Shown here: one piece after another, positions 1 to 64,000 of the stretch
How the letters are laid out: each line of letters opens with the position of its first letter
Position numbering within the stretch: the stretch's first letter is position 1
Virus record (IMG/VR): IMGVR_UViG_2671181136_000006
Origin: a virus
Lineage: Duplodnaviria; Heunggongvirae; Uroviricota; Caudoviricetes
Direction: 5' to 3' (one strand)
DNA length: 64,000 nucleotides
Made by a program: the position numbers and the translations under genes
The notes under the pieces: generated by a model
Databases searched by the model: none
The model's input: only the letters and a program-made list of their open reading frames with translations
What the model was told of the DNA's origin: nothing

Positions 1-150
1 ACTAAGTGAGGCCTATAGTGCTTAACTTACTTTTCAAAATCGTGCCGCCTATGTTCGCAATCATCGAAGCGATCATTGAGTACGTCAACCAGCGCCCATA
101 ATGCTAGTTGTTACCGGCCCCATCCAAATGGGGCCATTTTATTGTATTGA

Positions 151-783
151 CTACATACTTTCTGATCTAATTGAGTTGTTCACTGCTCTGGCAATCTTCT
201 CCCGCAATTGCTGCGCTCCGTGGTACTGAACCGCAATATCCCGCAACTCGTTCACCAGTTCTCTAATCTGGTGATCTTTAAGCTCATTATTTGGGTGATG
301 GGTAACAACTCTGGTTAATTCACCCTTGTCTTTTGCTCTTACGTATGCAGCTCTTGTGCATTCGACCCATGTATTACCGCCTACATTAACTTCGTAGATT
401 AGGCTGGACTTATCTGTCAATTCGGAACAAATACGGGCCGTGGTCTGGCAACTAGAGCATTCGCAGTTATCGCGGAAACCGTGATCTACCGGTCGAGAAA
501 GAGGTTTAACTTTTTCATCCAACTTCATCACAGCATCGTGATAAGCGTTCCAGCCGTCATCTTTACCAAGTTGATAAATCTCTGAAGGCTCCATGTAGTC
601 TATATCGCAACCTTCTTCATCCGATCTATCTGGTCGCTTCCCTGGTAATCGCTCATAAAAACGATTTCTGTCTCGACGTTCGGCTCTCAGAGCTAACGCA
701 AGAAGTTGCTCAAGCGAGGTATTTGCACCAGCAATAATTTCATTGAGAATATCTTCTGTGAGATCTTTCGCTACCGTGCTCAT
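151..783 (-). CDS. hypothetical protein
   Basis: 210-aa ORF in co-directional operon; no motif recognised. Confidence 0.35.
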   Translation of the reverse strand: MSTVAKDLTEDILNEIIAGANTSLEQLLALALRAERRDRNRFYERLPGKRPDRSDEEGCDIDYMEPSEIYQLGKDDGWNAYHDAVMKLDEKVKPLSRPVDHGFRDNCECSSCQTTARICSELTDKSSLIYEVNVGGNTWVECTRAAYVRAKDKGELTRVVTHHPNNELKDHQIRELVNELRDIAVQYHGAQQLREKIARAVNNSIRSESM

Positions 784-1163
784 TTATCTCTCTCAGTATG
801 TTGCGATGGCGTAAATTTGACGACATCAAATATTTTGGATGGCATCAACTTTATCCGCGAGCTTAGTTCGGCTCTTCTCTGTAATGCGGTTAATAATGTT
901 TTCGTTCTGACGCCTTCGTGTATCCTCATCCCTGGCACAAGAACTACATCGCAGGGGAGATGCTCAGGTGACAAATCATTTTGGGCATCGCTAATCAGTC
1001 GTGTAATCTCTCTTTCAAGCCGACCGCCTAGCTCTGTTTTAGTGCAATGTTCTGACCAATCACCAGCCTCAAGCAGCGCGAGAATGCTTAAAATATCGTC
1101 CAATAGATCAGTGGTATTATCGACTTCCTTCTGAAGCTCACCGGCTACTGATTTATGCATCAT
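780..1163 (-). CDS. hypothetical protein
   Basis: 127-aa ORF, 4-bp overlap with neighbours (translational coupling). Confidence 0.35.
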   Translation of the reverse strand: MMHKSVAGELQKEVDNTTDLLDDILSILALLEAGDWSEHCTKTELGGRLEREITRLISDAQNDLSPEHLPCDVVLVPGMRIHEGVRTKTLLTALQRRAELSSRIKLMPSKIFDVVKFTPSQHTERDK

Positions 1164-1798
1164 TCGTCATCCTCATCACAGAATGAAAGTAGTGGGTTAG
1201 TCATTCGCCCTACCTGAGTAGCGTAGCCACGCCGACAGAGATTGCGCAGCACACTGTATATTTCGAACATCTCGGTTCGTTCACCGCCAACATCAAGCTC
1301 AGATGCTATAGCGTGACATTCAGTCGCGAGAGCCGATATTTTCTGAAATAACTCTGCTTTATTCACTGTTCGACTCCTGCGGCGTTCTGGTAGTGGCATC
1401 CAGTGTGTGACATTGCTAATCAGACCATATTCATTAGTTTGAGGATGGTTGCCGTTATCGTCTCCGTATTTAAGACTCTCCATAAAGCCATAATGCCTAT
1501 CACCATTAACGCTCACAAAGCCGTAATAAGCAGGTATAACGCCGATCTCACACATAACCAGTAAAGGAAAACTAGTTCTCCAATTTAGCTCGCCAATTAC
1601 AGGCATTCGCTCACTACAGCTTATCCAACCATCCTTAGATGCGGCTGTATTGGCATAGGCCTTACGGTGCTTCTGTAGCTCTGCTGCAATCGCTCTCACG
1701 ACTTCAACTGGTGCCCTTGCAGCAAACTCAATGTTGGTGATCAGCTCATTAAGATATTTCTCGCTTGGGTAGCATTTCTTATTGTTAACGGTGGTCAT
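1160..1798 (-). CDS. hypothetical phage protein (possible DUF551-like C-terminus)
   Basis: 212 aa; C-terminal THWMPLPE-type motif recalled from DUF551 phage proteins. Confidence 0.35.
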   Translation of the reverse strand: MTTVNNKKCYPSEKYLNELITNIEFAARAPVEVVRAIAAELQKHRKAYANTAASKDGWISCSERMPVIGELNWRTSFPLLVMCEIGVIPAYYGFVSVNGDRHYGFMESLKYGDDNGNHPQTNEYGLISNVTHWMPLPERRRSRTVNKAELFQKISALATECHAIASELDVGGERTEMFEIYSVLRNLCRRGYATQVGRMTNPLLSFCDEDDE

Positions 1799-1983
1799 TA
1801 GGCAGCTCTCTCAACAACAAGCAATTCGTCGTAGTCATAATCAGTTTCGGAACCATCCGTACCGAACAGAGTCACTTTGTCATTTTCCATCCAAAAAGAT
1901 TTAACCGCACATTGTTGACCTTTAGATGTTATGAGCACATCACCAGGGATTACGTCTTCAGCGCGAACCTCTAGTGTTCTCAT
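1798..1983 (-). CDS. small hypothetical protein
   Basis: 61-aa ORF abutting neighbours. Confidence 0.25.
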   Translation of the reverse strand: MRTLEVRAEDVIPGDVLITSKGQQCAVKSFWMENDKVTLFGTDGSETDYDYDELLVVERAA

Positions 1984-2402
1984 CGTGCTGCCCCCTCTTT
2001 GGTGAAAATGCCTGCTGCAATGCTGTTTATGATGCTGTCAGTGCATGGAGTAGAAAGCTGGGCATCTCCAGCAATTTTCATGACCTCAACATCCGCATAT
2101 CGAATACCGAGGTGTATCAGACCGGCTATACCTGACTTAAGTCGAACATTTTCCATAAACAGATCCTTTTCCCGCTGTTTAACGGTCTCCAGCTCAACAC
2201 GCAACTTCTCAATTTCGGCAGCCATGTAGTAACCAACCATAGCGAAAGTGGCGAAAGGGTAGTCCGAATCATCAGGAGATACGGCGGCCATTAGCAGACC
2301 ATCGTGCATGTTCTGGCTTCCATCAGTGATGGATACCGCATAAGAATCGCTGGTTTCCCGTTTATACAATACGACGACCGGGTTCTTGATTTTCTCTCTC
2401 AT
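1980..2402 (-). CDS. hypothetical protein
   Basis: 140-aa ORF. Confidence 0.35.
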   Translation of the reverse strand: MREKIKNPVVVLYKRETSDSYAVSITDGSQNMHDGLLMAAVSPDDSDYPFATFAMVGYYMAAEIEKLRVELETVKQREKDLFMENVRLKSGIAGLIHLGIRYADVEVMKIAGDAQLSTPCTDSIINSIAAGIFTKEGAAR

Positions 2403-2956
2403 TACGATGCCTCTAACTTGTCTAACTCTTTCAGCCCTTCACGTACCGCGTTCACAATGCGTTCCAGATACTGGTATTTCGGGTTTGGTACCGTTGGCCA
2501 GTCGGCATACCACGGATCATCACCAAAGAGATTCAGCAGTTTGTTACCGACGCCGAAACAACAGCAGCTTTCTTTTACGTCATCGGCGTTTTCCGCCTCG
2601 TCCCACATTTCACGAGCCAGTACGGCGTCGATTTCTCTCTCTCTTCGTAACTTTATGATTTCTGACTTCACGAAAAGCAGATTTGCATCGTTGTCATCGT
2701 CGACCGTGCTTCGCAGTTGAGAGTCGAAATAGCCGATTAGATACTCGTTGCTGACCCGCTTAATGAACGTCTGCACATCATCACCGCCCATAGCAAACCA
2801 AGCCGCAGTCCACGCTTTTCCGTAGCAGATGATGGTGATTCTTCCCTTACCAGGTTCGTAGTTTTCAATCATTACTCGAACCGGATCGAGGCGTTCCAGA
2901 TCCGTCAGCACAAAGGAAAGAACATCTATTTTTTCGACCTTCATGCAGCCTCCCAC
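2402..2956 (-). CDS. hypothetical protein
   Basis: 184-aa ORF. Confidence 0.35.
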   Translation of the reverse strand: MGGCMKVEKIDVLSFVLTDLERLDPVRVMIENYEPGKGRITIICYGKAWTAAWFAMGGDDVQTFIKRVSNEYLIGYFDSQLRSTVDDDNDANLLFVKSEIIKLRREREIDAVLAREMWDEAENADDVKESCCCFGVGNKLLNLFGDDPWYADWPTVPNPKYQYLERIVNAVREGLKELDKLEAS

Positions 2957-3582
2957 GCGCTCCAGATCAGCGATTTGTGTTTTTCATAACGTTTGATGTG
3001 TACCGGTTTCAGAAGCGCAATACCTTCAGTGACTTTCGCCATTGCGCTTAATAGCAACGGGTGTTCTATACCTATCCTCTCCATGTACTCGACAACATCA
3101 GCGTTGGCACCAATCTCTTTGCCGTGAAAGAGTACGTCCAGCATCAGTTCTTTCTCTGCGAGGTAGACAGCTGAAAACTCGGGATCGCGACTCACGATAG
3201 AAGAGGTATTGTCGAGCAGGTCAGCCAGCTTGATCATGCGCGTCTGCATGTCGAGATTTTGCTCCAGCTCCCGGACATTGATGATGAAACGCTGTATTCG
3301 ATTGCCGTCTTCTGGCCTTGCAATGTTGGTCAGAGCCTGAACCATTTCAGCTACGCGCTCACCGAAGTGATCACGAACCATCTCTATGGTTACATGGGTG
3401 TCTTCGACCACATCATGCAGAAGCGCCGCGATTTGCATCTCCACGGTTCCGTCATGCAATGCAACAATCTCTCGGACAGCAACCGGGTGGTTGATGTAGT
3501 CTTCGCCGGTATATTTTCTTTTCTGACCAACGCCACCATGAGCGCCAGCGGCGAACATATGAGCTTCGGAAATACTAGACAT
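2941..3582 (-). CDS. HD-domain phosphohydrolase, SpoT/Mesh1-like small alarmone ((p)ppGpp) hydrolase
   Basis: HPVAV...AALLHDVVEDT...IKLADLLDN motifs match the RelA/SpoT HD hydrolase domain; no synthetase domain; SD GGAG upstream of ATG at 3582. Confidence 0.7.
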   Translation of the reverse strand: MSSISEAHMFAAGAHGGVGQKRKYTGEDYINHPVAVREIVALHDGTVEMQIAALLHDVVEDTHVTIEMVRDHFGERVAEMVQALTNIARPEDGNRIQRFIINVRELEQNLDMQTRMIKLADLLDNTSSIVSRDPEFSAVYLAEKELMLDVLFHGKEIGANADVVEYMERIGIEHPLLLSAMAKVTEGIALLKPVHIKRYEKHKSLIWSAWEAA

Positions 3583-3701
3583 TCTTAACTCCGTTGTTTT
3601 CTAGTTGTGGTTATTTTCACAAATAAGAAAAGGTGGAAAACAATTTATTTAAGGCCACAACTTATGGCCTTTATTTATTCATGCCGAAGGATTTGTAGCG
3701 T

Positions 3702-4082
3702 CTAATTGCCGGATAAAATGGGGTGAGGTGCTTGCCAGTAGGCTCCACCGTTCCATGTGAACCCCATGCGAATAAGAGTGTTTATTGCGGCTTTGGTAGC
3801 CTCCGATTCGACACTGGCTTTTCGAAACTCTTGAACCTCTTTCGCCAACTTGTATGTAATTGTGCAGGGGACGATTGCAGCCCAGCCTTTCTCATGACTG
3901 TTAATGACCATCTGGATGTGACCATCCAGAATAGGTTGATTAGGCATGTTATTGAAAATGTCTGCCTGTTTTTGAATGTGAAGAAAAAGCCTTGCCAGCT
4001 CCATTTGCTCACTACGAGACAAGGGATTATCAAGAGGGCTTTTTGCAAAAGCGGCTATACGCTGTGCGTCAATGCCAAACAT
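3702..4082 (-). CDS. hypothetical protein
   Basis: 126-aa ORF. Confidence 0.35.
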   Translation of the reverse strand: MFGIDAQRIAAFAKSPLDNPLSRSEQMELARLFLHIQKQADIFNNMPNQPILDGHIQMVINSHEKGWAAIVPCTITYKLAKEVQEFRKASVESEATKAAINTLIRMGFTWNGGAYWQAPHPILSGN

Positions 4083-4786
4083 CAGCGCACCTCACCATCT
4101 TTATGGCTGGAGTTAACTTCCGCCATTAAATGTCTGACGTAATCGACAAGAGAGCCACCTGGTGGAATCTGGCATTCCTCAACTAACTGGAAGTAGATAT
4201 CCGCTGCATTACGTGTATTGCTACCCGCACATATTCTTTCTTCCCGAAGTGCATGAAGCTCGTTGATCAAACGGTCACACTCTCCGTTACGCTGATCCAC
4301 AACGGCCTCAAGCTCTGCGACGCGTTCACCTGGCGTCTTACCTTCTTTGCGTTGGATGGTAACGACGAAATCGCCAATTGCAGGGACGTTGTAATCCAGC
4401 TCAAGGTAGTTTTTGGCACCGCTGCGGACGAACTCACCCGCGAACATGGTGGCGAACATCGCAGAGGCCACTTCGCCGTTGAAAAGTGACTCCAGATCTA
4501 ACGGAGTCCCGGCAGCAAGAGCTTCTTTTGCTGTATCCATTGCATCCATGAACCGATCAAACTCACTAGCGCGCTTTTCCAGGTCTTTCCATTGCTCGCT
4601 CCAACGTTTGGCAACGAAGTCTATGAATGTTTTCGCGGATTCATCAAAATTCCCCTCAAACTTAACGATGCCTTTATCAATAATGATCTGGCCTACCGCA
4701 TCCTCTGCATAACCTTTCAATGTAAACTTGAAAGGAAAATCAGAATGGCCTGTGACGTTAAAATGCTCTAACTGGAGGTTGTTCAT
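4082..4786 (-). CDS. hypothetical protein
   Basis: 234-aa ORF; palindrome motif 4831-4848 upstream. Confidence 0.4.
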   Translation of the reverse strand: MNNLQLEHFNVTGHSDFPFKFTLKGYAEDAVGQIIIDKGIVKFEGNFDESAKTFIDFVAKRWSEQWKDLEKRASEFDRFMDAMDTAKEALAAGTPLDLESLFNGEVASAMFATMFAGEFVRSGAKNYLELDYNVPAIGDFVVTIQRKEGKTPGERVAELEAVVDQRNGECDRLINELHALREERICAGSNTRNAADIYFQLVEECQIPPGGSLVDYVRHLMAEVNSSHKDGEVR

Positions 4787-4847
4787 GTGTTTTTCTCTTA
4801 TCGTTTAGTAACTACATTCTTACACAAATTAGGTAAGTATTTACCTA

Positions 4848-6533
4848 TCATTTAACGCGTTTGAAAACGTATACGCTGACTGTGATCCCTGTGTCTTCAA
4901 ACTCGTTGGTAAACGACTTCCCTCTGGCATAAACGTAATTATCCATCGTCATCCAGTCCAGTATTGGCGCAGTGCCCGGCAATACTGCTACAAGACGCCC
5001 GCCGACTTTCAGATGCCCAAGCGCAGCCAGAGTGTGCTCTCTATGACGACCAAGCGAGTACGGCGGGTTCATAACGATTTTGTCGAACTGATAACCTGCG
5101 TTGTCCTCAGACCACTTTATGAAGTCGCAGCAAATCGTGTTCGTATACCCTTTTCCACGCAGGATATCAGCGAAGAGAGGTGCGATTTCTATGCAGGTAA
5201 CATCTTCCAGATCGGCGTTAATATAGGCCAGAAGATCCCCACGTCCGGCTTGAGGCTCCAGCAGCTTCTCACCAGGCTTCAATTCAGTGGCTCTGGCAAC
5301 GTACTCAGCAATCAAGCGTGGGGTAGGGTAGAACTGGTGTGATTTTGTATCCGGTATTAATCCGGTAGCCACAATCGTATTTAGCGTATGGACGATGTCA
5401 TACGGGAACTGCCAGTGTTTTTTCTCCTGCACGCCGCCAATGAAGCTCAGTGTGCGCTCAAGCTCTTCCACCTGCGACTTCTGGAGAGCTGAATCAGAGA
5501 AGTACCATACGCCTTTGTCTTTGCTCAATCGCCCGTCACGAAGCGCAGTGCGAACCGGCACGGAGATCGTCTTCTGGATTAACCCGAACTGCTTTGGTGC
5601 CCGTGTTTTTGGCGCGGTGCGACATGGCGCGGGGATTGCAGCAGGCATACTGTAAGCCAGCACCTCATTCAACTTCCAGGCCACGTCAGGATGTATTTCA
5701 AAGTGAACGTTGCCGTTCTTGAACATCTTCACGCGCATCAGATTTCCATCGACGTTCATCCAGTCACCGGTCTGGCAGTCGTTTGCCCGATACGCAGCTG
5801 ATAGCACCTCAGCAGTGCGGTTGATGGTAATAAATTCTTTGTGCGCGAAGAAATGAAGCAAGACACGCAGATCGTCGATGTAGTCCTCTTTGCGATAGTT
5901 CACGCTAACGCTGTCCCGCCAGAAATCAGAAATGCAGTCAGCGATTATCAGCCGCTCGCTGAAACCGTTTGTCTTATTTGTCTTGTGCGCAGGACTCAGC
6001 GCCTTAAACAAGCCATACACGCGCTCAGAGAGATATTTGTGCCTGTCATTCAGCAAATTAAGCATCGTGGGTATGACCGTTTCTGCTTTGAACTCCGGTA
6101 CACCAACGAACTCTTTAACCTTCATCTGGTAGCCGGTTCTGTCAGTTTTGATGACTTCCTGTTTGCCCTCTATAAACTGCTCGCGCCACTCATCTCGACG
6201 GGAAGCTGGCATGATCAGCAAAACGTTAGTCATGTCCGTGACCTTCCTCCAGTACTCGGCCCAAATATTCTGTTTCACCCATTCCAGATCGACTTTATCC
6301 AACCAACCTCGATTTAAACGCGAGCGATCTTCATCTGGTCGATGGTTTAGTCTCAGCAGGCGATTAATCATGTTGTGGCGTTCGTCGCCATAAACGAAGT
6401 CGTGTACCTGATACATGAAGGCGATCTCTTTCTCGCACTCGGCCACGATTTCGTGGATGACATTCATTTCCTGACGATAGTCGATAGCCGTGTTTGAGCT
6501 GGCATCGTCGATGATGGAAAGGGCTGTATTCAT
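4848..6533 (-). CDS. DNA N6-adenine methyltransferase with large uncharacterised N-terminal domain
   Basis: C-terminal third carries EPQAGRGDL (AdoMet-binding-like) and NPPY catalytic motif; about 330 aa N-terminal region without recognised motif. Confidence 0.65.
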   Translation of the reverse strand: MNTALSIIDDASSNTAIDYRQEMNVIHEIVAECEKEIAFMYQVHDFVYGDERHNMINRLLRLNHRPDEDRSRLNRGWLDKVDLEWVKQNIWAEYWRKVTDMTNVLLIMPASRRDEWREQFIEGKQEVIKTDRTGYQMKVKEFVGVPEFKAETVIPTMLNLLNDRHKYLSERVYGLFKALSPAHKTNKTNGFSERLIIADCISDFWRDSVSVNYRKEDYIDDLRVLLHFFAHKEFITINRTAEVLSAAYRANDCQTGDWMNVDGNLMRVKMFKNGNVHFEIHPDVAWKLNEVLAYSMPAAIPAPCRTAPKTRAPKQFGLIQKTISVPVRTALRDGRLSKDKGVWYFSDSALQKSQVEELERTLSFIGGVQEKKHWQFPYDIVHTLNTIVATGLIPDTKSHQFYPTPRLIAEYVARATELKPGEKLLEPQAGRGDLLAYINADLEDVTCIEIAPLFADILRGKGYTNTICCDFIKWSEDNAGYQFDKIVMNPPYSLGRHREHTLAALGHLKVGGRLVAVLPGTAPILDWMTMDNYVYARGKSFTNEFEDTGITVSVYVFKRVK

Positions 6534-6674
6534 AATTACACCATTAAATAATTTGTTTTCTGATTGGTGTAATTATCGCAAACTTGAAAAGGCATAAAAG
6601 CTGCATTCATAGGCGTTACAGCAGATTTAAGGCGTAAAAATGGGGGCTGTCGCCCCCTGTCGAATGGTGCTGTA

Positions 6675-7241
6675 TTAGAGTGCGTATTGCGTTTTGTGCG
6701 GCTGCTTATTCAAGTCATGGCGATGCGTAAGCTCCCGCATCATGTCTTCAAGGCGACTCTTTGTGTCGTCGAGCTGGTCGGCCATTGCACCTAAAAGCTG
6801 GCGAACGGCCATCGGATCGTCGCTGTTTAGTGATGGCATTTTAGAACCTGCTTTAGAAGACATAAGGTTGATTGCAGACATCAACATCGTTAGAGAGGAT
6901 TTAAGCCCGGCAATTTCACGATCTTTGCTGGCAATAATCGTCTCACTTTTGTTACCGTCATCAGTTTCTTGAGTCTCGCTCACCATATCCAAAGTCGCTT
7001 GCAACTTATCAGCTCTCTCTTTTTCAGCAAGGTAATGAACACCGAAATGGTGTGCCAAAGCTACAATCTGAGTTGGCTCTTCAAAGGTGGAATTAAAATT
7101 AAGTATTGTAAACAGTCTCTCAAATATGGAAACGTCTTCTATTCCTCGAAGAATGGCTAACATTTTGACCAGTTCATTAGCATCCATTTCTTCGAATAAG
7201 GCGTTTTGTTCATCAGCTATCGCTTTGCATTTCTTGCACAT
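6675..7241 (-). CDS. hypothetical protein
   Basis: 188-aa ORF with conserved upstream motif at 7261-7279. Confidence 0.4.
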   Translation of the reverse strand: MCKKCKAIADEQNALFEEMDANELVKMLAILRGIEDVSIFERLFTILNFNSTFEEPTQIVALAHHFGVHYLAEKERADKLQATLDMVSETQETDDGNKSETIIASKDREIAGLKSSLTMLMSAINLMSSKAGSKMPSLNSDDPMAVRQLLGAMADQLDDTKSRLEDMMRELTHRHDLNKQPHKTQYAL

Positions 7242-7538
7242 GTGTTTTTCCTAATACTTAAACAAGTTGTTTTCTTATTGGCTTTATTGTGATGTGGCAT
7301 AAAAGGGGAGCAAGCTAAACGTAAAGGTGCAAACTCTCTATTTCGGTCAACGAAACACAAGGGCCATTTGGCCCTTGTCATTAACACTTTGCTTTACGAA
7401 CTAACGGATAAGCGAAGTAGATCGCCAAACCAATGAGGACGCCATCAGAAATGACAGACATCATCTTTCCCGTAAAATCCACCAACACCGCCATCACCAG
7501 AAGAGCAATGACGATCACAAGCCGGAATCTCTCAAGCA

Positions 7539-7964
7539 TTAGAGATAAGCATCCAGTGACAACTGAAGCGCCTGGGCGATCTTTTTCAGTGCCTGCTCTT
7601 CTTGTTCACCAATGCCGTCCTGATCGGCAATATCAAGGCACAGACACAGAACATCGACCGCCTCTGGAGTACCCGCAATATCAGACAGCTCACGAATAGC
7701 CTGTGCATTAGCAGAACGAGGGGACGCTTCGTAACGAGCACGGATATTGGCGCTCATTTGGGCAATTTCACCAGCAAACGGAGAAAACGCAGGCAGAGCT
7801 GCAATTGTCTTCTCAAGAATGGCAATTTCTTTTGCGTCACATGTGCCGTCAGCATAGGAGATCATGTACGCGCCCCACACGGTGGCCTCAACCGCATCAC
7901 GGTTCTCCATTTTTTTGACTTCGATAACAGCTTTACGAGTTTTCTTTTTGAAGAAACCTAACAT
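7539..7964 (-). CDS. hypothetical protein, possible TerB-like domain
   Basis: 141 aa; repeated YADG / DxDG...EE helical pattern reminiscent of TerB; weak. Confidence 0.3.
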   Translation of the reverse strand: MLGFFKKKTRKAVIEVKKMENRDAVEATVWGAYMISYADGTCDAKEIAILEKTIAALPAFSPFAGEIAQMSANIRARYEASPRSANAQAIRELSDIAGTPEAVDVLCLCLDIADQDGIGEQEEQALKKIAQALQLSLDAYL

Positions 7965-8255
7965 GTGCTTTCCTTTTATTATTTGTCAAAACAAGTTGTT
8001 TTCTAATTACATAAATAGCTTACGCAGAGATGGTCAATGCATATGCACTAACAGCCGTCAGAAATAACCAAGTACCGAACCAACTGGAAAAACAAAAATC
8101 CCAACTACACGAGCCAAGGTCATGCCAGCCTGAAACTGGAGATCGCCAGAGCAAACAAGTTTTATAATGTTCGATACCCAACCGGCGGCCATAAGGGCAA
8201 GAATTGCCAGCCAAATTTTTCCAAAGTGATTTGAAAACCAGTTCATACAACCGCC

Positions 8256-8750
8256 TTAGTCACAGCATGATCCTGAGTAACTGGATGAACTTGAGGTATC
8301 GCATCCACCGCCATCCCATCCAGAGTGACAGGACGCTCCACTGGAGTGGTGGTAATTGTCGTCGACGAAGGTGTGGTGATGGATGAATCCGGCATCAAAA
8401 GGCTCTGACCGGCTGGAACGGCTACCGTCGCCAGTGAAACTATAATGAGAACGTAGGCCATTGGTTTCAGCCTCTTTCTTTGAAAATTTTCCATTCGAAC
8501 TGTCCTTGTTGTTTTTCTCCTTCACTAAAGGCCGTGCATTTTTCGCTTCGCGTGAAGAACCAGAGGCAACAATCGCCCCCACGTTCGCAACAACTGACGC
8601 TTGATTATCTAAACGTTCATTCAGCAACCGAACGGTAGTCTCTAGTTCATCAAGGCGTGACATAACCCGACCGCTAAATAATTCGGCCAAAATTTGACGT
8701 AAAGAACGAGGACGTTTAGTTACAGAAGTGAAATAGGTTTGACGTGCCAT
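8256..8750 (-). CDS. hypothetical protein (C-terminal half may be out of frame)
   Basis: 164-aa ORF; overlapping alternative-frame ORF 8243-8494 has signal-peptide-like N-terminus. Confidence 0.3.
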   Translation of the reverse strand: MARQTYFTSVTKRPRSLRQILAELFSGRVMSRLDELETTVRLLNERLDNQASVVANVGAIVASGSSREAKNARPLVKEKNNKDSSNGKFSKKEAETNGLRSHYSFTGDGSRSSRSEPFDAGFIHHHTFVDDNYHHSSGASCHSGWDGGGCDTSSSSSYSGSCCD

Positions 8751-8898
8751 GTGGACTCCATCCAGTGTCAGAAAGAGTTGCGGCTGGCGATTGCCAGCCG
8801 CCTTTCTCGTTCCATCCTGGAACTGTGTCTTACCGACACATTGTCATCCTGACGCCGATAAGATACATGATTTAAAATAATAGGTAAACACTTACTTA

Positions 8899-9489
8899 CT
8901 ATTTATTATAAACAAAACCAATATCTTTCTTGTGAGGCATATCTGCTGCTGAAAAAGCTGCGATCTTCGCGAGTCGATCACATATTTCATTTTCACGATG
9001 CCCGGCGTGACCTTTAACCCACTTCCAGCGAACATTATGTCGACTTGCGGCCTCATCCAGACGCTTCCACAGATCAACATTCTTTACTGGTTTTTTGTCA
9101 GAAGTCATCCATCCATTGCGTTTCCACCATTTCATCCACTGTGTCATGCCGTTTTTCAGATACTGGCTATCAGAGTGCAAAATAACGTTGCATGGATATT
9201 TCAAACGCTCCAGCCCGATAAGTGCCCCCATCATCTCCATGCGGTTATTGGTGGTGCTATGAAAACCATCTGAGAACTCGCGTTCCTCACCACGATACTG
9301 GAGAACGATACCGTAACCGCCCGGGCCACCCGGATTTTTAAGGCAAGAGCCATCACTAAAGATTTTCACGGTTTTAAGCTGGGGATTGAACTCTACGACA
9401 GGCGTTGTGGGATTGGTGCGGGGGGAATTTTTGTTTTTGGCTTTTTTGCGAGTTTTTGCTTGCGATCGGGCTGGTGTCTTCGTCGTCAT
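8899..9489 (-). CDS. rnhA: ribonuclease HI
   Basis: FSDGSC..NPGxGGYG...TNNRMEMMG...DSQY...KGHAGH..NE.CD motifs near-collinear with E. coli RNase HI; start set to ATG 9489 preceded by AGGAG; basic N-terminal extension. Confidence 0.9.
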
Positions 9490-10071
9490 ATAAACTCCTG
9501 AATCAAGCGCCGCGCCGATTTTTCCTCGCGCGTGCGCACACGCGTGCGTGTTAATAATTATTAAAATAAACAAATTACTTCCCAGAACAGGTTTTTATAA
9601 ACCTGAACTGAACGAACGAAGTGAGTGAAGTTCACCTCGAACGAAGTGAGAGGTTGTCTTTTCAGGTAATACTCTCCCAGGGAGGTGAGTATAAAAATCT
9701 CTCACCAACCTGGTCGTTTCATAACCTGAAAAGTTATGGTCTAAGTCTACTGCCAGCTTAGACTTGGGAAGTTATGGATGACAGCACCCCAGAACCGAGA
9801 TCTTCCCACACTTTATGAAGGGGAGTACTGGATTCAACCTCTCGAAACACCCCAGACTCGACAATCATAAAGTGACCCTTGTCTCTGCTCACTTTGGTTC
9901 CCCCTTCCCCGACACCTAAACGGCACCAGTTCTACGCTGGTAGTGAGCTTTTTTAAACCTGACGCCAGTGACGCTTACCCCCACCCATCAGGTCGAGTCT
10001 CCAGTCTACGACTGGAAACTATCAGATCTTAGCACTTACAATTCACTTTATGAATAGTTTGTACTTATCTA

Positions 10072-10326
10072 TCATTGTGATTGATTATTTTCTCTACCAT
10101 GTAGTTGAACATTCAAGGCAAACACCTCATTGATCAACTCACCTAAAAGCTGTTCAACAAGTTCGCGATGCTCGCCAAGATGCAAGCACTTAATTGCCCA
10201 TTCGTACAAGTTGAAAGCCTGCTCACGATCTTTCATCATTTCACGAGCCTGGGCCAGAAAATCGCTCTCTACGAGCGCAACGACATTAGTCGGGTATGAC
10301 ATGTTGGTTTCCTTAAAGTGGTTCAT
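10072..10326 (-). CDS. hypothetical protein
   Basis: 84-aa ORF. Confidence 0.35.
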   Translation of the reverse strand: MNHFKETNMSYPTNVVALVESDFLAQAREMMKDREQAFNLYEWAIKCLHLGEHRELVEQLLGELINEVFALNVQLHGRENNQSQ

Positions 10327-10404
10327 AAAATCGATTTTAAAGCGTCTGGTAAGGGGTTCTAGTGGATTCTGTAGTGATGTTCAGGTCTGGAGTCTCTGAT
10401 ACAA

Positions 10405-10468
10405 AGCTGCCTGCTTCCGTATATTAATAATTAATATGTAGTTATTTATATATACAGAAGCAGGCTAA
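10405..10468. repeat. about 60-bp element: 14-bp inverted arms (CCTGCTTCCGTATA) flanking AT-rich spacer; second copy at 56495-56555
   Basis: direct sequence comparison of the two loci. Confidence 0.7.
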
Positions 10469-10487
10469 TTACAGACGCCAGAACAAA

Positions 10488-11081
10488 CTAAGCAGCCTTC
10501 TTTGATGGTCTTTTTTTCCTGATCACATTCGCAGGATCATACCCTCCCAGACTTTTCATGACGTCCAAAGGGATCTTGCTTATAGAGTGCCCAGCGTCCT
10601 GACAGAATCCTCGAAAAACAACGAGCATACTGCCACCTGGGTTGATGTTTACTTCTACCTGACCCAGATTTACGTCAGGCTCGACAAACGCTACGCGGCC
10701 ACCAGACAGAATAATCGTCTCATTCGCACACTCTGTTGCACGCTCATACCACTTTGTATCTAGGGATTGAGGAATTAGCATCACTGTTGTAACTCCGCGA
10801 GCCTGCTCACGTATAGCCGCATCAATCCAGGGGTAGATTTTGGAGTAGGGTGGATTGAGGAAGGCAATTGTACCTGGCTGTCCCCATTCAGATTTCAAAG
10901 CATCACGCTCAACGCCTATGAAATTAGGCAGCTTTGCATTGTCCTTGTTGCAGGCAACGTCAACATCAAATGTCACTCCAAGATAACGTTGAATGGCAGA
11001 AAACAGCCAGTCAGGTGTTCTCCAGAGGTCACGAAGAGAGTTGTCGCGCTTTCGCTGTTTGATTTTTTCGGCTGCAATCAT
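10488..11081 (-). CDS. dam: Dam-family phage DNA N6-adenine methyltransferase
   Basis: 197 aa; NPPY motif and overall pattern of the small phage Dam MTase family. Confidence 0.7.
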   Translation of the reverse strand: MIAAEKIKQRKRDNSLRDLWRTPDWLFSAIQRYLGVTFDVDVACNKDNAKLPNFIGVERDALKSEWGQPGTIAFLNPPYSKIYPWIDAAIREQARGVTTVMLIPQSLDTKWYERATECANETIILSGGRVAFVEPDVNLGQVEVNINPGGSMLVVFRGFCQDAGHSISKIPLDVMKSLGGYDPANVIRKKRPSKKAA

Positions 11082-11264
11082 CTTCTTTCTCGATAGGTAA
11101 GTATATACCTATTTTTGCATTTGATTTTATGTCTGGCAATCAAATAAAACGCGCCAGAAATGCAAACGAGAAGCTCTCTGGCGCGTTTTTGTGGTGCTGG
11201 GTATGTGATTGGCTTACCCAGTACTATAAAGCTCTCTATGGGCTTTATTTTAAGTAGGGGAACG

Positions 11265-12074
11265 TCATCCAATAGTGTACTCCGCGACAAACTTCTTAAC
11301 GATCGGTGATTCTTCGTTCAATGTTAGATTTCCACCGTCTCTAACGGCAATTCCTGTCGCTGGAAATACAGCCATCATTTGCCCAGCCTGAGTTGACGCA
11401 GTATTAAGCGGATACGGTTTTTCTGGATTGCTCATTAAAGCAATCTTAATACTATTACTTGTAGCCTTCTTTTCTGTGAGAAGGTGTCTCATGGAAATTA
11501 CCGTGTAAACACTAATATCTGGACCTCCGCTAAACCAATTAAGAAGGTTTAATATCTTATCCTTTGCTTTGACAGGCGCGTTATCGTAAGCGTCTAAGAA
11601 AATATCTTTTTCTAAGCCCGCTTTATTGAAAAACGAATCATCTTTATCACTTAAAGTAAAACGAGGACCTCTTGCAGTACGAGCTTTTTTATTTGTATTG
11701 CTATCATTTGACTGTTGAACTTTTAATTCATCATTAACCTCAACACACTCTTCAACCTCAATAAATCCCAATTGTTCTGGCTCGTTTTCGGCAGCTTCAA
11801 CACTTTCAGCGTTAATTACGTTTATAGGCTCATGCGCTAACTCCAACTCATTTAAAGCAGAGCTGAAATCACCTGCTTTTTCTTCATTGAACAGTTCTTC
11901 GGCAACATCATCAGAACTCATGGCTACGCCAGCATCTAGGCCGAGCAGCAGATCGTCAATATCATCAGTATTTTCAACCTGTGCAGCTTTTTTTACTGGT
12001 TCATCAAGTGATTGCAACATGGCTGTCAGCTCGTCCAGATCATCATTTGTCATTACATTTTCAACCGAACTCAT
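11265..12074 (-). CDS. acidic hypothetical protein
   Basis: 269 aa, strongly acidic N-terminal half (D/E-rich). Confidence 0.4.
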   Translation of the reverse strand: MSSVENVMTNDDLDELTAMLQSLDEPVKKAAQVENTDDIDDLLLGLDAGVAMSSDDVAEELFNEEKAGDFSSALNELELAHEPINVINAESVEAAENEPEQLGFIEVEECVEVNDELKVQQSNDSNTNKKARTARGPRFTLSDKDDSFFNKAGLEKDIFLDAYDNAPVKAKDKILNLLNWFSGGPDISVYTVISMRHLLTEKKATSNSIKIALMSNPEKPYPLNTASTQAGQMMAVFPATGIAVRDGGNLTLNEESPIVKKFVAEYTIG

Positions 12075-12190
12075 GTAAGTCTCCTTCTGTTTGGTTACAT
12101 TTGCGTTTCGATGGCTGCATTTTGACTAAACCTATCAGGCGGAAAAGTATTAAATACAGGCAGGAAATGATTGAAAGGCGACTGTTCTTT

Positions 12191-12232
12191 AAAAAAAAGC
12201 CTACTTTAAACTTTTTAAAGTAGGCTTTTGTT
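12191..12232 (-). terminator. rho-independent terminator (minus-strand sense)
   Basis: AGCCTACTTTAAA / TTTAAAGTAGGCT hairpin followed by T-run on minus strand. Confidence 0.55.
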
Positions 12233-12790
12233 TTACACAATTTCAGAGGGTAATTTAAAAAATCCGTACTTATTACGTGCCTTAAAGAAGCATTGCATCA
12301 TTAAGTTTGTGTCATATAAGGCACTATGTGCTTTGGCATGATCGTATATAAAGCCAAGAGAGAAGGCCAACTCTTCAAGGCGGGGACGTTTACCGTCTTC
12401 TGTGGCCCACAATCCCGATAACATAGTATCTATAACAGGAACTTCTGGCAGTCTTACTCCATACCCTGAAAACTCGTGTCGAATAAATGGTATATCAAAT
12501 GCTTCGCCGTTATGAGCAACCCACACACTACATGCCCCCATATAAGCGCCAATTTCGCTGGCATGATTTGACAACAAAGGTTCAGCTGCGAGCTGTTCCA
12601 ATGAAATGCCATGAACGGCTTGAGCTTTCGGATCTATGTTTCTGCGAGGGTTAAAACGCATCTCCAGACTATCAATATGTCTCTGTGTCTCCAGTTCATA
12701 GCGGGTAATTGCGATTTCAATAATTTTATGACCAGCAAGGAAATCCAGTCCCGTAGACTCGATATCGATGCCTGCAACAATCGTTGTCAT
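12233..12790 (-). CDS. DnaQ-like 3'-5' exonuclease (DEDDh family)
   Basis: GIDIESTGL (Exo I), HNGEAFDIPF (Exo II), H...LYD (Exo III) motifs. Confidence 0.75.
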   Translation of the reverse strand: MTTIVAGIDIESTGLDFLAGHKIIEIAITRYELETQRHIDSLEMRFNPRRNIDPKAQAVHGISLEQLAAEPLLSNHASEIGAYMGACSVWVAHNGEAFDIPFIRHEFSGYGVRLPEVPVIDTMLSGLWATEDGKRPRLEELAFSLGFIYDHAKAHSALYDTNLMMQCFFKARNKYGFFKLPSEIV

Positions 12791-12799
12791 CAGAACTCC

Positions 12800-13219
12800 T
12801 TACAACTTCTTAGCGCCCTTAAGTAGTGCGCTACGTACAAATTGAGCCGCTTTTTTCAAAGTTTCTTCACTGGTTTCACAGACAATCGGATCTTTCCACT
12901 TACCTGACACAGTGTTGAGAATATTGATTTGGTTGCTATCCAGACAAACAGAGATATAAAGCACCGTGCCACCAGCCAGCATCAAATGCATAGGAAACAG
13001 AGGCTTTTTACTGCCTTCACTGAACTGAGACATGGCGATGTTAATGGCTTCACCCACTTGTGTACCAACAAGCCCCTGCGCAGTTTCGAATATGGCACGA
13101 ATAGCCAGACGAGCCTCTCGATCGCTCATAAGCGACCGGGAATGTTCGTCCGCTACACGAATCAAAGCCTCTGTTGTTTTCCGATCCAGTTCATCTTCAA
13201 GCAACATTTCACTAAACAT
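12800..13219 (-). CDS. hypothetical protein
   Basis: 139-aa ORF. Confidence 0.35.
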   Translation of the reverse strand: MFSEMLLEDELDRKTTEALIRVADEHSRSLMSDREARLAIRAIFETAQGLVGTQVGEAINIAMSQFSEGSKKPLFPMHLMLAGGTVLYISVCLDSNQINILNTVSGKWKDPIVCETSEETLKKAAQFVRSALLKGAKKL

Positions 13220-13280
13220 TTTTTATCCTTAACCCATTTTGAGAGTTTTATTGTCGCAATGTCGAAGAGGCGAACAATTT

Positions 13281-13925
13281 CTAATGAACGGTCACTCGGC
13301 CACAGAACCGGTTTTCTATCTTTTCTACAGCGTTATCTAGCATTCTCATCACTGATCTGGCTCTTGCTTCAACTGTGCGATACCGGTTGGAAACGACGAA
13401 GGTTTGCAGATCTCCCCTTTGCGGATGCAGGTGAATTTTTGTCAGTTCCCCGCACATCAACGCATCAATACGAGCGACATACAGACGGTCTAATGATGCT
13501 CGTTGTGACCGCAAGTAATCTCGCTCTGAGAGAGCGACCCCCGGGCGTAGGCCAGCAATGGCGTTAAAGTTTGAAATAGCAGTTTTGTGGCAAAACTTTT
13601 CGATATCGAGGGCTAACTCAATACACCGATCTTCATTTGTATGGCCGACCAAATCCAACGTGTAGGCCATAACATCAGCAGGTGTGCGATCGATAACAAA
13701 GCCTTCAGCACCACGCGTAAGTAGCTCTATATGCTTTGCTATTTCCATTTGAATCTGAAGCCGCTCATATAGAGGCATAGAATCACCTACTCGAACACCG
13801 AGGCGGCTCATCAAACTTCCGACACCAGCATCCACGTAAGGGATTCCGTAATGTTTGTCGATATATTTAGCCAGGGTTGTTTTCCCACTGCCCTGAGCAC
13901 CAGTGATCCCAATCCGGTAATCCAT
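13281..13925 (-). CDS. P-loop nucleotide kinase, probable deoxynucleoside monophosphate kinase
   Basis: Walker A GAQGSGKTT near N-terminus; position in nucleotide-metabolism operon. Confidence 0.5.
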   Translation of the reverse strand: MDYRIGITGAQGSGKTTLAKYIDKHYGIPYVDAGVGSLMSRLGVRVGDSMPLYERLQIQMEIAKHIELLTRGAEGFVIDRTPADVMAYTLDLVGHTNEDRCIELALDIEKFCHKTAISNFNAIAGLRPGVALSERDYLRSQRASLDRLYVARIDALMCGELTKIHLHPQRGDLQTFVVSNRYRTVEARARSVMRMLDNAVEKIENRFCGRVTVH

Positions 13926-14401
13926 TACGACCTTCTGTATACGATCTGCGAAAAGCCAGGCTCTTCCTCGCTGGCTCGTTGGGTATAAGCTGTTTCAACA
14001 GGCACAAAGCCTAAATTACGCATCATGCTTGCCGGGAAGAATGCATCGGCGTTTGGCACATCAACGCCGATGTGGGAGAGCCAAATCTCTTCAACATGCG
14101 GCATGAATAGCGAGTAAATTTGTTCCCCGCCAATCACCCACACAGGCTCTGGTAATCGCAACACATCATCCACACCAGCAGGGTAGAATCCATTTGGTAC
14201 AAAGCCATGAGAGCGCGTCAAAACGAGGTTATGACGCTCTGGAAGAGGGCGTTTGAGACTTTCCATCGTTTTACGCCCCATAACGACAGTGGCGTTTTTG
14301 GTGAGTCTCTTAAATAGCTTCAGATCGGTAGAACAACGCCAGGGCAGTTCGTTCGCTATGCCGATCTCATAGTTACGGCCAACAGCAGCTATCATCTTCA
14401 T
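13925..14401 (-). CDS. folA: dihydrofolate reductase
   Basis: MIAAVGRN.EIG..N.LPW....DLK.FK..T....V.MGRKT.ESL..PLP.R.N.VL.R pattern matching DHFR. Confidence 0.85.
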   Translation of the reverse strand: MKMIAAVGRNYEIGIANELPWRCSTDLKLFKRLTKNATVVMGRKTMESLKRPLPERHNLVLTRSHGFVPNGFYPAGVDDVLRLPEPVWVIGGEQIYSLFMPHVEEIWLSHIGVDVPNADAFFPASMMRNLGFVPVETAYTQRASEEEPGFSQIVYRRS

Positions 14402-14811
14402 TTGCTCACCTCATAGATGACCGGTCTATGATGAGAGTCAGCTAAAGCGGCACGGAGTCGAGGATCGTGCACCAGCGCAGCGATAAGCAGATCGCCTTTA
14501 TGCTCCGCTAATGTGCGCTTAATATGCTTCTCATAACTGGTGCTATTCGGTACGAGGTGAAGCCAGTCGTAATCAACACCAAAATCTTTCAGCCATCGTT
14601 TAGTGGGCGCTTCAAGAGTTTCAGAGCGGCTACTGATAAGCACCACTTCAGCCCCTGAGCGAGCAAAACCACGCAACATACGGCTGGTGGGGAAAATGAG
14701 TTCATCACCGGCAATGAATTGGCCTGCATCCGAGTCAGATACAGATTTACGATGGCTGGTATTTGCCAGCACACCTTCAATTTCGCATAAGACATACATA
14801 CCTCTTGCCAT
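14398..14811 (-). CDS. hypothetical protein, possible HAD-like 5'-deoxynucleotidase
   Basis: start moved to ATG at 14811 immediately after thyA stop; IEGVLAN resembles DxDGVLxD of NT5C-type nucleotidases with substitutions; weak. Confidence 0.3.
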   Translation of the reverse strand: MARGMYVLCEIEGVLANTSHRKSVSDSDAGQFIAGDELIFPTSRMLRGFARSGAEVVLISSRSETLEAPTKRWLKDFGVDYDWLHLVPNSTSYEKHIKRTLAEHKGDLLIAALVHDPRLRAALADSHHRPVIYEVSK

Positions 14812-14812
14812 A

Positions 14813-15943
14813 TCACACCGCCACTGGAACCTTGATCCACGGTAGAGGGGCATAGCCAAGAATAAGAATCTCGTCCCATTTGAAATCATCCAGCTCAGAC
14901 CATTCATTAGGGAATATAACGACCGGATCTGAATGCTCTGGAGCCTGTCGTTGCATTAGCTCACACACACCTTCCATGTGGTTGTTGTACAAATGCACGT
15001 CAAAGCCAAAATGCACAAATGCACCGGCCATGTGACCCGTAATCTTCGCGAGAAAATGAGTGAGAATGCCATAGCCAGCAATATTGAATGGCATACCAAC
15101 AAAAGTGTCTACGCTACGCTGTACGAGGCAGGAGTTGAGGATGCGTTTGGGGATTCCAAGTTCATCCAGTTCAGCTTCAGTAACACTGCCGTCCATCTCC
15201 AGATCGTATAGCATCTTGGTGTAGATAGACTCGTAACCGAGGCGACTGTGTTGAAGACCAATGTCAGTTGCCATCGTTAAACGGGTTTCAAAATCCAGTT
15301 CACGACTCCACAAAGAGAAGACAAAGTGGCAAGGTGGCAGTTTCATATCCTCAAGCTCGCCTACGTTCCATGCGTTAAGCATGATGCGACGATCGGTAGG
15401 GTTCGTGCGCAGTGTATCGACAATACGCTGTAGCTGATCGATTTCACGGGACAGCACTACGCGATCTTCACTGATACCCAGGTATCCCTCGACTTTGTAC
15501 CCGCGTTCACGGAAAGTAGCGATCTTGCTCAGATATTCACTATGGCTCACGATGCGGGTATCTTCCCATCGACGCCACTGCTTACCGTAAACCGGCCCCA
15601 AATCGCCATTCTCATCGGCCCATGCATCCCAAATCTTAACGCCGTTATCCTTGAGAAATTGGATGTTGCCCGTGCCTTTCAGATACCACTCAAGTTCGAC
15701 AAGCAGTGGCTTAAGATTTACCGCCTTTCCAGAAATAAGCGGCACAGTCCCACCAGTAAGCATGTAGTAAGAGGGAACGTAACAGGTGCTTAAAGTACCA
15801 GTGCCTGTGCGATCATCAGCCTGCACGCCGCTTTTAAGCACCGTCTCAATAACTTTTGCATACGATGCGTTTGTTACCTGACCGTTCGTATGCTCACGAT
15901 TCAAAAGGAGTGACACAAAAACCTCACAAAGATAAGTAACCAC
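14813..15943 (-). CDS. thyA: thymidylate synthase (ThyA type) with two insertions
   Basis: DRTGTGTLS, GPVYGKQWR, MKLPPCH (catalytic Cys), GMPFNIAGY, HLYNNH motifs; GTG start in track, true start uncertain. Confidence 0.9.
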   Translation of the reverse strand: MVTYLCEVFVSLLLNREHTNGQVTNASYAKVIETVLKSGVQADDRTGTGTLSTCYVPSYYMLTGGTVPLISGKAVNLKPLLVELEWYLKGTGNIQFLKDNGVKIWDAWADENGDLGPVYGKQWRRWEDTRIVSHSEYLSKIATFRERGYKVEGYLGISEDRVVLSREIDQLQRIVDTLRTNPTDRRIMLNAWNVGELEDMKLPPCHFVFSLWSRELDFETRLTMATDIGLQHSRLGYESIYTKMLYDLEMDGSVTEAELDELGIPKRILNSCLVQRSVDTFVGMPFNIAGYGILTHFLAKITGHMAGAFVHFGFDVHLYNNHMEGVCELMQRQAPEHSDPVVIFPNEWSELDDFKWDEILILGYAPLPWIKVPVAV

Positions 15944-15993
15944 TTATTCATTGCGTGAGTTTACATTTATTGAGAGAACAAGACCAGACAGAT

Positions 15994-16025
15994 AAAAAAA
16001 TGGTGGCCATAGGCCACCAAAAACG
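15994..16025 (-). terminator. rho-independent terminator
   Basis: GGTGGCCATAGGCCACC hairpin flanked by A-run/T-run. Confidence 0.55.
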
Positions 16026-16087
16026 AATAGTTGTTTCAGAAATTTAACGCGCCAGCGCAATATACACAGATAGATAACTACCTACAA

Positions 16088-16957
16088 TTATTTTTTGATC
16101 ATTCCGTACATTGCTGAGGCTTTAGCTTGCTCAACAAAGGAGGATAAATCGACATCACTATAGGTTGGAGACTTCAGAATCTTTCCATCGGAAATTCGAA
16201 AACCGATCATCTTATCGGTGCCATCAGCATGGCGAAATCCCAGGTCAGAAGAGTCGTATTTGCAGTTGGCCACAGCATGGCGACGCTCTTCGGCATCTGC
16301 AGGCCATAATTTTGTCATGTTGGACCGATGAATTTCGCCAACCAGCTCGACGACATTGATACCGAGAAAATCAGCCAGTCGATAAGTCATCATGCACGCC
16401 ACATAGATTTTGTTCATTACACGGCGCAGTTCCTGAATCAGCTCAGAATCCTTAACAGTCTTCTTCTCAAGTTTATCTGCCAGCTCTTCGAGCATACATG
16501 ACGCCTCACGAGCTTCCTGAAATGGCATTGCCATATCATCGAAAACAGTGTTACCAGGCACAAAAATTGTCTGCATAAAGCGATCAATGCTCTGTTCCTG
16601 CGTGTAATAAGTCATGCCGGTAGAAATACCACCTTTGATGGCGACCATCGTACCAACACCAACGTATAAAAAGTCGGCCATTGCATCCAGCAGTTGCTCA
16701 ATATCCCCATTCATTGCGGCTGGAATACCTTCCACTACAGCTTCTTCATGAATCAGGCTTGCACGGAGACGAAGCAGCTCTGGTGTCGGCATAACGCGTC
16801 TCGGATGCTGGAAGAGTTCATGAAACTGATCGACCATCTTGTAAATACTTTCAGTGGCTACACCATGGCCTTCATGCAACTCATATGGTTCTGGCTTAAA
16901 TCCAATGAGTCGATCGGTGGCAAGTTTCAGGTGGTCAGTCAGTTTGGTAAAGTTCAT
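16088..16957 (-). CDS. putative MazG-like nucleotide pyrophosphohydrolase (tandem all-alpha NTP-PPase)
   Basis: EE..VE......D.EQLLDAMADFLY and LEELADKLE...ELVGEI...SNMTKL patterns resemble MazG/HisE-type domains; not verified. Confidence 0.4.
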   Translation of the reverse strand: MNFTKLTDHLKLATDRLIGFKPEPYELHEGHGVATESIYKMVDQFHELFQHPRRVMPTPELLRLRASLIHEEAVVEGIPAAMNGDIEQLLDAMADFLYVGVGTMVAIKGGISTGMTYYTQEQSIDRFMQTIFVPGNTVFDDMAMPFQEAREASCMLEELADKLEKKTVKDSELIQELRRVMNKIYVACMMTYRLADFLGINVVELVGEIHRSNMTKLWPADAEERRHAVANCKYDSSDLGFRHADGTDKMIGFRISDGKILKSPTYSDVDLSSFVEQAKASAMYGMIKK

Positions 16958-17034
16958 GCTAGTTTTGCTCCTTCTTAATTCTTGTGATCCATTGTGGCCC
17001 AGCGTTGCCAGGCCACATAATGCTTTGTATCGGT

Positions 17035-18177
17035 TTACAGGTCTGCAAACTGGCTTAGAGAAGCCTTATCCACGGTAGAATCGATCTGACCTACCAGATA
17101 TGTGCTTTGCTCTGCCTCTTGTGGTGCAATTTGCAGTGTGTCGGTTAACAACCACTTGTTCATCCAGACCAGCGGATCAGTGGTAACTTCTGGAAATAAA
17201 GCCTTCAGGCCAAGACGATTCATAGCCAGATTGGTGCGGTATTTTACATAGGTTTTGAGAATATCCGCGTTTAAACCAATCATCGAACCGTCTTTGAAGA
17301 GATAGTCTGCCCAGTTCATTTCTTGTTCGGCGACTGATTTCATGGTGTCGTAAATGACGTTTTCTTCATCAGCAGCAATCTCTTTCCACAATAAACCTTC
17401 GCGACCGGTACGCATGAAGCGGATCATGCGTTCAGTTCCTTCGCAATGCAGAGCTTCATCACGGGCAATAAAGCGCATAATTTTGGTGTTACCCTCAAGC
17501 AACTTCCGTTCACCAAAGGCAAACGTACATGCAAAACTTACGTAGAAACGGATCGCCTCAAGCGCATTAATGGACACCAACGTGCGGAAAAGCTGACGAT
17601 GCAAAGGGTATGGCTCCCAGCCATATTCATTTACGTACAGACGCTCAAATTCCTTCTCACCTAACGACTGGCGCTCGCAGGTCATCCCATAAAGCCTGTC
17701 ATATTCAGCAGAGATACTGATCGCTCGGTTGATGATTTCTTCATCCGTAACAATACCGTCAAAAACAATGCTCGGATCGTCCACCATGCCACGAATAATG
17801 TGGGTGTAGCTGCGGCTATGGATAGTCTCAGAGAAAGACCACGTTTCAACCCACGTTTCCAGTTCAGGAATAGAGATAAGCGGCAGCAGCGTTGCATTTG
17901 GACTACGTCCCTGAACTGAATCGAGTAACGTTTGATAACGGAGATTGCTCAGAAAAATGTGACGTTCGTGGTCCCGCAGCTTCGTGTTGAAGTCGATACG
18001 ATCGCTCGAAATATCAACTTCTTCCGGCCGCCAGAAGAAAGACAATTGACGTTCAATCAACTTTTCAAAATCACGGTATTTTTGCTGATCGTAACGTGCC
18101 ACGTTGACAGATTGTCCGAGGAACATAGGCTCTTTGGTTGCATCATTAGCACCCAAACGGAACGTTGAATATGACAT
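17035..18177 (-). CDS. nrdB: ribonucleotide reductase class Ia beta subunit
   Basis: 380 aa; di-iron ligand pattern ([11 protein letters not shown] in CEG...) typical of NrdB. Confidence 0.95.
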
Positions 18178-18283
18178 GTGTTTTTCCTTTTTCTTTTTTG
18201 GTGCGTTTAAACAAGTTGTTATCTTATGTGTTTAAACAAGGCTTACAAATCAAAGAGAAGGTGGGGATATCCCCCACCATATG

Positions 18284-20599
18284 TCAGATTTTGCAGGCTC
18301 CGTCGCACTCATCTTCTGGCTCGACGGCTACAGCTTGCGCCAGTGGATTCTGCGGTTCGTCGTCATCACGCTTTCCTGCACCATCTCTGGTGTTGTGGTA
18401 GTAAAGCGTTTTAACTCCCATCTTGTAGGCGAGAAGCAAATCTGACAGTAGCGTCATCATTGGGACTTTATCGCCTTCAAAGCGAGAAGGGTCATAGTTG
18501 GTATTGGCTGAAATAGCCTGGTCAAAGAACTTCTGGATGATCGCCACCTTTGTCAGATAGCCGCGGTTGTCCGGCATATCCCACAGGTATTCATACTGTT
18601 CCTTCAGTTTTTCAAACTCAGGCACGACCATCTTAACGATGCCGTCCTTAGAAGATTTCACCGACACCGGGCCACGAGGCGGTTCGATGCCGTTGGTGGA
18701 ATTAGTGATCTGGCTGGAAGTCTCGCATGGCATTTGTGCCGTCAGTGTGGAGTTGCGAAGGCCGTATTTTGCAATACGTTCACGCAGTTCTTCCCACGGC
18801 ATCTTTAACTCAAAGTTGGTTTCGCCACTTTCGTCTAATGAAGAACGGTAATGGTCGATCGGCAACTGACCAATTGCGTACTTGGTCTGCTCAAACCAGT
18901 CACACTCACCTTTTGCTTCAGCAAGTCGGCAGCTGGCATCAAGAAGGTAATACTGGATAGCTTCGAATGTTTCATGCACCAGTTTATTGCCAGCGGTATC
19001 AGAATAACGAACGCCATTCTTTGCCAGGTAATAAGCAAAGTTGGTTACACCAATTCCCAAGCTACGACGAGCTTTGGCAGGCACTTCGGCTGCCTCCATC
19101 GGATAGTCTTGATAATCCAGTAACGAATCCAGTGCAGCAACGGCATAGAACGCCACCTCTTTAAGAGACTCCAGTGAACGGATGGCTCCGAGGTTAAAAG
19201 CGGATAAAGTGCATAGCGCGATCTCACCGTTCGGGTCGTCGGTAAATGCCAGTGGACGGGTGGGTAGGGTGATCTCCATACACAGGTTTGACTGGCGGAC
19301 AGGTGCAAGAGCAGGAATGAAAGCGCCATGCTCATTAATATGATCGACGTTCGCAATATAAATTCGGCCCGTGGACGCTCGTTCCTGCATCAGAGATGAG
19401 AACAGCTCAATGGCAGGTACTGACTTCTTGCGAATTGAATCATCGGCTTCGTATTTATGGTACAGCTTTTCAAACAGCTCCTGGTCTGTGAAGAAGGCTT
19501 CGTACATATCAGGCACATCATGCGGGCTGAACAGAGTGATGTTCTCGCTTCTGACGAGTCGACGGTACATTAGACGGTTACTCATGACGCCGTAATCAAG
19601 ATGGCGAACGCGGTTTTCATCAATACCACGGTTATTTTTCACCACCAGCAGACTTTCAACTTCAAGATGCCAGATCGGGTAAAACGCTGTTGCTGCGCCA
19701 CCACGAACACCACCTTGCGAACAAGATTTAACAGCCGTCTGGAAATGCTTCAGGAATGGAATAACTCCGGTATGGGTGGCTTCACCATTGCGGATCTCGC
19801 TGCCCAGCGCACGGATACGGCCAAAACCAATACCAATTCCAGCACGACGTGAAACGTAGTCGATAATTGCGGCTGAAGCTGCACTAATCCCTTTCAGACT
19901 ATCGCCAGACTCAATCAGCACACAACTGGAGAACTGACGGGTTGGAGTACGGACGCCGGCCATGATTGGTGTGGGCAGAGACAGTTTGAACGTACTTGTA
20001 ACGTCATAGAAACCTTTGACCATCTCCATACGTGTTTTGCCAGCGCAGTCGTCTTCCCAATTCTGGAACAGACACATGCCTACCAGCATATAGATATGTT
20101 GCGGCCCCTCATGAATCTCACCAGTAACACGGTTTTGAACGAGGTATTTGCTTTGCAACTGCACCGTAGCTGCATAGCCAAAAAGATCGTCACGTTTAGG
20201 CTTAATGTAATTGCCGAGTTCTTCGATCTCTTCAAACGAATAATGTGTCAGCAAATCCTTGTCATAAACGCCCTTGTTAACGTTCTTGACAATGTGTTGG
20301 TAGAAGTTCGGATAGTCGTAACGACCGAAGGCATCTTTGCGGATTTTAAAAATGTTCAGGCGGGCAGCCACCTGTGAGTAATTTGGTGCTTCTGGTGAGA
20401 TCAAATCAGCGGCAGATTTAACCAAAGCCTCATGCAACTGGCTGGTGGTCATCCCATCAAAAATGCTGGCCGCAGCTCCCATTGCTACAGCGGATGCGCT
20501 TACACCACGAATGCCTTCTACGCCATACATTACGACGCGGTTGTATTTTTCTTCGGATAACGGCTCTGTTTGGCCGTTACGTTTTACGATGCTTATCAT
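18284..20599 (-). CDS. nrdA: ribonucleotide reductase class Ia alpha subunit
   Basis: 771 aa; N-terminal ATP-cone (VKRNG..E....K), catalytic-site motifs, C-terminal CxxC tail. Confidence 0.95.
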   Translation of the reverse strand: MISIVKRNGQTEPLSEEKYNRVVMYGVEGIRGVSASAVAMGAAASIFDGMTTSQLHEALVKSAADLISPEAPNYSQVAARLNIFKIRKDAFGRYDYPNFYQHIVKNVNKGVYDKDLLTHYSFEEIEELGNYIKPKRDDLFGYAATVQLQSKYLVQNRVTGEIHEGPQHIYMLVGMCLFQNWEDDCAGKTRMEMVKGFYDVTSTFKLSLPTPIMAGVRTPTRQFSSCVLIESGDSLKGISAASAAIIDYVSRRAGIGIGFGRIRALGSEIRNGEATHTGVIPFLKHFQTAVKSCSQGGVRGGAATAFYPIWHLEVESLLVVKNNRGIDENRVRHLDYGVMSNRLMYRRLVRSENITLFSPHDVPDMYEAFFTDQELFEKLYHKYEADDSIRKKSVPAIELFSSLMQERASTGRIYIANVDHINEHGAFIPALAPVRQSNLCMEITLPTRPLAFTDDPNGEIALCTLSAFNLGAIRSLESLKEVAFYAVAALDSLLDYQDYPMEAAEVPAKARRSLGIGVTNFAYYLAKNGVRYSDTAGNKLVHETFEAIQYYLLDASCRLAEAKGECDWFEQTKYAIGQLPIDHYRSSLDESGETNFELKMPWEELRERIAKYGLRNSTLTAQMPCETSSQITNSTNGIEPPRGPVSVKSSKDGIVKMVVPEFEKLKEQYEYLWDMPDNRGYLTKVAIIQKFFDQAISANTNYDPSRFEGDKVPMMTLLSDLLLAYKMGVKTLYYHNTRDGAGKRDDDEPQNPLAQAVAVEPEDECDGACKI

Positions 20600-20672
20600 G
20601 TATCACCAAATAAAGAGGGCCACTAAATATAGTGGCCCATGTTAATAGATAAGTACTTACCTATCAATGAAA

Positions 20673-21242
20673 TCAAATGAGAGACTTAAGAACATCGCGC
20701 ACCTGGCGGAACTGATCTGTTTGCATACCGGTATGGATGGCAGCCACCGCATCAGCCAAATGTTCGTTTTTGTTCACGAGAACATCCTGTCCAGATTGCT
20801 TACGACGCAGCCACGGTGCTTTAGGGTGTTTTTTCGTAGCCCACTGGATAATCTCTTCTTTCGATGTAGTAAGTTTATTGCCGACAAAATGCTTAATTTC
20901 GTTTGGAGTAACCTGGATCAATGGCTTATCCACACACGCAAGTACACCGATACAAATACCGTAAGACGTCTGCGAACGAGAGCTTTGGCTCCCAACCGGT
21001 AGCTCACAAAAAACCATATTTGCCTTATCAATGATTGGCTTCGCAACACGCCATATTTCACTGGCACGACGCAGATCGTCACTGTTCACACGAACGGTCT
21101 TTTTGTTACTCCCCGCCTTAGTCTCAACAAGAGTAAGGCCGTGAATCTCAAGTTCGTCCGTTTCAAGGTCTAAAGTGCCCACAGCAAGCCCAAAGTTGCT
21201 CATAGAGGGATCAACACCAACTACGCTGATTTTTTTACTCAT
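20673..21242 (-). CDS. RuvC-like Holliday-junction resolvase (RNase H fold)
   Basis: VVGVDPSMSNFGLAVG N-terminus and C-terminal ADAVAAIH resemble RuvC; moderate. Confidence 0.5.
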   Translation of the reverse strand: MSKKISVVGVDPSMSNFGLAVGTLDLETDELEIHGLTLVETKAGSNKKTVRVNSDDLRRASEIWRVAKPIIDKANMVFCELPVGSQSSRSQTSYGICIGVLACVDKPLIQVTPNEIKHFVGNKLTTSKEEIIQWATKKHPKAPWLRRKQSGQDVLVNKNEHLADAVAAIHTGMQTDQFRQVRDVLKSLI

Positions 21243-21251
21243 ATAGTCTCC

Positions 21252-21995
21252 TTACCATGTTCCCCATATAGGGTTTTCCAATAATCTCGCCTCCAACGAA
21301 TTGGTTACTATTGCCGTTTGCAACGTTGGTTGGGGAGAGTTTGCAAAGTCTGAATACTCATTTTCCTGCGTGACACGTTTATCTGCGGCATGTTTAACAC
21401 CACTTGCTATGAAATGACGCATGATGCCCAACAGCCTCCGACTGTCTGCACTATCGTTTGCTAAAACATGAGGGAGCTGAAGTTCGATTTCTACCATTTC
21501 TCCATACTTACCAACAAACTGTAGTTTGTCCGCACTGTACTTTTTATCCCTCCTTTGGATAAGGAAACCAGTAAAAGCATCACCTGGCGATGCCAAACTA
21601 TCTACCCGCTTATTGGCAAGTCGAATAAGGTTCGTGAAAGCCATACAGTGATGCGCACCCATTCCCCCAAAGAACCCTTCGCTATTAATGTTAAGATCTT
21701 CATTTTCATGGGATGCAATAAACCCAGGCCCGACGTTGGGAAGATATCCCCCCTCAACAAAAGGATTAATCAGGATCGGCGCAATACATCCAGGTGGTAG
21801 TGATTTCAAACTTTGCATCAATGGCGTCTCGGATATTAGACCAAGCAACGCGGCGAATTGTACTCCGTCAATATTGTTGCTGCCCCACAGAATACGTGGA
21901 GCCGCACCATTGGAAGTATGCCCATTGATCAGTTTTATCGACTGCATCACTGCAAATACCTGCAAAAACTGCGAGCGGCTTAATTTAAACGACAT
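21252..21995 (-). CDS. hypothetical protein
   Basis: 247-aa ORF. Confidence 0.4.
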   Translation of the reverse strand: MSFKLSRSQFLQVFAVMQSIKLINGHTSNGAAPRILWGSNNIDGVQFAALLGLISETPLMQSLKSLPPGCIAPILINPFVEGGYLPNVGPGFIASHENEDLNINSEGFFGGMGAHHCMAFTNLIRLANKRVDSLASPGDAFTGFLIQRRDKKYSADKLQFVGKYGEMVEIELQLPHVLANDSADSRRLLGIMRHFIASGVKHAADKRVTQENEYSDFANSPQPTLQTAIVTNSLEARLLENPIWGTW

Positions 21996-23901
21996 AGCTG
22001 CGCCCCTCTTTAACTTCCAGCGTAATAGTTTCCCGGAACCATGACTTCATCTCTTTATGGGAGATAATCAGCACAGTACCTCGCTCGCGAGCTTTGGACT
22101 CCAGAATCCCCATGAGGCGTTCAAGACCGGCTGTATCGAGTGCATCGTCAATTTCGTCGCCGATAAACAAATCGATGTTTTTACTCGCCCGGTTACTAAC
22201 CAGATCCTGCAATGCCAAAGAACACGCAATGCGAACCTTCCGCTTCTCACCACCAGAGAGGGTCTGGAACGACTTACTTGAACCTTTCTTCTGCACACTA
22301 ATGTTGAATTTGTCGCGATACTCACCTTTTTTAGTGACATCCATCGTCGACCACTCAGCAGTAATATTCCCGTCAGACAACGTATTGAGATACTCGGCAG
22401 TGCGTGTATTCAGGAAAGGCGTAACAGACGTCAAAATATGAGAACGCACCCCGGCAGGAGAGTAGACCTGACGAGCTTTTTCCAATAGCAACGTTTGTTC
22501 CTGAATAGCCTTCAGCTCATCTTTTAAGGACTTGAAGGTAGACTTACTGGATACCAGGTTATCTTCGTGTCTGGCGATAAGAGCAATAAACGGATTAATC
22601 TCTTTTGATATACGATCGACCTCAGTACGAGCACGAGTCACAAGAGACTCAATAGCAACAACCTCCTTCTCACGATGACGCAAAGATGAGAGTTGTTTCG
22701 TAAGCTCTTCAATCCGGGCAATGATAGCCGTTACATCAGGTGTCGTTTTAACAAGGGCAGACTCAATGCTTAACGCTTTCTCAAGATTCGTTTTGTGTTT
22801 AGCCATTGCCTCTGCAAGTGTCTTCGCCTGACCAATTTCCTGACGTGCTTGTTCAATGAAATTCTCCTTCACCGTTGATAGATCTTCTTCGCAGTAGGCT
22901 TTGCCACAAGTAGGGCATGGTGATCCCACTTTAGTACCAACCTCTTCTGCTTTGGTCTTAAAATTACGCGCGCGGTTCATTGCATCAGCCTGACTATTTT
23001 CTGTAGCTTTGATGCTTGCCCGAATATCAGTTATCGCACCACGAACTTTGAGCAACTTGGCGTCATGTTCTTCTTTTGAGGCTAACTTTTTGCGCTCACT
23101 TTCGATTGCCTTCTCGGTATCACGGATCTGTTCGGGAAGAGTGCGGATCTCAAGTTCAACTTCCGTTAACTCAACTTCGGCACTTGCCAGCCCAGCCAGG
23201 GCATCGTCATAACGTTTAGAACGCTCTTGTTCCCATGATTCAGAAGAGGCTTTCGCGGACTCAATTTCTGACTGTGTTGCCTCAATGGTCGAGATTGTCG
23301 ACTCCAATTTGGTTTTAACCACGTCCATGCGTGCGGCAGCTGCGTTAGCTCGTTCACGAGCAATAGCGTAGGCGCGTGTCAGTCTGTCAACGCCAGCGGC
23401 TTCTTCTACGATGGTTTTGAGGTTTTTGTCGGACATTCCAGGTAAATCTGGCATAGCTTCTTGGCTCGCATAGATGGAAGCCATGAAAACCTCTTTAGAT
23501 GCACCGATCAGACGCTCGACGAACTCTTGCGTCAGCGCATCTTTGCCTTTCGTCATATCGCCGTCTTCACCACGAACGATAAGCCGATTTTTGAACTCTT
23601 TGTGTTTACGGTGACGAATGATCGCATATCTTTTGCCTTCATCCTCGATGGTTACTGCAACACGACAGTTCTTTTCATGGTCGGTAGACAACACATCGTC
23701 ACCCTTCACACCATGAGCTGTTTCGCCATAAAGACACCACATCAGGCTATTCATTAGCGTTGACTTTCCAGAGCCATTACTTGATGCGGAACTATCATCA
23801 CTATTAACACCCTGAATGAGCACTAAACCACGCTGATCTAACTCGACCTCCGCGCTGGCGATAGCCATAAAATTCTCAACCTGGAGCTTTAAAAACTTCA
23901 T
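21985..23901 (-). CDS. sbcC: SbcC/Rad50-like ATPase
   Basis: N-terminal NFMAI...LIQGVN..SSNGSGKST Walker A, long coiled-coil, C-terminal LSGGE signature and Walker B/D-loop. Confidence 0.85.
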   Translation of the reverse strand: MKFLKLQVENFMAIASAEVELDQRGLVLIQGVNSDDSSASSNGSGKSTLMNSLMWCLYGETAHGVKGDDVLSTDHEKNCRVAVTIEDEGKRYAIIRHRKHKEFKNRLIVRGEDGDMTKGKDALTQEFVERLIGASKEVFMASIYASQEAMPDLPGMSDKNLKTIVEEAAGVDRLTRAYAIARERANAAAARMDVVKTKLESTISTIEATQSEIESAKASSESWEQERSKRYDDALAGLASAEVELTEVELEIRTLPEQIRDTEKAIESERKKLASKEEHDAKLLKVRGAITDIRASIKATENSQADAMNRARNFKTKAEEVGTKVGSPCPTCGKAYCEEDLSTVKENFIEQARQEIGQAKTLAEAMAKHKTNLEKALSIESALVKTTPDVTAIIARIEELTKQLSSLRHREKEVVAIESLVTRARTEVDRISKEINPFIALIARHEDNLVSSKSTFKSLKDELKAIQEQTLLLEKARQVYSPAGVRSHILTSVTPFLNTRTAEYLNTLSDGNITAEWSTMDVTKKGEYRDKFNISVQKKGSSKSFQTLSGGEKRKVRIACSLALQDLVSNRASKNIDLFIGDEIDDALDTAGLERLMGILESKARERGTVLIISHKEMKSWFRETITLEVKEGRSYVV

Positions 23902-24176
23902 ATAACACCTTTGATACCGTGTGTTAGCTTTTGACCTTCTTTCAATCTGAACTCCGTATGCGCCGGGAAGGATCTGCGCCTCAATACGCCTTTTCTGGTT
24001 AACCTTCCAAGATAAAACGCTACGGGATTTCCTTGTGGCGGGTAGGGCTTGTGAAACATCACCGTCTGGCCTCGTTCAAGTCTTTTCATCGTGATGGCAA
24101 AGTCTCGAAAGCTCCCATAACGACTTTGCCTCACACAGCCTCCGAACTCTCCGCTTCGGTGAGGATTTCCTGACAC
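23898..24176 (-). CDS. small hypothetical protein
   Basis: 92-aa ORF between sbcD and sbcC, overlaps both. Confidence 0.3.
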   Translation of the reverse strand: MSGNPHRSGEFGGCVRQSRYGSFRDFAITMKRLERGQTVMFHKPYPPQGNPVAFYLGRLTRKGVLRRRSFPAHTEFRLKEGQKLTHGIKGVI

Positions 24177-25216
24177 AAAATATCCAACTTGCTCAGATCA
24201 AATCCGCCGTCAGTATCGTGGACAATCTTGCAATAAGCAGATACCGACTCTCCCAGGCTATCGATTTTGCTGGTTTCCGTTGTGCTTGCTGTCCCTTCCA
24301 TCATTGATGACTTACGGATGAAGTTGCACACGACACCTTTTGCACCCATTGTTTTGAGGATGTTCTGGTACTTAATGCCTTCTTCATCGTTCTCAATTAC
24401 GGCGCGGAAACGCACGTAGTTGCCGCGAATTTGGTCATCGGCAACATAATCTTCCAGGTTAATGAATTTAGGCGCACTGGTTTCGTAGTGACTGAAACTG
24501 CCATCCGGGTTTACGATCATGTAACCAGCCAGAGATCCAACATCTCCCCAATTTTGATGGGTCAGCGCACCGACACTGATAACTCCAGGAATGACCTCTT
24601 TGTGGTTGTGGTAATGCCCACTAAGCACGAGACGAAAGCCGATATCCTTTAACTCCTGCGCATCGATACCGACGTCAGGCATTGTTGGAATGGCTTTGTT
24701 AATGGATGTATGGATAACAACGTCATGATTATCACCTTCTACACTCTTACGTAATGCTTTCAGATCGCTGATAAGCTCCGCATGATTGTTACGCCAGCTA
24801 ATCAGGTGGACAGTCACATCACCAATTTTTATTGAGTGTGGGCGTTTGCCACATACGATTACCACGCCGATAGAACTCAGCGATGCTGCTGCGTTGGCGC
24901 TATATACTGAATCGTTGGTTTCAAGATCGTGATTACCGGCCAGCATTACTACTGTCAGATCAAGCTCGTTGATAATCCACTTGTACGTTTCAGTTACGTA
25001 ATGCAAAACAGAAGGGGACACAGTTCCTCGGACGTGAAATGTATCACCGGCAACCAACATGTACTTACAACCGGCCTTCTTCATGGCGATGGCTGCTTCT
25101 TTCGTTGCTTCCAACTGTATTTCAAGTCTGGAGTTAAGCCCCTCTGCGTTCGTCGTGGAGAACGCATCCCATTTGTGGTAGTGGCAGTCAGAAATGACGC
25201 CGTATGGCAAAGTCAT
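24131..25216 (-). CDS. sbcD: SbcD/Mre11-like nuclease (calcineurin-like phosphoesterase)
   Basis: SDCHYH, AGDTFH, GNHD, GHYH metallophosphoesterase motifs. Confidence 0.85.
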   Translation of the reverse strand: MTLPYGVISDCHYHKWDAFSTTNAEGLNSRLEIQLEATKEAAIAMKKAGCKYMLVAGDTFHVRGTVSPSVLHYVTETYKWIINELDLTVVMLAGNHDLETNDSVYSANAAASLSSIGVVIVCGKRPHSIKIGDVTVHLISWRNNHAELISDLKALRKSVEGDNHDVVIHTSINKAIPTMPDVGIDAQELKDIGFRLVLSGHYHNHKEVIPGVISVGALTHQNWGDVGSLAGYMIVNPDGSFSHYETSAPKFINLEDYVADDQIRGNYVRFRAVIENDEEGIKYQNILKTMGAKGVVCNFIRKSSMMEGTASTTETSKIDSLGESVSAYCKIVHDTDGGFDLSKLDILCQEILTEAESSEAV

Positions 25217-25470
25217 GTGTTTTTCCTTTGTGGTTATTTTGATACAAATTTTAAGAGCAATGAGAAGGTAAACAACTATGCATAACGGTATGTTAGGAAT
25301 GAAACGAGCGTCTTAATATACAAAATTTATAAGTAAGTATATACCTATTTATTGTGGCGCAACTTTGCTTGTCTGTATGACTAAAAATAAGACAGGATCA
25401 CTGTAGAACGCTATGAGAGCTATTTTGAGGAGGCGTAGATTCTATCTACGCCAATATACGATCTGGAGGG

Positions 25471-26115
25471 TTACAGCGCGTCAGTGGGCTTTTTACGCGC
25501 TGCGTTTATGCTTATGACGCCAGCTTTTGGACGTGGGTCAACAAGGTTAAGCTCTTCTTCGCTGTGGTATTCGAGGTCGAACTCACGTTTTACATGTCTG
25601 ATGTAGATTGCGGTGAGCAGGCTATCTTTGGTCAGAAAGTGTCCGTAGGATTTGCGGATCACTTCTTCTACCTTCTCGATTTTCTCACCACCCATACAGA
25701 GATGATTAAACCGGCTGTGTTTCCGCAACATTTCGTCTACTGGGCCTGAGTAAACCTTGTCTACTTTCCCAAAACGGATGATTTTCCCTGTGTCTGCGGA
25801 TACGAGGCAAATCAGCTTGTCTGGTGATAAACGATCTCGCCACGTCACACCTGAACGGAGTGTGTTGAAGTAGGGAGCATCCAATCCGATGATCGGTTTA
25901 CGAAATGCGAGTAATGGAACGTACCTGATGCAACTGTTTAAATGAAAATTCACACCAGCCTTATCAAGTTTAATTCTGGTTTCGTAGATCGGGCACTTCG
26001 CCGCTATACCGCAGATGTCACAAAGCAACTTCTGCTTATTCAGGTTGGAATTTGATTCGATAGTGTAGGAGCCGTCTTCAAGACGACGAACCCAGCGCGT
26101 GCGTTTTAGATCCAT
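25471..26115 (-). CDS. hypothetical protein
   Basis: 214-aa ORF. Confidence 0.4.
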   Translation of the reverse strand: MDLKRTRWVRRLEDGSYTIESNSNLNKQKLLCDICGIAAKCPIYETRIKLDKAGVNFHLNSCIRYVPLLAFRKPIIGLDAPYFNTLRSGVTWRDRLSPDKLICLVSADTGKIIRFGKVDKVYSGPVDEMLRKHSRFNHLCMGGEKIEKVEEVIRKSYGHFLTKDSLLTAIYIRHVKREFDLEYHSEEELNLVDPRPKAGVISINAARKKPTDAL

Positions 26116-26199
26116 ATGTCATTTTTCTGTGATTGTTAGCCGAGGCAACGATAACCCACCAGGTGCGCCGAAGGTAGTAAATGCCTGTTTTAATTATTC

Positions 26200-26300
26200 A
26201 CATATCCACAGGATAGATCCTAATAAAGAGATCCATAGATAGATCCTTGTATAGATCAAATAAGATCCCCGATCGCTGTAAGCCGCGCCACGACTGGTCT
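26200..26300. promoter_or_regulatory. origin-like region: DnaA-box-like ATATCCACA plus six GATC sites in about 60 bp
   Basis: ATATCCACA at 26203-26210 (8/9 to TTATCCACA); GATC at 26216, 26230, 26242, 26254, 26264, 26271; directly upstream of iterons. Confidence 0.55.
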
Positions 26301-26315
26301 GAAGCCATGTTCATG

Positions 26316-26416
26316 TATGCTGTCAGCGGTAATTGATAGTCTGTCAGCGGTTCACCGTATGCTGCCAACTGTTTTTGGTATTCTGTCAGCGGCAAATCAA
26401 GTATGCTGTCAGCGGT
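26316..26416 (+). repeat. upstream iteron cluster (about 5 copies of TATGCTGTCAGCGGT and variants)
   Basis: copies at 26316, about 26337, about 26358 (partial), about 26389, 26402. Confidence 0.8.
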
Positions 26417-26436
26417 TGAATGACAAAGGTGTCCAC

Positions 26437-27531
26437 ATGTCCACAAAAAATAAAAAAGGTAAAAATAACAAAGAAGTAGAAGATAATCTCGACAACTTTG
26501 AAGAAGGTTCCCTTGAATTGTACACAGGGGAACTTGTCCCTAATAGCAACAATACAGTCCAACCAATTGCGTTGATGCGGCTGGGATTGTTCGTGCCCAC
26601 GCTCAAGGGGACAAAATACAGCAAGCGTAACAAGCCAAATGAGATCGATGCTTCAAAGGAGCTTGTTCAGCTCGAAGTAGCCCGTTCTGAAGGCTATTCC
26701 GATATCAAGATAACCGGTCCTCGTCTCGACATGGATCATGATTTCAAAACGTGGGTGGGCGTTGTGCGTTCGCTGGCAGAATACGGCGAACCTAACGGTC
26801 GTGTCGAGTTAAGCATCACGAAATTTGCGAAGTTTTGTGGCTATCCATCGTCACAGATCCGCAAAACACTCCGCGACCGGCTTACAAACAGTCTTTTGAA
26901 GATCATGCGTACAACTCTGTCTTTCCAGAGAACGTATGAAGAAAAGAACGTCGACGGCTCTAACAAGATCTCGCTTCTGATGGTGCACCTCATCAATAGC
27001 GTGGACTACAACGAGCAGAAAGATACGGTGGTGTTCTATGCAGAACCGAAGCTGGCCGAACTATATCGCTTTGACCATAAGGTTCTTTTGCAGTTAAAGG
27101 TTATCAATAAGCTACCACGCAAAGAAACAGCACAGGCTCTGTACACCTTCATCGAAAGTCTTCCAACCAAGCCTGCGCCGGTATCGCTTGCTCGATTGCG
27201 TGCGCGACTCAATTTGAGTAGCAGGAATGTCAGCTCGCAGAATCAGACTATACGCAACGGCTTAAAAGCTCTCCAAGATTTGGGCTATCTCGAATACAGC
27301 GAGATTAAGCGTGGGCGGTCGATCTATATCCAGATTCACAGCCGCAATCCAAAACTCAAAGTCGCACCGCCAAAACCTGAAGACATCGAACCCAAAAAAC
27401 TAGATGAGAAAGCTGGGGAAATTGATGCCAAACAGAACATTATCAACAAGATAACCGAACTTTCGCAGAATTTGACGCCTGAAAATATCAAGATGATTGA
27501 GATCCTTTCCAATAGTCTCAAACTGCTTTGA
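26437..27531 (+). CDS. repA: iteron-binding replication initiator (RepA/RepE-like)
   Basis: basic N-terminus, winged-helix-like pattern, flanked on both sides by 15-bp iterons; start set to ATG 26437 because the longer ORF runs through the iterons. Confidence 0.75.
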   Translation: MSTKNKKGKNNKEVEDNLDNFEEGSLELYTGELVPNSNNTVQPIALMRLGLFVPTLKGTKYSKRNKPNEIDASKELVQLEVARSEGYSDIKITGPRLDMDHDFKTWVGVVRSLAEYGEPNGRVELSITKFAKFCGYPSSQIRKTLRDRLTNSLLKIMRTTLSFQRTYEEKNVDGSNKISLLMVHLINSVDYNEQKDTVVFYAEPKLAELYRFDHKVLLQLKVINKLPRKETAQALYTFIESLPTKPAPVSLARLRARLNLSSRNVSSQNQTIRNGLKALQDLGYLEYSEIKRGRSIYIQIHSRNPKLKVAPPKPEDIEPKKLDEKAGEIDAKQNIINKITELSQNLTPENIKMIEILSNSLKLL

Positions 27532-28062
27532 TATGCTGTCAGCGGTGAAATGTATGCTATCAGCGGCTATTTTTCTGAAAAGTATGCTGTGAACGGTTAA
27601 AGATATGCTACCAGCGGTATAGTGAGATGAACGTATGCTGTGAGCGGTAAATCATCTATCACCACTCAATGCTCTGTCATACCTCCCCAGTGGTTACTAA
27701 CCTCGAAGAGTGCATTCCATATAGGTTTGCGCTCACTAACATTCTATTGCTATTGCGCTGATTGCTTGTAGTGAAAGGCATTTATTGCCTGCTACTCCCT
27801 GATAGAACGTATGCTGTCAGCGGTGTGTTATTGAGGAATTTTTGTTTGGATATGCTATCAGCGGTAATTAATGGTATATGTCAGACATTCGTATGCTGCC
27901 AGCGGTAATTTTGTTCTGGTTATACCCATACCGGGACACATTATTCATGCAATTTCTTAAGTATGCTGTCAGCGGTAAAAAATCGAGTAAAGTATGCTGT
28001 GAGCGGTGAGATAGACTCTCGATATGCTATCAGCGGTAGTTGATTGTGTATGCTGTCAGCGG
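27532..28062 (+). repeat. downstream iteron clusters (about 12 copies, two groups)
   Basis: TATGCT(G/A)(T/C)(C/G)A(G/A)CGGT at 27532, 27553, 27583, 27604, 27634, 27810, 27851, 27892, 27962, 27992, 28023, 28048; followed by GACTGCGGAACGTGCCGCAGTC hairpin. Confidence 0.8.
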
Positions 28063-28110
28063 TGACGACTATGAAATATGACTGCGGAACGTGCCGCAGT
28101 CAGTTTGCAT

Positions 28111-28323
28111 TTAGTGTATTTTCTTTAACAGACCCCAAAGTGTTCCGGCTTTTGTAGTCAGTTTTCCTGTTTCTGGATCGTACATACGCCATTCACGCCG
28201 CTGGTGGACGATATACCCATCTTCACGTTCCAGACGCTCAAGAATGCCAGGCTGCTTGAAACCCTTAGCACGCCAGTAGCCGCTTGTTTTCTCGATTTCC
28301 AGACCTGCCAGTGTTAATGCCAT
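28111..28323 (-). CDS. hypothetical protein
   Basis: 70-aa ORF. Confidence 0.3.
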   Translation of the reverse strand: MALTLAGLEIEKTSGYWRAKGFKQPGILERLEREDGYIVHQRREWRMYDPETGKLTTKAGTLWGLLKKIH

Positions 28324-28658
28324 TACCCAACCTCCTTGCAGTCATCGAAAAGGTAGCTTTGCTGAGAAGCGTGAACGCCATAGAAGCCCTTGTATTTGTT
28401 GTATACGAAGTGGTCTTCTCCGACGCCGGTTAATTTGCCATTACGATTTGTGAGATATGGGGATGACAACACTCGATCGTCACGCACAACATAGAACTGG
28501 TCGCCGCTGTCTACGACCATCGCTCCATATGGTGCTTTTATGACGTCGGTAAGAGTGCCATTCTTAACGTCGGCTACAGACATTTCACACTGATAAACAG
28601 TGGTGTCGGCCACAACGATCGAAGAAAGAAACAACAGCGCGAATGGGATGGTCTTCAT
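28323..28658 (-). CDS. secreted hypothetical protein
   Basis: N-terminal signal peptide MKTIPFALLFLSSIVVA. Confidence 0.45.
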   Translation of the reverse strand: MKTIPFALLFLSSIVVADTTVYQCEMSVADVKNGTLTDVIKAPYGAMVVDSGDQFYVVRDDRVLSSPYLTNRNGKLTGVGEDHFVYNKYKGFYGVHASQQSYLFDDCKEVG

Positions 28659-28834
28659 GCTGCCACCTCTTTGATTACATCAAATGCTGAATTAAATACG
28701 AGCACGATAGCCAAAGCGTTTATGACTACGTCGTGCACCGGGGAAAAGACTTTACGAATGACACCAGTGAAAATGCAGTCGATGACAAAAGCTATTGAAA
28801 CGATGAGTAACAAGTATTCAATAAAAATCTTCAT
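28655..28834 (-). CDS. small membrane protein (not in ORF track)
   Basis: 59-codon ORF, two hydrophobic segments, stop overlaps next start (ATGA). Confidence 0.3.
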   Translation of the reverse strand: MKIFIEYLLLIVSIAFVIDCIFTGVIRKVFSPVHDVVINALAIVLVFNSAFDVIKEVAA

Positions 28835-28873
28835 GATAGGTAGATACTAACTTATATAAACTTTACTGTAAAC

Positions 28874-29149
28874 TCACTCAAAAGTGCTGATGCTTAAAAT
28901 ACGCTCAAGATGTTCAGCATCTTCATTACTGATTTGTTGAGTCTCTTCTACGTACCAACAGTTGCCGTTATGCCAACAAACACCATCATCATCAACCATC
29001 ACTGAATCAGCGTCATGACCTGTATATTCAACAAGAGTACGCTGGATCAGCGCGTCAGTTTCTTCATCGTTAAGGCCATCGACTTTGACCATAAAAAGCG
29101 GAAACACGTCATAGACAGTGCTGGTAACGATTCGAACTAAAACTCTCAT
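28874..29149 (-). CDS. hypothetical protein
   Basis: 91-aa ORF. Confidence 0.35.
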   Translation of the reverse strand: MRVLVRIVTSTVYDVFPLFMVKVDGLNDEETDALIQRTLVEYTGHDADSVMVDDDGVCWHNGNCWYVEETQQISNEDAEHLERILSISTFE

Positions 29150-29204
29150 GTGTTTTTCCTTTTGTGGTTAGTGTTTACTTATTTTGTTAGTTATGAATAG
29201 GCGA

Positions 29205-29630
29205 TCAATCTTCTTGGTTAGGGAAAAACTGTTCAATAACTCTGTCAACGGCTGTGTCTATATGGAGTAGATGCCACACAACCATATCTTTGCTTCCCAT
29301 GCCTTGTGTGAATATCACGTCATACTTACGCCATGCGCAGTGGAACCAATATGCTGAGTCATCAATTGGTAAATCCTCTCCCGCCTCTTTGAAGTATTTC
29401 AGCAGCATTGCCTGCTCTGCCGTTGGCGTTGGACCTATTTCCTGAGCGTACATACGGATGAATCGCTGCCAGTCTGTCTCGTCGGGGGTTGGATCTGATG
29501 GGGTCATTTCTGCGATAGCGTTTCGTAGCTGATGCGCCCAATCAGGTTCAGGAAAGCCTTTTGATACTTCATCATCAATAACATCCAGAGCCGCGTTTGC
29601 GGCATCGTAGAGTTTCTTAATTGCTGCCAT
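29205..29630 (-). CDS. hypothetical protein
   Basis: 141-aa ORF. Confidence 0.4.
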   Translation of the reverse strand: MAAIKKLYDAANAALDVIDDEVSKGFPEPDWAHQLRNAIAEMTPSDPTPDETDWQRFIRMYAQEIGPTPTAEQAMLLKYFKEAGEDLPIDDSAYWFHCAWRKYDVIFTQGMGSKDMVVWHLLHIDTAVDRVIEQFFPNQED

Positions 29631-29691
29631 GTTTACTTCTCCTTATAAATAGGAAAATAATCACCTTTGAAAAAATAAAGCAAAGATATAT

Positions 29692-30081
29692 TCACTCCGA
29701 TACAAGACGTTTATATGCTTCGATGTCTCGACGTGCTTCACCGAGTTTTCTTCTTAGGTCCATATTTTCTGATTCAAGTTTTTCAATGTTTTTTTGGTAT
29801 CGGCCACGATGTTCTTCCCAGGCATCCTGATATGCCTTCATATATGTCGTATTAGCCTTTCTTTTTGCCTGACGAACCGCGTGGTGATTTTCTACAAACC
29901 AGTCAGGGTCGTTAAATGCTGCTCTTGCGCATTTATACCAATAATCGGTTGACTCTCTGTTTAACCAATGAATGGTGATAAATGGTAATCGAATAGACAG
30001 AATTTTTCGTTTGGAATCTCGCTCACCAAACATATGCCCTTTTTTTATCTTTAAACCGAACCCAGGTTGAATTAAAAGCAT
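29692..30081 (-). CDS. hypothetical protein
   Basis: 129-aa ORF. Confidence 0.35.
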   Translation of the reverse strand: MLLIQPGFGLKIKKGHMFGERDSKRKILSIRLPFITIHWLNRESTDYWYKCARAAFNDPDWFVENHHAVRQAKRKANTTYMKAYQDAWEEHRGRYQKNIEKLESENMDLRRKLGEARRDIEAYKRLVSE

Positions 30082-30101
30082 TGTCAGTACCTCAGATGCA
30101 T

Positions 30102-30842
30102 TTATGGCAGTAATTCTTTACCGCTTTCCATTTTGGTGATAGAGACAGTAGGATCATCGTTAATGCATGATTCTGTGCCTAATGCTGCTAACCCTTTACG
30201 CATAACCGTGCCCGCAACATACGCCTCAATCTCCGCCTTTCCAGATGAGACAATTTCATCCATTTGTTCCTGCATTAATTCGGTAGCAAAGCACAGATTT
30301 TCAGGAAGGTTAGCTACAGCAGATGCTAGTTTTCTATATAGTTCTTCAAGGTCACGTTTTCCAGCTCTTCCTTTTTTTACAAGTTCACCTAGCTCTGAAA
30401 CTTGCTGATTAAGTCGATCAATCTCACTATTCGTAGCGGCCTTTATTTGATCGTTGAATTTTTGCCGAATACTTTTTTGCTCGGCAATATCATGAACTCT
30501 AATTGAGTCTCCAATGGTTTTATATGAAATAGTGCATGGCACACCTTCGCCCACTCCAAAACTGCTAACCATAGCAGCCCATTGTGCCTGGCTAAGTCTA
30601 ATTTCAACTAAAGGCCGTCTATTGCAACTTCTTTGTGGGCGGGTTCGTTCATTGTCTAAGGACAGTTCCGCCTCGTAAACGCCTATTTCAATATAGTCTC
30701 TATGTTCCAGTTCTGAATCAAATAGGCGAATGCCAGTTGTGCTAACACGGCTTGTTTTCACAAGACCGAACGCTGGATGTGTTTGAATTTTTTCCCCATG
30801 TTTATTAAGGGTCGTTTTTGGTTCTTCAATTTTTCTTTTCAT
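30102..30842 (-). CDS. hypothetical protein
   Basis: 246-aa ORF. Confidence 0.4.
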   Translation of the reverse strand: MKRKIEEPKTTLNKHGEKIQTHPAFGLVKTSRVSTTGIRLFDSELEHRDYIEIGVYEAELSLDNERTRPQRSCNRRPLVEIRLSQAQWAAMVSSFGVGEGVPCTISYKTIGDSIRVHDIAEQKSIRQKFNDQIKAATNSEIDRLNQQVSELGELVKKGRAGKRDLEELYRKLASAVANLPENLCFATELMQEQMDEIVSSGKAEIEAYVAGTVMRKGLAALGTESCINDDPTVSITKMESGKELLP

Positions 30843-30888
30843 CTTATTAACCTCTATGCTTCATGCGTAAAGCTAAATGACAATTTTT

Positions 30889-31713
30889 TTAATATCCGGC
30901 GTATTCGTATTCTTCATTTAGACCGTATTCTTGTGGAGTGATACCAGGACAACATAACTCAAAGGCGAACTTGCGCCATTTGATTTTTTCTTCTGACGAT
31001 TGTTTGTTATTCGCCGGTGCAATGTAGTCATATTCCCATTTGCCGTTGCGAAGTAAAATGAATCCGCAGTTATTGCCGAAGTCTTCGTCTGCATAACGTA
31101 TTACAAACTCAAGGTGCGGGAACTTTCTAGCCATCGCTTGATAAATTGGTTTTGGCATAGACCAGGCTGTTTCAAAGCGAATCACCAACTCACCACCAGT
31201 TGCGGCATGTCTTGCAAGACGTTTTTTATAGATTCGTTTTGCATATGCTCGAACGTGTGTATGGCGGAAATTATGGCCGTACTTAATACGTGTAGGGATA
31301 CGTTTTACGGGCATTTCGATGTTGTAGGCATTCCATTTTGTTCCCCAATTAGCTCGCGACCAGTCAAACCATGAGTAATAGCCATAGCGACGATAATTCT
31401 CAAGCCGCATAAGAGCCTGCTCTTTGATTTTGCGAATTTCCTTGCGTGTCATTCCTGATTCACGCATAGCTAATTCGACCTGTTCTGGAGTCTTTAATTC
31501 ACCGAACATGTGGTCGTAAACTGTTTCGCCCGCCATTGCAGAGGCCATGCGCCTGATATGATTGTTTTCTTCCATTTCTATACTTTTCGGACGTCTGCAA
31601 ATGGTATTAAAGTCAATTAGACCTTTTTTGTTAGTTATGGCACGTATGAAATCTAAGCGTTGTTTATTTGTACCACCTATGACTCGGATTTCGTTTGTAA
31701 TGTGGTTGGGCAT
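30889..31713 (-). CDS. hypothetical protein
   Basis: 274 aa; W/Y-rich central motif WFDWSRANWGTKWNAY, family not recognised. Confidence 0.4.
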   Translation of the reverse strand: MPNHITNEIRVIGGTNKQRLDFIRAITNKKGLIDFNTICRRPKSIEMEENNHIRRMASAMAGETVYDHMFGELKTPEQVELAMRESGMTRKEIRKIKEQALMRLENYRRYGYYSWFDWSRANWGTKWNAYNIEMPVKRIPTRIKYGHNFRHTHVRAYAKRIYKKRLARHAATGGELVIRFETAWSMPKPIYQAMARKFPHLEFVIRYADEDFGNNCGFILLRNGKWEYDYIAPANNKQSSEEKIKWRKFAFELCCPGITPQEYGLNEEYEYAGY

Positions 31714-31764
31714 AATTAACTTAACCTTTTAACAAATTGTTTTCTTGTGTGTGATAATAACGAG

Positions 31765-31792
31765 AATAAAACGGCGTCCAACTGGACGCCTG
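31765..31792 (-). terminator. rho-independent terminator
   Basis: GGCGTCCAACTGGACGCC hairpin plus T-run on minus strand. Confidence 0.5.
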
Positions 31793-31808
31793 ATCTTCTT
31801 AATGAGAG

Positions 31809-32639
31809 TTATTTCACTGTAATGAAAGGAGTGTTAGCCCCTTGAGTCATGTACTGCGGTAACTGGCCATTCCATTTATTGATGGCTTCCAGCTCCATAA
31901 CGTTCGGGTTTTGACGCAGAGCTTCACCGCGCAGACGAATGGCGTCGGCTTCTGCTTGCGCACGAGCACGGATAGCATCAGCTTCACCATTAGCCTGTTC
32001 ACGTAGCATATTTGCCTCAGCTTTACGCTGTTCAACTTCCTGCTGACGTTGCAGAGTACGCTGGTTAGCCGTTACTTTGGCGTTGATAGATTCAATGACG
32101 GTTTTTGGGTAATCAGGCTTTCCAACCCATGACAGGCTCAGTACCTCAATACCAACCGGAGACATCTCTTTCTGAATATCTTTCAGTGCGTTGTCCAGCA
32201 ATTGCGCCTTACCACCGTCGATAAATGAGTCAGTGGTCATACGGCTGGCCAAACGGTTTAGAGAGTCGGCAATTTTCTGACGCAGATCTGATTCGGTGAT
32301 ATCGTCTACGCCTTTGCGATAGGTCTGGAACACCGTCGTTACCTTGTCACGATTAACCAGATACGCAACGCCAATTTTGTGACCAATAGCAGTACCGTCA
32401 CTCATCTGGAATGTGAACGGCTCGTCGTAGGTCTTCATTTGTTTGAAGGTCGGGAATACGTAAAGTTCGGTGTTAAGACCTGTCCATTGGCGACCAACGC
32501 CAACCACTTCACCGATCCCTTTGTCTTCACCTAGTTTGTTTACTTTGATGCCAACGTATCCAGGCTCCACGCGATCACAGCCAGTAAGACCCATTGTGCA
32601 AATAGCCGCCAGAGCAACTGCAAGTAAACCTTTCTTCAT
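31809..32639 (-). CDS. SPFH/band-7 domain lipoprotein
   Basis: lipoprotein signal (LTGC), SPFH-like core, C-terminal coiled-coil with EA-repeat typical of HflK/C-like proteins. Confidence 0.7.
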   Translation of the reverse strand: MKKGLLAVALAAICTMGLTGCDRVEPGYVGIKVNKLGEDKGIGEVVGVGRQWTGLNTELYVFPTFKQMKTYDEPFTFQMSDGTAIGHKIGVAYLVNRDKVTTVFQTYRKGVDDITESDLRQKIADSLNRLASRMTTDSFIDGGKAQLLDNALKDIQKEMSPVGIEVLSLSWVGKPDYPKTVIESINAKVTANQRTLQRQQEVEQRKAEANMLREQANGEADAIRARAQAEADAIRLRGEALRQNPNVMELEAINKWNGQLPQYMTQGANTPFITVK

Positions 32640-32642
32640 TAC

Positions 32643-32843
32643 TTATTTCCCCTTTGCTTTGATTAATGAGTTGATAAACTTACGACCAGCAATAAGACCG
32701 ATTACAGGAGCACCAAAACCAACGATAACTCCAAACATGACGGCTAAATCACTCTTGGTAGAAATCAGCGACGGAACCAGTAAACCGTAGATGAGAGCCA
32801 CTGAAACGCCTGTGGCTACTGCCAATAGATAGATTTTGATCAT
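32643..32843 (-). CDS. small two-TM membrane protein
   Basis: 66 aa, two hydrophobic helices; immediately upstream of SPFH gene. Confidence 0.4.
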   Translation of the reverse strand: MIKIYLLAVATGVSVALIYGLLVPSLISTKSDLAVMFGVIVGFGAPVIGLIAGRKFINSLIKAKGK

Positions 32844-32904
32844 GTGTTTTCCTATGTGGTTGTTATGCGAAAATAATAAGTAAGTACTTATATATTTTCA
32901 AGAG

Positions 32905-32932
32905 ATAAAAAAGGCGTCCTGTGGACGCCTTG
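32905..32932 (-). terminator. rho-independent terminator
   Basis: GGCGTCCTGTGGACGCC hairpin with T-run on minus strand. Confidence 0.5.
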
Positions 32933-32935
32933 TGT

Positions 32936-34009
32936 TTACTCTTCTACTGACTCGGTGGGGTTGTCTTTTGCTCTTCGGTCGTCGATTGCCTGCAAAGCCG
33001 CAATGATTTCAGCCAGTGGCTTCTCCCGATACATCTCGACGATCTGCGATTTGGTGTATTTCTTGTCACCAATTTCAACTCGCCCGCTGGCGTTCTTTGG
33101 CAGGTATCCTTCTTCCAGCATGTACTCGACGAGCGATTCGATAACGTCGAGGCCACGAGTAGGATCGAAGTAGAATTTCCAGGTGCATTTGCCATACGGT
33201 GGTGCAACTTTGTTTTTGATGCATTCTGCGCCTACGTCCTGGCCGATCTTCTCTTTACCATCCTTCATCACCGATGCACCAAGACGGATACGTACAGAAG
33301 CGTAGAACTTCGGTGAATCTCCACCTGGCGACGTAGTAGGGTCGCCAAACATTACACCGATTTTTGTGCGAACCTGATTCAAGAAGATGATGCAGGCGTT
33401 GTATTTGCGTGCCCACAAAGCCAGAGTAGGGAAGTTCGCACTTGTCGCACGAGCCAGTGCCGTATTGTCGTTCATGTTCAGCTGATCTTTGTCTTTGGCA
33501 GTGCCTTCAGCCATCTTTTCGAACTTCTCGGCTTTGGAGTTCGGAACCATAGACGCAAGTGAGTCAGCCACGATACAGATAGGTGCTGATTCAGGAATAA
33601 GCTCTTCATCACGTACCAATTTAAGAATTGTGCCGATCAACTCTACAGAGTCTTCGAAGGTATCAGGCTGCTTGTATACCCACTGACCGTCATCCTCATC
33701 TGCGTTCAGGCCATTGGCTACAGCCAGGCCAACGTCAAAACTGTTTTCATGATCGAGGAATACCGCCAGACCATCTTGTTTTTGAGCGGAGATCATCGCT
33801 GCTGTTGCAAGGAACGTTTTCCCTGCACTTGGAGGACCGAATACTTCGACGATACGACCACATGGGAAGCCGCCATCGTAACGACCAGAAATAGCTTTGT
33901 TTAACGGTGGAAAGCCTGTATCAATCCAATGAGTTACTTTCTGAATTTCGTCGTTGCTACCGATTTTCTTTTTCAGAGCAAGTGCCAGTGCGGATTTTCC
34001 TTTTGCCAT
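32936..34009 (-). CDS. recA: RecA-family recombinase
   Basis: GRIVEVFGPPSAGKT Walker A, NQVRTKIGVMFGDPTTSPGG L2-like region near-identical in pattern to RecA. Confidence 0.85.
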   Translation of the reverse strand: MAKGKSALALALKKKIGSNDEIQKVTHWIDTGFPPLNKAISGRYDGGFPCGRIVEVFGPPSAGKTFLATAAMISAQKQDGLAVFLDHENSFDVGLAVANGLNADEDDGQWVYKQPDTFEDSVELIGTILKLVRDEELIPESAPICIVADSLASMVPNSKAEKFEKMAEGTAKDKDQLNMNDNTALARATSANFPTLALWARKYNACIIFLNQVRTKIGVMFGDPTTSPGGDSPKFYASVRIRLGASVMKDGKEKIGQDVGAECIKNKVAPPYGKCTWKFYFDPTRGLDVIESLVEYMLEEGYLPKNASGRVEIGDKKYTKSQIVEMYREKPLAEIIAALQAIDDRRAKDNPTESVEE

Positions 34010-34011
34010 GA

Positions 34012-34284
34012 TCAGGCTCCTTTTGTTTCGTTGATTCGTTTTAAAGCGGCGGATTCGTCGAATACAATCGCATCGTGGTTAAGGAGTCTGGATACACGAG
34101 CGAGGATTTTTACGACCTGCTCGCTGACTAATCCAAACTCGCGATCTGTCGCTTTCATTCCGGCAGCGCCTAGAATTGACGGCAGTGCGATGACAGCGTA
34201 CTCACCGTGATAAAAGACAATTTCTTTTGCCAGTTGGGCAGGGGTGGTTGTAGCGCCATTGATAATCGATTTAAGCATTAGCAA
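34012..34284 (-). CDS. hypothetical protein
   Basis: 90-aa ORF. Confidence 0.35.
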   Translation of the reverse strand: MLMLKSIINGATTTPAQLAKEIVFYHGEYAVIALPSILGAAGMKATDREFGLVSEQVVKILARVSRLLNHDAIVFDESAALKRINETKGA

Positions 34285-35273
34285 TACCTTTCGAATGGAA
34301 GAACAAACACTTCAAGGTCTTCAAGGAACGAACGGAAATTCAGCTCGTAGCACAGTTGCTCGAATGCTTTCACGTCACGATTGCCTTTGATTGTTTCGAT
34401 TTCGGTAGGCGGAAACTTCGTCTCAATCAGGTTCATTAGCGTGATGTTTCTCTTGAACGCTTCGAGCATTCGACAGCCTGTTTTCTCGTTGAAGGCATTC
34501 TTCGCTAGTTTGTTGAAGGCGGTCTTATGGCGTCCTTTGTCAACCACGATTGAGCCGTCGTTGATACCGCGTACCATCGTTGCGACACTTCCCCATTCAT
34601 GCAGCAGCTCTTTCGCACCGCCAGCACCAATGCCACCAACACCGCTAATGTTGTCCGATTTATCGCCTTGTAATGCTTTTGCTTCCAAAAATGCGCGAGG
34701 AGTAGCGAATCCTGTCAGTTCCGCAAATTGCTCAAAATTAACCTGCTTGTTTTTGGCGTCTTCGCGCAGGCTTACCCAGCTTACGTTTTCGCGAACTAAC
34801 TGAAGCCAGTCGCTATCGCCTGTTAACAGATAGATGTGTTCAACGATTGGCTGCGGTGCAATGCTGGCTACCAGCAGCCCGGCCAGATCATCCGCTTCTG
34901 CATCTTTTGCAATGAGTTGGGTAACTCCAAGCGCGGTCATCATTTTGAGGATGTATGGCTTCTGGATAGCAAAGCCTTCCTTCATCTTTTTCATATCAGG
35001 ATCGTCGTCGCGATTTGCTTTGTAGTCCGGGTAAAAGTCGCGACGCTTGTCACTAAATCCATCCCAAAGAATCATAGGTCGGGCATGGAGGATGGAGGCA
35101 TAACGACGGACGTTCTTAACAAAGCCGAAAGCAGCCTGTACTTCCATTTCGCCGTTGTGCAATTTGTCAGATTGTTGGTGGTAATAACCCAGGCTATTGC
35201 CATCTACGAAGAGATAATTCACCGGTACATTCCTTCCAAAAAGTAAGGCGTCCGTAGACGCCTTACTGGTCAC
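34278..35273 (-). CDS. 5'-3' exonuclease / flap endonuclease (Pol I N-terminal-like)
   Basis: LFVDGNSLGYY N-terminal motif, acidic clusters, H3TH GIGAGGAKEL; 5' end overlaps a hairpin so true start may be downstream. Confidence 0.8.
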   Translation of the reverse strand: MTSKASTDALLFGRNVPVNYLFVDGNSLGYYHQQSDKLHNGEMEVQAAFGFVKNVRRYASILHARPMILWDGFSDKRRDFYPDYKANRDDDPDMKKMKEGFAIQKPYILKMMTALGVTQLIAKDAEADDLAGLLVASIAPQPIVEHIYLLTGDSDWLQLVRENVSWVSLREDAKNKQVNFEQFAELTGFATPRAFLEAKALQGDKSDNISGVGGIGAGGAKELLHEWGSVATMVRGINDGSIVVDKGRHKTAFNKLAKNAFNEKTGCRMLEAFKRNITLMNLIETKFPPTEIETIKGNRDVKAFEQLCYELNFRSFLEDLEVFVLPFERYC

Positions 35274-35282
35274 GTAATGGGA

Positions 35283-36311
35283 TTACAGAGAGTCCAGCTC
35301 TCTCAGTAGGTCATCCAGACCTTCATCTTCCGTCGCAGATGCGGCTGCTACAGATGTCGCTGCGACTGCTTCAGACTCTTTGACTGATACTGCAACGGCA
35401 GCGGGACTTGCTTCTGGTTTAAATTCAGTTTCAACGGCACGGAGGATTTCTTCATCAACCAGACTGGTTGGTTCAGAAGCTGGGGTATGAGCGGTAGCTA
35501 CAGCAGTCGCACCCTCCGTATGACCAGTGACAGAGCCAAATCCAGGTAGTGCCGCAGCCGATGTTTTCGCGGTTGAGGAAATTGCTGGTGCAGATGCTGC
35601 GGCAGTTGGTGCAGCGATGCCAATCAGACGACCCATAGTGCGAACTGTCGACAGAAGACGAGTTTCATCAGCCTGATTTGCGTATGCGATCAGATCATGC
35701 TGGGTATTCCAGAATTTATCTTCGATATCGCCTTTGTAGACTTTACGCTTAGGCGAGACGTCATATTTGGTATCGCGACCAGAGCCAGTACGTTTAATCA
35801 GGAATGCGTAGCCTTCCTCTTTGCTCAGTGGATTGCCGATATCATCAGCGATGTCTTCGGTGATTGCTTTGCAGATATCATCGAATACAGTAGACGGCAG
35901 CTCGATTAACTGGCATTTCTCAGCATCTGCGAAATCCTCACGAGCAGAAAGAATGCCGTTGACCAGGTAGCGAGGAGTGGCACGCATTTGACCGATGCGT
36001 TCTTCCATTGCTTTGTTACCCTTGTGACGAGCGCGACCTTCCATCACCATTTCGCATAGCTGACAAGCGCGACCGTGAGTATGTTGCTCACAAATATAAG
36101 CGTTGGTTGCTTCTTTACCTTCCTCGTTCTGATACTTAACGTAGTGCATACCGAAAGTCTGGAAGAACTTACCGTTTGGGTCGTCTTTATTCGGGAAGAT
36201 GCGGATATAGTTGACGCCGTCTTTTAAGCGAGTCAGATCAACGTTGTTACCACGTTTGGCGGCAATGTCTTCACGAGTTTTGTTAAGCAAATCAAGTAAT
36301 GTCTTAGACAT
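35283..36311 (-). CDS. putative ssDNA-binding protein
   Basis: C-x2-H...C-x2-C zinc-like cluster (CEQHTHGRACQLC), Ala/Ser-rich linker, acidic C-terminal tail EDEGLDDLLRELDSL. Confidence 0.45.
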   Translation of the reverse strand: MSKTLLDLLNKTREDIAAKRGNNVDLTRLKDGVNYIRIFPNKDDPNGKFFQTFGMHYVKYQNEEGKEATNAYICEQHTHGRACQLCEMVMEGRARHKGNKAMEERIGQMRATPRYLVNGILSAREDFADAEKCQLIELPSTVFDDICKAITEDIADDIGNPLSKEEGYAFLIKRTGSGRDTKYDVSPKRKVYKGDIEDKFWNTQHDLIAYANQADETRLLSTVRTMGRLIGIAAPTAAASAPAISSTAKTSAAALPGFGSVTGHTEGATAVATAHTPASEPTSLVDEEILRAVETEFKPEASPAAVAVSVKESEAVAATSVAAASATEDEGLDDLLRELDSL

Positions 36312-36428
36312 GTGTTTCTCCTTGTTGTGATTTGGCCGATGGCGCTATGCGCGTTGGGCTTTCGTTCATTCGTGGCTCTTTCGAGCTGTTAAATGATAGA
36401 TCAGTACTTACTTATTATCTATCAAAAA

Positions 36429-36860
36429 TCAACGGGGAGTAATAAAGCGTTCAGAGCCTAATCGCTCTAATTCAACGATGGCCATCTTTGACGCCTGAAC
36501 GATCATGTCTCGGCGATGCGAAAAGGCGGCGACAGCATGTTTGTATATGTCTGCGATGTGCCGTGCTTCATCCAACTTCTGCCTTTTAGACAGATACTGT
36601 GGGTTTGTTTTAACCTTAGCGTCCAGTACAGATTCGTTGAACTTAATGCCGTTCATACTCAAGTTCTTACGCTCTGTGTCGTATAGCTTTGCTTCAACAG
36701 CTTCAAGGTTAAGTTTTGCCTCTGCGACACTTCTTTCTGCATGAGCGAGTTTTGAGCCATACTCCATTAAAAGGCGGGGTTGTCTGCGCCAGACTTCCTC
36801 CAGATTGTCTCGGTCAAACTCGAGATCAGACATTATTTTCTCGTAAATATCGGTGAACAT
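36429..36860 (-). CDS. hypothetical protein
   Basis: 143-aa ORF. Confidence 0.4.
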   Translation of the reverse strand: MFTDIYEKIMSDLEFDRDNLEEVWRRQPRLLMEYGSKLAHAERSVAEAKLNLEAVEAKLYDTERKNLSMNGIKFNESVLDAKVKTNPQYLSKRQKLDEARHIADIYKHAVAAFSHRRDMIVQASKMAIVELERLGSERFITPR

Positions 36861-36954
36861 GTGCTTTCCTTTTTACTTATCATCTTATATTGATTATATC
36901 ATTGTGATGATAAGGCAAGGAGTTCGAGGATAGGGGATATGAGGGGATAAGAGA

Positions 36955-36982
36955 AAACATGGCCATAGAGGCCATGTTTATT
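36955..36982 (-). terminator. rho-independent terminator
   Basis: CATGGCCATAGAGGCCATG hairpin with T-run on minus strand. Confidence 0.5.
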
Positions 36983-36985
36983 GGA

Positions 36986-39900
36986 TCACGACTTAATAGT
37001 TTCTGCTACGTCGGCTAATATCGCTTCTAGTCGTTCTCCCTCTTCAGGTCTGAAGTAAAGAATGTTGGGGTTAAACCCGTAAAAGACAGTAACGTCAAGG
37101 TCTGGAAGATACTCCTTCCTGCCGACCAAATCGGATGGCTTGTTTTTGTTGTTAAACAATGAAGTTGCCCGGCTGCCACACGTCAGCACATAGGTCGGAC
37201 GCACCAGATTGATCTCTTCACGCATAAAGTCGGTGAACTGGCCGATCTCGTCTTTGGTGTAGTCTTTTTCTTTGTCTTTAACCTTCTTGCAAACACCTGT
37301 GACATAGAGATCGCCCATGCGTAAATCTCCAGCCGTCAATAGCTTGGCCTTAAAGTCGTCGTATCCGTTCTCCATAAAGTAACCGGTTCGAGCATCATTG
37401 CCGTTCGCATTGTCCAGAATGATCATGATTTTCGGCTTAATACCAATGCTGGGGCGGATTAGTTCATCACCTAAGCCCATTTCAGCCGCCATCCGCGTCA
37501 TGAGTACGTTAATCTCAGCCGAACGTTTGGGGTTCATCTCAAACGGACGTGAGGCTTTAACTGCGTCTATGACAAGGTTTCCCATCAATTCAGCCTGGTC
37601 GCGTAGGCGCTCTGGATCAGTTGCTGGCAGACTACCTGGCTCGATGGATGCAAACGCCCCTACTTTTTGCAGCGATTCGCGCACTCGACTATTACAGGCA
37701 CGTTTCTCGACAGCTTCTTCGAATTGCGCCAGTGACTCGAATTTGCCGCCAACTTTTTCTCGCGCTCTCATGATGGCTTGGCAGCCATTCTCAGAACACC
37801 CTTTCACAGCAGAGAAGGGCGCATACAGCACCTGGCTGCCATCTTCAAGCGTGCGGATCTCGATTCGGTTAGATGACACGTTAACGTCTGGTGGCAATAC
37901 GCGAATACCATAGGTCAGCGCATCTTTAACCAGCCCCTGGTGTTTATCTTCGCCAAGAATAGTGAGAGCAGCAGCGAAAAACTCTGCGGGATAATGAGTT
38001 TTCAACCACATAGATTGATAACTGATTAAGGAGTAAGCAACAGAGTGTGATTTGTTGAACTGGTAGGCACCATTCTTTTCGAATGCGGTCCAGATCTCCT
38101 TCGCTTTCATCTCTGATAGCCCTGGATGTGACGCTGTAACGCGTACTGCGTTTATAGGTAGTTTTGCGCCGTACTCAAGTGCCTCTTCGACAGTTTTCAG
38201 TGTTCCGTCTTCGCATTTAAAATGTTCCGCACGGTGAATGCGCTGTGTAGTGCCATCTTCCAGCTCAACGTCTATCCAGCCAGCTTGAGCCTGAACGATG
38301 AACTTCTCACCCATGCTCTTCATTTTCTCCATGTCTTTTTTGCCGATCGCTTTACGAACGCCGTCAGCTTCAGCCATTGTGAAGCCAGCAAGCAATCGAG
38401 TCGCGTTCATCGTCTGTTCCTGATAAAGAATCACGCCATTTGTTTCTGCGGTAAGTTCATCAAGAACGGGGTGTAATGATTCCGGCGTCATAAAGCCTTT
38501 GGCGACAGAAACATAATCATCCAACATGCCTGACTGAATTGGCCCCGGCCGGAAGAGCGCAGTCGTAGCAACAACCGTTTTAAAGCTCATTGGCTCAATT
38601 CCACCACCTAAATCTTTAAGCAGCTTGCGCATTGGGCCTGATTCAAGCTGGAAAACACCTTGAGTGTACCCAGCAGCAAAACCATCCAGCACCTTGCGAT
38701 CTTCAAGAGAAATGGCATCAAGATTGATATCTTCACCTGTGTTCTCTTTTATGTAGCGTTTTGCACTATCGAGCAAATCGAGAGTTGCCAGACCGAGTAC
38801 GTCCAGCTTAATTAGGCCCATAGCCTCGCAGTAACGCTTGTCAAATGCGATACAACGCGCGTCACCACGGCGTTCAACCGGTGTACGTTCTGTCAGAGGA
38901 ACACCTGCTACGATCATCCCTGCCGCATGTCTACCAAAGCCACGCATAAGGCTTTGTAACTTGCAGGCTGCATTGAATGCATCAGGATATTTTGTTGCGT
39001 ATTTGTCGAGACTTGCCAGTTGTTCGCGCAGCTCCTCCAATGGAAGGCTATCATCCTCGACGTTCTTCAGCTCTTTTGATACCGCCATATCTGCGGACTC
39101 CACACCATAAATACGAGCGGTATCACGTAGTGCAGAGGCTGCGCCCAGGTAGGTGAAGTTCGGAATGCCTGCAACGTAATCTTCGCCGTAGCGTTCATTC
39201 AGATACTCGATCACCTCATGGCGACGTGCCTGGCTGAAGTCCAAGTCCGCATCCGGCAAGTCGAGACGCTCAGGGTTGATGAAACGCTCAAACAGAAGAC
39301 CGTGACGGATTGGGTCGACGTTGGTTATGCCTATGCACCACGCCACCAGAGAACCGGCAGAGGAACCACGACCAGGCCCAACGGGAATGCCAGTTTCACG
39401 ACTATGATTCATCAGATCGCGCACCATCAGGAAGTAACCACAGAATCCCAGGCGAGTCAGCGTGTCCATTTCGTACTTTAGCCGCTCAACATAAACCCTG
39501 TTCTCAGAAGCAGGTGGTGTGTATCCAAACTCTTTTGTGGTAAGACGTTTACGCAGCCCTGCAACAGCCAGTTTCATCAGCGTTGCAGGCTCGTCGTCTG
39601 CCATCTTTGGCAGTGCTGGCGGCAATTCATGCCAGCGCCATGTGCAGGCATCGATAATGGTATCCTGCGTTGTTGAGGCCATTGCAGCTGTTACCGGCAC
39701 ATCCATGCGAACGGAGAAGGCTTTAAGCGCCTCAAGGAGATGGCGGCGACCATTGACGGCGTTATCTCGCTGGTGGGGGATACGCAGACGATGCGGCTGG
39801 TCGATTTTGATGTTGTTCGTAACCATGTGCGCAATGTCTTTAATGTCTGCATCGTCGATCGATTCGTAATAAGCGGGATAGAACGCCACTGGCTCTATTT

Positions 39901-40504
39901 TCAATGCGCTGGCGACTTTCATCGCCCGGACGTTAATCTGGTCGTAGAATGGGGTAGGGTGCGGATAAACCACACTATAGAAGTTGTCTTTTCCACCCGC
40001 TGTAATCAGTGTGCTTATGATTTTTGCAAAATCGTTGCGTTGGAACACGCTACCGATGTCGGAAGTAAGCAGGATGATGTTGCCTTTGGCATATGTAGAA
40101 ACCAACTGTTCGAGCGAGAGACGCGGTACAAAGTAGAACTGTTCTCGTGTGTTGGCCGCCGTCATTAGTTCGCAGATGTCGCGATATCCTTTCTCATTTT
40201 TAATTAGAGCGGTAAACGAGTAGTTACGTCCTCGCTCTAATGATTCCATACATCTCATAGATTCTTTAGCAAGTTTAGCCCGGTGCTCGTATGTGGGATC
40301 ATCAACAATGTTTAGTTTCACACCACAAATAACCGCCATGTCGTCACCAGCGGCACGTTGTAGTGGAATAACGCTCGCAATATTCATGCTATCTGCTGAA
40401 ATTACAGCGGTGTAGCCAGCTTCTCTGGCAATCTTCACCGCGTTTTCTGCTTTTAGAGCCGACTCCCCAAGTGAGAAGTCAGTTCGAACCATCAGTGCCT
40501 TCAT
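36986..40504 (-). CDS. dnaE: DNA polymerase III alpha subunit (DnaE family, PHP domain N-terminal)
   Basis: 1172 aa; N-terminal PHP domain pattern, central polymerase core and GxGRGSSAGSLV-type motifs typical of bacterial replicative pol C family. Confidence 0.9.
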   Translation of the reverse strand: MKALMVRTDFSLGESALKAENAVKIAREAGYTAVISADSMNIASVIPLQRAAGDDMAVICGVKLNIVDDPTYEHRAKLAKESMRCMESLERGRNYSFTALIKNEKGYRDICELMTAANTREQFYFVPRLSLEQLVSTYAKGNIILLTSDIGSVFQRNDFAKIISTLITAGGKDNFYSVVYPHPTPFYDQINVRAMKVASALKIEPVAFYPAYYESIDDADIKDIAHMVTNNIKIDQPHRLRIPHQRDNAVNGRRHLLEALKAFSVRMDVPVTAAMASTTQDTIIDACTWRWHELPPALPKMADDEPATLMKLAVAGLRKRLTTKEFGYTPPASENRVYVERLKYEMDTLTRLGFCGYFLMVRDLMNHSRETGIPVGPGRGSSAGSLVAWCIGITNVDPIRHGLLFERFINPERLDLPDADLDFSQARRHEVIEYLNERYGEDYVAGIPNFTYLGAASALRDTARIYGVESADMAVSKELKNVEDDSLPLEELREQLASLDKYATKYPDAFNAACKLQSLMRGFGRHAAGMIVAGVPLTERTPVERRGDARCIAFDKRYCEAMGLIKLDVLGLATLDLLDSAKRYIKENTGEDINLDAISLEDRKVLDGFAAGYTQGVFQLESGPMRKLLKDLGGGIEPMSFKTVVATTALFRPGPIQSGMLDDYVSVAKGFMTPESLHPVLDELTAETNGVILYQEQTMNATRLLAGFTMAEADGVRKAIGKKDMEKMKSMGEKFIVQAQAGWIDVELEDGTTQRIHRAEHFKCEDGTLKTVEEALEYGAKLPINAVRVTASHPGLSEMKAKEIWTAFEKNGAYQFNKSHSVAYSLISYQSMWLKTHYPAEFFAAALTILGEDKHQGLVKDALTYGIRVLPPDVNVSSNRIEIRTLEDGSQVLYAPFSAVKGCSENGCQAIMRAREKVGGKFESLAQFEEAVEKRACNSRVRESLQKVGAFASIEPGSLPATDPERLRDQAELMGNLVIDAVKASRPFEMNPKRSAEINVLMTRMAAEMGLGDELIRPSIGIKPKIMIILDNANGNDARTGYFMENGYDDFKAKLLTAGDLRMGDLYVTGVCKKVKDKEKDYTKDEIGQFTDFMREEINLVRPTYVLTCGSRATSLFNNKNKPSDLVGRKEYLPDLDVTVFYGFNPNILYFRPEEGERLEAILADVAETIKS

Positions 40505-40682
40505 GTGTTTTTACCTTTCTGGTTTTTTTGATTTTGTCATTGGGGAAGCCTACGAACTTCCCATGCATCGAAATCGCAACTTCTTTTGCTGATTGGTGAC
40601 AATCGGGCTTGTCTGGACACACCAGACAAGCCTTACCAGTTTCAGAAGCAGCGATAAGAGAGCCGAAACATCCTTTACGCAC
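40479..40682 (-). CDS. small Cys-rich hypothetical protein
   Basis: 67-aa ORF with CLVCPDKPDC. Confidence 0.25.
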   Translation of the reverse strand: MRKGCFGSLIAASETGKACLVCPDKPDCHQSAKEVAISMHGKFVGFPNDKIKKTRKVKTHEGTDGSN

Positions 40683-40684
40683 GA

Positions 40685-41920
40685 TTAACCAAATATTTTT
40701 TGAACAACTTCACGAGCCGCTTGTGCAGAAGCTGAAGGGAGTTTGTTAATGAAAGAACGCTCAATACCTGTCACAAAGTCGCCTCGCATCATTCCAATCT
40801 TGGCCGACAACAAAAGTTCACGAGGGCCAATTGGCTGACTAATGAGGTGTTCTTCGTATCCATCGCGAACGATACCGGCAAACTTAACCATCTTTTCAGC
40901 GTATTCATCCACGATGCCTGCATTTGTCAGCATGTTGATCTCTGCGTCTTTGCTCATGTATTTCACATTCGAAACGATGCCAAAACGCGAAAAGTTCGCG
41001 GCGTTCTGGATGTTTGTACCCTGGTACAAGCCGGTTTCATCACCAGATCCGTTCGTGTTGCCAGTGCCAATGAAAGCAAACCGTTCATGCGGAGTAATGC
41101 GACGCCATTCTGGAGTTGCCTCTTTGATGACCAACGCTTCACCTTCCAGCACTGGCTGATACACGCCAAGAATTTGTGGAAACGCAAAGTCGTATTCATC
41201 CGCGAGGTAAACCCAGCCATGCTTCATTGCGAGCGCAAGCAAGCCAGGTTCGAAATACGTAGAGCCATCACGCGCCAGAATTTGCCCCGTAACATGTGCC
41301 TCTTCCATTGATGCTGTATGTTGGGCACGGATCAACGGACGATTGAGCAAAGCACATAGCTGTGTAGGCAATGACGATTTGCCTGTTCCTGCATGACCCC
41401 ACAAATAGCCAGGTATGCCAAGTTCAAGCATCATGAAAATATCTTTGATCAGTTCGAAGTCGCCATATACGTAGCCTTTCTTCACTTCGGGAACGAACTC
41501 TGGATACGGCGTATTGACGTTGACGCTAACCATGAGCGGCGTCCCACGTTTTGTTCCGAGTTCTTCCACCGTTACGTTTAGCAGTTCGTGAGCTGCGACC
41601 AGATCTGTCTTGTACTCAACTGTGCCTGTGTAGCCAGGGCTACTGGTCAAGCCAGAAGATTTGGCCATTTCGCTTTTTTGCTCGGCACGTTTAGCTTGAA
41701 TTGCATCAAGTGCCTTTTTCGATAGCGTTGGTTCATCTGGAAACTGCGTTGTGTACATTTTCAGTACGGTGTCAGGATCGGCATCTTTTACTGACTCAGG
41801 AATGCCCTCGCAATTACCATTGGCTACATGGGACTTAAAATAGTGAAATGATTTGCCGCACCACTTGCAAACAAGGTAATCAGAAGGATTTTTTTCATTT
41901 TGCAGTGCAGTAGTCGTCAT
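40685..41920 (-). CDS. CobS-like AAA+ ATPase (MoxR family)
   Basis: Walker A GHAGTGKSS, N-terminal Cys cluster; paired with downstream vWA protein. Confidence 0.65.
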   Translation of the reverse strand: MTTTALQNEKNPSDYLVCKWCGKSFHYFKSHVANGNCEGIPESVKDADPDTVLKMYTTQFPDEPTLSKKALDAIQAKRAEQKSEMAKSSGLTSSPGYTGTVEYKTDLVAAHELLNVTVEELGTKRGTPLMVSVNVNTPYPEFVPEVKKGYVYGDFELIKDIFMMLELGIPGYLWGHAGTGKSSLPTQLCALLNRPLIRAQHTASMEEAHVTGQILARDGSTYFEPGLLALAMKHGWVYLADEYDFAFPQILGVYQPVLEGEALVIKEATPEWRRITPHERFAFIGTGNTNGSGDETGLYQGTNIQNAANFSRFGIVSNVKYMSKDAEINMLTNAGIVDEYAEKMVKFAGIVRDGYEEHLISQPIGPRELLLSAKIGMMRGDFVTGIERSFINKLPSASAQAAREVVQKIFG

Positions 41921-42015
41921 GCGTTTTTCCTTTGTTCTCTAATGAGCGTTCAACTTCTTATATAAATATATCATCATCTATCGTAAGTGGTTACTTATCA
42001 TTAAGGCTGTTTTGT

Positions 42016-44124
42016 TCACTTTAAAATGATACGAGATAGTTCAGTAACTACAGATGAACCAAGACTATCAACGCTCGTTACCAGGGCATGATTTGAGTAA
42101 AATCTCTCCGGTGCGTCAGTCATGATGCCAATTGCCATCAAATCAATATCAGTCTGCGTTTCAATTTGCTTCGCAACTGAACGCAAATGAGCGTCAAAAC
42201 CTCTCCCAACAGCCCACGGCGCGCCATCACTCAGAACAAGCATGATCTTCCTGTCCTCCAAGCGACCGGAAAATAACGATGCAAGGCTGGCTATGCTTTC
42301 ACCATCCACGTTATTAAGAAGTGGGAATGTGTAGCCTACGCACCCCATACGTGAGCGAACTTCGCGAGAATTTACCTTTTCATTCCAATTTTTGATGATA
42401 GGTAGCATTAAAGATTCAAAGCGAGAGAACTCATACTTGACAGCCTTAAGTTCTCCTGCCGCCATATGACTACCAAATGTAGTGAAGCCGGTGATAATGT
42501 TGGGAACATTTATTCGATCAAGGGCATCGGCGATGGTATATGCACTTGCAAGAGCCAATTGTATCGTTATACCACTCATTGAACCTGATAAATCAATCAC
42601 TTGTTGAACACAGGCGTTAACGGCTTTAGATTCTTCTTTTTTACGAAACACGCGAGCATCATTCATTGCTAATCTGTAGATACTAGAACCATGAATGCGC
42701 CCCCGACGCTGGCCCGGTATAAACTGAACTCTGTTTCTGCTTGCTATTGCTCGCTCCAGGTCTTTTGCCAGCGTCGACGAAACACCTGACGAAAGATGCT
42801 TTTCAATATATTTGTCGAAGAGCTGGTTGCCTTCAGGAACGATGCGATAGCGGCTGATTGGATATCCTCCCAAATCAATATCGGAGAATGTTTTAATAAG
42901 CCGTTTGATATGGGCTTCTGCCTGATCAATCGAGCCGATGAAGTCGTATGAGCGATTGTATGGCCTGTATTCGCTTTTCGAGCTTTCTGTTAACTCGCTT
43001 TTAATCGTTTCGGATAGCGCATCTTCTGTCATGCCTCCGACTTCATCTTCCATGCTATCCAACTCCTCTAAAGCCTCTTCCAGACTCATTTTTGACGGAG
43101 TTGGGATATCTGAAGAGCCGTCTTCTGTCGTTTTTCTTTTTTCGTGGTCAGCGGTTAATGATTCTGACGCCGCGTTATCAGAAGCATCAGAATCTGATAC
43201 CTCTTTATCATTTTCTGTATCATCGAATATTGTTTCTGATGATTCAGAATTATCTGAATCATCACTGTCGTTATTATCATGTTTGTGCTTACTGTGTGAT
43301 TCTGATTTGATAGATTTGTGATTATCTAACACTGAGGGTGTCTCATGATCTTCGTTGTCTTCACTGTTTTCTCCAGAGGCATCCGTCTGGTCAGCGTCTG
43401 AAGGATCGGAAGTTTTTCCCGGAGCTGACTCCTTACCTTTGCTTTCACTTTCAGTGTCTTTGAGGATCTTAGCTATGGTCGCAGCCACCTTTACACAATC
43501 CTCGGTGCAAGACATGTTACGCACGGCCACATCGATACCATGTTCTTTTAATAATGAAATTGGTTTCTCAATGACAGGCCAATATTCATCCATGAAATCT
43601 ACGAACGGTGCTTGGCCATCCCAGGCTCTTACAACCGGACAGAGAAAGAAGTTTAGAAAAAGCGCGCGCTGATCTTTGCCACAATAAGCAATAGCCTCTG
43701 AAGCCTTTGGTTTAAAGACTTTTTCGATTATAAGGCGCTGAGTTGCCATCAGATTACGTCTTGTTCCGTTAAAGACCTGACCCATTTTTCGCTCGATGAA
43801 CACGTCTTCTAAGGCATTCCATAGCGACCAGGAAGGAACGCGTCCTTTTTCTCTCATTTTGTTGGACACACGAATATCGGTAAACAAAATGTGAGCAACC
43901 TCATGATCGAGAAATCCGCGCACAGCATTCATCAATGCCGGTGTTGCGTTATCCGGGATTGATGGGATGTTTACGAGAATTGGCTCTCCATCATCGTTAT
44001 AGCGAACATAAGCGTCGTCCCCTCGTTCTGCAACAGGGATGTTTTTACCTGAAAGGAGAGCGACTACTCGTTTTACACTGTCACGGAAGTCCTGAACCTC
44101 TTTGATGGAACGTTTTTTAGACAT
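42016..44124 (-). CDS. CobT-like protein with acidic low-complexity region and C-terminal vWA domain
   Basis: D/E/S-rich stretch (about aa 230-340), vWA MIDAS-like DLSGSMSG. Confidence 0.6.
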   Translation of the reverse strand: MSKKRSIKEVQDFRDSVKRVVALLSGKNIPVAERGDDAYVRYNDDGEPILVNIPSIPDNATPALMNAVRGFLDHEVAHILFTDIRVSNKMREKGRVPSWSLWNALEDVFIERKMGQVFNGTRRNLMATQRLIIEKVFKPKASEAIAYCGKDQRALFLNFFLCPVVRAWDGQAPFVDFMDEYWPVIEKPISLLKEHGIDVAVRNMSCTEDCVKVAATIAKILKDTESESKGKESAPGKTSDPSDADQTDASGENSEDNEDHETPSVLDNHKSIKSESHSKHKHDNNDSDDSDNSESSETIFDDTENDKEVSDSDASDNAASESLTADHEKRKTTEDGSSDIPTPSKMSLEEALEELDSMEDEVGGMTEDALSETIKSELTESSKSEYRPYNRSYDFIGSIDQAEAHIKRLIKTFSDIDLGGYPISRYRIVPEGNQLFDKYIEKHLSSGVSSTLAKDLERAIASRNRVQFIPGQRRGRIHGSSIYRLAMNDARVFRKKEESKAVNACVQQVIDLSGSMSGITIQLALASAYTIADALDRINVPNIITGFTTFGSHMAAGELKAVKYEFSRFESLMLPIIKNWNEKVNSREVRSRMGCVGYTFPLLNNVDGESIASLASLFSGRLEDRKIMLVLSDGAPWAVGRGFDAHLRSVAKQIETQTDIDLMAIGIMTDAPERFYSNHALVTSVDSLGSSVVTELSRIILK

Positions 44125-44222
44125 GGCTAATCCTTTGTTATGAAAACAAATTATTTACTAGTGTGTTTAATGTAGCACTGCGCGAACAGGGAACTAAGCC
44201 ATTCGCGCAGGGAGAAGAGGGG

Positions 44223-44435
44223 TTAACAGATTCTGACGGCTAAAGACCCGGAGCCGGTATTGAGAAGCGTGAAGCGTTTGTTGTTAAATTCGAATATAAA
44301 GCCAGTTGTGTCATTCACACCAACCTGAATCTGCTCATTCGGTAGATCGGTGAGGATGTCAGCTACACACTCATCAGCTAATTTCTGTACGTGTCCGATC
44401 TCAAGAGCGATTAGGCTGGAAATAGTGGTGTTCAT
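44223..44435 (-). CDS. hypothetical protein
   Basis: 70-aa ORF. Confidence 0.3.
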   Translation of the reverse strand: MNTTISSLIALEIGHVQKLADECVADILTDLPNEQIQVGVNDTTGFIFEFNNKRFTLLNTGSGSLAVRIC

Positions 44436-44612
44436 TCAATCAATCCATTCTAACTTATACTATGGTAAGGAATACTACTAAAATTTATATCAATACTGAA
44501 TACATTCATATCATATACAAGTTAATTTTCTTACCTGTTTTGGGCTAATTTTTCTCCGTGCAATGGCCTTTAACCGGTCTTTTAAGTGCCTATCGAAAAA
44601 AATGATAATAGC

Positions 44613-44657
44613 TTTACAACCCTAACCTTTGATGTAATATCGGTAAGCACTTACCAG
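44613..44657 (+). promoter_or_regulatory. sigma70-like promoter (TTTACA-16-TAATAT) with palindromic operator CGGTAAGCACTTACCAG just downstream
   Basis: -35 at 44613-44618, -10 at 44635-44640, palindrome 44641-44657 belongs to the dispersed GGTAAG..CTTACC family. Confidence 0.55.
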
Positions 44658-44686
44658 TGAGAATTGAACGCGCAAAGGTTGTAACA

Positions 44687-45073
44687 ATGTCTGACAACAA
44701 GATTGAATTTATAGAAAGTCGCTATGCTGCTTTTATCGCAGGGCTGATTGAATCCTCACCTATGAGTCAGGCCCAAATAGCCAGACTTATTGGTTATAAA
44801 AATGCCAACAACCTTTCTTTAATTAAAAGTGGCAAAATTCCTTTGCCTATCGATAAGGTTCGTCCGTTGGCGCTGGCGCTGGGTATTGAGCCAAGTCGTC
44901 TTATGATGATGGTGCTGGAAGAACGCCAACCTGAACTCGCAGCATTTTTATACAAAGAAGGCACCGCTCCTCTTAACGAGGACGAAAAACAGGTTCTTGC
45001 TGCATATAACGAGCGATTCGGTAAAGAGAAAGGCGCATCACAAAAGGTTGTTGAGGCTATAAAGTCTCTATGA
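44687..45073 (+). CDS. HTH DNA-binding protein (XRE-like), candidate repressor
   Basis: SQAQIARLIGYKNANNLSLIKSG helix-turn-helix pattern; start set to MSDNK (ORF track starts 44657). Confidence 0.5.
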   Translation: MSDNKIEFIESRYAAFIAGLIESSPMSQAQIARLIGYKNANNLSLIKSGKIPLPIDKVRPLALALGIEPSRLMMMVLEERQPELAAFLYKEGTAPLNEDEKQVLAAYNERFGKEKGASQKVVEAIKSL

Positions 45074-46171
45074 AAAATTTACACGAATAAGCTCTGTTGA
45101 TAGACGATCTCCCTTGAATTTGTGGTCAATTTCGTCTAAATCCGGTTGCTCTACGATTGATGCGATGTACGTCGAGAAACTTTCTAAGGCGTCTCGCATC
45201 TCGTCCATATAATCGTGCCGGTCGTAGACTCGATCTATCCCCTCAAGACTGTGGTTCATGATTTTGCGTGATACCTCCTGGCTTATGCCTAATGCTGGGA
45301 AGTAACTACGCGCAGTACGGCGCAAGTCTCGGGGTGTAAATGGCTCAAGCTCCATCAGTTCTGGTCGTTCCAGAATACGACGTAATGCCTGGGCTATTGC
45401 CACTTTAGACATAGGAAGGTCTTTCCCGATTTTTTTATTCGAAGGCACGAGCCACTGGCTGCCTTTACCGTATTCGAACAACTCTTCAATACATGTGCGC
45501 ATTAATGTGCTTAAAGGCAGCGAATGCTCACGGGCAGATTTGTTCCTCTTGCCTTGATTCCAAACCCCACGCTTAAGATTGAACTCACTTTTTTTAGCCC
45601 GCAGTACTTCGTCAGGTCGTCTTGCGGATACAAGACACAGCCTGGCCGCCCATTTTGTACCAGCGCACACATTGAAGTAGTCCCATATATTCCAGAACAC
45701 CCATACCTCTGCGTCGGTCAGCTTCCGCTCGCGAGGTGTGGGCTTTGCGCCACCGGCAACTTTGTTTAGTGACATATCGTTTAACGGTGACACGTCTATC
45801 ATCCCCTGGAAGGCGCACCAGCTAAGGAACTGCTTCATCAGAGAGAAAACGCGGCGGCCCATAACAATTTTGCCATCCAGTATTAGTGGGTTGACCAGTT
45901 GGTTCACCATGAACCTATTAATGTCACTTACTTTTACATCGGCAATGTGCGGCAAAACATGTATCAAAATACAATGAACAGCGATCTCTGGCCGACGTCT
46001 GGTTATCAGCAGAGATAAGCGAGTGAATAACATGAATGCGTCCGAGAATCTCATGTCATTGCTGACCTGGGAGATCATAACGGCCTGCATTTGAGATGCT
46101 CTTTCGAGATACTCAATCGCCTCTTTTGAGGTGTTCTCCGCAGCGCGTGCTCTGTCAAAGCTATTTTTCAT
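45068..46171 (-). CDS. tyrosine site-specific recombinase (integrase/resolvase family)
   Basis: C-terminal catalytic pattern R...H..R...Y (RDLRRTARS; HSLEGIDRVYDRHDY). Confidence 0.8.
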   Translation of the reverse strand: MKNSFDRARAAENTSKEAIEYLERASQMQAVMISQVSNDMRFSDAFMLFTRLSLLITRRRPEIAVHCILIHVLPHIADVKVSDINRFMVNQLVNPLILDGKIVMGRRVFSLMKQFLSWCAFQGMIDVSPLNDMSLNKVAGGAKPTPRERKLTDAEVWVFWNIWDYFNVCAGTKWAARLCLVSARRPDEVLRAKKSEFNLKRGVWNQGKRNKSAREHSLPLSTLMRTCIEELFEYGKGSQWLVPSNKKIGKDLPMSKVAIAQALRRILERPELMELEPFTPRDLRRTARSYFPALGISQEVSRKIMNHSLEGIDRVYDRHDYMDEMRDALESFSTYIASIVEQPDLDEIDHKFKGDRLSTELIRVNFS

Positions 46172-46269
46172 ATGACAATCACCGAGTTACGCCGATTCAC
46201 TGTATAAGTAAACAGTATATTAGGCATAGATTCTTATAGGATCAAGAGTAAAAGTAACTCATTTTCACT

Positions 46270-46302
46270 AATGATTCCATACATAGTAGGTATGGAATCA
46301 TT
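46270..46302. other. candidate recombination site: perfect 13-bp inverted repeats AATGATTCCATAC / GTATGGAATCATT around 7-bp spacer ATAGTAG
   Basis: read directly; about 100 bp upstream of recombinase start; arm repeated at 48885 and 49895. Confidence 0.5.
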
Positions 46303-46438
46303 GAGGATGCGTTTTTTGAAATCTACCCTTCGTTCTAGGAGGTAATATTGAAAATCAAAATAATACATAACAATGCATATAAACGTTTGGTAGGGTACAA
46401 TAAGACAACTTATACTAATAAAGAGGGATTCGAGACAG

Positions 46439-46993
46439 ATGCACTTGCATAAGTTGGTTACACCTGGTTTGGCTTCATTGCCGGGTGATCTGTCATATTT
46501 AGATATAGACTTTGTTTTCTCTGGCAATGAAGCTCGTAAGGCTAGATACCGTTTAGTCTTTTGCCCTCCTTCTTTAGATCCTGTTGCCGCAGAAACTATG
46601 CATAATATGTTAGGTGCTGATGTTTATGGGTTGTGTGTATCTGTCGTTAGTTTTGTGGACATGATTCAACTTGACAGGCAGCAAGAACAGCTCCAGAATG
46701 TCGCTCTTGGAGCGGAAGAGCCAATTAACGTATTTGCCAAACCCGAAGGGTCTTTTAATCTTACTTTAGGTGAACTTCAATACCTTTACGGTACTTTAGT
46801 TGACTTAATGCTCAAAGTTGCCGACAATGAAGGCATACAGATTTTATTCTTTGCGGCAGAACGCGAAGAACTGATGGCCACATACAAGAGATATGTGAAG
46901 AGATTTACACAAGAGCGTGGCCTAACTTATTTAAATGACGGAGCTTCCTATGCGATACGAACACAACACTACCCAAAACAAAGGGAAGATTGA
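46439..46993 (+). CDS. hypothetical protein
   Basis: 184-aa ORF after AT-rich region. Confidence 0.4.
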   Translation: MHLHKLVTPGLASLPGDLSYLDIDFVFSGNEARKARYRLVFCPPSLDPVAAETMHNMLGADVYGLCVSVVSFVDMIQLDRQQEQLQNVALGAEEPINVFAKPEGSFNLTLGELQYLYGTLVDLMLKVADNEGIQILFFAAEREELMATYKRYVKRFTQERGLTYLNDGASYAIRTQHYPKQRED

Positions 46994-47113
46994 TTTTAAA
47001 ACTATCCATGCTAGCAAAGTCGAAATGATCAAACGATTCATGACTGCTAAAGCTGAAGCTGAACGCAAGGGTGAAGTGGTCTTTAAGCCACTGTAGTGGT
47101 TAGCTAGAAGTTA

Positions 47114-47140
47114 TGAAAAAGGCCCATATGGGCCTTTTTT
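47114..47140. terminator. bidirectional rho-independent terminator
   Basis: AAAAAGGCCCATATGGGCCTTTTTT between convergent genes. Confidence 0.7.
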
Positions 47141-47177
47141 GTTATATGTACTATATGTACAAAGATGTGGCTTTTAC

Positions 47178-47423
47178 TTATAAGAAACTTACGAAAGATG
47201 CCATCTCTGTGTATCCGCCAATCGGCTGGCCATCGATCAGCACCTGGGGGATAGTCTCTACCGGTTTACCAACAATTTCACTAAGTTTTTCCTTGTCGAT
47301 ACCGGCAGTGGTGATGTCGATGTACTCATAATCACCGTAGCCATGTCCCTTTAGTTGCTTCGCCAGCTCGACTGCACGTTTGCAGTATGAGCAGTTATCT
47401 CGTCCGTAGATAGTGATCGTCAT
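47178..47423 (-). CDS. glutaredoxin
   Basis: 81 aa; CSYC active site, KPVETIPQVLIDGQPIGGYTE matches Grx fold motifs. Confidence 0.85.
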   Translation of the reverse strand: MTITIYGRDNCSYCKRAVELAKQLKGHGYGDYEYIDITTAGIDKEKLSEIVGKPVETIPQVLIDGQPIGGYTEMASFVSFL

Positions 47424-47770
47424 TGCTTTGCCTCATGCCACTTTTGCTTCAGGAGATAGCCTTCCAGGGGCCAGATTTGATCGATAGCATCTTTTCGAGC
47501 GTACTCGCGACCAACATCAAAGTTGAAGATTTCTGGTCTTACGCACGCAGATTTTCCCGTTACGGTATATCCATTTTTGAGAACCATAACGCAGAACGTT
47601 AAGAGTTTTAACGACTCATGACCTTTGTCGATATCTGTTTTTGAATTGTAAACAGAGATGAAGTTATCCCCGTGGCTGGCATCATATGCAGTGAAATAAT
47701 GTTCACTTTGAATGAGTTGTTCAATGTGTTCAGGGGTGACTTTTAGTGGTGTGTTCTCTTTGCTGGTCAT
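47420..47770 (-). CDS. hypothetical protein
   Basis: 116-aa ORF. Confidence 0.4.
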   Translation of the reverse strand: MTSKENTPLKVTPEHIEQLIQSEHYFTAYDASHGDNFISVYNSKTDIDKGHESLKLLTFCVMVLKNGYTVTGKSACVRPEIFNFDVGREYARKDAIDQIWPLEGYLLKQKWHEAKQ

Positions 47771-47811
47771 TATTTCTTCCTACAAAGTTCGTAGACTTGA
47801 CTCTTTCAGTT

Positions 47812-47845
47812 GCAAAAAAGGGGCCGAAGCCCCTTTGAATTTTGC
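47812..47845 (-). terminator. rho-independent terminator downstream of tRNA cluster
   Basis: GGGGCTTCGGCCCC hairpin followed by TTTTTTT on minus strand. Confidence 0.7.
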
Positions 47846-47992
47846 GCTGAAAAAAAAGTGTTGCTAGGATGTTAGCAAGCTATGGTTAAGAACGTCTGCC
47901 GTAATTGTCTATCACAGCGTTGAGCGGTCTGGTTTATGTTAGCGGAGTCTTAATCTGGGTGATTAAAAGGCCAAACCGCTCAACGCTGTGTC

Positions 47993-48079
47993 TGGCGGAG
48001 AGTAATGGAATCGAACCATCATCGCTTGCGCAATGGGACGGTTTTCAAGACCGCTTGAGCACCATGCTCCCTACTCTCC
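47993..48079 (-). tRNA. tRNA-Ser (anticodon TGA), class II with long variable arm
   Basis: manual fold: 7-bp acceptor GGAGAGT/ACTCTCC, anticodon loop CTTGAAA, T-loop TTCGATT, encoded CCA. Confidence 0.75.
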
Positions 48080-48443
48080 GGCCGTTGTGGTGGCCGGTAC
48101 TGAATCTCCGGCATACGGTGCAGCCAATTAGGACTACGGACGATCACCGCTCGCGAAAGGGAAGATTTGCGGCCGCATTTCCCTAACATCCAAGAAAGCT
48201 ATCGCATCAGTCTGCGAATCCACCACAACGGTAAGATCACTACCTTTCGACCAGTCATTGTGCACATGAACGACGATTAACCGTAATGATCTTATCGTTG
48301 TGTTGTGAAGCCAGATGCTTATCTTCTGGTTGCCTCAAAGAGCTGCACTTCCTCACAACGGTAAGAGCACTGGTCTGACTCTATCGATTTACGGGCTTGT
48401 GGGTCAGTATCGCCGATTCGCCCAATGCACTTACCTGTTGTGT

Positions 48444-48519
48444 TGGTGCCGGTTAACGGACTCGAACCGCTGACATCCTGCTTACAAGGCAGACGCTCTA
48501 CCAACTGAGCTAAACCGGC
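48444..48519 (-). tRNA. tRNA-Thr (anticodon TGT)
   Basis: acceptor GCCGGTT/AACCGGC, D-loop AGCTCAGTTGGTAGAGC, anticodon loop CTTGTAA, T-loop GGTTCGAGTCC, CCA. Confidence 0.85.
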
Positions 48520-48523
48520 AATT

Positions 48524-48610
48524 TGGTGGGGAGTGATGGAGTCGAACCACCCGAGTCGCCATGACAGTAGATTTACAGTCTACCCCGCTGCCCCTACGGA
48601 CTAACTCCCC
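48524..48610 (-). tRNA. tRNA-Tyr (anticodon GTA), long variable arm
   Basis: acceptor GGGGAGT/ACTCCCC, anticodon stem GTAGA/TCTAC loop CTGTAAA, T-loop GGTTCGACTCC, CCA. Confidence 0.8.
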
Positions 48611-48615
48611 TAAAT

Positions 48616-48690
48616 TGGCGATGGTGGGTGGATTCGAACCACCGACCAGTTGGTTAACAGCCAACTGCTCTACCGCTGAGCTACACCATC
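48616..48690 (-). tRNA. tRNA-Asn (anticodon GTT)
   Basis: acceptor GATGGTG/CACCATC, anticodon stem GTTGG/CCAAC loop CTGTTAA, T-loop GGTTCGAATCC, CCA. Confidence 0.85.
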
Positions 48691-49468
48691 AATTCAGCAC
48701 TGCCAGTATTTATTACTCAACAGTGCCAATCGCGACGGTTTAGTTTCTGCCAGGAAACGCACCGCTACTTGCACTTTTCGTTAGTGCCAGACGCTTTCGA
48801 CTTCGCTCAATAGTAGAAGGCAAAATCTTTAAGTAGATGATGTTTCTGAGGACAGCACCTACTTTGTAATTTATACAATGTGATGTATGGAATCATTTGT
48901 TGTGAAAACAGGCACCAATGGCAACAGTGGTTAAACCTACACAACAATCCTGTCTTCACAACGTTGAGGCCACTACTCCGATTGAATGTTTGCCCAACAT
49001 GTTACATATCAACGCTCGCCGGTATCTCTGTGAATAGAACCTTAGAATTGATAAAAATGTAATGGCCTCAACGTTATGTGCTGGCTAACCATACCAGCCG
49101 GGCTACGTCGCCGCTTTTTAACCCAGTATAAACGACATAATTGAACAAAATGACGTAACAGGATGGGCGGTCAGTGGCTAAGAATCCGGGAGTCATATGG
49201 AGTTGAAAATATACCAACCGCCCATTCTGTTACTTCATCGGAGGGAACATGAATGTTCCCTCCTGCGTTCTGCAATCACACTCGCTCAGTGTGTCCCATT
49301 TCGGTAACGAGGCTGGAAACTGACCTCGCTGGTGTTTGGCTTATTAGGCTACTGCCAGATAGACTTCTTCGTTTGCACTTGTATTTAAGTTCAAACAGTC
49401 GCGTCTCAACGAAAACAAAGTCATCTTATACACAAAAGATAAGTAAGTAAATACTTATCAATATGTTT

Positions 49469-49759
49469 TTATTCGGTTGTGACTTTTTTGATCAAGGCCA
49501 CTCTACGACTAGGTGTTCTTGTAATGGTGGCAGTGAATCGTTTCGCTTGGATAGTAATGGTTTCGTTCTCCTTAAGTTGCCCGTAGCGAGTTTCCACCAG
49601 GGTGCCAAGACGCCACAGACCATCATCGATACGTTTATGACTAGCAAATTTAATCAGCAACAGTTTTACGACTAACTGACCTACGTAAAAGGCGAATGCG
49701 ACTCCGGCCGCTAAGAAATAGGTGGCCAACCACCATTCCCAAGAAGTTAAATTGCTCAT
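49469..49759 (-). CDS. membrane protein, hypothetical
   Basis: 96 aa, N-terminal hydrophobic helix. Confidence 0.35.
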   Translation of the reverse strand: MSNLTSWEWWLATYFLAAGVAFAFYVGQLVVKLLLIKFASHKRIDDGLWRLGTLVETRYGQLKENETITIQAKRFTATITRTPSRRVALIKKVTTE

Positions 49760-49904
49760 TTTTTCACCTTTGTTTCATGAACTACCCGATACACACGCTT
49801 TCCGATGCACAGTGTTTTGGTTTTAAGTTCCTGCTTAATTAAATCACGACAGATGCCGAAGCCGATAAGGAAGCCACCCATAAAAGCTAATGAGATGTAT
49901 GGAA

Positions 49905-50120
49905 TCATTTTAACGCTCCTGATTCTACTAATTGCTGTAGCAATACTTTCCCTTTATCAGTTAACTGGTAGTTGGCCGAACACCACGTTTCAGAAACGTT
50001 TGCAACCAACCCTAAACGCTCTAACTTAGCTCGCGTTTTAGGCTTCCAGTACTCAGGGAACTCCGGCCACTTACTGATTTCATGAAGCGTTTCCTTCTCC
50101 CGTTTACTTAATACGATCAT
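49905..50120 (-). CDS. hypothetical protein
   Basis: 71-aa ORF; competing plus-strand ORF 49805-50029. Confidence 0.3.
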   Translation of the reverse strand: MIVLSKREKETLHEISKWPEFPEYWKPKTRAKLERLGLVANVSETWCSANYQLTDKGKVLLQQLVESGALK

Positions 50121-50279
50121 CCTTAATCTCCTTCAGGGTGTTGGTTATTTCTACAATGCGATAAATACGACCGCGTCTTTCTATAACACCGCTTTTAATG
50201 TAGTCATTGATGCAACTGGACATCACCACAATACCTATGAAAAAACCAACTGCTAAAAATGCAATCATCCAGCCGAGCA

Positions 50280-51602
50280 TCATTCTTTATCTCCGATTCG
50301 ATCTTCTGTATCGCGTAAGCAACGCGGCCATTTCAGTCGTGGGTGGCGTAAGCTGCCGTCCGGTGTTTTCTCGTGACAATGAACCTCGACAATACGACCA
50401 CGGTACTTCTCTTTGTTGTTCCAGATCTCATCCAGATATTTATGCTTAATGCCGCTCGCACGAACGATGACGCCGTTTTCAAGACGAATAACAATTTTTC
50501 CAAGTGTGTTGGCAAAACCAGAGTCCGGGTCGCCCGGCTCAAAGTCGATAATTTCACCATCTTCTGAATCTTCGTCTTTTAACTTCCACCAGCTGCGGGT
50601 ACGTTTAAACTCGTAAACAGAGTTCGGATCTTTGCCCATCTCCCCTTCTTCGTTATCGTCCAGGCGTTTCATGAAGCGTTCGATGAAGTCTTCGTGGCTA
50701 TGGATGATATAGAACGGATGCAGGTGAATGTCTTGTGTGTAGCCTTCACTGCGATCGTTTTTGAACAACGCCACCAGCATAGCCAGGCGCTCTTTCAGCT
50801 TCATACCTGTCTTTGCATACTCTTTGGATTTAGCCTGTGCTCGCCATTCCGGTAGGAAGAAGTCGAAAACATGATAAATAGCGCCAATTGCCTGCACGTT
50901 CTTTTTGCGCAATGCAGATACGGACTGGTTAAATGAACCGGCAGTTCCTTCACCATCGAAGAAGATGTGTTTGTGGCCTGAAAGTTTGCCTAATTCGAGC
51001 ATTGCTGGCTTTAGGTGATCGAGAGACGTGATTGGATTACCAGTACGAGAAAGGAAGTTAACCTCTTCCTCGTCAACAATAACCTCGCAAATTACTCGCA
51101 AACCATCGAGCTTAAGACTGCCAATCATCGGCCATTTTGCTTTAGGATTTGGCTTGAAGGGGTATTTGTCGCCTTTTTCTTTATACGGTGACGCCAGCTG
51201 CACCTCGAATTTCGGAATGGGATTTTCAAAAACCTTGTTGCATAGGCTAATCCCAACACCTGCTTTCGGGTCTTTTAAGAGGAAACGACGGAACACGTCC
51301 TGCCCATCGGCGCACATTGACGCCACGATAGACTCAACAGCTGCTATTGCTGCGTTCCCCGTTAGCTCGCGAGAGGCCAGCTTATTCAGTACATCAATGG
51401 CTTTTTCGTCACTTGGGATGGACTCACTAAGCGGCTCTGCCACTTTGTATTTCTTTACCCCAAAACGGATGAAAGGGTTGAGCATCAATGAAACCATGCT
51501 TTGCTCGAAGTCATCCATGTTGGCCAATGCCTCTTTTTTTGCATTGGTTCCCATAGCTTTCATTTCGTCCAGCTTATGCTTAAGTGCGATCAACTTTTTC
51601 AT
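50280..51602 (-). CDS. ATP-dependent DNA ligase
   Basis: adenylation motif I KLDG (SLKLDGLRV), followed by nucleotidyltransferase and OB-like region. Confidence 0.8.
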   Translation of the reverse strand: MKKLIALKHKLDEMKAMGTNAKKEALANMDDFEQSMVSLMLNPFIRFGVKKYKVAEPLSESIPSDEKAIDVLNKLASRELTGNAAIAAVESIVASMCADGQDVFRRFLLKDPKAGVGISLCNKVFENPIPKFEVQLASPYKEKGDKYPFKPNPKAKWPMIGSLKLDGLRVICEVIVDEEEVNFLSRTGNPITSLDHLKPAMLELGKLSGHKHIFFDGEGTAGSFNQSVSALRKKNVQAIGAIYHVFDFFLPEWRAQAKSKEYAKTGMKLKERLAMLVALFKNDRSEGYTQDIHLHPFYIIHSHEDFIERFMKRLDDNEEGEMGKDPNSVYEFKRTRSWWKLKDEDSEDGEIIDFEPGDPDSGFANTLGKIVIRLENGVIVRASGIKHKYLDEIWNNKEKYRGRIVEVHCHEKTPDGSLRHPRLKWPRCLRDTEDRIGDKE

Positions 51603-52081
51603 TGTTGTTTTACCTCCATATGTTGATCGATTTGCTCATGTGTTTCTTTTGTTGTTTCTTCAAGCAACGCCGCATACACGTCAGTGATCGCTGTTTGTGA
51701 TGTGGTGCTCTTCTTAACCATGCTATTAATCGTTACACTGTCACGTTTTCGTTTTAAAGTTCTGGCTTGTTTATTCCGTTCTTCAACCTCCTTAATGAGC
51801 GCGGTCATATCTTCGAAATACAGAGATTCTCCTTTACGAATCTCTTCAACCATCATTTTTAACGCCTTGCATTTGCCTGCTTTGATAGCGGTTGCGCACG
51901 ACTGGAATGAAGTTCGAGGAAGACGGTTTTCTTTGAAGGCAAGAATGGTGTGCTGGCAAACGGAGTAGCTGCAATATGCCGACTCACCGTTTATCTTTAC
52001 TTCCTCACAACGAAGTGAATAACCATTATTTCCTGAAATAGAGGGGATTTTTGACAAATCAGCTTTCACAACTACCGCCAT
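51599..52081 (-). CDS. hypothetical protein
   Basis: 160-aa ORF. Confidence 0.35.
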   Translation of the reverse strand: MAVVVKADLSKIPSISGNNGYSLRCEEVKINGESAYCSYSVCQHTILAFKENRLPRTSFQSCATAIKAGKCKALKMMVEEIRKGESLYFEDMTALIKEVEERNKQARTLKRKRDSVTINSMVKKSTTSQTAITDVYAALLEETTKETHEQIDQHMEVKQQ

Positions 52082-52136
52082 AAATAATCTTGTACTTACC
52101 TATCGTTATTTGCGTAAAAAACGACGCGCGGAGAGA

Positions 52137-52919
52137 TTACCAACTTCCCCAGCTAATCATCTTGCGCTGATCGCTTTCTAAGCGATAGGGGACAAGAAGC
52201 TCTGTGACATGATTGGTGGCGTATGATTTAGCCTCTTGCTCTATCATCGGTAATTCGTTAGCAATCCTGACCATCTTCCCAGCAAACTCCGCCATTACGC
52301 CATCACATGCCTTCCCAGCATCAATAACGATATGCACCAGATCCAACTGGCTTTTGCACATGTCGCAAAGAGACGCATACTCACTCTCTCTGATTACATT
52401 TACGGCATCATTAGCCCCTTTATTAAGCAAGACTTCCAACAGGTTTGTCGGGGTAACGAAATCGGCTTTAAGTGACAATGTTCTCTCACCTTTTATCGAC
52501 CGTAAGTACTCTTCGTAGTTTTGCTTGTCTTCCAGCAAAAATAAGCTATGCATAGTTAGAAGTGATTCTTGAATAGCCTCTTCAATAATACTGTCATTTG
52601 ACGCACAAAAAACGGTATTTGTGTAGATCACTTTGCCATCCATCCATGCCCCAACCTGCACTTTAAGACTGATCGGGTTTTCTTTGCTAATAAAAACAAC
52701 TAATGCAGAACGCCGTGCACAAGAAGGTTCACCCCATACGTGTAACTTAACCTTCAGATAAGGTAGCCCCGGTAGCGGGATCTCGACCAAACGAGTGGCG
52801 ATATGATCCATTGCTGTTTTTACGGCTTTTTCAATGATGTCTAGCCGATTGCTCTCGCTGATTTCTAAACCAGTTTTATCAATGATGTCGCAGGCTAATT
52901 TCTGAATTTCGTCTTTCAT
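52137..52919 (-). CDS. hypothetical protein
   Basis: 260-aa ORF. Confidence 0.4.
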   Translation of the reverse strand: MKDEIQKLACDIIDKTGLEISESNRLDIIEKAVKTAMDHIATRLVEIPLPGLPYLKVKLHVWGEPSCARRSALVVFISKENPISLKVQVGAWMDGKVIYTNTVFCASNDSIIEEAIQESLLTMHSLFLLEDKQNYEEYLRSIKGERTLSLKADFVTPTNLLEVLLNKGANDAVNVIRESEYASLCDMCKSQLDLVHIVIDAGKACDGVMAEFAGKMVRIANELPMIEQEAKSYATNHVTELLVPYRLESDQRKMISWGSW

Positions 52920-52994
52920 ACCAACTCCTAGCTAACAGATGAAAGTATTCTCACAGAAAGATAAGTAATCATCTACTTATTTTAAAGGTGATTG

Positions 52995-54176
52995 TTATGA
53001 TAGAGCCTTAATGCCCAAAACCTTGCTTTGCAACTCCAACTGTTTGGTATACGGTTTTGCCCGATAATAGGCTTTGATGATTTGCTCTGGCGTTGCATCG
53101 CCCGGGTCGAGTCCTTCCTCGCCCAAACACGCCACTTTGACATTAAGACCAATACTGGTCAGTCGCCTGGCTGCGGCCATCGTGTTGCGTATAGCTTGCT
53201 TTTCACTATCCCACATCATGATCACATTACGTAATCCACGCGCCTTGAGCGTCAGGAACGCGCCCAACTGATCTTCTGCATCCTGAGTGGTGTTGCCAGA
53301 TAGATGCATCCCGAACGTTCCTATTGGCTCCACGTAATCACGTAATGTTTCTTCGTCGAAAATAGCTCGTTTGACCCCCATAACATCGAACGCACCCTCA
53401 CAGACAACTACAGTCTGTTTGCCGACTGCATTATGGCCGTTGTAGAGAAATTTACCTGAAGCTGGAAGTTGCATAGGAAAGAGGTAGCGGCGTTCTGCTG
53501 TACCGGTAATGTCTCGTCCCTGAAATGTCTTCATTACCCCATCCAGATCGTAAACCGGTATCAGTATTCGCATATCGAATATCTGTCCTTTAACCTGATC
53601 TGTATACGGATCTACATAGGCGTGCTTGCCTTCGACGCAGTATCGTAGGTCAAAATACTTTGCCATTTCAGGCGATATGTTTCGTTCAACCAGATAGTCT
53701 GGAAGACGGCCATCTATAGGAAGCTCGTAATGACGAGGGAGTGCAACTGGCTCCTCTAACTCGACTGTGCTTGCAAGCACTAGCTCTTCTTTCTTTGGTG
53801 CCCACCCCTGGGAAAGAAGGGCGTTCTGCACATATTCCTCGAACTGTCGTCGTGATTTGCCGCTGTAGTGCTTGAGGAAGACCAGCTTATTGAACTGAAT
53901 CTCTTCGGGATGATCACCAGCGAAGCATTTACCGACGCCACTGGTCAGATTGAAATATACCTTCCAGTTGGAGCTGCCACATACCGGACACTCCTTGATA
54001 TTCACTTCACGACCGCGAGTACTCACGCCTCCACGTCGATAAACGATACCTTCAGTATCCAACCATTGTTCAAAATCTAATTCGGTAATTAGCTCTTTCA
54101 GCTCGCTCACGATAATTCCACTTTTAACAGGCAATATTGTGACCAACCTAAATGTTGATATAACATAAAGGCTCAT
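52995..54176 (-). CDS. DNA primase (zinc-ribbon + Toprim)
   Basis: CPVCGSS...C zinc ribbon, Toprim VVVCEGAFDVMG; start set to internal ATG 54176 which has the conserved upstream motif. Confidence 0.65.
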   Translation of the reverse strand: MSLYVISTFRLVTILPVKSGIIVSELKELITELDFEQWLDTEGIVYRRGGVSTRGREVNIKECPVCGSSNWKVYFNLTSGVGKCFAGDHPEEIQFNKLVFLKHYSGKSRRQFEEYVQNALLSQGWAPKKEELVLASTVELEEPVALPRHYELPIDGRLPDYLVERNISPEMAKYFDLRYCVEGKHAYVDPYTDQVKGQIFDMRILIPVYDLDGVMKTFQGRDITGTAERRYLFPMQLPASGKFLYNGHNAVGKQTVVVCEGAFDVMGVKRAIFDEETLRDYVEPIGTFGMHLSGNTTQDAEDQLGAFLTLKARGLRNVIMMWDSEKQAIRNTMAAARRLTSIGLNVKVACLGEEGLDPGDATPEQIIKAYYRAKPYTKQLELQSKVLGIKALS

Positions 54177-54257
54177 GTGTTTTTCTTTTGTGGTTTGGCA
54201 AAAGAAAAGTTGTTTCACCAATGAATCAAGCGTGGAGGTGTTCTCCACGCTTATTTT

Positions 54258-55598
54258 TTAGGTAACGTCTAAGATTCGCTCAATGAAGCGCATTTGTTCG
54301 AGGTTTTGTTTAACGCGAATGCTGATCCCTCCCTGCTGGTTACGTGAACCAGCAAAGTAGAGACGAGCCTCTCCTTTCGCTTCTTCTTCTTCGGTTTTGT
54401 TGATCGTTATTACCAGGTCAGCAATACGTACTTTTTCGATGTTGTCGGCAGCGTGCATCATTGTGGCAACTTCTGACGCGCCACCTTCACGGTTTGTCTG
54501 CGATGCCGTGATCCCAGCAACGTTATGCTTGTCATAAAGAGCACGTAAATCGGTGTAGATACTACGAATGTTGGCGCGATCATCACGAAGGTCATAACTG
54601 GCACGCATCAAATCTGCGTAGTCGACAACAACCATGTCAGGCACCATGCCATTGGCTTTCATACTGTTAAGCATACGGTCCAGATCTGCCGGTGACATAC
54701 TTCCTGACGGACGCTCAACAACCCACAAACTACCAATCCCCTTCGTGGCTCCCAACTCTGCCAACTTACGATGAACCTCATCGCGCCGTTCCACCAGCTT
54801 GGACATTTCTGTCTCCGACAATCTTGCATCAAAACGGTCGGATAAAATGGTGGTGTGAACCTCCAGCGAGAGATACAGAACATTGTAGCCAGCAAGCGTT
54901 GCGTTTATGGAAAACTCACCCATTGCGGTCGATTTACCGGATTTAGCGAACCCCATGAAGAGCACCATTTCGCGCTTTGCCCAGCCTTTTTGGTACAGCA
55001 ACCTATCGAGAAGAGGGAGTCCAGTTGTAATACTGTTTGGTACATACTCCTCTGAAGCCTCATATTCACGCGCTTTCAATCGCTCACTTGCGGAGGTGTA
55101 GTAGTCATAGATTCCGGTCGCTTCGTTCGATCCAATCTGCTGAACCTTGGCCATGATTGCCATCGCCCCCTGAAAGTCGCCTTTCTCTTTCAGTTCAGCA
55201 GCCTTAATCAGAGCATCATCAAACGCTACACTTTTTGCGAAGGTTGATACCTGGTCAACCATGTACGAGGTATCGGACAATTTTTCTGCAAGAATGCGCT
55301 TAAACGCAGCAACAACATCGGCGAATAGTTCCTCACGGATAGTCTTATCGCGTTTCGCACGCTTAAGCATATCCAGAATTGCAGATGAAGAGGGCGCGCT
55401 CTTGTACATACGGTAATAGCCCGAAACCATATTAACCAATATGGCATTGGCCGCATTGGCAAACTGGCTAGGCACAACCAGATCTCCCGCACGAGTAAGA
55501 AACTCGTGATCACGACAAAAATATGCCGTCAGTCTGTTCTGGAAATCTTCATCAAACTCTTCGGACAGCCCGCGTCCTGTATGGCAAAGTTCGGTCAT
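54258..55598 (-). CDS. DnaB-like replicative helicase
   Basis: Walker A GFAKSGKST, Walker B VVVDYADLM, RecA-like core in C-terminal half. Confidence 0.75.
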   Translation of the reverse strand: MTELCHTGRGLSEEFDEDFQNRLTAYFCRDHEFLTRAGDLVVPSQFANAANAILVNMVSGYYRMYKSAPSSSAILDMLKRAKRDKTIREELFADVVAAFKRILAEKLSDTSYMVDQVSTFAKSVAFDDALIKAAELKEKGDFQGAMAIMAKVQQIGSNEATGIYDYYTSASERLKAREYEASEEYVPNSITTGLPLLDRLLYQKGWAKREMVLFMGFAKSGKSTAMGEFSINATLAGYNVLYLSLEVHTTILSDRFDARLSETEMSKLVERRDEVHRKLAELGATKGIGSLWVVERPSGSMSPADLDRMLNSMKANGMVPDMVVVDYADLMRASYDLRDDRANIRSIYTDLRALYDKHNVAGITASQTNREGGASEVATMMHAADNIEKVRIADLVITINKTEEEEAKGEARLYFAGSRNQQGGISIRVKQNLEQMRFIERILDVT

Positions 55599-55641
55599 GT
55601 GCTTTCCTTTGTTTTTTAAACAAATTGTTTTCTAGTATTAG

Positions 55642-56391
55642 TTAATTAGATAGGGGATCAATAAACCGCCGTGCTTCTTCCAGTTCTTCTGGAAAGTGGG
55701 CGGAAATAAGGCGCTCTGGAACGATTTCCATTAGCCAGATAGCGGAGAAAATTGCGCGTATGCGCTTGCTGCGAGGGATGGTGCGCAAACGCTCCAGAAT
55801 CCACTCAAAATAGCTTTCCTGAATCGGGTTGAACTGCATGTCTCCCATATGCTTAAAGCTAACCAGAGAGTCATCCAGACGGGTTGTTGCGCGTCTGGCT
55901 AATTTCTCTTCAAATATCTCAATCAGTTCTGGCTGCCATAAATGCTGTGGGCGCGGCAGCTTGTCCCACAGCCGTCGTGCAGCTGCGGAAAGAACGGTGG
56001 AGATAAAGTAGTCGTATGAGCAGCAATAGCGGTCAGCAAACTGGCGTGCTTTCCATAGAGACGTTTTATTGGCAGTCGACAACTCCTGATAAGGCAGGCG
56101 TTTTAACCCGGTGGTGAACGGAGCTGTTTCAAAGTGTTCGCGACCGTGCGTCAGCATGATATTTGAGTACTGACGTTTGTATGCCTCCGTAAACAGACAG
56201 GTGGCCATAAGAGGATGCATGTCGCGGTAATCAAACCACTTCGTCTCGAAGAGTTCAGCCTCATCTTTACAGCGCGACAAACCAATGTTTTCAGCGACCC
56301 ACTTGTCCATAACAGCGGTATTCCACTCTGTCATGAAGTCGTACTGGTCGTTGTCGATGGTATCGAAAAAGATTTGGCTCATGTGGCTCAC
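55642..56391 (-). CDS. hypothetical protein
   Basis: 249-aa ORF. Confidence 0.4.
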   Translation of the reverse strand: MSHMSQIFFDTIDNDQYDFMTEWNTAVMDKWVAENIGLSRCKDEAELFETKWFDYRDMHPLMATCLFTEAYKRQYSNIMLTHGREHFETAPFTTGLKRLPYQELSTANKTSLWKARQFADRYCCSYDYFISTVLSAAARRLWDKLPRPQHLWQPELIEIFEEKLARRATTRLDDSLVSFKHMGDMQFNPIQESYFEWILERLRTIPRSKRIRAIFSAIWLMEIVPERLISAHFPEELEEARRFIDPLSN

Positions 56392-56494
56392 CCGGTAGGT
56401 AGTTACTTACTTATCACAATGAGCGGATGATAGCGACTGGTGGCAGTTTTTGGAAGTGAAAACGGAAGGGAGTTGTTCTGGTGGTGTCTTTTAA

Positions 56495-56555
56495 AAGACC
56501 TGCTTCCGTATATATTTAATAAGTTACTTATTATTTATATACAGAAACAGGCTCC
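56495..56555. repeat. second copy of about 60-bp inverted-arm element (see 10405-10468)
   Basis: CCTGCTTCCGTATAT...TATACAGAAACAGG in divergent intergenic region. Confidence 0.7.
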
Positions 56556-56656
56556 TAATGGATACCAAGAACAACATAATTTGACTCCAACCCCAGATGC
56601 TATGTCATTGACAGATTTATCAAGGGAGATCATGTTAGAATCAGTGTTTTAGCCTC

Positions 56657-57730
56657 GTGGATATTGTCACCATGCGCATGAATAGACTTCCAGGATATGG
56701 CCTTCCCGAACTGGCTTTTTGGCCTCAGCCTAAATATGAACGGAATAAATGGTCGATGTTCTGTCTGAAACTCCGTAATGATGGAACCCTTGCTTGGTAT
56801 CGGCGATATGTTGATCGTGGTATGCCAAACCACGCTTTTGATGACGACTACGATAACTATCCTGAAGCAAGAAAAGCGGCATTAGAGCTGAATAAAAACG
56901 TGAGCTTTGACATTGAAAAACTTCCTCTATCTATGTTTCAAAAGAAGTCATTGCGTTTGAAAGTTGACAAAGCACTCAAAGCCAAATCACGTCTCATGGA
57001 TGAAGAGCATATAATGCTCAACGAAGCAATTAAGGCACACGCCAACGATCCGCGAGTGACATTAAATGAGTTAATAATTAACCCAGATTACGAAACTTTG
57101 CGTCAACCCCTTTTTGACGTGCTAAGCGAGATGCCTTACTTACATTTTGTTTTTCTTCCCAAATTCCAAGTTTCACTTCAACTCGTTGCTCCTAACACTT
57201 GGGAATGTTCATATAACAACAAAGCTAAGACAGCGAAGATCTGCTACCAAGAACGCATAGCCAGAGGTTTTGGTTTATCAGGTGCTGCACATTGGGGAAA
57301 AACAAAAGCGACTATTCGCTCAATGCTTCTGCCGCGTGCTAACCGGTTACTGCAACTCGCCAGCGTAAAAAGAATGCTGGATGAAGCTCTCAGGAATGGG
57401 CAAAAGGTACTGGTTGTTGGCAACTTTGTTTTCTGGTTTGAGGACAAAAATCAGGTAGGTTGGAGTGTTAAAGTTGCTAGCGAAAGCGAAACCACCTCAA
57501 GAGGCAATACGCTCTGGAAAGAAGGAACTATCATTTCAAAAAATCACGGTCGAATTGTCGTGCTGCCGTATACAAAAGAAAACGGTAAACATGTAAAAGG
57601 TTATACCAAGAATGCCCCTAACGACGGCAACGCAATTCCGAGACATAAGGATGAGTATGTCGAGTTGCCCTTTGAAATTTTGGATGGTGACTTGATGTTC
57701 AGTCTGTTCGGTGAGCTTAACTACGAATAG
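56657..57730 (+). CDS. hypothetical protein
   Basis: 357-aa ORF. Confidence 0.4.
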   Translation: MDIVTMRMNRLPGYGLPELAFWPQPKYERNKWSMFCLKLRNDGTLAWYRRYVDRGMPNHAFDDDYDNYPEARKAALELNKNVSFDIEKLPLSMFQKKSLRLKVDKALKAKSRLMDEEHIMLNEAIKAHANDPRVTLNELIINPDYETLRQPLFDVLSEMPYLHFVFLPKFQVSLQLVAPNTWECSYNNKAKTAKICYQERIARGFGLSGAAHWGKTKATIRSMLLPRANRLLQLASVKRMLDEALRNGQKVLVVGNFVFWFEDKNQVGWSVKVASESETTSRGNTLWKEGTIISKNHGRIVVLPYTKENGKHVKGYTKNAPNDGNAIPRHKDEYVELPFEILDGDLMFSLFGELNYE

Positions 57731-57790
57731 CTTTCATAGAACGAAATATTTCTAAGGCTGTCCAATGCAGACCAGCCTTAGAGATTTATA

Positions 57791-58150
57791 TCAACCTTTC
57801 TTCATTAACTCGCGTTTAATTTCATCGGTACGCATCGTGACATCGGCAGCGGTGATCGCCTCATTCAATTTCACGATGTCCTCGATTTCCTGCGGTGACT
57901 TCTCTGCCAGATGGAAAATGGCTGCTCGAATCACGTCAGAACGAGTGAACTTCTCGAAGCGAGGGATGAACTTCATCATCTCCAGCAGTTCGAAGTATTC
58001 GTCCTCCAGTGACATTGTGCGGCTTTTAATTTTCTCTTTGCCACGAGTCGGGCGTCCCTGTGGTCTGACTGGTTGGCGCAAAGGAGTTGTGTTCTTAGCC
58101 GGTGCATCAGGCTCTTTGCGCTTTGCTAGGTCACCCATTTTCATGGACAT
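57791..58150 (-). CDS. small basic DNA-binding partition protein (ParG/RHH-like), candidate centromere-binding protein
   Basis: 119 aa, basic disordered N-terminus, directly downstream of and overlapping parA stop. Confidence 0.45.
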   Translation of the reverse strand: MSMKMGDLAKRKEPDAPAKNTTPLRQPVRPQGRPTRGKEKIKSRTMSLEDEYFELLEMMKFIPRFEKFTRSDVIRAAIFHLAEKSPQEIEDIVKLNEAITAADVTMRTDEIKRELMKKG

Positions 58151-58818
58151 TATTCTTCTTCCTCCAGACTCAACAGATAATCTACAAATTCTTCAAACTC
58201 GGCTTCCGCCTTTTTGTCGCGCTCGCTACCGGTCATTTCAAAGATAGAACGACCAGACTCTTCCGCATCATCATAGACGTTGCGGTTATATAGATTGACT
58301 GGCGCAGACTCGATTCCAAACGTCTCAACAATCTCTTTAGCCGCCAGAATGCGAGACACTTGTGATGGCAAAGCCGGGCACTGGTTCATGACCGCGCGGA
58401 CCTTCACTTTATCGTTTACATTGCGAACATTGTCGATAATAGGATCGATGTCACGTAAAGATTTCAAATCACGACGCTTAGGACGCAGCGGGATAATGAT
58501 AACGTCAGCCATCAGCATCGCTTGTCGCTGAATTTCGGAGTCGAAGCCACCAGCATCTACCACTACAAACTCAGCTCTACCCTGAAGCGATTTTAGGTGC
58601 TTAATGATGTCATCCTGAACGTATGCAAAAGGAATCAGCTCAAGGTCTTCGTTCTGTCGACGGTCTTCACACCAGCTCGTTGTCGTGCGCTGAATATCTA
58701 TATCGGTAATATAAACCTTCTTCTTCTTTTTGACTTTCAGGCAAACGGCAATTTGCTGGGCAACGGTGGATTTGCCAGGCCCGCCCTTTGTGCCGCCAAC
58801 CACAAAGATCTTGGTCAT
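58150..58818 (-). CDS. parA: ParA/Soj-family partition ATPase (small type Ib)
   Basis: deviant Walker A GGTKGGPGKST, 222 aa. Confidence 0.85.
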   Translation of the reverse strand: MTKIFVVGGTKGGPGKSTVAQQIAVCLKVKKKKKVYITDIDIQRTTTSWCEDRRQNEDLELIPFAYVQDDIIKHLKSLQGRAEFVVVDAGGFDSEIQRQAMLMADVIIIPLRPKRRDLKSLRDIDPIIDNVRNVNDKVKVRAVMNQCPALPSQVSRILAAKEIVETFGIESAPVNLYNRNVYDDAEESGRSIFEMTGSERDKKAEAEFEEFVDYLLSLEEEE

Positions 58819-59136
58819 TGGAGAGTTCCCTTTGCGTATATAATTATCGTCTGAAACAACTTGTTTTCTTATATGTGATATAGCCTAAATGCCTACGGCT
58901 GCGGTGTAAAGGTTAAATGGTAGGTTGTGATTAACAATTGGCAAACATAGCTTGTATTTGTCTGTTGAAAAAAGTAACAATGACCTCTATATTACAAGTA
59001 CGGTGATATGCCGTACACAATTTGATAATGCACACGTAATGGGCTATAGCCTTTTAAAGTAATTTTTGAGTCGAAAACTCAGTTTGAACAGAGGAGATTG
59101 ATGGCCTTCCTACATCACGGCCATCAGGAGGAATAC

Positions 59137-59406
59137 ATGTCAGCACTAAAAAAGCAGCGCATCGATTTGAGATTAACCGATGACGATAAAAGCATCATCG
59201 AGGAAGCTGCCGCAATGTCTAACCAGAGCATTACTCAGTTTATGGTTAGCAGTGCATCTGAACGTGCCGTGAAAGTTATAGAGCAACACCGTAGACTAGT
59301 TCTGAATGAAGAATCCTGGAATCTGGTTATGGACGCTATAAGCAATCCTCCGGCACCGAACGACAAGCTGAAACGAGCTGCTGATCGTCTGAAAAGCATG
59401 GAGTAG
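59137..59406 (+). CDS. ataR: RHH antitoxin of GNAT-toxin TA pair (AtaR/TacA-like, DUF1778)
   Basis: MSALKKQRIDLRLTDDDKSIIEEAA... closely resembles AtaR as recalled; AGGAGG SD 7 nt upstream of ATG 59137. Confidence 0.85.
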   Translation: MSALKKQRIDLRLTDDDKSIIEEAAAMSNQSITQFMVSSASERAVKVIEQHRRLVLNEESWNLVMDAISNPPAPNDKLKRAADRLKSME

Positions 59407-59413
59407 TTTACTC

Positions 59414-59935
59414 GTGGATAATATAAAGATAGAAATTTTCTCTGGAGAGAAAGATTATGATTTGAATGGTTTTGATTGCGGTGAAGAATCACTAAATGCC
59501 TTTTTAACCAACCACTTAAAAAGGCAGCATGAGGGAAAAATTCTTCGCGCTTATGTGCTTTGCACGAAAGAAGGCAGACCAAAAGTGTTAGGGTATTACA
59601 CTTTGTCAGGTAGCTGCTTTGAAAAGGAGTCCTTACCTTCAAGAAGCCAGCAAAAGAAGGTACCTTATCGGAATGTTCCAAGTGTTACTTTGGGTAGGCT
59701 GGCTTTGGACAAGTCCCTTCAAGGTCAAGGATTTGGCTCAATGCTTGTAACACATGCAATGCGCGTTGTGTACAATGCATCTCTTGCTGTAGGCATTCAT
59801 GGACTTTTCGTTGAGGCGTTAAATGACAAAGCCAAGGCGTTTTATAAAAGTTTAGACTTTATCCAGCTGGTTGGTAACAACGAGCGTTCTTTGTTCTATC
59901 CTACAAAATCTATCGAAAAATTGTTCGAAGAATAA
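59414..59935 (+). CDS. ataT: GNAT acetyltransferase toxin (AtaT/TacT-like)
   Basis: FDCGEE..N.FL..H, LGYYTL.GSCFE, SVTLGRLA.D.SLQGQG, GIHGLFVEALN.KA..FYKSL.F motifs near-collinear with AtaT as recalled; GTG start 8 bp after antitoxin stop. Confidence 0.9.
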   Translation: MDNIKIEIFSGEKDYDLNGFDCGEESLNAFLTNHLKRQHEGKILRAYVLCTKEGRPKVLGYYTLSGSCFEKESLPSRSQQKKVPYRNVPSVTLGRLALDKSLQGQGFGSMLVTHAMRVVYNASLAVGIHGLFVEALNDKAKAFYKSLDFIQLVGNNERSLFYPTKSIEKLFEE

Positions 59936-59966
59936 TGTACTCCCCTCAAGTGAGGGGAACTTCGCA

Positions 59967-60182
59967 TCACCAACCGCAAACTCTCTCTCCCATCGTATTG
60001 TGAAAAAGGATTTGGCGTTCGGTTTCTTCGGTCATCACATCATTATTGCTGATATAGATAGGCCCAGCTCCATCGCAGAACAATACGCTGGCGGTTTGTG
60101 GTTTAATGACGCACCCACTTATCATACAACTCACGATGAACGGCAGAAGCATCTTTCTGACGTATTTTATTGCTCGTCTCAT
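59967..60182 (-). CDS. o-spanin-like outer-membrane lipoprotein (Rz1-like)
   Basis: lipobox ...CMISGC, short Pro-containing periplasmic domain; overlaps 3' end of i-spanin ORF in another frame. Confidence 0.5.
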   Translation of the reverse strand: MRRAIKYVRKMLLPFIVSCMISGCVIKPQTASVLFCDGAGPIYISNNDVMTEETERQILFHNTMGERVCGW

Positions 60183-60354
60183 TCACCACTTCCACTGTGC
60201 TTTGAAGTCGTTTTCTGTCTTCCTGTTTTGCCTTCTCTTCCATTGCTCGTCGCGCCGCATTCCCGCCCATCGTGTAAGCGCCGACAAGAACGAAAAGAAC
60301 GGCAGCCAGCGTAATCAAAGCAACTTTTAGCTTTGTCATCAGGCTGCCTAGCAT
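60103..60354 (-). CDS. i-spanin-like protein (Rz-like)
   Basis: N-terminal TM helix followed by charged coiled-coil region; overlapped by o-spanin candidate. Confidence 0.5.
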   Translation of the reverse strand: MLGSLMTKLKVALITLAAVLFVLVGAYTMGGNAARRAMEEKAKQEDRKRLQSTVEVVNETSNKIRQKDASAVHRELYDKWVRH

Positions 60355-60355
60355 A

Positions 60356-60781
60356 TTAGACCATCCCTTTCTGGTGTTTTCTTACCTGCGACCAGGCAAT
60401 GAATCCTGCCACAACAATAGTGGCAATACCGAAGATGATGCGTACTGTATCCCCGCTAGAGATATGACCTTGTGCTTTATCCATAGCAGCGGAAACCTGC
60501 GGCATAACATCGGCCAGCTGCGCCAGACCAATACCTGCTGTAACAGTTGCGCCTGCGGTTTCTTTAGTTACAGGAACAGCCTTCACGGTTTTCACCGGCT
60601 TAACAACGCCAGCTCGACGCAGACCTTCCTCAATAACTTCTACCGCATACCAGGTGTTCAGCGTTTTTAGCGGGCCTCGGCCATTCTCGTGGCGAATGAT
60701 TGCCTCAACCAAAGGTCGAAGGATGTCGTAATCATGCAGATCGATGATCATGTCTGCGGTTACACCAACGGCTTTAGACAC
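60356..60781 (-). CDS. lysis-cassette protein with C-terminal TM segment, possibly N-terminally truncated by transposon insertion
   Basis: GTG start at 60781 sits 9 bp from the transposon IR; frame stays open 14 codons into the IR before a stop. Confidence 0.3.
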   Translation of the reverse strand: MSKAVGVTADMIIDLHDYDILRPLVEAIIRHENGRGPLKTLNTWYAVEVIEEGLRRAGVVKPVKTVKAVPVTKETAGATVTAGIGLAQLADVMPQVSAAMDKAQGHISSGDTVRIIFGIATIVVAGFIAWSQVRKHQKGMV

Positions 60782-60790
60782 CTCATTAAT

Positions 60791-60828
60791 GGGGGAACCG
60801 CAGAATTCGGAAAAAATCGTACGCTAAG
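60791..60828. repeat. Tn1721-type 38-bp terminal inverted repeat
   Basis: GGGGGAACCGCAGAATTCGGAAAAAATCGTACGCTAAG, near-identical to the Tn1721 IR as recalled. Confidence 0.85.
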
Positions 60829-60979
60829 CTAACGGTGTTCTCGTGACAGCTCTTTGACTAGGCTTTCTAAGGCCATTCTGATAGCCCTGACTTCCTGAAA
60901 AGCCATGGCTAAAATTTGTGCGGCTAAAAGGGATAACCGATGGTAAAGTAAGTTATCCCTGTCGAGATACTGAAAAGCG

Positions 60980-62557
60980 TTATCCTCGTTTTTCCCAAAA
61001 CTGTTTTGCCAGTTCGCTCAGAGCGCTAGTTAACTGAGCGACAGATTTCGCACTTTGCAAATTATTCTGCCCGGTCTGTACATTGGTATCAGCAGCATCG
61101 CGTATATTGATAATACTGCGGTTTATGTCTTCACTTACTGCTCCCTGCTGCTCGACCGCAGTCGCTATTTGCGCGTTCATGTCGGTAATTTCGTTAACGC
61201 GTTGGCCAATTCCATCAAGAGCTGTAGCTGCTTCCTCTGCGTGAGCTACACTCGTGTGCGCTTGCCGACTACTTTGCTCCATGACTGTAACAGCGGATTG
61301 CGCTCGCTCTTGTAGAGCGCTGATCATGCTTTGAATATCCGTTGTCGATTGCTGTGTGCGAGCAGCAAGACTGCGAACCTCATCGGCGACAACAGCAAAA
61401 CCACGCCCCTGCTCACCAGCACGCGCGGCCTCAATTGCTGCGTTGAGTGCCAACAAATTCGTTTGCTCGGCGATCCCTCGTATAACGTCAAGAACTTTTG
61501 ATATCTCGTTACTTTGACCTTCAAGCTCATGAATAACCTGAGTGGCTTGCCTAATTTCACCTTCAAGGGCAGTGATTGACTGGCTTGTGTGGGCTACCAG
61601 ACGCTGGCCAGATGCCGTCTCAGTGTCTGCTCTTCCGGCCGCATCTGCAGCATGCTGTGCATTGCTCGCAACCTCTTGAATGCTTGCCACCATTTGGTTT
61701 ACTGCCGTTGCTATTTGATCTGTCTCTGCCTGCTGCTCAACTGTAAGTACATTGCTTGACTCAATATCCTTTAGTAGGCCTCGGGTGTGTTCGCTAAGCC
61801 GATTTGATGCATCACCTATGCGACCTACTATGGCGCCTGTTTCAGCTTGCATCATTCGTAAAGCAAACTCTATTTGGCCAAACTCATCGGTGCGCCCAGT
61901 GTAGAGGGATTGACTTAATGGGTTATTGGAAATATTCCTGGCTCTTTCAACCAGTCTTCCAAGAGGAGAGAGAATAGCCAAAACACTAACAGAGCTTAAG
62001 CTTCCTGACATTAAAGTGGCTAACAATAAGCTGCTTATTGATGTATCAGTAAGCATGCCGGCAGCCATTGCGCTTGATATAATACTACCCCATATGAGCA
62101 AGAGTATTTTCACGGAAAAGCTAGCAGCCAATTTCGGCCTCGCGGCCTTCCCGCTTCTCAATTGAGCATATAATTTTTCCGCAGCCAAAACCTGCTCAGG
62201 TTCAGGCTTGGTCCTTACAGACTGGTATTCAACAATCGAACCATTCTTAGCTATTGGCGTTACATAAGCACTTACCCAATAGTGGTCGCCATTTTTACAG
62301 CGATTTTTTACTAGCCCCATCCATGAGCGGCCAGATTTTAATGTACTCCACATATGCTCAAATGCAGCAGGCGGCATATCTGGGTGTCTTACGATGTTGT
62401 GAGGCTGGCCTAATAGTTCTTCCTCAGTGAAACCACTGATTTTAATGAAGTCAGGATTAACGTACGTGATATGGCTTTGAGGGGAGGTAGTCGAAAGAAT
62501 ATTGGCATCTTTTGGGAGTTCTAAGTTTCGACCCGTCACTGGTAAATTCTGGCGCAT
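60980..62557 (-). CDS. methyl-accepting chemotaxis-like protein with N-terminal PAS domain (Tn1721 orfI-like passenger)
   Basis: Aer-like PAS N-terminus, TM region, highly conserved MCP signalling motif [37 protein letters not shown]. Confidence 0.85.
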
Positions 62558-62866
62558 AAGAACCTCAAGGGTTGGCTGTTTTATTTTATTGTTTTCGGCA
62601 TTAAGCCCAATTTCTTGAGCGTTACGATAAAGCTAGCATGGAAACGATAGGTGCAAGCAAGTTAAGGGTTGCATCGCGCATGTCAATCTAGGCTATACCC
62701 TAACTTGATGTCAGGCAGGGCCGCGCCGCTTCGTCAGAATAGAGTCTGCTTTCCCATTTTTTGACACATGCCCGCGAAGGTTATAGATTTCAGCCTGACA
62801 GAAATGGGCTTTGAGGCACAACGGAACAGAAAGTGCACTTAAGCCGCCTTCAACCAAGGAGACATC
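62558..62866. promoter_or_regulatory. res site / divergent promoter region
   Basis: between divergent orfI and tnpR; contains TGTCAGGC / GCCTGACAG inverted subsite-like repeats. Confidence 0.5.
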
Positions 62867-63427
62867 GTGCAGGGGCACCGCATCGGCTACGTCCGGGTCA
62901 GCAGCTTTGACCAGAACCCGGAACGCCAGCTGGAACAAACCCAGGTGAGCAAGGTGTTCACCGACAAGGCATCGGGCAAGGACACCCAGCGCCCCCAGCT
63001 CGAAGCGCTGCTGAGCTTCGTCCGCGAAGGCGATACAGTGGTGGTGCACAGCATGGATCGGCTGGCCCGCAACCTCGATGACCTGCGTCGCTTGGTACAG
63101 AAGCTGACTCAGCGCGGCGTGCGCATCGAGTTCCTGAAGGAGGGCCTGGTGTTCACTGGCGAGGACTCGCCGATGGCCAACCTGATGCTGTCGGTGATGG
63201 GGGCCTTCGCTGAGTTCGAGCGCGCCCTGATCCGCGAGCGGCAGCGTGAGGGCATCGCCTTGGCCAAGCAGCGTGGCGCGTACCGGGGCCGCAAGAAAGC
63301 CCTGTCCGATGAGCAGGCTGCTACCCTGCGGCAGCGAGCGACGGCCGGCGAGCCCAAGGCGCAGCTTGCCCGCGAGTTCAACATCAGCCGGGAAACCCTC
63401 TACCAGTACCTCCGCACGGACGACTGA
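62867..63427 (+). CDS. tnpR: serine resolvase TnpR
   Basis: IGYVRVSSFDQNPERQ with catalytic Ser, C-terminal HTH; near-identical to Tn21/Tn1721-subgroup resolvases as recalled; GTG start. Confidence 0.95.
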   Translation: MQGHRIGYVRVSSFDQNPERQLEQTQVSKVFTDKASGKDTQRPQLEALLSFVREGDTVVVHSMDRLARNLDDLRRLVQKLTQRGVRIEFLKEGLVFTGEDSPMANLMLSVMGAFAEFERALIRERQREGIALAKQRGAYRGRKKALSDEQAATLRQRATAGEPKAQLAREFNISRETLYQYLRTDD

Positions 63428-63430
63428 CAC

Positions 63431-64000
63431 ATGCCGCGTCGCTTGATCCTCTCGGCCACGGAGCGGGACACCCTGCTTGCGCTGCCGGAAAGCCAGGATG
63501 ACCTGATCCGCTACTACACCTTCAACGACTCCGACCTGTCGCTGATCCGCCAGCGACGCGGCGACGCCAACCGCCTCGGCTTCGCCGTGCAGCTCTGCCT
63601 GCTGCGCTACCCCGGTTACGCGCTGGGAACCGACAGCGAGCTGCCCGAGCCGGTCATCCTGTGGGTGGCGAAGCAAGTCCAGGCCGAGCCGGCGAGCTGG
63701 GCAAAGTACGGCGAGCGCGACGTGACCCGTCGCGAGCATGCCCAGGAACTGCGCACCTACCTGCAACTGGCCCCGTTCGGCCTGTCCGACTTCCGCGCCC
63801 TGGTGCGCGAGCTAACCGAGCTGGCCCAGCAGACCGACAAAGGCTTGCTGCTGGCCGGTCAGGCCCTGGAGAGCCTACGGCAGAAACGACGCATCCTGCC
63901 GGCGCTGAGCGTGATTGACCGGGCCTGCTCGGAAGCCATTGCGCGAGCCAATCGGCGGGGCTACCGCGCCCTGGTCGAACCACTCACGGACTCGCATCGG
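63431..64000 (+). CDS. tnpA: Tn3-family transposase TnpA, N-terminal part (truncated by window end)
   Basis: [44 protein letters not shown]... matches N-terminus of Tn21-subgroup TnpA as recalled; ATG 4 bp after tnpR stop. Confidence 0.9.

What the first reader, a model, noticed from the sequence alone, without database searches (positions are those of the whole stretch)
48700..49465. Gene-poor stretch downstream of the tRNA island with long-range inverted repeats and a perfect 10-bp hairpin
No convincing ORF lies in about 750 bp. The stretch contains 12-bp inverted repeats AACGTTGAGGCC/GGCCTCAACGTT about 95 nt apart (about 48955-49080), a perfect palindrome GGAGGGAACAT-GA-ATGTTCCCTCC (about 49240-49265), one copy of the recombinase arm sequence and a dispersed-palindrome copy. 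It is a candidate regulatory or ncRNA hub, or a recombination or packaging locus.
Basis: seen in the sequence. Interest (0 to 1): 0.4.

Follow-up and report, generated by a model that had tools for sequence, protein, structure and literature searches.

The report
Phage-plasmid tmRNA-like RNA lacking tRNA domain
The "gene-poor" stretch encodes, on the minus strand, a conserved structured RNA that looks like the message-and-pseudoknot half of the bacterial ribosome-rescue RNA (tmRNA) but has no tRNA-like half; it is shared by many unrelated enterobacterial phages and plasmids and I found no prior description of it.

Summary
They are RNA helices, not DNA sites. On the minus strand, window ~49418-49263 encodes a ~155-nt RNA core. 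It has an invariant 5' block GUUUUCG, an AUA/ACA motif 4-6 nt before a GCA "resume" codon, and a start-codon-less 10-codon frame (ANEEVYLAVA, then UAA UAA). It also has a helix-5-like stem with the stop codon in its loop and two pseudoknots. This is tmRNA architecture without a tRNA-like domain: ARAGORN and Rfam call no tmRNA. The core recurs in SSU5-like phage-plasmids (pHCM2, pMT1), Felix O1-like phages, HK620 and Klebsiella siphoviruses, often behind its own sigma-70 promoter and usually next to tRNA genes. Covariation is strong (95% of cells paired against 27-39% when partners are slid). The tag frame shows coding-type constraint (AN[DE]xx[YF]LAVA, fixed length). A model built without SSU5-type sequences finds the window element at E~7e-16. 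The function is inferred: most likely it reprograms or interferes with host trans-translation. The 5' block is complementary to host tmRNA tag codons 3-6. I found no prior description.

The parts
49423..49451 (-). Putative sigma-70 promoter: -35 TTTACT (49451-49446), 17-nt spacer, -10 TAAGAT (49428-49423).
   Evidence: Read from the sequence. It scores only 8/12 and falls below the scan tool's threshold. It aligns with promoters the tool does call at the same place in unrelated phages: TTGACA-17-TAGATT in L006 and TTGACA-17-TAAGAT in L004, both 10/12.
49409..49416 (-). Invariant 5' block GUUUUCGU at or near the RNA's 5' end. It is complementary to host ssrA nt 96-106 (tag codons 3-6).
   Evidence: GUUUUCG is invariant in 25 representatives. 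It forms an 8-10 nt perfect complement to E. coli ssrA in every lineage, always at nt 96-106. Duplex dG is -10.7 to -14.9 kcal/mol, and 0-19 of 300 shuffles reach it.
49377..49408 (-). 5' domain (small hairpin UCGU/GCGA) and an A-rich linker with ACA at -6..-4 before the resume codon. A PK1-like pseudoknot is plausible in other lineages but unresolved here.
   Evidence: Alignments. A at -4 is present in all members. The pseudoknot was assessed by eye only, so it is inconclusive.
49341..49376 (-). tmRNA-like tag reading frame: resume codon GCA (49376-49374), 10 codons ANEEVYLAVA (49376-49347), then stops UAA UAA (49346-49341). There is no conserved start codon.
   Evidence: Searches give 12 peptide variants, all AN[DE]xx[YF]LAVA. 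Frame 0 has 344 synonymous / 301 non-synonymous differences against 33/558 and 164/338 in the other frames, and it alone has no internal stops. No length variants exist in viral contigs. The Rfam tmRNA models align here below threshold.
49329..49358 (-). Helix-5-like stem CUGG/CCAG with an inner GC/GC stem. The stop codons lie in its loop.
   Evidence: The outer stem is invariant and 100% paired in 56 distinct sequences.
49294..49328 (-). Pseudoknot A. Stem 1 is CGAGG (49328-49324) / CCUCG (49312-49308). Stem 2 pairs loop UUCCA (49318-49314) with UGGGA (49298-49294).
   Evidence: Stem 1 is 99.6-100% paired, with 3 positions changed on both sides. Stem 2 is 100% paired with 2 doubly changed positions in non-SSU5 members: CCAG/CUGG, CCAA/UUGG, CCGA/UCGG. 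The SSU5-type register was read from the sequences: UUCCA/UGGGA, UUCCA/UGGAA, CUCCA/UGGAG.
49263..49293 (-). Pseudoknot B region. Stem 1 is CACACU (49293-49288) / AGUGUG (49282-49277). The tertiary stem 2 is clear in other lineages and weak or absent in the SSU5-type. This is the 3' end of the conserved core.
   Evidence: Stem 1 is 100% paired with compensatory changes. Stem 2 is rebuilt with different sequences: GCCCAC/GUGGGC, GCCCUGA/UCAGGGC, GGCGGGAG/CUCCCGCC, GACGGGAG/CUCCCGUC. The covariance-model hit spans 49263-49388, 72.2 bits, E = 7e-16.
49240..49263 (-). It is the first helix of the SSU5-type 3' extension.
   Evidence: RNAalifold finds 10 pairs, of which 5 have changes on both sides. 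Each lineage has a different hairpin sequence at this position.
49150..49238 (-). Long helix I1 (about 22 bp) with a variable apical insert.
   Evidence: RNAalifold supports it, with several compensatory pairs.
49080..49140 (-). Two small conserved hairpins: UUAUGUCGUU/GGCGACGUAG (49140-49131 / 49112-49103) and GCUGGU/GCCAGC (49098-49093 / 49085-49080).
   Evidence: RNAalifold consensus. The first never varies, so it gives no covariation evidence. The second has one compensatory change.
48957..49078 (-). It is clamped by CAYAAC/GUUGUG and is a dispensable module.
   Evidence: Pairs are kept through GC to AU (4 sequences), CG to UA and AU to GC changes. Some lineages have deleted or replaced it.
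48899..48962 (-). Helix I3. Its 5' arm (GUUGUG) overlaps the 3' arm of I2, so the two helices compete for these 6 nt.
   Evidence: Sequences differ between lineages: AAGACAGG/CCUGUUUUC in the window against GGCCACGG/CCGUGGCC in the Klebsiella plasmids.
48882..48896 (-). Single half-site ATGATTCCATACATC of the recombinase core-like site. It is conserved at this position in SSU5-like relatives.
48691..48881 (-). Lineage-variable spacer running into tRNA-Asn (48616-48690). No terminator is predicted, so the RNA is probably co-transcribed with the tRNAs.
   Evidence: SSU5 similarity starts only at about 48882. No minus-strand terminator is predicted in the gap. tRNAs are.

Best explanation
What it is: minus strand ~49418-49263 is the gene for a structured non-coding RNA derived from tmRNA. 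It keeps the mRNA-like part and lacks the tRNA-like domain (TLD). The parts it keeps are the upstream frame-setting motif, a GCA resume codon, a 10-codon tag frame with a double stop, a helix-5-like stem and two downstream pseudoknots. In SSU5-like phage-plasmids a ~330-nt lineage-specific 3' extension of helices follows. The whole unit is probably transcribed from its own weak sigma-70 promoter into the downstream tRNA genes and released by tRNA processing.

How it most likely works (inferred): it acts on the host's trans-translation system. My preferred mechanism is that it supplies an alternative tag template, (A)AN[DE]xx[YF]LAVA instead of (A)ANDENYALAA, to ribosomes being rescued by host Ala-tmRNA-SmpB. 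Having no TLD, it would reach the ribosome by docking its invariant 5' block GUUUUCG(U) onto host tmRNA tag codons 3-6. That duplex starts immediately 3' of the two codons (GCA AAC) that both RNAs share.

My likelihoods: structured RNA gene of tmRNA ancestry ~0.9; function tied to trans-translation ~0.6; tag frame actually decoded ~0.5-0.6; docking on host tmRNA as the delivery route ~0.2-0.25. The single confidence figure (0.5) refers to identity plus a role in trans-translation taken together.
For: Shown:
- Tag frame. It is AN[DE]xx[YF]LAVA-stop in all ~124 members and has no conserved start codon. The first 8 nt (GCAAACGA) are identical to E. coli ssrA. AUA (ACA in the window's own lineage) lies at -6..-4, as in ssrA.
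- Coding-type constraint. Frame 0 has 344 synonymous / 301 non-synonymous differences against 33/558 and 164/338. Only frame 0 lacks internal stops. Codon 6 is UAU/UAC/UUU/UUC and codon 3 is GAA/GAU/GAC. No length variants exist in 2.9 M viral contigs.
- Structure. 95.4% of cells pair against 31-42% when slid, and the pseudoknot stems carry compensatory changes. Family-wide, 95.3% pair against 27-39%, with 59 doubly changed cells against 18.5 expected. Pseudoknot B stem 2 is rebuilt with unrelated sequences.
- Strand. Pairs are rich in G.U. The minus strand folds at -182.3 kcal/mol (z = -6.6) against -164.7 for the plus strand.
- Membership. A covariance model built from non-SSU5 members finds one hit in the window, 49263-49388 (-), 72 bits, E = 7e-16.
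- Independent expression signals. Promoters scoring 10/12 lie directly upstream in unrelated phages. The element sits on the same strand as adjacent tRNAs or late transcripts.
- Distribution. 773 plasmid records, 320 phage records and 258 of 5426 E. coli genomes.
- 5' block. It gives an 8-10 nt perfect complement to ssrA nt 96-106 in every lineage, extended on different sides in different lineages. Duplex dG is -10.7 to -14.9 kcal/mol and is rarely reached by shuffles. The target sequence is identical in E. coli, Klebsiella-record and Salmonella-labelled-record ssrA. The window's block against its own tag gives only -7.5.
- Rfam. Two tmRNA models align exactly to the tag region, below threshold.
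Against: - No TLD was found by ARAGORN in the window or in 120 viral loci, nor by Rfam at E<=10. No known trans-translation template works without a covalently attached TLD.
- There is no expression or proteomic evidence. I found no RNA-seq data.
- The 5' block's invariance could have a purely structural cause, such as a stem of a PK1-like pseudoknot.
- The complementarity test was post hoc. Composition-matched shuffles reach it in up to 1.6-6% of trials for the 8-9-nt versions.
- All hosts share the same ssrA tag sequence, so seed-target covariation could not be tested.
- A translating ribosome would normally unwind a 10-bp duplex, so how the template would be switched is unexplained.
- Part of the coding-like pattern was gathered with a search pattern that fixed some positions.
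Confidence: 0.5

Rival explanations
1. tmRNA antagonist or sponge. The RNA is not decoded. It inhibits or titrates host trans-translation, either by antisense pairing of its 5' block to the host tmRNA tag region, or by soaking up proteins that bind the mRNA-like and pseudoknot parts of tmRNA (for example ribosomal protein S1). This would be the converse of the TLD-only tmRNA fragment of mycobacteriophage DS6A.
For: The 5' block is complementary to ssrA nt 96-106. There is no TLD. There is a precedent: per Hudson et al. [quoted passage not shown]
Against: It does not explain why the 10-codon frame behaves like a coding sequence: synonymous third-position changes, D/E and Y/F replacements, no stops, fixed length and a retained double stop. 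It also does not explain why the tag differs from the host's exactly where the seed binds.
Confidence: 0.2
2. A complete but unconventional tmRNA. A tRNA-like, chargeable domain exists but was not recognised. It could lie in the variable helix tips, be formed with a separately encoded acceptor piece, or use the adjacent tRNA.
For: Some relatives carry canonical T-arm-like hairpins (GGGUUCGAGUCCC, GCGGUUCGAAUCCGC) in the helix tips next to the core. The element is almost always adjacent to tRNA genes. Two-piece tmRNAs show that the RNA need not be a single chain (my own knowledge).
Against: The T-arm inserts are present in only a few lineages and absent from the window, Felix-type and MK54-type members. 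There is no GGGG 5' acceptor strand, no G3:U70 and no free NCCA end. ARAGORN and the Rfam tRNA/tmRNA models find nothing. HK620 has no tRNA within 5 kb. In Felix-type phages the whole unit fits in 248 nt between two tRNAs.
Confidence: 0.1
3. A structural or processing module with no role in ribosome rescue. It would be an old tmRNA fragment co-opted as a stable spacer or leader that helps fold, process or stabilise tRNA-island and late transcripts. The tag-like frame would then be a frozen relic.
For: It is embedded in tRNA islands with no terminator of its own. The same islands contain other clamped hairpin modules (CACAAC...GUUGUG) with no tmRNA resemblance. The 3' modules I2 and I3 are dispensable.
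Against: A relic should accumulate stops, frameshifts and length changes in the frame. None is seen across at least 4 unrelated mobile-element lineages, although flanking segments do accept indels. Several lineages have dedicated near-consensus promoters.
Confidence: 0.12
4. A DNA-level element (replication origin, packaging site or recombination locus).
For: There are many inverted repeats. One recombinase half-site lies at 48882-48896. The host replicon is a phage-plasmid.
Against: The helices are kept by compensatory changes, including G.U pairs that work on one strand only. There are no iterons: only short two-copy direct repeats. The core is shared by phages with entirely different replication and packaging systems. 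The repeat arms are not dispersed elsewhere in the window.
Confidence: 0.03
5. A small protein gene, either the 26-aa in-frame ORF (MTLFSLRRDCLNLNTSANEEVYLAVA) in the window or the 9-aa +1-frame ORF (MQTKK...).
For: An in-frame ATG lies upstream of the tag in the window (read from the sequence). An AUG overlaps the resume codon in the +1 frame in many members.
Against: Indels of 1-2 nt upstream of the resume codon break the longer ORF in close relatives. The ATG is ATT in SSU5. The +1-frame start is AUG, GUG or CUG, and that frame has 33 synonymous against 558 non-synonymous differences. There is no Shine-Dalgarno sequence.
Confidence: 0.03

Closest known systems
Bacterial tmRNA (ssrA; Rfam RF00023 and clan CL00001)
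   Same: A short start-less reading frame begins at a GCA (Ala) resume codon and follows an A-rich linker with AUA at -6..-4. The first 8 nt are identical to E. coli ssrA. The tag is 10 codons with an AND/ANE start, an aromatic residue at position 6 and an Ala/Val/Leu-rich C-terminus. The stop codon(s) lie in the loop of a helix-5-like stem, and H-type pseudoknots follow.
   Different: There is no tRNA-like domain: no acceptor stem, T-arm or CCA. There is no long P2 helix. At most two or three pseudoknots are present. The tag ends in LAVA, not ALAA. ARAGORN, the Rfam gathering thresholds and blastn do not detect it, and my family model does not detect E. coli ssrA. It is carried by phages and plasmids, not chromosomes.
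Coding piece of two-piece (circularly permuted) tmRNAs (alpha-, beta-proteobacteria, cyanobacteria; Rfam RF01850, RF04321)
   Same: It is an RNA chain carrying the tag frame and pseudoknots that is physically separate from the 3' half of the TLD. The best (sub-threshold) Rfam alignments are to these models.
   Different: In two-piece tmRNAs (my own knowledge) the coding piece still begins with the 5' acceptor strand, and an acceptor piece is encoded just upstream in the same gene. Neither is present here.
TLD-only tmRNA fragment of mycobacteriophage DS6A, and full-length phage tmRNAs (Bxz1-like mycobacteriophages, Bacillus phage G)
   Same: These are phage-borne tmRNA-related genes, and DS6A shows that phages can carry half a tmRNA (PMC4131195).
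   Different: DS6A keeps the opposite half (TLD only). The others are complete tmRNAs. The 2014 exhaustive survey of RefSeq plasmids and viruses reported no enterobacterial phage or plasmid ssrA.
Trans-acting antisense or sponge small RNAs with a 5'-end seed
   Same: A short, invariant, probably single-stranded 5' segment is complementary to an accessible region of a host RNA.
   Different: There is no Rho-independent terminator or U-tail. The RNA is much larger and more structured. The target would be tmRNA rather than an mRNA. The interaction is unproven.
Stable RNAs of unknown function in phage tRNA clusters (for example T4 RNA C and RNA D; from my own knowledge, not tested here)
   Same: They are small structured RNAs encoded among phage tRNA genes and probably released by tRNA processing.
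   Different: No sequence or structure relationship was examined, and no tag frame is known in those RNAs.

Membership tests
tmRNA (ssrA) | tRNA-like domain: acceptor stem with G3:U70, T-arm, 3' CCA, chargeable with alanine | tested here: not met
   ARAGORN finds no tmRNA in the window, in 5 reference loci or in 120 viral loci covering -150..+700. Rfam at E<=10 over the 780-nt gap gives no tRNA or TLD match. The RNA's 5' end is AGUUUUCG, not GGGG.
tmRNA (ssrA) | Start-less tag reading frame beginning at an Ala resume codon, with upstream frame-setting nucleotides, ending in a hydrophobic or Ala-rich C-terminus | tested here: met
   The frame is GCA AAC ... UAA(UAA), 10 codons. AUA/ACA lies at -6..-4. 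The peptide is AN[DE]xx[YF]LAVA. The constraint is of coding type.
tmRNA (ssrA) | Stop codon in the loop of helix 5, followed by pseudoknots | tested here: met
   Helix 5 is 100% paired. Pseudoknot A stems 1 and 2 and pseudoknot B stem 1 are 100% paired with compensatory changes. Pseudoknot B stem 2 is rebuilt with different sequences.
tmRNA (ssrA) | Pseudoknot PK1 just upstream of the resume codon | tested here: inconclusive
   Candidate stems were seen by eye in siphovirus- and Felix-type members: GUUUU/GAAAC with CUUUG/CAAAG, and AGUUUU/AAAACU with UAUUUU/AAAAAUA. The window's lineage has no clear equivalent. MAFFT mis-aligns this part.
tmRNA (ssrA) | Recognised by curated models (Rfam gathering score, ARAGORN) | tested here: not met
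   The best Rfam scores are 14-17 bits against gathering scores of 47-84.
tmRNA (ssrA) | Binds SmpB and EF-Tu and adds the tag to stalled nascent chains | not testable with these tools
   This needs biochemistry or proteomics.
Two-piece tmRNA coding piece | Permuted gene with an acceptor piece (T-arm plus CCA) immediately upstream, and a coding piece starting with the 5' acceptor strand | tested here: not met
   Upstream of the element lies a promoter, or an ordinary tRNA followed by a promoter. ARAGORN, which detects permuted tmRNAs, finds none.
New family defined here (TLD-less tmRNA-like RNA of enterobacterial phages and plasmids) | Match to covariance model R1 (tag frame, helix 5, stem 1 of each of two pseudoknots), which was built without SSU5-type sequences | tested here: met
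   Window 49263-49388 (-), 72.2 bits, E = 7e-16, full length, the only hit in 64 kb. All 99 loci tested score 72-157 bits.
Antisense sRNA targeting host tmRNA | Conserved seed complementary to an accessible target, with target-seed covariation | tested here: inconclusive
   The complementarity is present and better than most shuffles. All hosts have the same target sequence, so covariation cannot be assessed.
Replication origin, pac site or recombination site | Iterons, strand-symmetric protein-binding repeats and sequence (not pairing) conservation | tested here: not met
   Only short two-copy direct repeats are present. Conservation is of pairing, with G.U pairs. One recombinase half-site lies at the edge.

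The most novel reading that the evidence does not exclude
A 'piggyback' tag-replacement RNA. The phage or plasmid RNA has dispensed with its own tRNA-like domain because it hijacks the host's. Its 5' block anneals to host tmRNA immediately after tag codon 2, which occludes the host template. Its own resume region, which shares the same first two codons and the same AUA frame-setting motif, is then decoded. Rescued proteins would end in ...AAN[DE]xx[YF]LAVA instead of the ClpXP degron ...ALAA. That would change the fate of truncated proteins during infection or plasmid carriage. It would be the first trans-acting reprogramming of trans-translation, and the first natural tmRNA-type template delivered non-covalently.
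Probability: 0.2. Interest if true: 0.95.

Novelty: new variant of a known kind. Interest (0 to 1): 0.78.

Why it matters
tmRNA is regarded as one of the most uniform RNAs in bacteria, and every known functional form couples a tRNA-like domain to the tag template. This is a conserved, apparently selected "template-only" relative. It is carried by hundreds of plasmids, including pMT1 of Yersinia pestis and pHCM2 of Salmonella Typhi, and by several unrelated phage groups (Felix O1-like, HK620, Klebsiella siphoviruses).

That points to one of two things. Mobile elements may manipulate ribosome rescue and the proteolytic tagging of truncated proteins in a way not yet described. Alternatively, the mRNA-like and pseudoknot half of tmRNA may have a function of its own.

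The hypothesis can be tested directly with a plasmid already present in about 5% of complete E. coli genomes. The element is also unannotated by PGAP in all of those genomes, so a model for it would fill an annotation gap of about 150 nt (up to about 700 nt with the 3' modules) in many records.

Tried and rejected
- Rfam: the E-value and gathering searches gave only sub-threshold tmRNA hits at the tag.
- TLD search: ARAGORN on the window and all loci found no tmRNA.
- Direct comparison with host ssrA: only 8-10-nt words are shared. blastn of the element against E. coli genomes does not reach ssrA. ssrA against phages finds only prophage-flank copies and att fragments.
- `RNA.duplexfold` on full-length RNAs was uninformative because it forces whole-length duplexes. 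I replaced it with short-segment tests.
- Alignments: a first regex for the tag missed everything because the spacer length was wrong. MAFFT put SSU5-type and siphovirus-type pseudoknot strands one column out of register and mis-aligned the 5' domain. I therefore used subgroup alignments and a covariance-model alignment.
- Literature: searches for the tag peptides, phage or viral tmRNA, tmRNA-like elements, decoys and SSU5 transcriptomes found nothing relevant. Mao et al. 2009 is not held.
- GTDB genome scan: only 3 Enterobacteriaceae species representatives matched, so I could not test whether the seed covaries with a different host ssrA.
- Tag length variants: none found.
- A worry from memory that Salmonella ssrA differs at tag codon 5 was not borne out by the one Salmonella-labelled record available.
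- Tool-syntax errors.
- Rejected after consideration: retron msr/msd, Y RNA (a Ro-like gene sits near the Felix-type tRNA island), GOLLD/ROOL (no Rfam match), a sigma-54 promoter in the variable spacer (wrong spacing), and T-arm inserts as a hidden TLD (no free 3' end, and present in few lineages).
Full report
**Context.** The window is an SSU5-like phage-plasmid of E. coli. It is 100% identical over the gap to plasmid CP025888 and 97-99% identical to phages Cyrano and CMS-2020a. The finding's interval (48700-49465) is the gap between tRNA-Asn (48616-48690, minus strand) and a small conserved gene (49469-49759, minus strand). The tRNAs, the small genes and the ligase gene beyond them are all on the minus strand. 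A gap of about 750-780 bp is also present in SSU5 and Cyrano and is annotated there as empty.

**Checking the observation.** All described features are present.
- The 12-bp inverted repeat is at 48960-48971 / 49064-49075 and extends to 20-nt arms.
- The perfect palindrome is at 49240-49263.
- Two further inverted repeats exist: 22-nt arms at 49150-49171 / 49217-49238 and 14-nt arms at 48899-48912 / 48949-48962.
- The ORFs in the gap (at most 65 aa) match no PHROG family, whereas all six flanking ORFs tested do.
- The "recombinase arm" copy is ATGATTCCATACATC at 48882-48896.

**The lead.** Distant BLAST of the gap hit more than SSU5-like plasmids (773 records: Klebsiella, Escherichia, Enterobacter, Yersinia pMT1, Salmonella pHCM2, and others). 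A ~110-150-nt sub-segment (window ~49274-49428) also hit unannotated DNA in unrelated phages: HK620/HK633, about 250 Felix O1-like phages, and Klebsiella siphoviruses. In each case the match lies on the same strand as neighbouring tRNA genes or late transcripts, which is the minus strand of the window.
- In Michonne it sits inside the tRNA array.
- In HK620 it sits between pR'/qut and tQ.
- In Carvaje, pIS4-A and MK54 it sits next to tRNA-Ser, Arg or Met.

**The tmRNA resemblance.** On the minus strand the conserved core reads ...ACAAGU GCA AAC GAA GAA GUC UAU CUG GCA GUA GCC UAA UAA, which translates to ANEEVYLAVA followed by two stops. E. coli ssrA reads ...AUAGUC GCA AAC GAC GAA AAC UAC GCU UUA GCA GCU UAA UAA (ANDENYALAA).
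- Two Rfam tmRNA models (beta_tmRNA, tmRNA_permuted) align to exactly this region, far below threshold.
- Across 124 loci there are 23 distinct nucleotide versions and 12 peptides, all of the form AN[DE]xx[YF]LAVA (one aberrant sequence).
- There is no conserved start codon. An in-frame ATG in the window is lost in SSU5 (ATT), and 1-2-nt indels upstream break that frame in close relatives.
- The tmRNA-like frame is the only one without internal stops. It has 344 synonymous against 301 non-synonymous single-nucleotide codon differences, compared with 33/558 and 164/338 in the other frames.
- Codon 6 is UAU/UAC/UUU/UUC (Y/F), codon 3 is GAA/GAU/GAC (E/D), and codon 10 is GCC/GCU/GCG.
- No member with a shorter or longer frame exists in 2.9 million viral contigs, against at least 120 with exactly 10 codons.
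- An A at -4 is universal. AUA occupies -6..-4 in most members and in E. coli ssrA (ACA in the window's own lineage). From my own knowledge of the tmRNA literature, these are the positions (A84-U85-A86) that set the resume frame.

**Structure.** Downstream of the frame there are three elements.
- A helix-5-like stem (CUGG/CCAG) holds the stop codon in its loop.
- Pseudoknot A has stem 1 CGAGG/CCUCG, and a loop-to-downstream stem 2.
- Pseudoknot B has stem 1 CACACU/AGUGUG, and in most lineages a loop-to-downstream stem 2.

On 16 non-SSU5 members, 95.4% of cells pair against 31-42% when partners are slid. Seven positions change on both sides. Pseudoknot A stem 2 switches between CCAG/CUGG, CCAA/UUGG and CCGA/UCGG. 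Pseudoknot B stem 2 is rebuilt as GCCC/GGGC, GCCCAC/GUGGGC, GCCCUGA/UCAGGGC, GGCGGGAG/CUCCCGCC and GACGGGAG/CUCCCGUC.

A covariance model was built from those 16 sequences only. It finds a single full-length hit in the window, 49263-49388 (-), at 72.2 bits and E = 7e-16. It hits all 99 loci tested but does not hit E. coli ssrA at E <= 0.01. On the resulting family-wide alignment (56 distinct sequences), 95.3% of cells pair against 27-39% when slid, with 59 doubly changed cells against 18.5 expected. Several pairs are mostly G.U, which fixes the functional strand as the minus strand. The minus strand of the 522-nt unit folds at -182.3 kcal/mol (z = -6.6) against -164.7 (z = -4.9) for the plus strand.

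**What is missing.** There is no tRNA-like domain.
- ARAGORN detects E. coli ssrA as a control but finds no tmRNA in the window, the reference loci or 120 viral loci.
- Rfam at E <= 10 finds no tRNA or TLD in the gap.
- Near-consensus sigma-70 promoters (TTGACA-17-TAGATT and TTGACA-17-TAAGAT, both 10/12) lie 8-12 nt upstream of the conserved 5' block in unrelated phages. This leaves no room for an upstream acceptor piece.
- In Felix-type phages the whole unit fits in 248 nt between two ordinary tRNAs.
- The window's own promoter is weaker (TTTACT-17-TAAGAT, 8/12) and was not called by the scan tool.

These lie in a 3' extension found only in SSU5-type members. RNAalifold on 14 SSU5-type sequences recovers the following:
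- the palindrome as hairpin I6, with 5 of 10 pairs changed on both sides (each lineage has a different hairpin there);
- the long helix I1, with several compensatory pairs;
- two small hairpins.

I2 (the 12-bp repeat) and I3 are kept by compensatory changes where present. They are deleted or replaced in some lineages. They also compete for the same GUUGUG segment.

The CACAAC...GUUGUG clamp of I2/I3 also flanks helices next to the core in the siphoviruses. It forms two hairpin modules in the window's Thr-Ser tRNA spacer: 4 motif matches against 0.05 expected. I2 and I3 therefore look like generic spacer modules of these tRNA islands. The last ~190 nt before tRNA-Asn is lineage-variable, and no terminator is predicted in the gap. 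The RNA is therefore probably co-transcribed with the tRNAs and released by their processing. That last step is an inference.

**Function.** Nothing here shows function directly. The coding-type constraint argues that the frame is decoded, and the lack of a TLD argues that it cannot be decoded on its own. One observation could reconcile the two.
- The invariant 5' block GUUUUCG(U) is the exact complement of ssrA nt 96-106 (tag codons 3-6), which start immediately after the two codons both RNAs share.
- Lineages extend the match on different sides (UAGUUUUCGU, AGUUUUCGUC) and still match the host.
- Duplex dG is -10.7 to -14.9 kcal/mol, and 0-19 of 300 composition-matched shuffles reach it.
- The target is identical in E. 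coli, Klebsiella-record and Salmonella-labelled-record ssrA.
- The window's own tag differs at exactly these codons, and its block pairs with it only weakly (-7.5).

I therefore favour, with low absolute confidence (about 0.2-0.25), a piggyback model in which the RNA docks on host tmRNA and substitutes its own tag. The main rival (about 0.2) is an antagonist or sponge, the converse of the TLD-only fragment of mycobacteriophage DS6A (per Hudson et al. 2014, a similar TLD-only molecule inhibits tmRNA; PMC4131195).

Caveats:
- The complementarity was noticed post hoc.
- The block could instead be a stem of a PK1-like pseudoknot.
- All hosts share one target sequence, so covariation cannot be tested.

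**Novelty.** The 2014 exhaustive tmRNA survey covered RefSeq plasmids and viruses. It reported phage ssrA only in Bxz1-like mycobacteriophages, Bacillus phage G and DS6A (TLD only), and none in enterobacterial phages or plasmids. Rfam 15 has no matching family. PGAP annotates nothing at the element in 258 E. coli genomes. Full-text searches for the tag peptides and for phage tmRNA-like elements found nothing. The library lacks most subscription journals, so an earlier description cannot be excluded.

**Verdict.**
- The region is a member of a previously unannotated family of TLD-less tmRNA-like RNAs on enterobacterial mobile elements.

Noticed in passing
window 46271-46301; also 40240-40254 (+), 48882-48896 (-), 49894-49908 (-): ATGATTCCATAC-ATAGTAG-GTATGGAATCAT has 12-bp inverted arms around a 7-bp spacer and lies ~100 bp upstream of the integrase gene (45068-46171, -). 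It looks like a tyrosine-recombinase core site. Three isolated half-sites (ATGATTCCATACATC) occur elsewhere. Two are direct repeats 1012 bp apart that bracket the tmRNA-like gene and two small genes, and one doubles as the start (MIPYI...) of gene 49756-49908. There are 5 copies against 0.19 expected.
   Followed up: partly
window 48221-48305 and 48354-48442 (minus strand); also 48082-48093 / 48220-48231: The 364-nt spacer between tRNA-Thr and tRNA-Ser is absent from phage Cyrano. It holds two hairpin modules clamped by CACAAC-RGRUAAG...CUUACC-GUUGUG, the same module that flanks the tmRNA-like core in the siphoviruses. It also holds a perfect 12-nt inverted repeat, CCGTTGTGGTGG/CCACCACAACGG. 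This may be a recurrent processing or spacer element of phage tRNA islands.
   Followed up: partly
L005 (Carvaje) ~2380-2470 (-); L009 (BU9) ~1410-1500 and ~1625-1760 (+): Canonical T-arm-like hairpins (GGGUUCGAGUCCC, GCGGUUCGAAUCCGC, CAGGUUCAAUUCCUG) are inserted at the tips of the GGUAAGAGC/GCUCUUUCC helices next to the tmRNA-like core. ARAGORN does not call the Carvaje one a tRNA; it was not run on L009. They may be RNase P processing signals or tRNA relics.
   Followed up: no
L016 (Enterobacter sp. CP102 plasmid) and L061, RNA coordinates ~+310..+520: In this SSU5-like lineage the I2/I3 modules are replaced by a ~70-codon ORF (MQDVDELKQAAATLLTKAIQQYRGDYGSMNTVEALRQGSSTMTVGHDGTISVHKDGVLRVRMGSLVGDHK). 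The core, I6, I1 and the recombinase half-site are retained.
   Followed up: no
L116 against window 48957-49078: One viral contig has an exact arm-to-arm deletion of helix I2, leaving a single copy of the arm. This suggests recombination or slippage between the inverted or clamp repeats.
   Followed up: no
L004 (Citrobacter phage Michonne) 4276-5111: A DUF2828 'RNA-binding protein' gene (to my knowledge a Ro60/TROVE-related family) sits at the edge of the tRNA array that contains the tmRNA-like element. No such gene is seen near the element in SSU5-like or HK620 contexts.
   Followed up: no
window 48700-48800 (minus strand): There are four TGGCA(C/G) repeats and a hairpin GCACUG...CAGUGC just upstream of tRNA-Asn in the lineage-variable spacer. 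A block UCUGGCACUAACGNAAAGUGCAAGU is conserved in several SSU5-like plasmids. The spacing does not fit a sigma-54 promoter.
   Followed up: no
window 47993-48080 (-): The tRNA-Ser(UGA) scores 46.6 bits on the Rfam tRNA-Sec model, just under its gathering score of 47. This is almost certainly an ordinary long-arm tRNA-Ser.
   Followed up: no

What the first reader, a model, noticed from the sequence alone, without database searches (positions are those of the whole stretch)
56495..56555. Second copy of the 60-bp inverted-arm element in a divergent promoter region
This copy lies between the divergent genes starting at 56391 (minus) and 56657 (plus), next to a dispersed-palindrome copy at 56395-56416. 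Several regulatory elements co-occur in one roughly 260-bp intergenic region beside the partition and helicase loci.
Basis: seen in the sequence. Interest (0 to 1): 0.4.

Follow-up and report, generated by a model that had tools for sequence, protein, structure and literature searches.

The report
Conserved terminator-like hairpin in phage-plasmid
The 53-bp palindrome is real and is one of three conserved copies that punctuate SSU5-type phage-plasmid genomes; this copy most likely acts as a strong transcription stop that shields the phage helicase-primase operon from read-through, which is fairly ordinary biology with some unexplained extra features.

Summary
An imperfect palindrome lies at 56499-56551, with 26-nt arms 85% complementary. 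It shares its 14-nt outer arms (CCTGCTTCYGTATA) with a copy at 10410-10464. A copy of a dispersed palindrome lies at 56396-56413.

The window is an SSU5-like phage-plasmid of E. coli. The element is larger than reported, about 104 nt (56472-56575), because an outer inverted repeat encloses the inner hairpin. It occupies three orthologous sites per genome: after the Dam methylase, upstream of terS, and upstream of the helicase-primase operon.

It occurs in 260 of 5,426 complete E. coli genomes, always on plasmids, with a median of 3 copies, and is never annotated.

The "divergent promoter" context is not conserved. The right flank is a hypervariable island, and in SSU5 and Cyrano the upstream gene is co-directional.

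On the minus (transcribed) strand the hairpin has a GC-rich base followed by UCUUUU. All arm variants at this site remain paired through G-U on that strand. Published Cyrano RNA-seq shows a 10- to 230-fold drop across it.

Best reading: an intrinsic terminator or insulator (confidence about 0.55).

Not explained by simple termination: the outer repeat, the sequence conservation and concerted evolution among copies, and the terS copy that lacks a U-tract.

The parts
56499..56551 (-). Inner imperfect palindrome (copy 2, 'site C'). It has 14-nt GC-rich outer arms, CCTGCTTCCGTATA / TATACAGAAACAGG on the + strand, around an AT-rich and largely self-complementary centre (TAATAAGTtACTTATTA).
   Evidence: On the minus strand the hairpin folds at -32 kcal/mol with z = -8.
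56493..56498 (-). U-tract that directly follows the hairpin on the minus (transcribed) strand. The RNA reads ...GGAAGCAGG-UCUUUUAAAAGA.
   Evidence: T-rich tails follow the hairpin in 24 of 25 unique site-C relatives.
56472..56488 (-). Outer inverted-repeat arm on the helicase side (GTTGTTCTGGTGGTGTC on the + strand). It pairs with 56561-56575.
   Evidence: fold. (profile match 56474-56576). The TCTGG / CCAGA motif is conserved at all three sites.
56561..56575 (-). Outer inverted-repeat arm on the island side (GATACCAAGAACAAC on the + strand).
   Evidence: BLAST homology with most E. coli relatives ends at about 56552, yet most of the unrelated island flanks (not all) still carry a complementary TCTGG-type strand.
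56396..56413 (-). Copy of the dispersed palindrome TARGTAAGTANNTACYTA, 14 nt upstream of the ATG at 56382. It is a separate element, probably an operator or regulatory site.
   Evidence: 12 sites in the window against 0.06 expected.
55642..56382 (-). First gene downstream of the element on the minus strand (246 aa, SSU5_038 / CYRAN_31 homologue, phrog_2500, function unknown). It is followed by the DnaB-like helicase (54258-55598) and the primase (52995-54110).
56672..57730 (+). Accessory gene of the variable island (352 aa, phrog_22329). It is absent from SSU5 and Cyrano at this position.
10410..10464 (-). Copy 1 of the inner palindrome ('site A'). It lies 24 nt downstream of the stop of the Dam methyltransferase gene (10488-11081, minus) and 107 nt upstream of the next minus-strand ATG (10302).
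10384..10488 (-). Extended copy 1, including the outer inverted repeat GGTCTGGAG (10384-10392) / CCAGAACAAAC (10478-10488).

Best explanation
Copy 2 is a factor-independent (intrinsic) transcription terminator or insulator that is read on the minus strand. RNA polymerase arrives from the partition operon and the accessory island. It transcribes the 5' arm, the AT-rich tip and the 3' arm. The resulting 23-26-bp hairpin has a GC-rich base (CCUGUUUC / GGAAGCAGG) followed directly by UCUUUU, and the transcript is released there.

This keeps the lytic replication operon (246-aa gene, DnaB-like helicase, primase) silent while the plasmid-prophage expresses its maintenance genes. The operon's own promoter and the dispersed-palindrome site lie in the 117 nt between the hairpin and the ATG.

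The same hairpin family marks two other module boundaries in these genomes.

Shown here: the anatomy, the conservation, the strand-specific U-tract, and the transcript drop in a close relative. Inferred: that the 3' ends map to the U-tract, and that the hairpin is the cause of the drop.
For: 1. Hairpin and tail on the transcribed strand. The inner hairpin folds at -32 kcal/mol (z = -8) and the extended structure at -47.8 kcal/mol (z = -10.5).
2. Position at the other copies. The element lies just after a stop codon between co-directional genes at copy 1, in SSU5 and in Cyrano.
3. U-tract. T-rich tails follow the hairpin on the transcribed strand in 24 of 25 unique site-C sequences and about 20 of 22 site-A sequences, whichever way the core is oriented.
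4. Stem variation at site C. Every deviating cell in the 14 core pairs is a C>U change that keeps a G-U pair on the transcribed strand. The counts are UG:3, UG:1 and UG:10, with 0 broken pairs; on the other strand these would be C-A mismatches. The family profile also scores higher on the minus strand, 75.9 against 56.6 bits.
5. Published RNA-seq for Cyrano (PMC9928086, S1 Table). The co-directional genes CYRAN_28-30 read log2 5.2-10.8 and CYRAN_31 reads 2.3-4.2, where the floor is 2.32, in all 10 samples. This is a 10- to 230-fold drop across a 193-nt spacer. Its only strong structure is this element.
6. Deeper relatives. The Raoultella relative shows a compensatory change in the stem, a G-C to C-G flip. 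Relatives that lack the element have a different GC-rich hairpin plus T-run at the same place.
7. Core length varies between 51 and 57 bp. A hairpin tolerates this, but a dimer bound to B-DNA would not.
Against: - The terS-proximal copy (site B) has no U-tract on either strand.
- The outer inverted repeat lies beyond the U-tract, so it cannot be part of a terminated RNA.
- Arm sequences, and even apical sequences, are conserved and co-vary among the three sites within a genome. Termination alone does not require this.
- Klebsiella-type site-A copies carry C-A mismatches on the transcribed strand.
- In the lineage with 54% amino-acid identity the repeated unit no longer folds well (z from -0.6 to +1.4), yet it is still repeated.
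- In this window no co-directional gene abuts the element; only read-through from parAB, 1.2 kb away, would reach it.
- The simple terminator scanner does not call it, because its stem and loop exceed the scanner's limits.
- The RNA-seq is from a relative, is at gene level only, and does not map 3' ends.
Confidence: 0.55

Rival explanations
1. Conditional, factor-recognised RNA element. The conserved hairpin, with its outer helix, would be bound as RNA by a phage or host factor. Candidates are an antiterminator, or RNase III acting on read-through transcripts. The three module boundaries would then be closed in the plasmid state and opened or processed during lytic growth.
For: - The arms are identical across Salmonella, E. 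coli, Klebsiella and a relative with 64% amino-acid identity.
- Arms and tips evolve in concert among sites of one genome.
- The outer helix can only form in read-through RNA. It adds about 10-14 bp, giving a long, interrupted duplex typical of RNase III substrates.
- One lineage has compensatory changes in the outer helix at site B, while site A of the same genome keeps the ancestral sequence.
- The three sites bracket the late, the replication and the regulatory modules.
Against: - No candidate factor was identified, and no lytic-cycle transcript data are available.
- Stem conservation can be explained by the cost of single mutations in a helix, combined with gene conversion.
- Covariation in the outer helix rests on one lineage only.
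- Some site-C copies lack the 5' outer strand.
Confidence: 0.2
2. DNA-level site. The nested inverted repeats would act in double-stranded or cruciform DNA. Possible roles are a lytic replication origin next to helicase-primase, part of a packaging (pac/cos) signal, a dispersed centromere, or a conserved linker for recombination at module boundaries.
For: - The sequence-conserved half-sites CCTGCTTCYGTATA vary independently on the two arms.
- The AT-rich centre between GC clamps resembles an unwinding or cruciform-prone region.
- The SSU5 reference record is cut inside the site-B copy, 116 nt upstream of terS.
- At site C the element is the exact boundary of a hypervariable island with about 14 unrelated flank classes.
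- Orientation relative to transcription differs between lineages at site A.
Against: - Half-site spacing varies by 6 bp.
- No cognate protein or iteron array is present.
- TerL is of the T4/Terminase_6N type, which suggests headful rather than cos packaging.
- Cyrano's record start is probably copied from SSU5, and other phage records do not start there.
- The plasmid origin, with 13 iterons, is elsewhere, at 26.3-28.1 kb.
- GC skew shows no inflection at the element.
- Three cos or lox-like sites per genome would be hazardous.
Confidence: 0.15
3. One reading: an operator or regulatory site of a divergent promoter controlling the genes at 56382 (minus) and 56672 (plus).
For: In this plasmid the element lies in the 289-bp spacer between divergent genes, beside a dispersed palindrome.
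Against: - The plus-strand gene belongs to a variable island, and the divergent arrangement is absent in SSU5, Cyrano and most relatives.
- The other two copies lie between co-directional genes.
- No promoter-like hexamers are predicted in the element.
- An extended -10-like TGTTAGAAT for the plus-strand gene lies downstream of the element, at about 56630-56640 (seen directly in the sequence).
Confidence: 0.05
4. A selfish or relic repeat (MITE-like) with no function of its own.
For: It has nested terminal inverted repeats, a length of about 105 bp and several copies per genome.
Against: - The copies sit at the same three orthologous sites in all genomes, with none on chromosomes.
- No target-site duplication is visible.
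- Purifying selection acts on the arms across deep divergence.
- The U-tract is maintained on the transcribed strand.
Confidence: 0.05

Closest known systems
Rho-independent (intrinsic) terminators, including bidirectional ones with an A-tract upstream and a U-tract downstream
   Same: - GC-rich stem base followed immediately by a U-run on the transcribed strand.
- Position after a gene's stop codon.
- A large drop in transcript level across it in a close relative.
- An A-run upstream (AAAAGA on the + strand) that pairs with the U-run.
   Different: - The stem is unusually long (23-26 bp) with an AT-rich tip.
- The same stem sequence is kept at three sites and across genera.
- A second, outer inverted repeat encloses the U-tract.
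- One family member (site B) has no U-tract.
PeSL (promoter-early stem-loop) cassettes at gene-shuffling hot spots of T4-type phages (from my own knowledge, not tested here)
   Same: A repeated, sequence-conserved stem-loop regulatory cassette at the borders of hyperplastic regions. Recombination between such cassettes could explain the variable island that abuts site C.
   Different: - There are only three copies, and they sit at fixed sites.
- No associated conserved promoter was detected.
- No sequence similarity was examined.
RNase III processing hairpins of phage polycistronic mRNAs, such as T7 early R sites and lambda sib (from my own knowledge)
   Same: Intergenic hairpins of about 50-110 nt, with more than two helical turns of duplex interrupted by internal loops, lying between co-directional genes.
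   Different: No cleavage data exist. The U-tract argues that most transcripts end there rather than being processed.
Enterobacterial intergenic repeats (REP/BIME, ERIC) and MITEs
   Same: Imperfect palindromes of about 100 nt in transcribed intergenic regions. Such repeats can act as terminators or as mRNA stabilisers.
   Different: - There are no chromosomal copies in 5,426 E. coli genomes.
- The positions are fixed and orthologous.
- No Rfam family matches; only sub-threshold hits to generic miRNA hairpin models were found.
Dispersed palindromic centromere sites of phage-plasmid N15, and symmetric cosN / lox-type sites (from my own knowledge)
   Same: A few palindromic sites scattered over a phage-plasmid genome. 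One copy lies next to the terminase genes.
   Different: - Half-site spacing is variable.
- The element is separated from parAB by a variable island.
- A U-tract is linked to the direction of transcription.
- No binding protein is known.

Membership tests
Intrinsic (Rho-independent) terminator | A stable stem-loop with a GC-rich base on the transcribed strand | tested here: met
   The minus-strand hairpin folds at -32 kcal/mol with z = -8. Its base is CCUGUUUC / GGAAGCAGG.
Intrinsic (Rho-independent) terminator | A U-tract immediately 3' of the stem | tested here: met
   Copy 2 is followed by UCUUUUAAAAGA. Tails are T-rich in 24 of 25 site-C relatives. Copy 1 in this window has a weak tail (CAGCUUUGUA), and site B has none.
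Intrinsic (Rho-independent) terminator | Lies downstream of a transcription unit on the same strand | tested here: inconclusive
   This is met at copy 1, in SSU5 and in Cyrano. In this window the nearest co-directional genes (parAB, 57791-58818) are 1.2 kb upstream, with an antisense island gene in between.
Intrinsic (Rho-independent) terminator | Transcripts end at the site | tested here: inconclusive
   Gene-level RNA-seq of Cyrano shows a 10- to 230-fold drop from CYRAN_30 to CYRAN_31 across the element. The 3' ends are not mapped, and the data are not from this plasmid.
Known RNA families (Rfam 15) | A match at or above a family's gathering score | tested here: not met
   Only three tRNAs pass in the whole window. 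The local E-value search gives only sub-threshold hits to miRNA-precursor models.
Palindromic operator or centromere bound by a dimer on B-DNA | Fixed spacing of the two half-sites | tested here: not met
   Core length ranges from 51 to 57 bp among relatives.
Palindromic operator or centromere bound by a dimer on B-DNA | A cognate DNA-binding protein | not testable with these tools
   The neighbouring genes have no recognised DNA-binding domains.
cos/pac packaging site | Adjacent to the terminase genes, with virion DNA ends mapping there | tested here: inconclusive
   Only site B, which is outside the window, is next to terS. The SSU5 record is cut inside it, but TerL is of the T4-like headful type and other phage records start elsewhere. 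Copy 2 is 33 kb from terS.
Host intergenic repeats (REP/ERIC) or MITEs | Many copies at variable chromosomal positions, with target-site duplications for MITEs | tested here: not met
   All 846 places are on plasmids and none on chromosomes, with a median of 3 per genome. The same three orthologous sites are occupied throughout.
Sigma-70 promoter (divergent promoter region) | -35 and -10 hexamers with 16-18 nt spacing inside the element | tested here: not met
   No promoter-like sites are predicted in 56300-56750.

The most novel reading that the evidence does not exclude
The three sequence-conserved, double-helix elements could form a genome-wide punctuation system of SSU5-type phage-plasmids. 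A single trans-acting factor would recognise all three boundaries (late, replication and regulatory modules). That factor could be an RNA-binding antiterminator or processing enzyme, or a DNA-binding protein acting at cruciforms. It would switch the boundaries between closed in the plasmid state and open during lytic growth. The same conserved sequence would also serve as the recombination linker at which accessory islands are exchanged.
Probability: 0.2. Interest if true: 0.65.

Novelty: new member of a known kind. Interest (0 to 1): 0.35.

Why it matters
SSU5-like phage-plasmids are common in clinical Enterobacteriaceae and carry resistance genes, yet their regulation is almost unstudied.

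If the reading is right, this hairpin is the barrier that lets maintenance genes and accessory cargo be expressed in the plasmid state without switching on lytic replication genes. It also marks the exact border of the hot spot where cargo genes are swapped.

It gives a concrete 104-bp target for testing how the plasmid and phage programmes are kept apart. If only simple termination is involved, the finding is useful annotation rather than new biology.

Tried and rejected
- **G-U versus C-A strand asymmetry as a general test for an RNA role.** It is clean at site C but contradicted by Klebsiella-type site A. I use it only for this copy.
- **cos site.** This idea came from the SSU5 record being cut inside site B. 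It is weakened by the T4-like TerL, by Cyrano's start probably being copied from SSU5, and by other phage records not starting there. Literature searches found no data on termini.
- **Promoter inside the element.** None is predicted.
- **Iteron-like arrays of the CCAGA motif around the element.** Only the single outer inverted repeat is present.
- **Origin signal in GC skew.** None is seen.
- **Known RNA family.** None matches.
- **Host repeat.** Excluded.
- **Repetition of the Morganella-type hairpin in its own genome.** A 15-mer scan gave only chance hits and a single copy.
- **Scan for the CCTAGCTCTGTATA variant.** Most hits were chance matches; only one 108-kb contig was informative.
- **Consensus fold of the outer helix across unrelated site-C flanks.** MAFFT could not align the variable side, so only the inner helix was scored.
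- **Look-up of protein P0027.** It failed.

Full report
**What the window is**

The 54-59 kb stretch is 99-100% identical to E. coli plasmids of about 110 kb that are non-mobilizable. It is 82% identical to Salmonella phage SSU5 and about 98% identical, outside an island, to phage-plasmid Cyrano. The window is therefore part of an SSU5-type phage-plasmid. Most of its genes are on the minus strand.

RefSeq annotation of a 99.7%-identical plasmid gives these features:
- a 246-aa gene at 55642-56382 (minus), followed by the DnaB-like helicase and the primase
- a 352-aa gene at 56672-57730 (plus)
- a small parB-like gene at 57791-58150 (minus) and parA at 58150-58818 (minus)

**The observation**

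An imperfect palindrome lies at 56499-56551. Its arms are 26 nt long, 85% complementary, with 1 nt between them.

The first copy is at 10410-10464. The two copies share the 14-nt outer arms CCTGCTTCYGTATA. That pattern gives 6 hits at up to 2 mismatches against 0.63 expected, and four of them are the four arms. The AT-rich centres of the two copies differ.

The neighbouring dispersed palindrome is also real. TARGTAAGTANNTACYTA matches at 56396-56413 and occurs at 12 sites in the window against 0.06 expected.

**The element is larger and belongs to a family**

A scan of IMG/VR for the arm pattern returned 120 stretches. I extracted 104 two-armed instances from these. Clustering their flanks showed that they fall into three orthologous genomic sites:
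- Site A is copy 1. It lies between the Dam methyltransferase gene and a 76-aa gene.
- Site B lies upstream of the small-terminase-like gene and is outside this window.
- Site C is copy 2. It lies upstream of the 246-aa/helicase/primase operon.

Single contigs carry combinations of A, B and C.

In 5,426 complete E. coli genomes the 104-nt element is found in 260 genomes at 846 places. All places are on plasmids, the median is 3 per genome, and none is annotated.

At all three sites a second, outer inverted repeat encloses the inner palindrome. It reads G(G/T)TCTGG...CCAGA(A/C)C. A family profile matches 56474-56576 and 10382-10489 and nothing else in the window. In window coordinates the full elements are 56472-56575 and 10384-10488.

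**Context**

The helicase-side flank of site C is conserved in 42 instances. The other flank falls into about 14 unrelated classes. Most E. coli relatives match the query only up to about 56552. The element is therefore the fixed border of a hypervariable island.

The inner palindrome lies 117 nt (site C), 107 nt (site A) and 116 nt (site B in SSU5) from the next start codon.

**Evidence for a terminator read on the minus strand**

On the minus strand the hairpin has a GC-rich base and is followed directly by UCUUUUAAAAGA. The inner hairpin folds at -32 kcal/mol with z = -8, and the extended structure at -47.8 kcal/mol with z = -10.5.

T-rich tails follow the hairpin on the transcribed strand in 24 of 25 unique site-C sequences and in about 20 of 22 site-A sequences. 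This holds even where the core is in the opposite orientation.

At site C, every deviation in the 14 core pairs is a C>U change in the 5' arm that keeps a G-U pair on the transcribed strand. No pair is broken. On the plus strand the same changes would be C-A mismatches.

Published RNA-seq of the LF82 lysogen provides the main experimental evidence (PMC9928086, S1 Table). The co-directional genes CYRAN_28-30 (parA operon) read log2 5.2-10.8. CYRAN_31, the next gene and the homologue of 55642-56382, reads 2.3-4.2 against a floor of 2.32, in all ten samples. The 193-nt spacer between them contains this element as its only strong structure.

At deeper divergence:
- The element persists with T-A arms in a relative with 64% amino-acid identity.
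- A Raoultella relative shows a compensatory G-C to C-G flip.
- A lineage with 54% identity has three changed positions in one arm.
- Relatives with 48-50% identity have other GC-rich hairpins plus T-runs at the same place.

Core length varies from 51 to 57 bp. That is easy for a hairpin to tolerate and awkward for a dimer bound to B-form DNA.

**What simple termination does not explain**

- Site B has no U-tract on either strand.
- The outer inverted repeat lies beyond the U-tract, so it cannot be part of a terminated RNA.
- The arms are identical across Salmonella, E. coli and Klebsiella.
- Arms and tips change together among the sites of one genome. SSU5 sites B and C share ACTAAGTKACTTATTA, and E. 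coli-type sites B and C share AATAAGTAACTTATTA. The 54% lineage carries CAGAGCTAGG at three or more copies. This points either to gene conversion or to a shared trans-acting factor.
- In the 54% lineage the unit no longer folds better than shuffled sequence, yet it is still repeated and still followed by T-runs.
- Klebsiella-type site A has C-A mismatches on the transcribed strand.
- The SSU5 reference record is cut inside the site-B copy. This could be a physical end or an assembly break. TerL is of the T4-like type, and I found no termini data in the literature.

**Comparison with known things**

No Rfam family matches. The element is not a host repeat, because it has no chromosomal copies. 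No promoter is predicted inside it. No iteron array surrounds it, and GC skew shows no signal there.

The element works most like an intrinsic terminator with an A-tract/U-tract arrangement. As a family it also resembles repeated stem-loop cassettes at plastic regions of T4-type phages and RNase III sites of phage polycistronic mRNAs. Both resemblances come from my own knowledge and were not tested.

**Verdict**

The feature is real and strongly conserved, but it has not been annotated or described in anything I could find. Copy 2 is most likely a strong terminator or insulator that shields the helicase-primase operon from read-through out of the partition operon and the accessory island (confidence about 0.55).

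A sequence-specific second role, at the RNA or DNA level, remains possible; the two rivals together carry about 0.35.

Interest is moderate to low. It is useful annotation of a clinically common mobile element, and the three-site concerted conservation is the one feature that is still puzzling.

Noticed in passing
window 4830-4847, 8881-8898, 11094-11111, 20646-20663, 25330-25347, 28837-28854, 32877-32894, 36397-36414, 49440-49457, 52962-52979, 56396-56413: The dispersed 18-bp palindrome TARGTAAGTANNTACYTA occurs at about 12 sites against 0.06 expected. Two copies end 13-14 nt upstream of minus-strand start codons (56382 and 11081). The tip of copy 2 (TAAGTtACTTA) looks like a shortened version of it. 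It is probably the operator of a global regulator, in the manner of P1 C1 operators or mycobacteriophage stoperators.
   Followed up: partly
window 26315-28067: There are thirteen copies of a 16-20-nt iteron, GTATGCTGTCAGCGGT, in two clusters that flank a gap of about 1.1 kb. This is the plasmid (RepA-type) replication origin, and it is distinct from the element studied here.
   Followed up: no
window 7257, 7969, 18206, 31727, 55615-55646, 58851 (and inverted copies at 3621, 6533, 44142): A second dispersed motif, TTTAAACAA(G/A)TTGTTTTCT, which is itself a small palindrome, occurs in intergenic regions. One copy lies between the 246-aa gene and the helicase gene, and another lies upstream of parA.
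   Followed up: no
SSU5 NC_018843 positions 103,2xx-103,299 and 1-40 (loci L125 3730-3800, L123 1-40): The linear SSU5 reference record starts and ends inside the site-B copy of the element, 116 nt upstream of the small-terminase-like gene. The Cyrano record starts at the same base. This could be a physical DNA end or an assembly break at a repeat or hairpin.
   Followed up: partly
window 56552-57790 and the corresponding flank in loci L001-L122: The side of the element facing parAB is a hot spot for gene exchange. There are about 14 unrelated flank classes among 42 relatives, and the junction falls at the element.
   Followed up: partly
L205 540-870, L160 1-300, L179 10010-10100 (contig IMGVR_UViG_3300045988_137065): In a lineage whose 246-aa protein is 54% identical, the unit has changed arms (..TATACAGAGCTAGG). 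At site C it occurs as two inverted copies about 190 nt apart, each followed by a T-run on its own strand. A third copy lies elsewhere in the same genome. These units are poor hairpins.
   Followed up: partly
L126 3787-4023, L129 3787-4041: Morganella-type relatives carry a small gene with a faint or weak Hfq-family hit between the 246-aa gene and the helicase gene. This gene is absent from the E. coli and SSU5 type.
   Followed up: no
window 48447-48690: Three tRNA genes lie in a row on the minus strand. In Cyrano the equivalent genes are annotated as Asn, Thr and Ser.
   Followed up: no
window 62001-64000: G+C rises to 0.575 here, against 0.42-0.50 elsewhere in the window. This may be foreign or inserted DNA.
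   Followed up: no
Cyrano CYRAN_81 (record 78657-78791), roughly window 9,750-9,900 on the minus strand: A 135-nt 'hypothetical' ORF just downstream of site A is about 12 times above background in lysogen RNA-seq (PMC9928086, S1 Table). It may be a small RNA rather than a protein gene.
   Followed up: no

What the first reader, a model, noticed from the sequence alone, without database searches (positions are those of the whole stretch)
58998..59935. AtaR/AtaT-type GNAT toxin-antitoxin pair between partition and lysis loci, with palindrome upstream
The pair is near-collinear with the tRNA-acetylating AtaT/TacT toxin and its RHH antitoxin as recalled. A GTACGG-N7-CCGTAC inverted repeat at 58998-59016 in the promoter region is a candidate operator. 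This provides post-segregational killing for the plasmid state; expression of a translation-blocking toxin during the lytic programme would be an open question.
Basis: established knowledge. Interest (0 to 1): 0.4.

Follow-up and report, generated by a model that had tools for sequence, protein, structure and literature searches.

The report
Known AtaRT/KacAT toxin-antitoxin on phage-plasmid
This is an intact member of the well-studied AtaR-AtaT/KacA-KacT toxin-antitoxin family, with its textbook operator, carried as cargo on an SSU5-like E. coli phage-plasmid; it is real but ordinary and already annotated in close relatives.

Summary
GTACGG-N7-CCGTAC lies at 58998-59016. It is followed by an 89-aa DUF1778/RHH antitoxin (59137-59406) and a 173-aa GNAT toxin (59414-59935).

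Family membership is confirmed by sequence. The toxin is 70% identical to E. coli O157 AtaT, full length and without gaps, and scores almost as well against KacT. The antitoxin is 76% identical to AtaR and 80% to KacA. The tested catalytic, acetyl-CoA and DNA-reading residues are conserved.

The palindrome has the same half-sites and spacing as the operator crystallised with KacAT. The O157 ataRT locus has it too, as do 123 of 124 homologous loci. It sits just after a conserved promoter, across the expected transcription start.

The window comes from an SSU5-like E. coli phage-plasmid. The pair is a self-contained 1.06-kb cassette in a variable slot between parA and the spanin genes. The 97%-identical locus of phage-plasmid Cyrano (pLF82) is already published as a KacT-type toxin-antitoxin transcribed in the lysogen.

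Post-segregational killing is plausible but untested.

Two side observations: a conserved three-hairpin 120-nt leader lies ahead of the antitoxin gene, and a Tn3-family transposon cuts the adjacent endolysin gene.

Low interest; already known.

The parts
58926..59984 (.). Cargo cassette holding the toxin-antitoxin pair with its own promoter, operator, leader and terminator. This is the segment that differs from phage SSU5.
   Evidence: Homology to SSU5 stops at 58925 and resumes at 59985. Phage-plasmid Cyrano is collinear at 97.7% across the whole segment. In this slot SSU5, PhiR41_1 and pJN2-26 carry other genes of unknown family.
58965..58993 (+). Sigma-70-type promoter: TTGAAA, 17-nt spacer, TATATT.
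   Evidence: It matches 10 of 12 consensus positions. TTGA of the -35 and TA...T of the -10 are invariant in eight loci whose mean column identity is 63%. It is a prediction; no transcription start has been mapped.
58998..59016 (.). Operator palindrome GTACGG-N7-CCGTAC, lying across the expected transcription start.
   Evidence: Searches show the palindrome. It has the same half-sites and spacing as the KacAT crystal operator AAATGTACGGTTATTAACCGTACATGA (PMC6698736) and as O157 ataRT. It is exact in 123 of 124 homologous loci, with a freely varying spacer.
59017..59136 (+). 120-nt 5' leader with three hairpins: H1 at 59041-59052, H2 at 59066-59082, and H3 at 59099-59126, which abuts the ribosome-binding site AGGAGG at 59126-59131.
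   Evidence: Searches show the hairpins. There is no Rfam match. A covariance model finds the leader only upstream of antitoxin genes. Pair counts exceed the shuffled and slid controls. Its function is unknown.
59137..59406 (+). Antitoxin gene: 89 aa, with an N-terminal ribbon-helix-helix DNA-binding domain and a C-terminal toxin-binding region (DUF1778/TacA family).
   Evidence: Pfam TacA1 scores 5.7e-26. KacA scores 6.6e-42 at 80% identity and AtaR 1.3e-40 at 76%. NCBI's annotation of the identical plasmid uses the same start. The upstream in-frame ATG at 59101 falls out of frame in the second phage-plasmid allele.
59414..59935 (+). GNAT toxin gene: 173 aa, GTG start, with GGAG at 59400-59403 inside the end of the antitoxin gene.
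   Evidence: AtaT scores 8e-79 over residues 1-172 and KacT 3.7e-74. Identity to AtaT is 70% with no gaps. G108, Y144, Y85, R95 and L27 are conserved. dN/dS between phage-plasmid alleles is 0.06-0.15.
59939..59960 (.). GC-rich hairpin between the convergent toxin gene and the Rz1 spanin gene; probably a terminator.
   Evidence: The scan found 9 pairs with a 4-nt loop. Only the minus-strand reading is followed by a T-rich tail.
58150..58818 (-). Context: ParA-type partition ATPase gene, divergent from the toxin-antitoxin promoter.
   Evidence: NCBIfam ParA_partition scores 1.9e-33, and Pfam gives MipZ/AAA_31/CbiA. It is annotated ParA in Cyrano and SSU5.
59968..60791 (-). Context: spanin genes (Rz1 at 59968-60087 by homology to Cyrano; Rz at 60103-60354) and the C-terminal remnant of the endolysin gene (60356 to about 60791).
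   Evidence: PHROGs gives Rz-like spanin at 9e-25 and endolysin at 1.6e-34. The Cyrano annotation agrees. Homology to Cyrano ends at 60791.
60792..64000 (.). Context: Tn3-family (TnAs1/Tn1721-like) transposon end inserted in the endolysin gene. It begins with the terminal repeat GGGGGAACCGCAGAATTCGGAAAAAATCGTACGCTAAG and carries a PAS methyl-accepting chemotaxis gene, a resolvase gene and part of the transposase gene.
   Evidence: It is 99.8-99.9% identical to annotated TnAs1-family segments on thousands of plasmids. Searches show the sequence and domains. The missing half of the endolysin gene is not in the window.

Best explanation
This is an intact type II toxin-antitoxin operon of the AtaRT/KacAT clade of GNAT-RHH systems. 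It is carried as a self-contained cargo cassette on an SSU5-like phage-plasmid of E. coli.

Shown here by sequence:
- The antitoxin keeps the DNA-reading residues R8, D10 and R12 of KacA.
- The toxin keeps the acetyl-CoA-site glycine (G108) and the catalytic tyrosine (Y144) of AtaT.
- The promoter is followed by the family's operator, GTACGG-N7-CCGTAC, across the expected transcription start.
- Both genes are under strong purifying selection.

Inferred from the characterised homologues:
- A toxin2-antitoxin4 hexamer binds the two operator arms and represses transcription. By analogy with KacAT, excess toxin would relieve repression.
- Free toxin acetylates the amino group of charged tRNAs and stops translation. 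For this clade the reported targets are tRNAs charged with glycine or hydrophobic amino acids.
- The GTG start of the toxin gene keeps toxin below antitoxin.

The most likely biological role is to stabilise the plasmid form of the prophage: cells that lose it keep the toxin after the antitoxin has decayed. I put the molecular identity and mechanism at about 0.9 and the stabilisation role at about 0.45. The confidence below is for the statement as a whole, weighted towards identity and mechanism.
For: Family identity:
- Pfam TacA1/DUF1778 scores 5.7e-26, and GNAT domains are found in the toxin.
- Solved structures: AtaT scores 8e-79 and KacT 3.7e-74 over the full length. KacA scores 6.6e-42 and AtaR 1.3e-40.
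- Identities are 70%, 76% and 80% with no gaps.
- Of 18 AtaT residues discussed in PMC7595197, most of them tested by mutation, 13 are identical here. These include G108, Y144, Y85, R95 and L27.

Operator and promoter:
- The half-sites and spacing are identical to the KacAT crystal operator (PMC6698736) and to O157 ataRT.
- The motif is exact in 123 of 124 homologous loci from genomes, viral contigs and metagenomes, while the spacer varies.
- Shuffles of the window gave no exact copy.
- The promoter hexamers are invariant across divergent loci.

Function and context:
- dN/dS between phage-plasmid alleles is 0.04-0.15.
- The 97%-identical Cyrano genes are transcribed 35-fold and 60-fold above local background in the lysogen (PMC9928086).
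- The pair sits directly beside the partition operon. A 72%-identical homologue on another viral contig sits beside ParA/ParG and ParM partition genes.
- AtaT and KacT have relaxed tRNA specificity (PMC9177977).
Against: - No experiment exists for this particular pair. Toxicity, neutralisation, DNA binding and plasmid stabilisation are all inferred from homologues about 70-80% identical.
- Three residues discussed for AtaT differ: R40E and K79Q among the tRNA-contacting positions, and A26S in the aminoacyl pocket. Target choice may therefore differ.
- KacA residues needed for neutralisation are only partly kept. M65 and I68 are identical; Q70 is N here and R77 is K, as in AtaR.
- Only a minority of plasmids sharing the parA-side flank carry the cassette. 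About 175 of 1081 matching plasmid records cover it in full. SSU5 itself lacks it. It is therefore not needed for maintenance of this element type.
- In another clade, KacT4, a native GUG start made the toxin non-toxic on overexpression (PMC9431474). Weak toxicity is therefore possible here.
Confidence: 0.8

Rival explanations
1. Same molecules, different role. The pair is kept because it protects the lysogen, and so the phage-plasmid, against other phages or competing plasmids. A second infection would disturb antitoxin supply and free the toxin, giving abortive infection or exclusion.
For: The pair sits in a variable cargo slot beside the lysis genes. The same region of related elements carries a Cor exclusion gene. 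It is transcribed in the lysogen like other accessory prophage genes (PMC9928086). Only a subset of SSU5-like elements carry it, as expected for accessory cargo.
Against: Neither protein matches any model in PADLOC-DB. No paper read reports phage defence by a GNAT-RHH pair. The immediate neighbour is the partition operon.
Confidence: 0.2
2. Same molecules, different role. The pair benefits the host by producing non-growing, antibiotic-tolerant cells, as reported for KacT and TacT.
For: KacT halts growth and induces antibiotic tolerance, and TacT promotes non-growing Salmonella in macrophages (as cited in PMC9431474, and PMC11205521). The Cyrano host LF82 is a macrophage-surviving strain.
Against: There are no data for this pair. 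The persistence roles of type II systems are disputed (PMC8138530 title and abstract). About 30% of complete E. coli genomes already carry a chromosomal ataRT.
Confidence: 0.12
3. The pair is a selfish or decaying passenger with no present activity, for example a toxin too weakly translated or mutated to be toxic.
For: The toxin gene starts with GTG, and a native GUG start abolished toxicity of KacT4 on overexpression (PMC9431474). R40E and K79Q fall at tRNA-contacting positions.
Against: Both reading frames are full length and align without gaps to the solved homologues. dN/dS is 0.04-0.15. The catalytic and cofactor residues, the operator and the promoter are all conserved.
Confidence: 0.05

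Closest known systems
AtaR-AtaT of E. coli O157:H7 (chromosomal; structures 6AJM, 6GTS and others)
   Same: - Same gene order and protein sizes (88-89 and about 173-175 aa).
- Toxin 70% and antitoxin 76% identical, with no gaps.
- Same operator half-sites and spacing just after the promoter.
- G108 and Y144 are conserved.
   Different: - This copy is on a phage-plasmid; ataRT lies between livJ and panM on the chromosome.
- The toxin starts with GTG rather than ATG.
- The leader is 120 nt with three hairpins, against 26 nt.
- R40E, K79Q and A26S differ in the toxin.
KacA-KacT of Klebsiella pneumoniae (structure 5ZGN with operator DNA)
   Same: - Antitoxin 80% identical, with identical R8, D10 and R12 DNA-contact residues.
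- Operator GTACGG-N7-CCGTAC across the transcription start.
- The toxin aligns over its full length.
   Different: - The spacer sequence differs (TGATATG against TTATTAA).
- Q70N and R77K fall in the toxin-binding tail.
- Derepression by excess toxin (conditional cooperativity) is shown for KacAT only.
CYRAN_27/CYRAN_26 of phage-plasmid Cyrano (pLF82, E. coli LF82)
   Same: - Same locus in the same slot of the same element type, 97% identical in DNA.
- Annotated as a KacT acetyltransferase-type toxin with a putative antitoxin.
- Reported as transcribed in the lysogen.
   Different: - Cyrano's annotators start the antitoxin at the upstream ATG (window 59101), whereas NCBI's pipeline uses 59137.
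- Cyrano has an intact endolysin gene and makes virions.
TacA-TacT of Salmonella
   Same: Same superfamily architecture: a DUF1778 antitoxin followed by a GNAT toxin that acetylates charged tRNA.
   Different: It is much more distant. TacT-type structures score about 1e-11 to 1e-20, against 1e-79 for AtaT. It belongs to a different clade that acts almost only on glycyl-tRNA (PMC9177977).
phd-doc of phage-plasmid P1 (functional analogue)
   Same: A type II toxin-antitoxin pair carried by a phage that lives as a plasmid (PMC7969092). Its classic role as a plasmid-addiction module is from my own knowledge, not from the passages read.
   Different: The proteins and the toxin chemistry are unrelated. 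The addiction role is demonstrated for phd-doc but not for this pair.

Membership tests
AtaRT/KacAT clade of GNAT-RHH type II toxin-antitoxin systems | Two-gene operon with the antitoxin first: a small DUF1778/RHH antitoxin immediately upstream of a GNAT toxin of about 170-175 aa. | tested here: met
   The genes are 59137-59406 and 59414-59935 on the same strand, 7 nt apart. Pfam gives TacA1 at 5.7e-26 and GNAT domains.
AtaRT/KacAT clade of GNAT-RHH type II toxin-antitoxin systems | Full-length sequence similarity of the toxin to AtaT and KacT. | tested here: met
   AtaT scores 8e-79 over residues 1-172 and KacT 3.7e-74. Identity to AtaT is 70% with 0 gaps.
AtaRT/KacAT clade of GNAT-RHH type II toxin-antitoxin systems | Acetyl-CoA-site glycine (AtaT G108) and catalytic tyrosine (AtaT Y144, KacT Y145). 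| tested here: met
   QGQGFG with G108, and FYKSL with Y144, align position for position. Their roles come from PMC7595197.
AtaRT/KacAT clade of GNAT-RHH type II toxin-antitoxin systems | tRNA-contacting and aminoacyl-pocket residues tested in AtaT (F30, H34, R37, R40, R71, S76-K82, Y85, R95, L27, L136). | tested here: inconclusive
   Most are identical. R71K and K77R are conservative changes. R40E, K79Q and A26S differ. This is compatible with activity, but target preference cannot be read from it.
AtaRT/KacAT clade of GNAT-RHH type II toxin-antitoxin systems | Antitoxin N-terminal ribbon-helix-helix with the base-contacting residues R8, D10 and R12. | tested here: met
   Residues 5-22 (KKQRIDLRLTDDDKSIIE) are identical to KacA. 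The roles of the residues come from PMC6698736.
AtaRT/KacAT clade of GNAT-RHH type II toxin-antitoxin systems | Antitoxin C-terminal toxin-binding region (KacA M65, I68, Q70, R77). | tested here: inconclusive
   M65 and I68 are identical. Q70 is N here, and R77 is K, as in AtaR.
AtaRT/KacAT clade of GNAT-RHH type II toxin-antitoxin systems | Palindromic operator GTACGG-N7-CCGTAC at the promoter, across the transcription start. | tested here: met
   The motif is at 58998-59016, 4 nt after the predicted -10. It is identical in form to the KacAT and AtaRT operators and exact in 123 of 124 homologous loci. The transcription start itself is predicted, not mapped.
AtaRT/KacAT clade of GNAT-RHH type II toxin-antitoxin systems | The toxin arrests growth by acetylating charged tRNAs, the antitoxin neutralises it, and the complex represses its own promoter. 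| not testable with these tools
   This needs expression, binding and mass-spectrometry experiments. Only indirect support is available: purifying selection and transcription of the Cyrano orthologues.
TacAT clade (Salmonella TacT, glycine-specific GNAT toxins) | Closest similarity to TacT-type toxins. | tested here: not met
   TacT-type chains score 1e-11 to 1e-20, against 1e-79 for AtaT. The clades are as defined in PMC9177977.
Catalogued anti-phage defence systems (PADLOC-DB 2.0) | A match to any defence-system protein model. | tested here: not met
   Neither protein matched at E <= 0.01.

The most novel reading that the evidence does not exclude
The 120-nt leader between the operator and the antitoxin start (59017-59136) may be a functional cis-acting RNA element. 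Its last hairpin abuts the ribosome-binding site, and the loop of that hairpin carries CUUCCU, which is complementary to that site. The leader could therefore set antitoxin translation or mRNA stability and add a post-transcriptional layer to a system thought to be controlled only at its operator.

A second, weaker possibility concerns cross-talk. The phage-plasmid and chromosomal ataRT copies share identical DNA-reading residues and the same operator, so they may cross-repress each other in the roughly 70 complete E. coli genomes that carry two loci.
Probability: 0.3. Interest if true: 0.4.

Novelty: already known. Interest (0 to 1): 0.15.

Why it matters
This adds little. It confirms that a published and well-understood toxin-antitoxin family, operator included, travels as a ready-made cassette on a common class of E. 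coli phage-plasmids. About 150 of 5,426 complete E. coli genomes carry the full cassette.

The practical value is mainly annotation:
- These genes are usually labelled only 'GNAT family N-acetyltransferase' and 'DUF1778 protein'. They could be named AtaT/KacT-like and AtaR/KacA-like.
- The antitoxin start and the operator can now be placed precisely.

If the conserved leader proves functional, it would add a new regulatory layer to this family.

Tried and rejected
- **Longer antitoxin from the upstream in-frame ATG at 59101 (TTG at 59098), as annotated in Cyrano.** Rejected. The second phage-plasmid allele has a 1-nt insertion between the two ATGs, so the extension is out of frame there. More distant homologues have no in-frame start there (sequences). 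KacA and AtaR begin at the equivalent of 59137, and NCBI's pipeline uses 59137.
- **Known RNA family for the leader.** None. The best Rfam matches have E-values of 0.35 to 7.9 and are clearly chance.
- **Leader stability.** The minimum free energy of the whole leader is no better than shuffles (z = -0.36). Support comes only from conservation and compensatory changes.
- **Defence-system label.** No PADLOC match.
- **Identity of the alternative cargo in the same slot** (SSU5_031/032, the PhiR41_1 genes and the pJN2-26 gene). No Pfam or PADLOC match.
- **Identity of the 119-aa gene after parA.** No Pfam match, no similarity to the ParG of locus L050, and no solved relative.
- **A plasmid record with the same transposon-endolysin junction.** None in PLSDB.
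- **Not run.** Structure prediction and the large protein-database searches, because 70-80% identity to solved structures already settles the fold and the family.

Full report
**Observation**

GTACGG-TGATATG-CCGTAC occupies 58998-59016. It is the only exact GTACGG-N7-CCGTAC in the window, and none appeared in 100 dinucleotide-preserving shuffles. With two mismatches allowed, about 0.9 matches are expected by chance, so exactness and context carry the argument.

Two co-oriented reading frames follow on the + strand:
- An antitoxin-sized gene ends at 59406. Its start is best placed at the ATG at 59137, giving 89 aa, with AGGAGG five bases upstream.
- A 173-aa gene runs 59414-59935. It starts with GTG, with GGAG at 59400-59403.

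**What the proteins are**

The first protein matches Pfam TacA1 (DUF1778) at 5.7e-26. The second matches GNAT acetyltransferase domains.

Against solved structures:
- The toxin aligns over residues 1-172 to E. coli O157 AtaT (8e-79) and to Klebsiella KacT (3.7e-74). TacT-type toxins score only 1e-11 to 1e-20.
- The antitoxin matches KacA (6.6e-42) and AtaR (1.3e-40).
- Pairwise identities are 70% to AtaT, 76% to AtaR and 80% to KacA, all without gaps.

I checked residues discussed or tested by mutation in AtaT (PMC7595197):
- G108 (acetyl-CoA site), Y144 (catalysis), Y85, R95, L27, F30, H34, R37, S76, S78, K81, K82 and L136 are identical.
- R71K and K77R are conservative changes.
- R40E, K79Q and A26S differ.

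In the antitoxin, residues 5-22 are identical to KacA. This stretch includes R8, D10 and R12, which read the operator bases in the KacAT-DNA crystal (PMC6698736). In the toxin-binding tail, M65 and I68 are kept, Q70 is N, and R77 is K as in AtaR.

AtaT and KacT form the basal 'clade A' of GNAT toxins. This clade acetylates tRNAs charged with glycine or hydrophobic amino acids (PMC9177977). By similarity this toxin belongs there, not with the glycine-specific TacT clade.

**The palindrome is the family operator**

The 27-bp duplex crystallised with the KacA4-KacT2 hexamer is AAATGTACGGTTATTAACCGTACATGA. That is GTACGG-N7-CCGTAC, and the authors describe it as spanning the kacAT transcription start (PMC6698736). 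The canonical O157 ataRT locus has GTACGG-TGACATA-CCGTAC 26 nt before the ataR start.

I collected homologous loci from species genomes, viral contigs and metagenomes, with toxins 63-99% identical. An antitoxin of this type was recognised in 124 of them, and all 124 have the motif within 260 nt upstream. It is exact in 123, and the 7-nt spacer varies freely.

In the window a promoter-like site, TTGAAA-17-TATATT, lies at 58965-58993. This places the expected transcription start inside the left arm of the palindrome. TTGA of the -35 and TA...T of the -10 are invariant across eight loci that otherwise share 63% column identity. The operator assignment is therefore well supported. The transcription start and the binding itself remain predictions.

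**Are the genes functional?**

Between the two main phage-plasmid alleles, dN/dS is 0.04-0.06 for both genes. It is 0.15 for the toxin in a third allele. This argues against decay.

The toxin's GTG start contrasts with the ATG of O157 ataT. In another clade, KacT4, the native GUG start kept the toxin non-toxic on overexpression (PMC9431474). A low toxin:antitoxin translation ratio is therefore the likely consequence here.

**Context**

The window is part of an SSU5-like phage-plasmid of E. coli.
- The locus is 100% identical to several plasmids of about 109-113 kb. It is 97% identical to phage-plasmid Cyrano (pLF82 of strain LF82), where the genes are annotated 'KacT Acetyltransferase-type toxin' and 'putative antitoxin'.
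- Relative to SSU5, homology stops at 58925 and resumes at 59985. The pair, with its promoter, operator, leader and a terminator-like hairpin (59939-59960), is therefore a 1.06-kb cassette.
- The same slot between parA and the Rz1 spanin gene holds unrelated genes of unknown family in SSU5, PhiR41_1 and pJN2-26.
- Among complete E. coli genomes, 152 of 5,426 carry the full cassette, and 1,626 chromosomal places carry ataRT-type loci.
- The Cyrano paper lists the two genes among accessory genes transcribed in the lysogen, at 35-fold and 60-fold above local background. It also shows that Cyrano is a plasmid of about 5.5 copies that makes virions (PMC9928086).
- A survey of phage-plasmids notes toxin-antitoxin systems in the accessory genome of the SSU5 group (PMC7969092).

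The finding is therefore already in the public record in all but name.

**Mechanism and role**

By homology, an antitoxin4-toxin2 complex should bind the two arms and block the promoter. Free toxin should acetylate charged tRNAs and stop translation.

The role is less certain. Position beside the partition operon suggests plasmid stabilisation. So does a 72%-identical homologue that sits next to ParA/ParG and ParM/StbB-type (Plasmid_stab_B) partition genes on another viral contig. Against necessity, SSU5 and many relatives lack the cassette.

A defence or exclusion role, or a tolerance role, cannot be excluded. The proteins match no PADLOC model.

In this particular element a Tn3-family (TnAs1/Tn1721-like) transposon end begins at about 60792. 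It cuts the endolysin gene, leaving 141 codons against 230 in Cyrano. The missing half is not elsewhere in the window. No PLSDB record has the same junction. Lysis is therefore probably impaired here, which would make plasmid-type maintenance functions more relevant for this copy.

**A side observation worth recording: the leader**

The distance from operator to antitoxin start varies from 20 to 153 nt across the family. The window's 120-nt leader (59017-59136) folds into three hairpins:
- H1 at 59041-59052.
- H2 at 59066-59082.
- H3 at 59099-59126, ending at the ribosome-binding site.

These recur at equivalent positions, with different stem sequences, in Enterobacter, Lelliottia, Huaxiibacter and metagenomic homologues.

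A covariance model built on the leader found 29 matches in 59 sources, each at the expected position upstream of the antitoxin start, and only one in the window. On the resulting alignment:
- 77.5% of cells pair, against 71.9% in shuffles (0 of 500 reached the observed value).
- 52 cells show changes on both sides, against 23.9 in shuffles.
- Slid controls pair at 29-51%.

There are caveats. The alignment was fitted to the model, the sequences are related, and the overall folding energy is unremarkable. There is no Rfam match.

RNAalifold also proposed an alternative pairing of the H3 loop (CUUCCU) with the ribosome-binding site. Other long-leader classes likewise have a hairpin immediately before the ribosome-binding site. 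Whether any of this regulates antitoxin translation is unknown.

**Verdict**

The thing is ordinary: a known toxin-antitoxin family, with its known operator, in a known kind of element, and already labelled in a close relative.

Noticed in passing
window 59017-59136: A conserved 120-nt 5' leader with three hairpins lies between the operator and the antitoxin start. The last hairpin abuts the ribosome-binding site, and its loop (CUUCCU) is complementary to that site. The canonical ataRT has only 26 nt here. There are compensatory stem changes across genera and no Rfam family. Covariation is above the controls, with caveats.
   Followed up: partly
window 60356-64000 (junction at about 60791/60792): A Tn3-family TnAs1/Tn1721-like transposon is inserted in the phage-plasmid's endolysin gene. 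It carries a terminal inverted repeat, a PAS methyl-accepting chemotaxis gene, a resolvase gene and part of the transposase gene. Only the C-terminal 141 codons of the endolysin remain in the window, so the element is probably lysis-defective. No PLSDB record shares this junction.
   Followed up: partly
window 58926-59984, compared with L002 5075-6508, L136 and L137: The slot between parA and the Rz1 spanin gene is a variable cargo site in SSU5-like phage-plasmids. It holds the toxin-antitoxin pair here and in Cyrano, two unrelated minus-strand genes in SSU5 and in PhiR41_1, and one plus-strand gene in pJN2-26. None of the alternatives has a Pfam match, and the SSU5 pair has no PADLOC match either.
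   Followed up: partly
window 57791-58150 (minus strand): The 119-aa gene overlapping the end of parA is annotated 'RelE/ParE putative toxin' in Cyrano. It has no Pfam match, no similarity to a ParG from a related locus, and no solved relative. Its position suggests it is ParA's DNA-binding partner, but that is a guess.
   Followed up: partly
L028 2724-3519 compared with window 59137-59932: One phage-plasmid allele has an antitoxin gene identical in DNA to the window's, while its toxin gene differs at 26 positions (dS 0.16). This suggests recombination within the cassette.
   Followed up: no
L049 2557-2607 and L050 2556-2606: Two viral-contig homologues carry a second, degenerate copy of the operator (GTACAnnnnnnnGCCGTAC, 2 mismatches) 13 nt after the exact one. 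This hints at a tandem-operator variant.
   Followed up: no
E. coli complete genomes: About 71 genomes carry two loci of this family. About 90 would be expected if plasmid and chromosomal copies were independent. The copies share an identical operator and identical DNA-reading residues, so cross-repression is possible. The count is rough and not corrected for relatedness of strains.
   Followed up: no
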